Of a DNA stretch of 7,855 bases, positions 1 through 7,855 are shown in pieces. Below the pieces are notes generated by a model. It had not been told where the DNA came from. It made no database searches and worked only from the letters and a program-made list of their open reading frames with translations. The stretch lies in the IMG/VR virus record IMGVR_UViG_648276668_000013. One strand, written 5' to 3'. Position 1 is the stretch's first letter. Each line of letters starts with the position of its first letter. The stretch comes from a virus (taxonomy: Duplodnaviria; Heunggongvirae; Uroviricota; Caudoviricetes). The translations under genes were made by a program, and so were the position numbers.

Positions 1-567
1 ATGCTTATTGGCTATGTACGCGTGTCAACAAATGACCAGAACACCGATTTGCAACGTAATGCACTGAACTGCGCGGGATGTGAGCGGATTTTTGAGGACA
101 AAATCAGTGGCACTAAGTCCGACAGACCGGGGCTTAAAAAACTGCTCAGGACACTATCGGCAGGAGACACGCTGGTTGTCTGGAAGCTGGACAGGTTGGG
201 GCGCAGTATGCGGCATCTTGTTACGCTGATAGAAGAGTTGCGCCAGCGCGGCGTGAATTTCCGAAGCCTGACTGACAGTATTGATACCAGTACCCCAATG
301 GGCCGTTTCTTTTTTCATGTCATGGGTGCCCTGGCTGAAATGGAACGCGAACTGATAGTTGAACGTACCAGGGCAGGGCTGGCTGCAGCTCGTGCTAAAG
401 GCAGAGTAGGTGGACGCCGTCCTAAGTTGACTACCGAACAGTGGGCACAGATTGGGCGTTTACTCGAGGCCGGAGAATCAAGACAGCGTATTGCACTGAT
501 TTTTGATGTAGGCGTTTCTACCATTTATAGAAAATTTCCGGCAAATAAGAGCAATGAATCTCCCTGA
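1..567 (+). CDS. Serine-recombinase DNA invertase, Gin/Pin/Hin/Cin family (188 aa); the window begins exactly at its ATG
   Basis: N-terminus MLIGYVRVSTNDQNTDLQRNAL carries the catalytic-serine motif and the whole protein is near-collinear with Mu Gin and e14 Pin as recalled (GDTLVVWKLDRLGRSM, DTSTPMGRFFFHVMGALAEMERELI, C-terminal helix-turn-helix around GVSTIYRKF). Length is typical for this family. Confidence 0.9.
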   Translation: MLIGYVRVSTNDQNTDLQRNALNCAGCERIFEDKISGTKSDRPGLKKLLRTLSAGDTLVVWKLDRLGRSMRHLVTLIEELRQRGVNFRSLTDSIDTSTPMGRFFFHVMGALAEMERELIVERTRAGLAAARAKGRVGGRRPKLTTEQWAQIGRLLEAGESRQRIALIFDVGVSTIYRKFPANKSNESP

Positions 568-615
568 ATCAGCATTATTTTGATTATTCCTGCAAGCGGA
601 CAAATACCGTCATTT

Positions 616-633
616 TGTGTGAATAACGGTACA
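616..633 (+). promoter_or_regulatory. Candidate Ogr-dependent late promoter element (PF-like): TGTgtgaataacggtACA, a TGT-N12-ACA dyad with extended arms TTGT/ACAA
   Basis: Exact match to the TGT-N12-ACA dyad that P2 Ogr/Delta-family activators bind, centred about -55 in P2 late promoters. It lies 85 bp upstream of the FI start codon, consistent with a transcription start near 680. It sits in a 142-bp AT-rich intergenic gap and an ogr homolog is encoded in the same window. No convincing -10 hexamer could be identified by eye. Confidence 0.45.
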
Positions 634-709
634 ACTGCGCTTAGCTGTTTGTCGGACACAATCACTTCAACATAGGGCGAAGCCTAATCCAATCAGGAGG
701 TTCGCCACT

Positions 710-1881
710 ATGGCTCAGGATTACCACCACGGAGTGCGCGTTGTTGAAGTCAACGAAGGCACTCGATCCATTACCACGGTGAGCACCGCCATCGTGGGTA
801 TGGTCTGCACGGGCGATGATGCCGATGCAAAAATGTTTCCTCTTAATAAACCCGTGCTGATCACTGATGTGCTGACTGCCAGCGGTAAAGCGGGTGAGTC
901 TGGTACTCTGGCCCGTTCGTTGGATGCCATCGCTGACCAGGCAAAACCCGTGACCGTTGTTGTGCGTGTGCCGCAGGGTGAAACGGAAGAAGAAACCACG
1001 ACCAATATCATCGGCGCAGTGACTGCTGAAGGTAAAAAACAGGCATGAAAGCTCTGTTATCTGCCCAGTCACAGCTCGGCGTTAAACCGCGCATTCTCGG
1101 CGTGCCTGGCCACGATAACAAAGCCGTTGCGACTGAGTTGCTGAGCGTGGCGCAAAGCCTGCGTGGGTTTGCTTACCTGTCAGCGTATGGCTGCAAGACA
1201 GTGCAGGAGGCGATCACTTACCGCGAAAACTTCAGCCAGCGCGAAGGGATGCTGATCTGGCCTGACTTTACTGGCTGGGACACGGTGCTGAATGCCGAAG
1301 CAACGGCATATGCCACCGCCCGTGCGCTCGGTCTGCGCGCCAAAATTGATGAGCAGACTGGATGGCACAAAAGCCTGTCCAACGTGGGCGTGAACGGTGT
1401 CACCGGAATTTCTGCTGATGTGTTCTGGGATCTGCAGGACCCGGCAACCGATGCAGGTCTGCTGAACCAGAACGACGTCACCACGCTTGTGCGCAAGGAT
1501 GGTTTTCGCTTCTGGGGTTCCCGCTGTCTGAGCGATGATCCGCTCTTTGCCTTCGAAAACTTCACCCGCACGGCGCAGGTGCTGACGGACACGATGGCAG
1601 AAGCGCACATGTGGGCGGTGGACAAACCGCTGAACCCGTCGCTGGCGCGCGACATTATCGAAGGTATCCGCGCCAAAATGCGCAGCCTGGTCAGTCAGGG
1701 CTATCTCATTGGTGGTGATTGCTGGCTGGACGAGTCGGTGAACGATAAAGACACGCTGAAAGCCGGGAAGCTCACCATCGACTACGACTACACGCCAGTG
1801 CCGCCACTTGAAAACCTGATGCTGCGTCAGCGCATCACCGATCAGTACCTGGTGAATTTCTCCAGCCAGGTCAGCGCGTAA
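710..1881 (+). pseudogene. FI: Phage contractile tail sheath protein (P2 FI homolog), interrupted by a frameshift; ORF fragments 710..1048 (112 aa) and 1045..1881 (278 aa)
   Basis: Both fragments are collinear with P2 FI as recalled: N-terminal [16 protein letters not shown]...[11 protein letters not shown]-terminal [11 protein letters not shown]...[22 protein letters not shown]. The combined length (about 390 aa) matches an intact sheath. The reading frame breaks in the A6 run at 1034-1039; one additional A would give the contiguous junction [17 protein letters not shown] ribosome-binding site at 695-700, 9 nt before the ATG at 710. Confidence 0.85.
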
Positions 1882-1890
1882 GGGGACAAT

Positions 1891-2406
1891 ATGGCTTTAC
1901 CACGCAAATTAAAACACCTGAACCTGTTTAACGACGGGAACAACTGGCAGGGGATCGTTGAGTCGCTGACGCTGCCGAAATTCACCCGCAAATATGAGAA
2001 GTATCGCGGCGGCGGTATGCCGGGGGCGGTGGATGTGGATTTGGGACTGGATGACAGTGCACTGGATACAGAATTTTCCATTGGTGGTACTGAGCTGCTG
2101 CTGTTTAAGCAGATGGGCAAAGCCACGGTGGATGGCATCCAGCTGCGCTTTACCGGCTCTATCCAGCGTGACGATACCGGGGAAGTGCAGGCTGTGGAGC
2201 TTGTGGTGCGTGGACGTCACAAAGAAGTGGATTCCGGCGAGTGGAAGACGGGCGAAAGCAACACCACCAAAGTGACCAGTACCAACAGCTACGCGAAGCT
2301 GACCATCAATGGTGAGGTGCTCTATGAAGTGGACCTTATCAACATGGTGGAAATTGTGGACGGTGTGGACCTGATGGAAGCGCACCGCAACGCCCTCGGC
2401 CTCTGA
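1891..2406 (+). CDS. FII: Phage tail tube protein (P2 FII homolog), 171 aa
   Basis: MALPRKLKHLNLFNDGNNWQG...KYEKYRGGGMPGAVDVD...RDDTGEVQAVE...RNALGL is collinear with P2 FII as recalled. AGGGGA ribosome-binding site at 1881-1886. It lies immediately downstream of the sheath gene, the conserved sheath-tube order. Confidence 0.92.
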   Translation: MALPRKLKHLNLFNDGNNWQGIVESLTLPKFTRKYEKYRGGGMPGAVDVDLGLDDSALDTEFSIGGTELLLFKQMGKATVDGIQLRFTGSIQRDDTGEVQAVELVVRGRHKEVDSGEWKTGESNTTKVTSTNSYAKLTINGEVLYEVDLINMVEIVDGVDLMEAHRNALGL

Positions 2407-2460
2407 TGTATCTGAACGGCGAGGGATACCGCGCCAGAACCCAATTTACAGGACAACAAA

Positions 2461-2763
2461 ATGAGCGATAAGCAGACTGAAAAGACCATTCAACTGGATA
2501 CCCCTATCAAGCGCGGTAAAACGGAAATCACCGAAATTGTGCTGCGTAAGCCGCAGTCCGGTGCGCTGCGCGGCACGCGCCTGCAGGCCATTATGGATAT
2601 GGATGTGAACGCGATGATGACCGTGATCCCCCGCATTTCCAGTCCGGTACTGACTGCACAGGAAATCGCAGAGATGGACCCGGCAGATCTCACCGCTATG
2701 TCGGTTGAGGTTGTCACTTTTTTGTTGAAGAAGTCGGTGCTTGCCGGTTTACCGACAGCCTGA
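2461..2763 (+). CDS. E: Tail assembly chaperone gpE (P2 E homolog), 100 aa; zero-frame product
   Basis: Small ORF between the tube and tape measure genes, the conserved position of the tail chaperone. It contains the slippery heptamer TTTTTTG near its 3' end, as in P2 E. Call rests on size, position and motif rather than strong recalled sequence identity. Confidence 0.8.
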   Translation: MSDKQTEKTIQLDTPIKRGKTEITEIVLRKPQSGALRGTRLQAIMDMDVNAMMTVIPRISSPVLTAQEIAEMDPADLTAMSVEVVTFLLKKSVLAGLPTA

Positions 2764-2897
2764 CGGTTGACGATCTGGTGGCAGACATCGCCACCATTTT
2801 TCACTGGCCGCCATCCGTTACTGACGTTATGCCGCTGACCGAAGTGCTGGAATGGCGGTATAAAGCGATTCAGAGAAGCGGGGCCAACGATGAGTGA
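2461..2897 (+). CDS. E+E': gpE+E' tail assembly chaperone fusion made by -1 programmed ribosomal frameshift at 2718-2724 (predicted about 145 aa); absent from the six-frame ORF track
   Basis: T TTT TTG sits in the E frame (codons TTT 2719-2721, TTG 2722-2724). After a -1 slip the frame stays open from 2724 to the TGA at 2895-2897, reading VEEVGACRFTDSLTVDDLVADIATIFHWPPSVTDVMPLTEVLEWRYKAIQRSGANDE, and ends just inside the start of T (ATG 2890). This copies the P2 E/E+E' arrangement. Confidence 0.65.
2718..2724 (+). other. -1 programmed ribosomal frameshift slippery heptamer T TTT TTG
   Basis: Direct reading of the sequence; X XXY YYZ-type heptamer in the gpE zero frame, with an open -1 frame downstream to 2897. 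Confidence 0.65.
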
Positions 2898-5800
2898 TAA
2901 CAACCTGCGGCTGCAGGTCATTCTTAATGCGGTTGACAAACTCACCCGCCCATTCCGTGTTGCACAGGCCAGTTCGAAAGAGCTGGCTGGCGCAATCAGA
3001 AACTCCCGTGACGCATTAAAGCAACTCAATCAGGCGGGTAATAGCCTGGAAAAATTTCGCAAGCTGCAGGCTGATAACAAGAAGTTAGGCGACAGGCTGA
3101 ACTATGCCAGACAGAAGGCTAATTTGCTTAGCTCTGAGCTGGAGGCGATGGAACAACCATCACAACGGCACCTTGTGGCTTTAGGTCGGCAAACGCTGGC
3201 AGTCCAACGCCTGGAAGAACAGCAAAAATATTTGCAGAAGCAAACGGCGCTTGTGCGTGCAGAACTGTACCGGGCGGGAATTTCTGCGAAAGATGATGCG
3301 GGAGCAACTGCCCGTTTAGCCCGTGAAACATCACGTTATAACCAGGAACTGTCGAAACAGGAGGCGCGGCTGAAGCGACTGGGGGAAGCTCAGCGCAGGA
3401 TGAATGCAGCGCGTGCCAGTTATGCCCGTTCGCTGGAGGTGCGCGATCGCATCGCAGGAGCCGGAGCAACCACCACGGCTGCAGGGCTGGCAGTGGGTGC
3501 ACCAGTAATGGCGGCGGTAAAAAGCTATACCAGCATGGAAGATGCCATGAAAGGTGTGGCAAAGCAGGTCAATGGTCTGCGTGACGATAATGGCAACCGC
3601 ACTGCACGTTTTTATGAAATGCAGGATGCCATCAAGGCTGCCAGCGAACAGTTGCCGATGGAAAACGGTGCGGTGGATTTCGCTGCACTGGTTGAAGGTG
3701 GTGCGCGCATGAACGTCGCAAACCCTGACGACAGCTGGGAAGACCAGAAACGTGACCTGCTGGCCTTCGCCAGTACGGCAGCAAAGGCGGCAACAGCCTT
3801 TGAGCTGCCAGCGGATGAACTGTCAGAAAGTCTGGGGAAAATCGCCCAGCTCTACAAAATCCCTACCCGCAATATTGAACAGCTCGGCGATGCGCTGAAC
3901 TATCTGGATGATAACGCCATGTCGAAAGGGGCAGACATCATTGATGTCATGCAACGCCTGGGCGGTGTGGCTGATCGTCTGGATTATCGTAAAGCGGCGG
4001 CTCTGGGTTCCACCTTCCTGACATTGGGCGCTGCGCCAGAGGTTGCAGCCAGTGCAGCAAACGCGATGGTGCGTGAATTGTCCATTGCCACCATGCAAAG
4101 CAAGAGTTTCTTTGAAGGGATGAATCTGCTGAAACTCAATCCTGAAGTGATTGAAAAGCAGATGACGAAGGATGCGATGGGAACCATCCAGCGCGTGCTG
4201 GAGAAGGTGAACGCACTGCCGCAGGACAAGCGTCTGTCTGCCATGACCATGTTGTTTGGTAAAGAGTTTGGTGATGACGCGGCGAAACTGGCAAACAACC
4301 TGCCGGAACTGCAGCGCCAGCTAAAACTGACAGCGGGCAATGATGCGCTCGGTTCCATGCAGAAAGAATCCGACATCAACAAAGACTCACTTTCTGCTCA
4401 GTGGTTGCTGGTCAAAACCGGAGCGCAGAACACCTTCAGCAGCCTGGGCGAAACGCTGCGCCAGCCGCTGATGGATATTCTGTACACGGTGAAAAGCATC
4501 ACGGGGGCGTTGCGCCGCTGGGTGGAAGCTAACCCGGAACTGACAGGCACACTGATGAAAGTAGCGGCTGTTGTGGCTGCGGTTACCGTAGGCCTCGGCA
4601 CCTTAGCGGTGGCGCTGGCTGCAGTTCTGGGGCCGCTGGCAGTGATCCGTCTGGGATTCTCTGTGCTGGGTATCAAAACGTTACCTTCCGTTACGGCAGC
4701 AGTAACTCGAACCAGCAGCGCGTTGTCCTGGCTGGCTGGCGCACCACTGGCACTGCTGCGACGCGGGCTTGCTTCATCGGGCAACGCCGCAGGTTTACTT
4801 ACTGCGCCGTTGTCGTCTTTGCGCCGCACGGCATCACTGACGGGAAATGTCCTGAAAACTGTAGCAGGTGCGCCGGTTGCACTTTTGCGGTCTGGATTAT
4901 CCGGTTTACGTGCTGTTGCTGTGATGTTTATGAATCCTCTGGCGGTACTGCGCGGTGGACTGGCCGCCGCAGGCACGGTGCTGCGAGTACTGGCATCTGG
5001 TCCACTGGCGATGCTGCGCGTTGCCCTGTATGCCGTATCTGGTCTGTTAGGTGCTCTGCTCAGTCCGATAGGTCTTGTGGTTACTGCACTGGCGGGCGTG
5101 GCGCTGGTTGTGTGGAAATACTGGCAACCCATCACCGCATTTCTTGGTGGCGTGGTGGAAGGATTCAAAGCGGCGGCAGGTCCCGTCAGTGCAGCATTCG
5201 AACCGCTTAAGCCCGTGTTCCAGTGGATTGGCGACAAAGTACAGGCGCTGTGGGGCTGGTTTACTGATCTGCTGACGCCCGTTAAGTCGACCTCTGCCGA
5301 ACTGCAGAGTGCAGCGGCAATGGGGCGGAGATTCGGGGAGGCACTGGCGGAAGGGCTGAATATGGTCATGCATCCGCTGGACTCACTGAAATCCGGCGTT
5401 TCCTGGTTGCTGGAGAAGCTCGGCATTGTCAGTAAAGAGGCCGCAAAGGCAAAACTGCCGGAAAGCGTGACGCGTCAGCAACCTGCGACGGTGAATGCAG
5501 ACGGTAAAGTGATGATGCCATCGGGTGATTTTCCGTCATGGGGATATGGCTTTGCGGGGATGTATGACAGCGGCGGCTATATCCCGCGTGGGCAGTTTGG
5601 CATCGTCGGTGAAAACGGGCCGGAAATTGTTAACGGCCCGGCAAACGTGACCAGCCGGAGAAATACAGCTGCACTGGCTGCCGTTGTCGCCGGAATGATG
5701 GGTGTTGCTGCCGCGCCAGCAGAGCTTCCACCGTTGCATCCTTTGGCGCTTCCCGCGAAAGGCGGTGAAGCAATTGTGAGTCGCGCAGCCACTGTGCCGC

Positions 5801-5967
5801 CTGTTTACCGGATTGAAGCACCGATGCAGATCATCATCCAGACACAGCCAGGACAAAGTGCGCAGGATATTGCGCGGGAGGTGGCCCGCCAGCTTGATGA
5901 ACGTGAACGCAGGCTGAAGGCAAAAGCCAGGAGTAACTACAGCGATCAGGGGGGATACGACGCATGA
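2890..5967 (+). CDS. T: Tail tape measure protein (P2 T homolog), 1025 aa
   Basis: Largest ORF in the operon, directly after the E/E' frameshift cassette. N-terminal region is coiled-coil-like and rich in Q/E/K/R/L/A. Central hydrophobic block carries repeated G-P-L-A-x-L-R-x-G-L units (about 4620-5040). Position and architecture are typical of Myoviridae tape measure proteins. Confidence 0.9.
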   Translation: MSDNNLRLQVILNAVDKLTRPFRVAQASSKELAGAIRNSRDALKQLNQAGNSLEKFRKLQADNKKLGDRLNYARQKANLLSSELEAMEQPSQRHLVALGRQTLAVQRLEEQQKYLQKQTALVRAELYRAGISAKDDAGATARLARETSRYNQELSKQEARLKRLGEAQRRMNAARASYARSLEVRDRIAGAGATTTAAGLAVGAPVMAAVKSYTSMEDAMKGVAKQVNGLRDDNGNRTARFYEMQDAIKAASEQLPMENGAVDFAALVEGGARMNVANPDDSWEDQKRDLLAFASTAAKAATAFELPADELSESLGKIAQLYKIPTRNIEQLGDALNYLDDNAMSKGADIIDVMQRLGGVADRLDYRKAAALGSTFLTLGAAPEVAASAANAMVRELSIATMQSKSFFEGMNLLKLNPEVIEKQMTKDAMGTIQRVLEKVNALPQDKRLSAMTMLFGKEFGDDAAKLANNLPELQRQLKLTAGNDALGSMQKESDINKDSLSAQWLLVKTGAQNTFSSLGETLRQPLMDILYTVKSITGALRRWVEANPELTGTLMKVAAVVAAVTVGLGTLAVALAAVLGPLAVIRLGFSVLGIKTLPSVTAAVTRTSSALSWLAGAPLALLRRGLASSGNAAGLLTAPLSSLRRTASLTGNVLKTVAGAPVALLRSGLSGLRAVAVMFMNPLAVLRGGLAAAGTVLRVLASGPLAMLRVALYAVSGLLGALLSPIGLVVTALAGVALVVWKYWQPITAFLGGVVEGFKAAAGPVSAAFEPLKPVFQWIGDKVQALWGWFTDLLTPVKSTSAELQSAAAMGRRFGEALAEGLNMVMHPLDSLKSGVSWLLEKLGIVSKEAAKAKLPESVTRQQPATVNADGKVMMPSGDFPSWGYGFAGMYDSGGYIPRGQFGIVGENGPEIVNGPANVTSRRNTAALAAVVAGMMGVAAAPAELPPLHPLALPAKGGEAIVSRAATVPPVYRIEAPMQIIIQTQPGQSAQDIAREVARQLDERERRLKAKARSNYSDQGGYDA

Positions 5968-6449
5968 TGATGGTGCTGGGATTTTACGTGTTTATGCTGC
6001 GCACCGTGCCGTATCAGGAGCTGCAGTATCAACGCAGCTGGCGACATGCGGCAAACAGCCGGGTAAACCGACGTCCGTCCACGCAGTTTCTGGGACCGGA
6101 CAACGACATGCTGACGCTTTCTGGTGTTCTTATGCCGGAGATAACAGGTGGCAGGCTGTCGTTGCTGGCACTGGAGCAGATGGCAGAACAGGGGAAAGCA
6201 TGGCCCCTGATTGAAGGCAGCGGCACCATTTACGGCATGTATGTGATTGAGGGAATAAATCAGACTAAAACGGAGTTTTTCCGCGATGGTATGCCGCGCC
6301 GGATTGAGTTCACCCTGTCGCTCAAACGGGTGGATGAATCCCTGTCCGATATGTTCGGTGATCTCAGTACGCAACTGAATAATCTGCAGGATACGGCAAC
6401 GTCTGCCTTAAGCGATATCGGTAAAACGGTGGGAGGGCTGCTGTCGTGA
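5964..6449 (+). CDS. U: Tail protein gpU (P2 U homolog), 161 aa
   Basis: MMMVLGFYVFMLRTVPYQ...WPLIEGSGTIYGMYVI...FTLSLKRVDESL is collinear with P2 gpU as recalled. GGGGGGA ribosome-binding site at 5948-5954. Its start overlaps the T stop (ATGA at 5964-5967). Confidence 0.88.
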   Translation: MMMVLGFYVFMLRTVPYQELQYQRSWRHAANSRVNRRPSTQFLGPDNDMLTLSGVLMPEITGGRLSLLALEQMAEQGKAWPLIEGSGTIYGMYVIEGINQTKTEFFRDGMPRRIEFTLSLKRVDESLSDMFGDLSTQLNNLQDTATSALSDIGKTVGGLLS

Positions 6450-7546
6450 ATTTCAGCTCTGAACTGCTTAACAAAGGCAACAAAACTCCGGCATTCAGCA
6501 TCAGTATTGAGGGCAGGGATATCACCACTGTGCTGGATAACCGCCTGATGAGTCTGACGCTGACGGACAATCGGGGCTTTGAAGCGGACCAGCTTGATCT
6601 GGAACTGGATGATGCCGACGGAAAAATCGTGCTGCCGCGCCGAGGTGCGGTCATTACGCTGGCGCTAGGCTGGAAGGGGCAGCCGCTTTTCCCGAAAGGG
6701 ACATTCACGGTGGACGAGATTGAACACACTGGCGCACCGGACCGCCTGACTATCCGGGCGCGAAGTGCTGATTTTCGTGAAACGCTGAATACCCGCCGTG
6801 AAAAGTCGTGGCACAAGACCACTGTCGGGGAAGTGGTCAAGGAAATAGCCGCGCGTCACAAGCTGAAGATGGCACTGGGTAAAGACCTGTCGGATAAGCC
6901 CGTGGAACATATAGACCAGACTAATGAGAGTGACGGCAGTTTTCTGATGCGGCTGGCGCGCCAGTACGGTGCTATTGCGTCAGTGAAAAATGGCAATCTG
7001 TTATTCATCCGGCAGGGACAGGGTAAAAGCGCCAGCGGTAAACCACTGCCGGTGATCACTATCACACGTAAGGACGGCGACAGTCACCGCTTTACCCTGG
7101 CAGATCGCGGAGCCTATACGGGCGTAATTGCCAGCTGGTTGCATACCCGCGAACCCGCGAAGAAAGAAAGCACCACGGTGAAGCGTAAGCGCAGAACTAA
7201 GAAGCAGAAGAAAGAACCGGAAGCGAAGCAGGGCGATTACCTGGTGGGGACGGATGAAAACGTGCTGGTACTTAATCGCACTTATGCCAACCGGAGCAAC
7301 GCCGAACGAGCGGCGAAAATGCAGTGGGAACGCCTGCAACGCGGTGTTGCGTCATTCTCGCTACAACTGGCGGAAGGGCGGGCAGATCTCTACACGGAAA
7401 TGCCAGTGAAAGTCAGTGGCTTTAAGCAGCCGATAGATGATGCGGAATGGACCATTACGACTCTGACGCATACCGTCAGCCCGGATAACGGTTTTACGAC
7501 CAGTCTGGAGCTTGAAGTGAGGATTGATGATTTCGAAATGGAATGA
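6446..7546 (+). CDS. D: Tail protein gpD (P2 D homolog, late control gene D family), 366 aa; GTG start
   Basis: Conserved position after U with a length typical of the gpD family. GGGAGGG ribosome-binding site at 6431-6437, 8 nt before the GTG at 6446, which overlaps the U stop (GTGA). Identity rests mainly on synteny and size. Confidence 0.88.
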   Translation: MNFSSELLNKGNKTPAFSISIEGRDITTVLDNRLMSLTLTDNRGFEADQLDLELDDADGKIVLPRRGAVITLALGWKGQPLFPKGTFTVDEIEHTGAPDRLTIRARSADFRETLNTRREKSWHKTTVGEVVKEIAARHKLKMALGKDLSDKPVEHIDQTNESDGSFLMRLARQYGAIASVKNGNLLFIRQGQGKSASGKPLPVITITRKDGDSHRFTLADRGAYTGVIASWLHTREPAKKESTTVKRKRRTKKQKKEPEAKQGDYLVGTDENVLVLNRTYANRSNAERAAKMQWERLQRGVASFSLQLAEGRADLYTEMPVKVSGFKQPIDDAEWTITTLTHTVSPDNGFTTSLELEVRIDDFEME

Positions 7547-7636
7547 TTCTTCGCAATGGAGAACTTTTAAGTTTGCAAAATGGAATAATGCGGTATCATT
7601 ATTGTGAATTTAGCAAAAATGGGGAGAACTCGAAAA

Positions 7637-7855
7637 ATGATGATTTGCCCACTGTGTGGAAGTGCCGCCCATACTCGCAGCAGTTTTCAGGTATCTTCAT
7701 TGACCAAAGAGCGTTACAACCAGTGCCAGAACATTAACTGCAGCCATACTTTTGTTACCCATGAAACTTTTGTTCGTTCGATTGCAACGCCAAAAGAGTC
7801 AAATCCGGTTCAGCCGCATCCAATGAAATCAGGACAGGTGGCGCTCTCTCTTTGA
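7637..7855 (+). CDS. ogr: Ogr-family zinc-finger late transcriptional activator (72 aa from ATG 7637; the ORF track's upstream ATG at 7604 is probably not the real start)
   Basis: MMICPLCGSAAHTRSS...KERYNQCQNINCSHTF...PHPMKSGQ matches P2 Ogr as recalled, including the C-x2-C...C-x4-C zinc finger and a 72-aa length. GGGGAGA ribosome-binding site at 7621-7627, 9 nt before the ATG at 7637. It occupies the P2 position immediately after D. Confidence 0.85.
   Translation: MMICPLCGSAAHTRSSFQVSSLTKERYNQCQNINCSHTFVTHETFVRSIATPKESNPVQPHPMKSGQVALSL

Follow-up and report, generated by a model that had tools for sequence, protein, structure and literature searches.

The closest described relatives of the locus analysed here are the DNA invertases of the Din family, namely Gin of Mu with its G segment, Cin of P1 with its C segment, Pin of e14 with its P segment, and Hin of Salmonella. 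The element e14 is a lambdoid remnant, while Hin controls a flagellin promoter and not fibre ends, and the hin gene lies inside the segment that it inverts. For the Hin enhancer, a spacing of about 48 bp between the Fis sites has reportedly been known since the work of Johnson and colleagues in 1987. Basic positions in helix B, together with a Gln, an Arg and a Leu in helix 1 of the DNA-binding domain, are conserved uniquely in the invertases that depend on Fis and an enhancer (PMC3798978). In P2-like prophages, coexisting orientations have been measured in clonal cultures for two loci of EPEC E2348/69, although the invertases tested there are only 78–80% identical to the one described below (Goldberg et al., 2014; PMC4272514). 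A 2024 preprint describes the Z/fun position of P2 as a variable hotspot filled with many unrelated cargo genes, in which a DNA invertase is often encoded and the adjacent genes invert.

We analysed a stretch of viral DNA of 7,855 nucleotides (the window; IMG/VR record IMGVR_UViG_648276668_000013), for which the original prediction, made from the letters alone, was that a Gin/Pin-type invertase replaces the Z/fun moron of P2 and serves an invertible tail-fibre switch just upstream. In our assessment it is highly probable that window 1–567 encodes the invertase of a tail-fibre inversion switch, carried by a P2-like (Peduoviridae) prophage that sits beside ybjL in E. coli. The switch that was originally deduced is borne out by the crossover sites, by fibre cassettes that join in frame and by the presence of both orientations within the same prophage lineage (L092/L093).

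Identity of the invertase

The open reading frame at 1–567 (+ strand, ATG start) encodes a protein of 188 aa, in which Pfam recognises a Resolvase domain over residues 3–135 (E 2e-53) and HTH_7 over residues 138–181 (E 1e-15). Such an architecture, with an N-terminal catalytic domain and a C-terminal helix-turn-helix, and a length within the ~185–195 aa range are those of small serine recombinases. The VRVSTNDQ motif, described originally as intact along with the catalytic serine, indeed contains Ser9, and the rest of the active site is present as well, the complete set being Y5, R7, S9, Q13, R42, D64, R65 and R68. The residues contacting the enhancer and Fis are all kept, both the basic ones (K46, K47 and R50, corresponding to Hin 47, 48 and 51) and those of the DNA-binding domain (Q150, R153 and L154, corresponding to Hin 151, 154 and 155). 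The closest solved structures are of Mu Gin (3UJ3 and 4M6F, E 8e-93), colinear with our protein over residues 1–184. Our protein is 78% identical to P1 Cin and 74% identical to Mu Gin, and copies 100% identical to it are found in E. coli PK8568, in the isolated phage Cartapus and in E. coli GF66.2. As judged from these sequence features, window 1–567 encodes a small serine recombinase of the Gin/Cin/Pin/Hin ('Din') subclass, predicted to need Fis and an enhancer.

Could the gene nevertheless be a resolvase-type or cargo recombinase, such as a co-integrate resolvase or a hotspot moron, unrelated to the fibres and only by coincidence adjacent to them? The slot does coincide with the variable Z/fun hotspot and its many unrelated cargo genes, and small serine recombinases have their Pfam domains in common. 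However, the gamma-delta and Tn3 resolvases match the protein far less well than Gin does (best E 2e-34 vs 8e-93), and the invertase-subclass residues listed above, which are absent from resolvases, are present here. Considered together with the gix-like inverted sites, whose distance from the ATG is fixed in many genera, and with the precise inversion observed at these sites (both detailed below), these differences leave the coincidental-cargo reading with hardly any credence. The invertase shares its strand (+) with the tail genes, as had been claimed, and each of the latter was confirmed by Pfam. A scan of the source scaffold upstream of the invertase gave no sigma-70 consensus promoter.

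Crossover sites and fibre cassettes upstream of the window

Scaffold GL884207.1 of assembly GCA_000176615.2 contains the whole window without a single difference (positions 7112–14966 of the source locus, which we refer to as L091), and both the tape-measure protein and an unusual 278-aa sheath fragment are encoded on this scaffold. The best megablast match of the whole window to complete E. coli genomes is 97.6%. Upstream of the window the source locus contains a fibre gene and, in the opposite orientation, a further fibre C-terminus. It also contains a pair of inverted gix-like sites of 26 bp, each of them an imperfect palindrome built of a 12-nt half-site, a 2-nt AA/TT core and another 12-nt half-site. 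The left site, TTCTCGCATACC-TT-GGTTTGGGAGAA, lies inside the fibre gene H (L091 5606–5631), and the right site, TTCTCCCAAACC-AA-CGTTTAAGAAAA, lies just upstream of the invertase (L091 7031–7056), with its core 68–69 nt before the invertase ATG. The invertible segment and its crossover sites are thus immediately upstream and outside of the window, as was originally expected, and 55 nt separate the end of the right site from window position 1. In the source scaffold neither of the 26-bp sites is damaged, and the same sites are found in the related loci L001–L006, L089, L092 and L093. Within the window there is no crossover site, the best 26-mer scoring 14/24 vs 19–22 for the real sites.

In the source assembly the segment contains a scaffold gap of 692 N (L091 5984–6675), and its two fibre-assembly chaperone genes are unrepresented there. 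The gene arrangement can be followed in E. coli PK8568, which is 99.5% identical over window 1–1100, and in phages 500465-1 and Cartapus. Upstream of the invertase in all three, H and an assembly gene point forward, while a second assembly gene and a fibre C-terminal fragment point in reverse, and a 26-bp inverted repeat bounds the cassette region. The fibre-end cassettes here are of the Gp53-like_C and collar-fibre types. Exchange between the cores in silico keeps H open, changing its length in these three relatives from 504 to 468 aa, from 502 to 467 aa and from 473 to 471 aa, and the fibre frame stays open after a flip in silico in L001 (the PK8568 locus), L002, L003 and L093. The alternative fibre 3' ends flanked by inverted gix/hix-like sites, for which a search had been suggested, therefore exist, with sites of 26 bp and with cassettes that join in frame once the segment is turned.

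Across the species-representative loci with full upstream sequence, which come from many genera, the right site stands at a fixed 68, 79 or 89 nt from the invertase ATG. Since most homologues of the enzyme sit in other phage types, we drew on this species-representative set only when analysing the enzyme, the sites and the enhancer.

Inversion of the segment between related prophages

The window itself carries no sign of inversion, as both sites and the cassettes lie outside of it. Inversion becomes visible when two other assemblies, L092 and L093, are compared, in which the same prophage is likewise integrated beside ybjL and encodes an identical tape-measure protein. The segment has the orientation of the source in L093 and is inverted in L092. 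When the 1,840-bp segment of L093 is flipped, L093 agrees with L092 at 3,200 of the 3,201 positions over 4000–7200, vs 1,859 without the flip, and the fibre protein swaps between 507 aa in the L093 orientation and 468 aa in that of L092. In more distant E. coli genomes (L004–L006) the segment is inverted relative to L001, with the breakpoints at the site cores. Of 5,426 complete E. coli genomes, 400 have one junction type and 38 the other, counts that are inconclusive alone because the cassettes are mosaic and that are superseded by the exact flip test. Going by these assemblies, precise inversion at the cores occurs between near-identical prophages, the pair that shows it being L092 and L093.

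Draft genomes show a further pattern around the right site. At 20 of the 79 species-representative loci (L010–L088) the draft contig breaks off at the right site or next to it, 63–130 nt ahead of the invertase ATG, which amounts to a strong enrichment of assembly breaks there. Since such breaks are the expected behaviour of an assembler when reads support both orientations, they are consistent with reads of both orientations being present in the sequenced cultures.

Genomic slot and distribution

In the P2 record fun(Z) is found between G and the pF promoter/FI, on the strand opposite to the tail genes. The invertase occupies the same slot before FI, so its assignment to the Z/fun position was correct. 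The invertase-then-sheath layout (at least 80% of window 1–1100) is present in 666 of 5,426 complete E. coli genomes (~12%) and in 19 phage records, and in only 10 of the 72 species-representative loci that have enough downstream sequence. The novelty implied by the original prediction was overstated, since the arrangement is common, at that frequency in complete E. coli genomes, and has been published. The tail-fibre switch is already known, and the EPEC work shows such switches to be active (PMC4272514).

A probable recombinational enhancer within the 5' coding sequence

In the P1 record, nt 19–90 of cin are marked as the enhancer that serves Cin-mediated inversion, and window 1–150 aligns without gaps to both cin and gin. 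By homology to the cin enhancer and by synonymous constraint, we place a probable Fis-dependent recombinational enhancer at window 19–90, to which no strand is assigned. The original prediction that such an enhancer would reside in the first ~200 bp of the gene holds as far as the 5' coding region is concerned, but the element is narrower than that. The motif alone cannot place the Fis sites: in a scan with a degenerate Fis consensus 13 positions within nt 1–200 score at least 8/11, a level reached by 4.6% of the positions in the whole window, which is why homology and synonymous constraint were used instead.

As the DNA of the enhancer doubles as coding sequence for the most conserved part of the protein, constraint beyond the protein level was tested, with synonymous divergence normalised per amino acid over 84 unique homologous genes. 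The ratio of observed to expected divergence is 0.09–0.19 in codons 9–12 (nt 25–36), which form the lowest four-codon window out of 126, and 0.18–0.32 in codons 25–26 (nt 73–78), with a raw value of 0.23 for Cys27. It is ~0.5–1.5 in the codons between these two islands and 0.71–1.48 throughout codons 31–135. Within codons 1–135, synonymous divergence is suppressed in two islands only, both inside the enhancer, at nt 25–36 and nt 73–81, about 48 bp apart. The candidate distal Fis core, TGTCAACAAATGACC, spans 23–37 (centre at nt 30) and agrees with 9 of the 11 specified consensus positions; the candidate proximal core, GCGCGGGATGTGAGC, spans 71–85 (centre at nt 78) and agrees with 8 of the 11. 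Their centres are 48 bp apart, and so the suggested check for paired Fis sites at about this spacing yields a pair of candidates, with the caveat that motif matching on its own is not discriminating. We infer that the Fis-binding parts of the enhancer are located at the two islands, with Fis binding itself being predicted.

Two individual positions deserve mention. At nt 75 (codon 25, GCG), a synonymously constrained position in the candidate proximal core, the window has G and the consensus of the 84 homologues has A. The Gly codon 4 (nt 10–12, GGC) shows an observed/expected ratio of 0.30 and lies outside both islands; its constraint may be an effect of translation initiation or of the enhancer flank.

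Spacer, tail operon and sheath frameshift

Between the stop codon of the invertase and the sheath ATG at 710 there is a spacer at 568–709 (+ strand), of exactly the 142 bp originally given. Its description as AT-rich applies only moderately, as it has 43.7% GC compared to 50.4% in the invertase gene and 55.1% in the rest of the window. PK8568 and Cartapus have the same spacer or a nearly identical one. In megablast, the match to P2-like phages without this invertase, for example Klebsiella phage 4LV2017, begins at 709, the start of the sheath, and therefore the invertase and the 142-bp spacer behave as exchangeable hotspot cargo.

Scans of the spacer found no terminator-like site and no sigma-70 consensus on the + strand, with only one weak match on the minus strand, and none of the Rfam families scored up to its threshold anywhere in the window. 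At 616–633 (+ strand) the spacer contains a TGT-N12-ACA dyad, TGTGTGAATAACGGTACA, which by its spacing is a candidate Ogr activator site of the P2 pF type; in P2-like phages the activator dyad of such a late promoter is expected near -55. The centre of the dyad is ~85 nt before the sheath ATG, and the annotated pF activator site of P2 is ~82 nt before FI. A similar dyad is found at -90 in L015, a more distant invertase-then-sheath locus, and a dyad of this kind arises in 4% of spacer shuffles. The spacer aligns only poorly in sequence with the pF region of P2, and the two are comparable in geometry alone. With this modest support, the spacer probably holds the Ogr-dependent late promoter of the sheath/tail (F) operon.

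The genes that follow, all on the + strand, have the order of the P2 record (FI-FII-E-T-U-D-ogr), the gene calls on the source scaffold concur, and the closest phage records are classified in Peduoviridae. The tail sheath FI (710–1881) is followed by the tube FII (1891–2406; Phage_tube), E (2461–2763; Phage_TAC_7), the tape measure T (2890–5967, assigned from its reading frame and Pfam), U (5964–6449; P2_GpU), D (6446–7546; Phage_GPD) and ogr (7637–7855; Ogr_Delta). The sheath is split into two reading frames (710–1048 and 1045–1881, 112 and 278 aa) with the Pfam sheath domains divided over both, owing to a one-base deletion that leaves A6 at 1034–1039 where relatives have A7. One added A restores a sheath protein of 390 aa.

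These defects invite the question of whether the prophage is defective and the invertase in it a leftover, with broken tail genes and a useless switch, so that the enzyme would be effectively an orphan or act in trans on other prophages. The source fibre gene is frameshifted as well (A6 for A5, near L091 4649), and there is the gap inside the segment. However, the source scaffold differs from the near-identical L093 by exactly three indels, all of them single-base changes in poly-A runs, one each in the genes for fibre and sheath and one in the host gene ybjL, and this is a pattern of error and not of decay. Moreover, both 26-bp sites are intact in the source, every tail ORF in the window other than the sheath is full length, and the invertase protein is identical to that of an isolated phage, Cartapus. 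On balance, the leftover reading seems to us distinctly improbable. Because all three indels fall in poly-A runs and one of them in a host gene, the sheath and fibre frameshifts are most likely poly-A sequencing errors. Real pseudogenisation or a programmed frameshift in the sheath was considered and rejected in favour of a homopolymer sequencing error (A6 vs A7, with indels restricted to poly-A).

Proposed mechanism

In the mechanism that we propose for the tail-fibre switch, two inverted 26-bp sites, one inside H and the other before the invertase, bound a segment of ~1.84 kb just upstream of the window. The segment contains two alternative fibre C-termini in opposite orientations, each accompanied by its own assembly-chaperone gene. 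By analogy with the characterised family, invertase dimers on both sites would synapse with the Fis-bound enhancer at nt 19–90, and cleavage at Ser9 would then be followed by strand exchange at the 2-bp cores. As in that family, the inversion would depend on the host protein Fis and on supercoiling of the DNA. A population of lysogens could in this way release phage of either receptor specificity. The module as a whole, cassettes and invertase together, fills the variable hotspot where P2 has Z/fun.

The biology is that of a standard bet-hedging host-range switch, present in about one in eight complete E. coli genomes, and involves no new principle. The value lies rather in annotation: the switch explains why the fibre region is hard to assemble, with the gap in the source and the draft contigs ending at the right site, and fibre gene calls depend on the orientation that an assembly happened to capture. 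The analysis of synonymous constraint is a small bonus, as it needs nothing beyond comparative sequence to place both Fis-binding parts of the enhancer.

A separate observation concerns the metagenome contig L094 (sample ERZ27273442), where over 1–7100 Mu-like baseplate genes and a short fibre are joined to the exact invertase and the P2 tail operon. The 100% identity between this contig and L093 sets in exactly at the right crossover site. The contig is either a recombinant between prophages or an assembly chimera. Cross-prophage recombination is conceivable since the Mu-like, e14-like and P2-like prophages of E. coli share nearly identical crossover sites. Still, we regard it as unlikely that the invertase also recombines sites of different prophages in one chromosome and that L094 is one such product and not an assembly chimera. 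If true, recombination of this sort would lead to large chromosomal inversions or to hybrid tail modules.

Comparison with known systems

The P2 Z/fun hotspot provides the slot, between the fibre-assembly gene G and the pF promoter/FI, but in P2 itself fun(Z) is on the opposite strand and there is neither an invertase nor any alternative cassettes. Salmonella Hin belongs to the same Din family, has a two-Fis-site enhancer in the 5' part of hin and shares the Fis-contact residues (PMC3798978). Pin of e14 with its P segment is again of the Din family, and the inverted repeat reported for it, AAACCTTGGTTTGGGAGAAGG (PMC4272514), matches the inner half-site here.

By identity (78%), the closest characterised invertase is P1 Cin, and its annotated enhancer (nt 19–90) aligns ungapped to window nt 19–90. 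The layout differs, however: cin is on the other side of its segment relative to the constant part of the fibre, the C segment is ~4.2 kb long and cixL overlaps the 3' end of cin. Mu is closer in this respect. Its Gin is of the same enzyme subclass, with 74% identity and an end-to-end alignment to the sequences of the Gin structures, and the order of elements is the same, from the fibre constant part through a cassette with its chaperone, an inverted chaperone and cassette, and the crossover site to the invertase. In both cases the invertase is outside of the segment and the 5' coding region aligns with the enhancer region, and the distance from the G boundary to gin is 67 nt vs 68–69 nt here. 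The differences are in the host phage (Mu-like vs P2-like), the length of the segment (~3 kb in Mu vs ~1.84 kb), the AA/TT core dinucleotide and the cassettes, which are other fibre ends.

The EPEC E2348/69 prophages come from the same type of phage as the prophage described here. One of their loci is a three-site shufflon, unlike our two-site segment. The other (NC_011601.1, 2977580–2979467) has the same invertase-then-sheath layout, with cassettes and invertase followed by the P2 sheath, tube, E and T. Its invertase is a paralogue of 78% identity, its sheath is 68% identical and the prophage is truncated upstream, but its right site, TTCTCCCAAACCAACGTTTAAGAAAA, is identical to the one here and stands likewise 68 nt before the ATG.

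Follow-up and report, generated by a model that had tools for sequence, protein, structure and literature searches.

Can a tail sheath gene be taken at face value when it is written as two overlapping open reading frames with the break in a run of six A's? This is the question raised by the window, by which we mean the whole 7,855-nt stretch of viral DNA that was analysed. We think that the answer is an ordinary one, and that the A6 at 1034-1039 almost certainly does not reflect the biology of the element. There are other ways to explain such a run, from a genuine mutation to a site of recoding, and each has to be weighed against what related prophages carry at the same position.

One sheath gene in two pieces

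The features of the window that matter here are as follows.

1..567, + strand: serine DNA invertase (Gin/Hin/Pin type) of a tail-fibre inversion switch; Pfam Resolvase and HTH_7; DNA invertase in Cartapus
710..1881, + strand: tail sheath gene, P2-type (FI homologue); one gene, two ORFs as written
1034..1039, + strand: A6 homopolymer, site of the apparent -1 deletion; A7 in intact relatives
1045..1048, + strand: ATGA overlap; TGA at 1046-1048 is the premature stop of the N-terminal fragment, and 1045-1047 is a Met codon
1891..2406, + strand: tail tube gene (FII homologue), intact; PF04985 Phage_tube
2461..2763, + strand: tail assembly chaperone gene E; -1 frameshift product E+E' to 2897
2890..5967, + strand: tape measure gene T, intact
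5964..6449, + strand: gene U, intact
6446..7546, + strand: gene D, intact
7637..7855, + strand: Ogr gene, intact

The two frames in the sheath region belong to a single P2-type (FI) tail-sheath gene, of which 710..1048 (112 aa) is the first part and 1045..1881 (278 aa) the second. The initial annotation had proposed this, had placed the change of frame in the A6 at 1034-1039 and had predicted the junction and the intact gene of about 390 aa that seven A's would give, and on all three points it was right. The run consists of exactly six A's, in the context ggtAAAAAAcagg, and it is here that the relatives differ by one A: Escherichia coli PK8568 and phage Cartapus have the same 91 bases around the run as the window, but with A7, and in both of them the gene is a single 390-aa CDS annotated as 'phage tail sheath protein'. 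Adding one A to the window produces the predicted junction and restores a CDS of 1173 nt and 390 aa, and exactly this protein is found on 25 other contigs of the public collection. An uninterrupted ORF of some 390 codons is thus absent from the window as written, where it is split at 1046-1048, and present in all of the A7 relatives. The methionine encoded at 1045-1047, at which ORF finders take the C-terminal fragment to start, is in the intact protein simply an internal residue.

Domain content tells the same story. The N-terminal fragment matches Pfam Gp18_domIII_N and the C-terminal fragment matches Phage_sheath_1 and Phage_sheath_1C, while the restored protein matches all three, at 43.4 bits (gathering cut-off 27), 113.4 bits (cut-off 31.4) and 80.6 bits (cut-off 26.9), respectively. 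In the restored protein Phage_sheath_1 is matched from residue 108 onwards, which places the break within a domain. Do sheath proteins of this type ever end near residue 112, as the shorter fragment does? Residues 5-383 of the restored protein align with residues 3-381 of the R2 pyocin sheath PA0622 (3J9Q chain A, 386 aa; E = 3.9e-68), free of gaps at the junction, and this end-to-end alignment means that the homologues do not end there.

The TA143 draft and a near-identical prophage

Where, then, does the six-A form come from? The exact 278-aa C-terminal fragment is known from a single contig, GL884207.1, a scaffold of the assembly GCA_000176615.2. This assembly is the draft genome of E. coli TA143, a strain whose host was a Tasmanian devil (PMC4422515). 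In that draft the sheath is split into two annotated proteins, EGI32635 and EGI32636, the second of which (EGI32636.1, 'phage tail sheath protein [Escherichia coli TA143]') is the 278-aa fragment itself. The sheath is not the only gene to be broken there, and two more are split within the 20.8 kb around it. Upstream of the window, the gene for the tail fibre is in pieces of 53 and 440 aa, with A6 where relatives have A5 (near 6494 of the TA143 locus, L003), and the chromosomal antiporter gene ybjL downstream is in pieces of 468 and 92 aa, with A7 where PK8568 has A8 (near 18474). Elsewhere ybjL encodes 561 aa, in each of the six further called loci that contain it and are not visibly error-rich. 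A fourth difference lies in ybjM (near 19240), which reads CGT8 in TA143 and CTGT7 in all other covering loci except L005, which has CTGT6. All three of the indels, in sheath, fibre and ybjL, disrupt reading frames, and it is this clustering of breaks that indicates an artefact. The earlier impression that the rest of the tail operon is intact stands inside the window, but it fails just upstream on the same scaffold, where a homopolymer indel breaks the fibre gene.

The most telling comparison is with a twin (L016; GCA_016760575.1, JACHOY010000007.1), which was found through the D protein of the window. It has this prophage too, integrated in the same position on the ybjL side, and here the run is A7, the 390-aa sheath and the fibre gene are unbroken and ybjL encodes 561 aa. 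This is the comparison with the same prophage in related strains that the initial annotation had suggested. Over an alignment of 19,289 bases, covering the tail genes and about 9.7 kb of chromosome, the two differ in the sheath (A6 in TA143, A7 in the twin), in ybjL (A7 and A8), in the fibre gene (A6 and A5) and in ybjM (CGT8 and CTGT7). There is one further mismatch, at the edge of an inverted fibre segment, and apart from this the 19.3 kb contain no ordinary substitutions away from runs. Once restored, the TA143 sheath CDS is identical to that of the twin at 1173 of 1173 bases.

The differences also depend on the length of the run. When runs are counted by their length in the twin, TA143 is discordant at the single run of eight, at two of five runs of seven, at none of 17 runs of six, at one of 48 runs of five and at none of 173 runs of four; in other words, at 3/6 runs of seven or more as against 1/238 runs of four to six. 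TA143 stands apart from every other covering locus at all four sites, bar L005, an error-rich assembly whose run lengths there are different again. Errors that are confined to homopolymers, that become more frequent with run length, that go in both directions and that come with zero substitutions are the signature of flow-based base-calling and not of evolution. The ybjM change, too, would read as one single-T flow lost and one T gained in the next T-flow, an event that would come naturally in flow space and be awkward as a mutation.

On this comparative evidence, we consider it very probable that the TA143 sheath frameshift is a homopolymer undercall in the draft assembly. The A7 of an intact sheath gene would have been read as A6 in GCA_000176615.2, scaffold GL884207.1, and living TA143 would most likely have a normal 390-aa FI-type sheath gene in an intact tail operon. 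The cause may well have been flow-based (454-type) sequencing, judging from the error pattern and from the practice of the Broad Institute, whose E. coli drafts of 2010-11 were probably made with 454. Of its three options, the initial annotation had preferred an error or else a lesion of very recent date, and the twin comparison, the outlier status of TA143 and the dependence on run length now strongly favour the first of these.

What of the second? It might be that a real and recent -1 replication slippage in A7 inactivated the sheath, leaving the TA143 prophage newly defective and unable to make a contractile tail. As is generally appreciated, A7 runs are natural hot spots for slippage, a prophage gene in a lysogen is free of selection, and the intact state of the other operon genes in the window would fit a recent lesion. 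The same lesion is also found in assemblies without any other broken gene in 20 kb (L007, a Logan assembly, and L013 and L014), and the twin is not necessarily the same strain as TA143, which leaves room for a very recent mutation in the latter. However, this account requires that three frameshifts arose independently, one of them in chromosomal ybjL, together with a GT/TG swap, that every one of these changes fell at a homopolymer, and that they came about with zero ordinary substitutions relative to the twin over 19.3 kb; RefSeq complete genomes, moreover, lack the A6 form in the three allele contexts tested (see below). We regard it as unlikely. We also considered that TA143 might be a mutator. 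In mutation accumulation, even mismatch-repair-deficient E. coli gain more substitutions than indels. One gene each for MutS and MutL is recorded in TA143 (PMC3774996), and the strain shows no ordinary substitutions against the twin, which makes the mutator explanation an unlikely one.

For users of the draft, the practical message is a caution. The TA143 assembly splits a sheath gene that is very probably intact, as it does the tail-fibre gene and chromosomal ybjL, and it would be misleading to score the prophage as defective or to count pseudogenes in this draft. Were the lesion real after all, it would amount to no more than an ordinary case of a common P2-like prophage that was inactivated very recently, and neither an artefact nor a real lesion raises a new biological question.

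The same one-base loss in other assemblies

TA143 does not stand alone. The exact 112-aa N-terminal fragment is found on 69 contigs (the index of the collection lists it in 111 blocks), and in the ten places that we inspected the run is one base short in every case, so that at least nine other assemblies carry the one-base loss (L005 and L007-L014, at about 10319-10330 in each). In one of these, L008, the shortened run is A7 and that of an intact gene would be A8, owing to a GGA codon. The sheath alleles of the ten carriers differ from each other at 25-57 of 1173 bases, with the exception of a near-identical pair (L009 and L010, 3 differences), and the prophages that hold them occupy two integration sites, on the ybjL side and on the smpB side. 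Because the alleles are diverse and the integration sites are two, the one-base loss must have arisen many times independently, be it in DNA or in base callers. The sheath of L013 is that of phage Cartapus in everything except the run, and we asked whether L013 might simply be a Cartapus lysogen, which would have allowed a virion to be set directly against an assembly; the rest of the prophage differs, however, with 145 mismatches in 8.6 kb, and the idea was dropped.

What sort of assemblies are these? Among the ten carriers and the accessions that could be named, most are drafts of 2010-12 (for example, E. coli 1827-70, Shigella boydii 4444-74 and another record with a GL-prefix scaffold) or long-read assemblies full of split genes. 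L005 and L011 are error-rich long-read assemblies, whereas L007, L013 and L014 are otherwise clean, and one carrier protein accession, EFS8563710.1, has a prefix that presumably (this is a guess) denotes short-read surveillance assemblies. The clean carriers and this accession suggest that real A6 alleles probably exist somewhere. Three allele contexts were compared with the RefSeq complete E. coli genomes, giving 713, 342 and 53 matching records; in none of them does the exact A6 66-mer occur, and the best matches were in each case 66/67 with A7. The test covers that exact 66-mer and is blind to an A6 allele with a nearby SNP. An exact A6 38-mer is likewise absent from the GTDB species-representative genomes, which says little at one genome per species. 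Our reading of the recurrence is that it would be mostly technical, at an error-prone A7, with occasional real slippage mutants likely, because an A7 in a prophage gene that is not under selection is an expected soft spot.

The recurrence also invites a more adventurous idea, namely phase variation, with the A-run as a contingency tract by which a population would switch its production of virions or tailocins on and off. The -1 state does recur independently in at least ten assemblies, on diverse alleles and at two integration sites, and the exact 112-aa fragment is, as noted, on 69 contigs; the off state is present in drafts and in Logan contigs of uncertain accuracy. We nevertheless hold this to be improbable in the extreme: the off state is missing from the RefSeq complete genomes in three contexts; most of the ten inspected carriers are old drafts or error-rich long-read assemblies; seven A's are, from general knowledge, short for a contingency tract; and the recurrence is partly a matter of ascertainment, because the loci were chosen for carrying the lesion. 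A related reading, in which the A7 of Elveevirus-type P2-like prophages is a slippage hot spot that repeatedly, and perhaps reversibly, turns off tail production in natural lysogens, strikes us as very unlikely; if it were true, the many independent A6 records would be in part biology and not sequencing error. Our preferred reading of TA143 itself remains the miscalled homopolymer.

The wider tail module and comparison with known systems

The rest of the window is a P2-like tail module. PK8568 and Escherichia phage Cartapus (Peduoviridae, Elveevirus) share its gene order, and a P2-type neighbourhood is present 3' of the sheath, with tube, E/E', tape measure, U, D and ogr.

Several observations from this module and its relatives may be recorded in their own right. 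The C-terminal segment of the tail fibre gene, beside the invertase, lies in opposite orientations in TA143 (L015, about 2062-3491) and in the twin (about 1643-3487), and such a flipped segment is what an active host-range inversion switch of the Gin/Hin type would produce. A TGT-N12-ACA dyad at 616-633 sits 77-94 bases upstream of the sheath start codon. We take this to be the form of the P2 Ogr-dependent late-promoter element, and the motif occurs three times in the window against 2.3 expected, which is not above chance. Within the tape-measure gene there is a 342-aa antisense ORF (4398-5426, - strand) that is probably a by-product of the composition of that gene, and in L010 (GCA_053183485.1, an A6 carrier) the tape-measure gene at 12181-15254 is called in two pieces of 648 and 347 aa, which could reflect a decaying prophage or a second assembly error.

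Related prophages also vary in what they carry between the S-like and V-like tail genes. In TA143 this slot holds a 307-aa ORF (L003, 2998-3921, - strand) with no Pfam match, in L007 a TIR_2-domain protein (3129-3929, + strand) and in L005 a DUF6216 protein (4536-4913, - strand), and a DUF2441 protein is found beside the invertase in L017 (2707-3579, - strand). By analogy, these variable cargo slots resemble the hot spots for accessory or defence genes that P2-like phages have.

This brings us to the last way of explaining the A6, as a site of recoding at which either a -1 ribosomal frameshift on AAA.AAA or a transcriptional slippage that adds an A would yield the full-length sheath. The initial annotation had kept slippage at the run as an option, and programmed slippage we now rule out for practical purposes. 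A -1 slip on AAA.AAA would, it is true, give the exact wild-type junction, KKTGM, and it is well known that the lysine tRNA is prone to shift on A-runs, as in dnaX (A.AAA.AAG). The two-ORF arrangement is not conserved, however, and every intact relative has a single ORF with A7 in frame. The phase of the run, GGT.AAA.AAA.CAG, gives the heptamer T.AAA.AAA and not one of the form X.XXY.YYZ; the 71 downstream bases (1040-1110) fold at -22 kcal/mol, with z = -0.62 against shuffles, which indicates no stimulatory structure; and six A's are, in general, too few for efficient transcriptional slippage. The sheath is also needed in large stoichiometric amounts, as the initial annotation had pointed out. 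The operon does contain a real site, the heptamer T.TTT.TTG at 2718-2724, which is canonical, in phase with gene E and kept in all 17 of the related loci that cover the gene, and the modelled -1 product, E+E', is open to 2897. This, and not the sheath run, is the genuine programmed -1 frameshift of the operon, and we give recoding at the A6 next to no credence.

How does the sheath locus compare with systems that are better understood? The frameshift of P2 E/E+E', the analogue of lambda G/GT, is a frameshift in the same operon, and here the contrast is clear, since the E site is a canonical in-phase heptamer that is conserved, whereas the sheath A6 is non-canonical and, for its allele, unique to the TA143 assembly. 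The slip site of dnaX shares with the sheath run its A-rich lysine codons. In dnaX, these form an in-phase heptamer that is flanked by a correctly spaced Shine-Dalgarno-like stimulator on the upstream side and by a hairpin on the downstream side, and the whole is conserved; at the sheath run we saw neither in-phase heptamer nor stimulator, hairpin or conservation. A further likeness is to the miscalls of 454 and Ion Torrent (both flow-based) and of early nanopore sequencing, which give rise to spurious frameshifts in draft assemblies; they make the same single-base changes in homopolymers, depend on run length, include both under- and over-calls and break conserved genes, and from this pattern that of TA143 shows no difference. 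Finally, P2 gpFI and the R2 pyocin sheath PA0622 are counterparts of the restored protein, which has all three of the Pfam domains of a sheath, aligns with PA0622 from end to end and is encoded in a gene order that matches P2-like phages such as Cartapus; the difference is that the gene of the window is, as written, in two pieces.

What the first reader, a model, noticed from the sequence alone, without database searches (positions are those of the whole stretch)
2716..2897. Unannotated E+E' product from a -1 programmed frameshift at TTTTTTG
The six-frame track shows only the 100-aa gpE ORF. The sequence contains T TTT TTG in the gpE frame at 2718-2724 followed by a 57-codon open -1 frame ending at TGA 2895-2897, overlapping the tape measure start. 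This is the conserved chaperone frameshift upstream of tape measure genes (P2 E/E+E', lambda G/GT), and both products are normally required for tail assembly. A stop-to-stop ORF caller misses it.
Basis: partly seen in the sequence, partly recalled or inferred. Interest (0 to 1): 0.5.

Follow-up and report, generated by a model that had tools for sequence, protein, structure and literature searches.

The report
P2-type tail chaperone E/E+E' frameshift

Summary
T TTT TTG lies in the gpE frame at 2718-2724. The -1 frame then stays open for 57 codons to TGA 2895-2897, which overlaps the tape-measure ATG at 2890. The predicted fusion is 145 aa.

The -1 extension is a real coding region:
- It matches Pfam PF06528 (Phage_P2_GpE) over the full model, E=5e-19.
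- The fusion aligns without gaps to P2 E+E' (49% identity, E=2e-51).
- Third-codon-position variation switches from frame 0 to frame -1 after the E stop.
- All 44 relatives from distinct species, and all 117 complete IMG/VR loci found through the E' motif alone, keep an in-phase TTTTTTN with an open -1 frame ending at the T start.

P2's RefSeq record annotates this join, and the Fels-2 and 186 records mention it. Pipelines usually call E' as a separate 39-aa "GpE family" CDS. The finding is therefore already known and of low interest.

Two side observations:
- A Shine-Dalgarno-like RAGGTG/GAGG motif sits just upstream of the heptamer in 87% of family members. Synonymous sites are biased towards keeping it, so it may stimulate what is an intrinsically weak heptamer.
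- The sheath gene in this window is broken by a 1-nt deletion in an A7 run.

The parts
2461..2763 (+). Gene E (zero-frame product, 100 aa): tail assembly chaperone
   Evidence: The ORF is. PF10109 Phage_TAC_7 scores 67.5 bits against a cut-off of 25. The exact protein is already in public collections as 'phage tail assembly protein [E. coli]' on at least 1000 contigs.
2707..2710 (+). [quoted passage not shown] This is a possible 5' stimulator (inferred, not shown).
   Evidence: An SD-like motif sits at this position in 117 of 135 distinct family members, against 11.6% at control positions. Synonymous sites are biased at codons -4 and -3. The motif and spacing definitions come from PMC4066793.
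2718..2724 (+). Slippery heptamer T TTT TTG in the E frame
   Evidence: The six T's are invariant in 33 distinct in-register relatives. Across 134 distinct sequences the heptamer is TTTTTTG in 120, TTTTTTA in 8 and TTTTTTC in 6. P2 has the same heptamer next to its annotated frameshift site.
2724..2897 (+). E' : -1 frame extension, 57 codons plus TGA. It is translated only as the C-terminal part of the 145-aa E+E' fusion (2461-2724 joined to 2724-2897).
   Evidence: PF06528 Phage_P2_GpE at E=5e-19 and phrog_1756 at E=2e-23. Codon-position periodicity switches to this frame after 2763, with 281 synonymous against 162 non-synonymous differences in frame -1, compared with 63/402 and 37/425 in the other two frames.
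2778..2897 (+). The 39-aa stand-alone CDS that annotation pipelines call from GTG 2778 ('GpE family phage tail protein'). This is an annotation convention and probably not a separate product.
   Evidence: The equivalent CDS is present in RefSeq E. coli L001. The exact 39-aa sequence is in the collection on about 994 contigs, while the 145-aa fusion is absent. 101 of 112 sequences have no SD-like tetramer upstream, and the -1 frame is conserved upstream of this codon.
2890..5967 (+). Gene T (tape measure, 1025 aa). Its ATG lies 5 nt before the E' stop.
   Evidence: PF10145. An ATG lies 1-8 nt upstream of the E' stop in 79 of 83 distinct contexts.
1891..2406 (+). Gene FII (tail tube), the upstream neighbour that fixes the gene order
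   Evidence: PF04985, E=8.8e-60.

Best explanation
Window 2461-2897 encodes the P2-family tail assembly chaperone pair.

Most ribosomes translate E (100 aa) and stop at 2761-2763. A minority slip back one base on T TTT TTG (2718-2724) while the TTT and TTG codons occupy the P and A sites. They then read GTT GAA GAA... in the -1 frame for 57 codons and stop at TGA 2895-2897, just inside the tape-measure gene. The product is the 145-aa E+E'.

By analogy with P2 E/E+E' and lambda G/GT, the shared E part should bind the tape-measure protein. The E' part should recruit the tube protein so that the tube polymerises around the tape measure. Neither protein should end up in the virion.

What is shown here: the signal, the second coding frame, and their conservation. 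What is inferred: the slip itself, its rate and the binding partners. A conserved SD-like GAGG/RAGGTG just upstream may raise the rate of what is otherwise a weak heptamer; this is a hypothesis.
For: - Exact anatomy of the site.
- Pfam PF10109 on the E part and PF06528 on the -1 part, both far above their cut-offs; PHROG tail families.
- 49% identity to P2 E+E' over 139 aa with no gaps, E=2e-51.
- The P2 record carries a two-piece E+E' CDS and a frameshift-site feature next to the same heptamer, with both products labelled essential. The Fels-2, 186 and Midge records say the same.
- tblastn of the fusion finds both halves as two pieces at one place in 374 of 425 phage records.
- 44 of 44 relatives keep an in-frame TTTTTT[G/A] and a 57-64 codon -1 ORF.
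- Of 120 IMG/VR loci seeded only on the E' motif, 3 were truncated at a contig end. All 117 others have an in-phase TTTTTTN in the upstream ORF.
- Codon periodicity and the synonymous/non-synonymous ratio switch from frame 0 to frame -1.
- The E' frame upstream of the pipeline's internal start is conserved (L.VDDL at 81-95%) and stop-free in 112 of 112 sequences.
- The E' stop overlaps the T start in 79 of 83 contexts.
- Literature: PMC3091744 and PMC3931495 summarise Christie et al. 2002 and Xu et al. 2004. PMC5009743 describes the lambda G/GT mechanism and its 30:1 ratio.
Against: - There are no expression data for this window.
- U_UUU_UUG gave only 0.118% -1 frameshifting in an E. coli reporter without stimulators, and 0.25-0.77% with IS911 or IS3 stimulators (PMC4066793 Table S3). 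The rate here is therefore unknown and could be very low.
- No downstream stimulatory structure is supported. Fold z-scores range from -2.0 to +0.6. The only nearby consensus stem is 4 bp, invariant in the Fels-2 group and broken in P2 and 186.
- The sheath gene of this copy is interrupted. The operon may not yield tails in this host, unless the interruption is a sequencing error.
- I could not read the primary P2 paper.
Confidence: 0.92

Rival explanations
1. E' is made on its own as a 39-aa protein starting at GTG 2778, as annotation pipelines list it, and no frameshift is needed.
For: PGAP annotates exactly this CDS in relatives, and the 39-aa sequence is deposited on about 994 contigs. The codon at this position can act as a start in 102 of 112 distinct sequences (ATG 72, GTG 30), and every Val codon there is GTG.
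Against: - 101 of 112 sequences have no SD-like tetramer within -18 to -4 of that codon, and 10 of 112 have ATC or ATT there.
- The 18 codons between the heptamer and that codon are stop-free in all sequences and conserved as protein (G 88%, L.VDDL 81-95%).
- phrog_1756 aligns from fusion residue 85, at the slip site, not from residue 107.
- The literature states that P2 E' lacks a ribosome-binding site (PMC3931495).
Confidence: 0.03
2. The fusion arises from transcriptional slippage. RNA polymerase adds one extra U in the U6 run, and standard translation of that mRNA gives E+E'.
For: The site is a homopolymer run. Ribosomal slippage on U_UUU_UUG is weak in reporters (0.118%), so a small transcriptional contribution cannot be excluded from sequence alone.
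Against: - Efficient bacterial slippage is described for runs of about 9 A or T (PMC5009743). This run has 6.
- A position-specific SD-like motif with synonymous-site bias upstream makes sense for a ribosome-level mechanism but not for RNA polymerase.
- The P2 literature calls the event translational.
Confidence: 0.04
3. The signal is intact, but in this particular prophage copy it has no consequence, because the tail operon is already defective (broken sheath gene).
For: The sheath gene is split into 710-1048 and 1045-1881 by loss of one A from an A7 run (A6 at 1034-1039). The close relative L001 has a single 390-aa CDS. In the complete E. coli genomes that carry this segment (955), the best matches are 99.1% identical and span 112 nt for the 111-nt query, as expected for A7.
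Against: A single-base change in homopolymer length is also the commonest kind of sequencing error. E, E', T, U and D are all intact, and E and E' are identical to widely distributed alleles.
Confidence: 0.1

Closest known systems
Bacteriophage P2 gpE / gpE+E' (NC_001895, genes P2p26 and P2p25; Christie et al. 2002, cited through PMC3091744 and PMC3931495)
   Same: Same heptamer TTTTTTG in the same phase. Same 57-codon -1 extension. The E' stop overlaps the T start. Same FI-FII-E-T-U-D gene order. 49% identity over the whole fusion with no gaps.
   Different: E is 100 aa here against 91 aa in P2, because the zero-frame stop lies 43 nt after the start of the heptamer rather than 25 nt. The E/E' overlap is therefore longer (13 codons). 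The upstream motif is GAGGTT here and AAGGTGG in P2.
Fels-2 STM2699/STM2697.1 and Elveevirus/Felsduovirus relatives (Cartapus, 500465-1, Klebsiella 4LV2017, SEN8, RE2010)
   Same: 85-97% nucleotide identity across 2400-2950. Identical architecture and lengths (E 100 aa, fusion 145 aa). The Fels-2 record says the pair 'forms functional gpE+E' if translational slippage occurs'.
   Different: Only a few substitutions. This lineage is where the window belongs.
Phage 186 gene H (orf51/orf52)
   Same: TTTTTTG and a 57-codon extension. The record says orf52 is 'probably produced by a translational frameshift'.
   Different: It has a longer N-terminus (E 111 aa). Identity is about 43%.
Lambda G / GT tail assembly chaperones
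   Same: It works the same way. The gene lies between the major tail gene and the tape-measure gene, and a -1 slip near its 3' end gives a minor longer product. The ratio matters for assembly, and neither product is in the virion (PMC5009743).
   Different: No detectable sequence relationship: Pfam reports only PF10109 and PF06528. The heptamer differs (G GGA AAG in lambda, listed under gpG in PMC4066793 Table S4). Lambda has a non-contractile tail.
E. coli dnaX and IS911/IS3 -1 frameshift signals (5' Shine-Dalgarno stimulator)
   Same: An SD-like sequence of an experimentally stimulatory type (GAGG, AGGKG) sits within the 6-17 nt range upstream of the heptamer.
   Different: No supported downstream hairpin. 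The spacing is at the short end of the range; PMC5009743 gives 9-14 nt for -1. No stimulation has been measured here.

Membership tests
P2 gpE / gpE+E' tail assembly chaperone pair | The zero-frame product belongs to the E-type chaperone family (PF10109 Phage_TAC_7). | tested here: met
   67.5 bits against a cut-off of 25, residues 9-88, model 1-78 of 79.
P2 gpE / gpE+E' tail assembly chaperone pair | The -1 frame extension belongs to PF06528 (Phage_P2_GpE, the E' segment). | tested here: met
   67.9 bits against a cut-off of 23, E=5e-19, model 1-37 of 37. phrog_1756 and phrog_6416 also match.
P2 gpE / gpE+E' tail assembly chaperone pair | T TTT TTG heptamer in the E frame near the 3' end of E. 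| tested here: met
   2718-2724, 43 nt before the E stop. The same heptamer is in P2.
P2 gpE / gpE+E' tail assembly chaperone pair | E' has no ribosome-binding site of its own, and its stop overlaps the start of the tape-measure gene. | tested here: met
   There is no SD-like tetramer upstream of GTG 2778. ATG 2890 and TGA 2895-2897 overlap. The overlap holds in 79 of 83 contexts.
P2 gpE / gpE+E' tail assembly chaperone pair | Gene order is sheath, tube, E/E', T, U, D. | tested here: met
   Pfam assignments for all neighbours. The same order is annotated in P2, Fels-2 and E. coli relatives.
P2 gpE / gpE+E' tail assembly chaperone pair | The fusion protein is actually produced, and both products are required for tail assembly. 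| not testable with these tools
   This rests only on the P2 record's notes ('essential tail protein') and second-hand literature.
Lambda G/GT-type chaperone (as a homologous family) | Sequence similarity to lambda gpG/gpT. | tested here: not met
   The Pfam scan returns only PF10109 and PF06528. The relationship is functional and positional analogy, not demonstrated homology.
Lambda G/GT-type chaperone (as a mechanism) | A gene between the major tail/tube gene and the tape-measure gene, with a -1 slippery site near its 3' end and an extension that ends at the tape-measure gene. | tested here: met
   The mechanism is described in PMC5009743.
SD-stimulated -1 frameshift signals (dnaX, IS911 type) | [quoted passage not shown] | tested here: met
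   The window has GAGG at distance 9. 117 of 135 family members have such a motif, against 11.6% at control positions. The definition is from PMC4066793.
SD-stimulated -1 frameshift signals (dnaX, IS911 type) | A conserved downstream hairpin or pseudoknot 5-9 nt after the heptamer. | tested here: inconclusive
   The window folds at z=-1.0 to -2.0, P2 at +0.64 and 186 at -0.97. The consensus shows only an invariant 4-bp stem with no covariation, broken in P2 and 186. PMC3091744 also reports no hairpins.
SD-stimulated -1 frameshift signals (dnaX, IS911 type) | Mutating the SD-like sequence lowers the frameshift rate. | not testable with these tools
   This needs a reporter assay.

The most novel reading that the evidence does not exclude
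The P2-family chaperone frameshift may not be a 'heptamer-only' signal. A conserved Shine-Dalgarno-like RAGGTG/GAGG about 6-9 nt upstream could pair with the 16S rRNA tail of the elongating ribosome. That would raise slippage on an intrinsically weak U_UUU_UUG to the level tail assembly needs. This would be a dnaX/IS911-style 5' stimulator in a phage tail chaperone gene. I found no mention of it in the literature I could read.
Probability: 0.3. Interest if true: 0.3.

Novelty: already known. Interest (0 to 1): 0.1.

Why it matters
For biology it matters little, because the E/E+E' frameshift is a textbook feature of P2-like phages and this copy is a standard example.

It has practical value for annotation. 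Pipelines split the product into E and a truncated 39-aa 'GpE family' CDS. The true 145-aa fusion of this widespread E. coli prophage allele is absent from a 15-billion-protein collection. Proteomics searches and structure or interaction predictions will therefore miss it unless the join is added.

The side observation could explain how a heptamer that gives about 0.1% slippage in reporters serves an essential assembly function. A position-specific SD-like motif is maintained at synonymous sites. This is cheap to test.

Tried and rejected
1. Downstream stimulatory RNA structure. Single-sequence folds and a 17-sequence consensus gave no significant or covarying structure near the heptamer. Rfam found nothing in the whole window at E<=1.

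2. The hairpin at 2776-2796 followed by T5 looks like a terminator, but such hits are no more frequent than in shuffles (3 found against 1.8 expected). It lies 54 nt past the heptamer in a strongly conserved peptide segment. I did not pursue it.

3. Antisense ORF 2490-3029 (179 aa). It is interrupted by extra stops in close relatives such as Cartapus and Fels-2, and in many others. I rejected it as a gene.

4. A second slippery site, G GGG GGA at 5949-5955, whose -1 frame is gene U. Relatives have GGAGG, AGGGGG or GAGGG there, so it is U's ribosome-binding site and not a conserved heptamer. Rejected.

I did not predict E alone because it would not change the verdict.

6. A profile-based search of viral contigs with a diverse E alignment failed for lack of a conserved stretch. 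I replaced it with a degenerate DNA pattern on the E' motif.

7. The primary P2 paper (PMC135442) is not held in the library.

8. NCBIfam has no model matching E, E' or the fusion. No solved structure matches by sequence.

Full report
**What the window is.** The 7,855-base window is the tail-gene operon of a P2/Fels-2-like prophage (Peduoviridae). The ORF list and Pfam scan give these genes:
- a serine invertase, 1-567
- a tail sheath gene split in two, 710-1048 and 1045-1881
- tube FII, 1891-2406 (PF04985)
- gene E, 2461-2763 (PF10109, tail assembly chaperone family)
- tape measure T, 2890-5967 (PF10145)
- U, 5964-6449 (PF06995)
- D, 6446-7546 (PF05954)
- the start of an ogr-like zinc-finger gene

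About 953 complete E. coli genomes carry 80% or more of this segment, the best at 97.6% identity. RefSeq annotates the same gene order there.

**Checking the observation.**
- In the E frame the codons read GTC ACT TTT TTG TTG AAG, so T2718-TTT-TTG2724 is an in-phase X XXY YYZ heptamer.
- Re-reading from G2724 gives 57 codons and TGA at 2895-2897.
- The fusion is 145 aa.
- T's ATG at 2890 lies inside the last E' codons (ATGAGTGA).
- The -1 frame is closed by a TGA at 2706-2708, so it opens only at the slip site.

Chance alone does not settle the matter. 11% of codon positions in the window's genes are followed by 57 or more open -1 codons, and the eight ORFs hold six in-phase heptamers, although only two T6 runs exist in the whole window. 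Homology and conservation settle it.

**The -1 frame is a conserved coding region reached only through E.**
- The -1 translation matches Pfam PF06528 'Phage P2 GpE' over the whole model (67.9 bits, cut-off 23, E=5e-19). It also matches PHROG tail families, one of which aligns from fusion residue 85, that is, from the slip site.
- The 145-aa fusion aligns to P2 E+E' over 139 residues without a gap (49% identity, E=2e-51).
- tblastn of the fusion against 50,697 phage records finds 425 records. In 374 of them both halves lie at one place as two pieces, as expected for two frames. Hosts include Escherichia, Klebsiella, Salmonella, Yersinia, Burkholderia, Ralstonia, Pseudomonas and Vibrio.
- In 44 relatives (38 loci from species-representative genomes, one RefSeq E. 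coli chromosome, and P2, 186, Fels-2, Cartapus and Midge), every one has an in-frame TTTTTT[G/A] and a 57-64 codon -1 ORF. The E' peptides are strongly conserved (DDLVADIATIFHWPPS...LTEVLEWR.KA..RSG).
- In 33 distinct in-register sequences the position of greatest variability is the third base of frame 0 upstream of the heptamer. After the E stop it is the third base of frame -1. Between 2764 and 2889, codon differences from the window are 281 synonymous to 162 non-synonymous in frame -1, against 63/402 and 37/425 in the other two frames.
- As an independent test I seeded a search on the E' motif alone (D-I-A-x-I-F-H-W-P-P back-translated), which returned 120 IMG/VR loci. Three are truncated at a contig end. 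All the rest carry an in-phase TTTTTTN in an upstream ORF. Two of these sit too near a contig end to show the full E ORF. A few that my script first labelled TTTCCCG proved to carry the T6 run once the scan was limited to TTTTTTN.
- Across 134 distinct sequences the heptamer is TTTTTTG in 120, TTTTTTA in 8 and TTTTTTC in 6. Extensions are 54-74 codons long.
- In 79 of 83 distinct contexts an ATG lies 1-8 nt before the E' stop, so E' ends at the start of T.

**It is already described.** It also has a 'site of -1 translational frameshift' feature one base after the same TTTTTTG. The Fels-2 record notes that its two CDSs form gpE+E' by slippage. The 186 record says orf52 is probably made by a frameshift from orf51. 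Phage Midge annotates the join. PMC3091744 and PMC3931495 summarise Christie et al. 2002 and Xu et al. 2004: a -1 shift at TTTTTTG, E 91 aa and E+E' 142 aa, E' without a ribosome-binding site, and conservation among P2-like phages. I could not read the primary paper.

'Unannotated' holds in one sense. PGAP and most depositors list the distal part as a separate 39-aa 'GpE family phage tail protein'. The window's exact E and that 39-aa peptide are in the 15-billion-protein collection on roughly 1000 contigs each. The 145-aa fusion is not there.

**How it most likely works.**
- Shown here: the heptamer, its phase, the second coding frame, and their conservation.
- Inferred from the P2 and lambda literature: a minority of ribosomes slip -1 with TTT and TTG in the P and A sites and go on to make E+E'. 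The common E part binds the tape measure, and the E' part recruits tube subunits. Neither is a virion component. In lambda the G:GT ratio is about 30:1 and matters for assembly (PMC5009743).
- The junction residue is not established. Tandem slippage predicts ...TFLVEE....
- The rate is unknown. In an E. coli reporter, U_UUU_UUG gave only 0.118% without stimulators, 0.247% with the IS911 stimulators and 0.765% with the IS3 pseudoknot (PMC4066793 Table S3).
- I found no support for a downstream structure, in agreement with PMC3091744.

**A possible upstream stimulator.** The sequence just 5' of the heptamer is GAGGTTGTCAC in the window, and most often AAGGTGATCGG in the family.
- Codon -4 is Lys or Glu in 129 of the 134 sequences and ends in G in 123 of those 129. 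Only 38% of all other Lys/Glu codons in the same genes end in G.
- Codon -3 is GTG in 100 of 125 Val cases, against 44% elsewhere.
- The bias survives clustering at 70% nucleotide identity (16 clusters): 13 of 14 against 43%, Fisher p=4e-4; and 11 of 13 against 36%, p=0.0016.
[quoted passage not shown] By that definition 117 of 135 distinct family members (87%) have one at the slip site, against 11.6% at control in-phase positions of the same genes. The window has GAGG at distance 9.
- The spacing is short compared with the 9-14 nt quoted for -1 shifts in PMC5009743, and the residues encoded (K/E-V) are themselves conserved.

This remains a hypothesis. A ribosome-level stimulator would also argue against the transcriptional-slippage alternative.

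**Rivals.**
- Independent initiation of E' at GTG 2778 is unlikely. 101 of 112 sequences have no SD-like tetramer upstream, and 10 of 112 have ATC or ATT at that codon. The 18 upstream -1 codons are stop-free and conserved as protein.
- Transcriptional slippage on a 6-nt run cannot be excluded from sequence. It is expected to be minor, since efficient slippage is described for runs of about 9. It predicts a different junction (TFFVEE).
- The signal may be idle in this copy. The sheath gene is split by loss of one A from an A7 run. In the complete E. coli genomes that carry the segment (955), the best matches are 99.1% identical and span 112 nt for the 111-nt query, which points to A7. This could equally be a homopolymer sequencing error.

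**Verdict.** The feature is the known P2-family E/E+E' programmed frameshift in a Fels-2/Elveevirus-like E. coli prophage. It is already known and of low interest. Its practical value is as an annotation correction. The upstream SD-like motif is a small open question.

Noticed in passing
window 1034-1039 (sheath gene, ORFs 710-1048 and 1045-1881): The tail sheath gene is split into 112-aa and 278-aa ORFs by a 1-nt deletion in a homopolymer. The window has GGT-A6-CAGG where relatives have A7 and a single 390-aa CDS. The stop of the first ORF overlaps the ATG of the second (ATGA). In the complete E. coli genomes that carry this segment (955), the best matches are 99.1% identical and span 112 nt for the 111-nt query. 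It is either a private inactivating mutation or a homopolymer sequencing error.
   Followed up: partly
window 2706-2711 (GAGGTT), and the same position in loci L001-L166: A Shine-Dalgarno-like RAGGTG/GAGG sits just upstream of the slippery heptamer. It is present in 87% of 135 distinct family members against 11.6% at control positions. Synonymous sites are strongly biased: Lys/Glu codon -4 ends in G in 95% of cases against 38% elsewhere, and Val codon -3 is GTG in 80% against 44%. It may be a 5' stimulator of a heptamer that gives only about 0.1% slippage in reporters.
   Followed up: partly
window 5949-5955: An in-frame G GGG GGA heptamer lies 18 nt before the stop of T, and its -1 frame is gene U, so a slip would fuse T to U. 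Relatives have GGAGG, AGGGGG or GAGGG at this spot, so it is U's ribosome-binding site and not a conserved slippery site.
   Followed up: yes
window 2776-2796 (+ strand): A 7-bp G+C-rich hairpin (TGGTGGC-AGACATC-GCCACCA) followed by TTTTT lies inside the E' coding region, between E and T, and looks like a terminator. Such hits are no more frequent than in shuffles. The stem is invariant in the Fels-2 group and poorly formed in P2. The Val codon within it is always GTG (30 of 30), which is also the codon pipelines use as the E' start.
   Followed up: partly
window 2490-3029 (- strand): A 179-aa antisense ORF spans E, E' and the start of T. Extra stops interrupt it in close relatives (Cartapus, Fels-2) and in many others, so it is not a gene.
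   Followed up: yes
window 2778-2897 and public protein collections: Annotation pipelines list E' as a stand-alone 39-aa 'GpE family phage tail protein'. That exact sequence is on about 994 contigs. The 145-aa E+E' fusion of this allele is absent from the 15-billion-protein collection.
   Followed up: yes
window 1-567; L001 1-473: A serine recombinase/invertase (Resolvase plus HTH_7) sits immediately upstream of the sheath gene. In the E. coli relative it is next to an oppositely oriented tail-fibre gene, which suggests a Gin/Cin-like invertible tail-fibre (host-range) switch in this prophage.
   Followed up: no
window 2725-2763 (overlap of the E tail and E'): In the 13-codon stretch read in both frames, overall variability is depressed. 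The differences that do occur are mostly synonymous for E (45 synonymous to 38 non-synonymous) and almost all non-synonymous for E' (5 to 62). The C-terminal tail of E therefore seems more constrained than the E' linker.
   Followed up: partly
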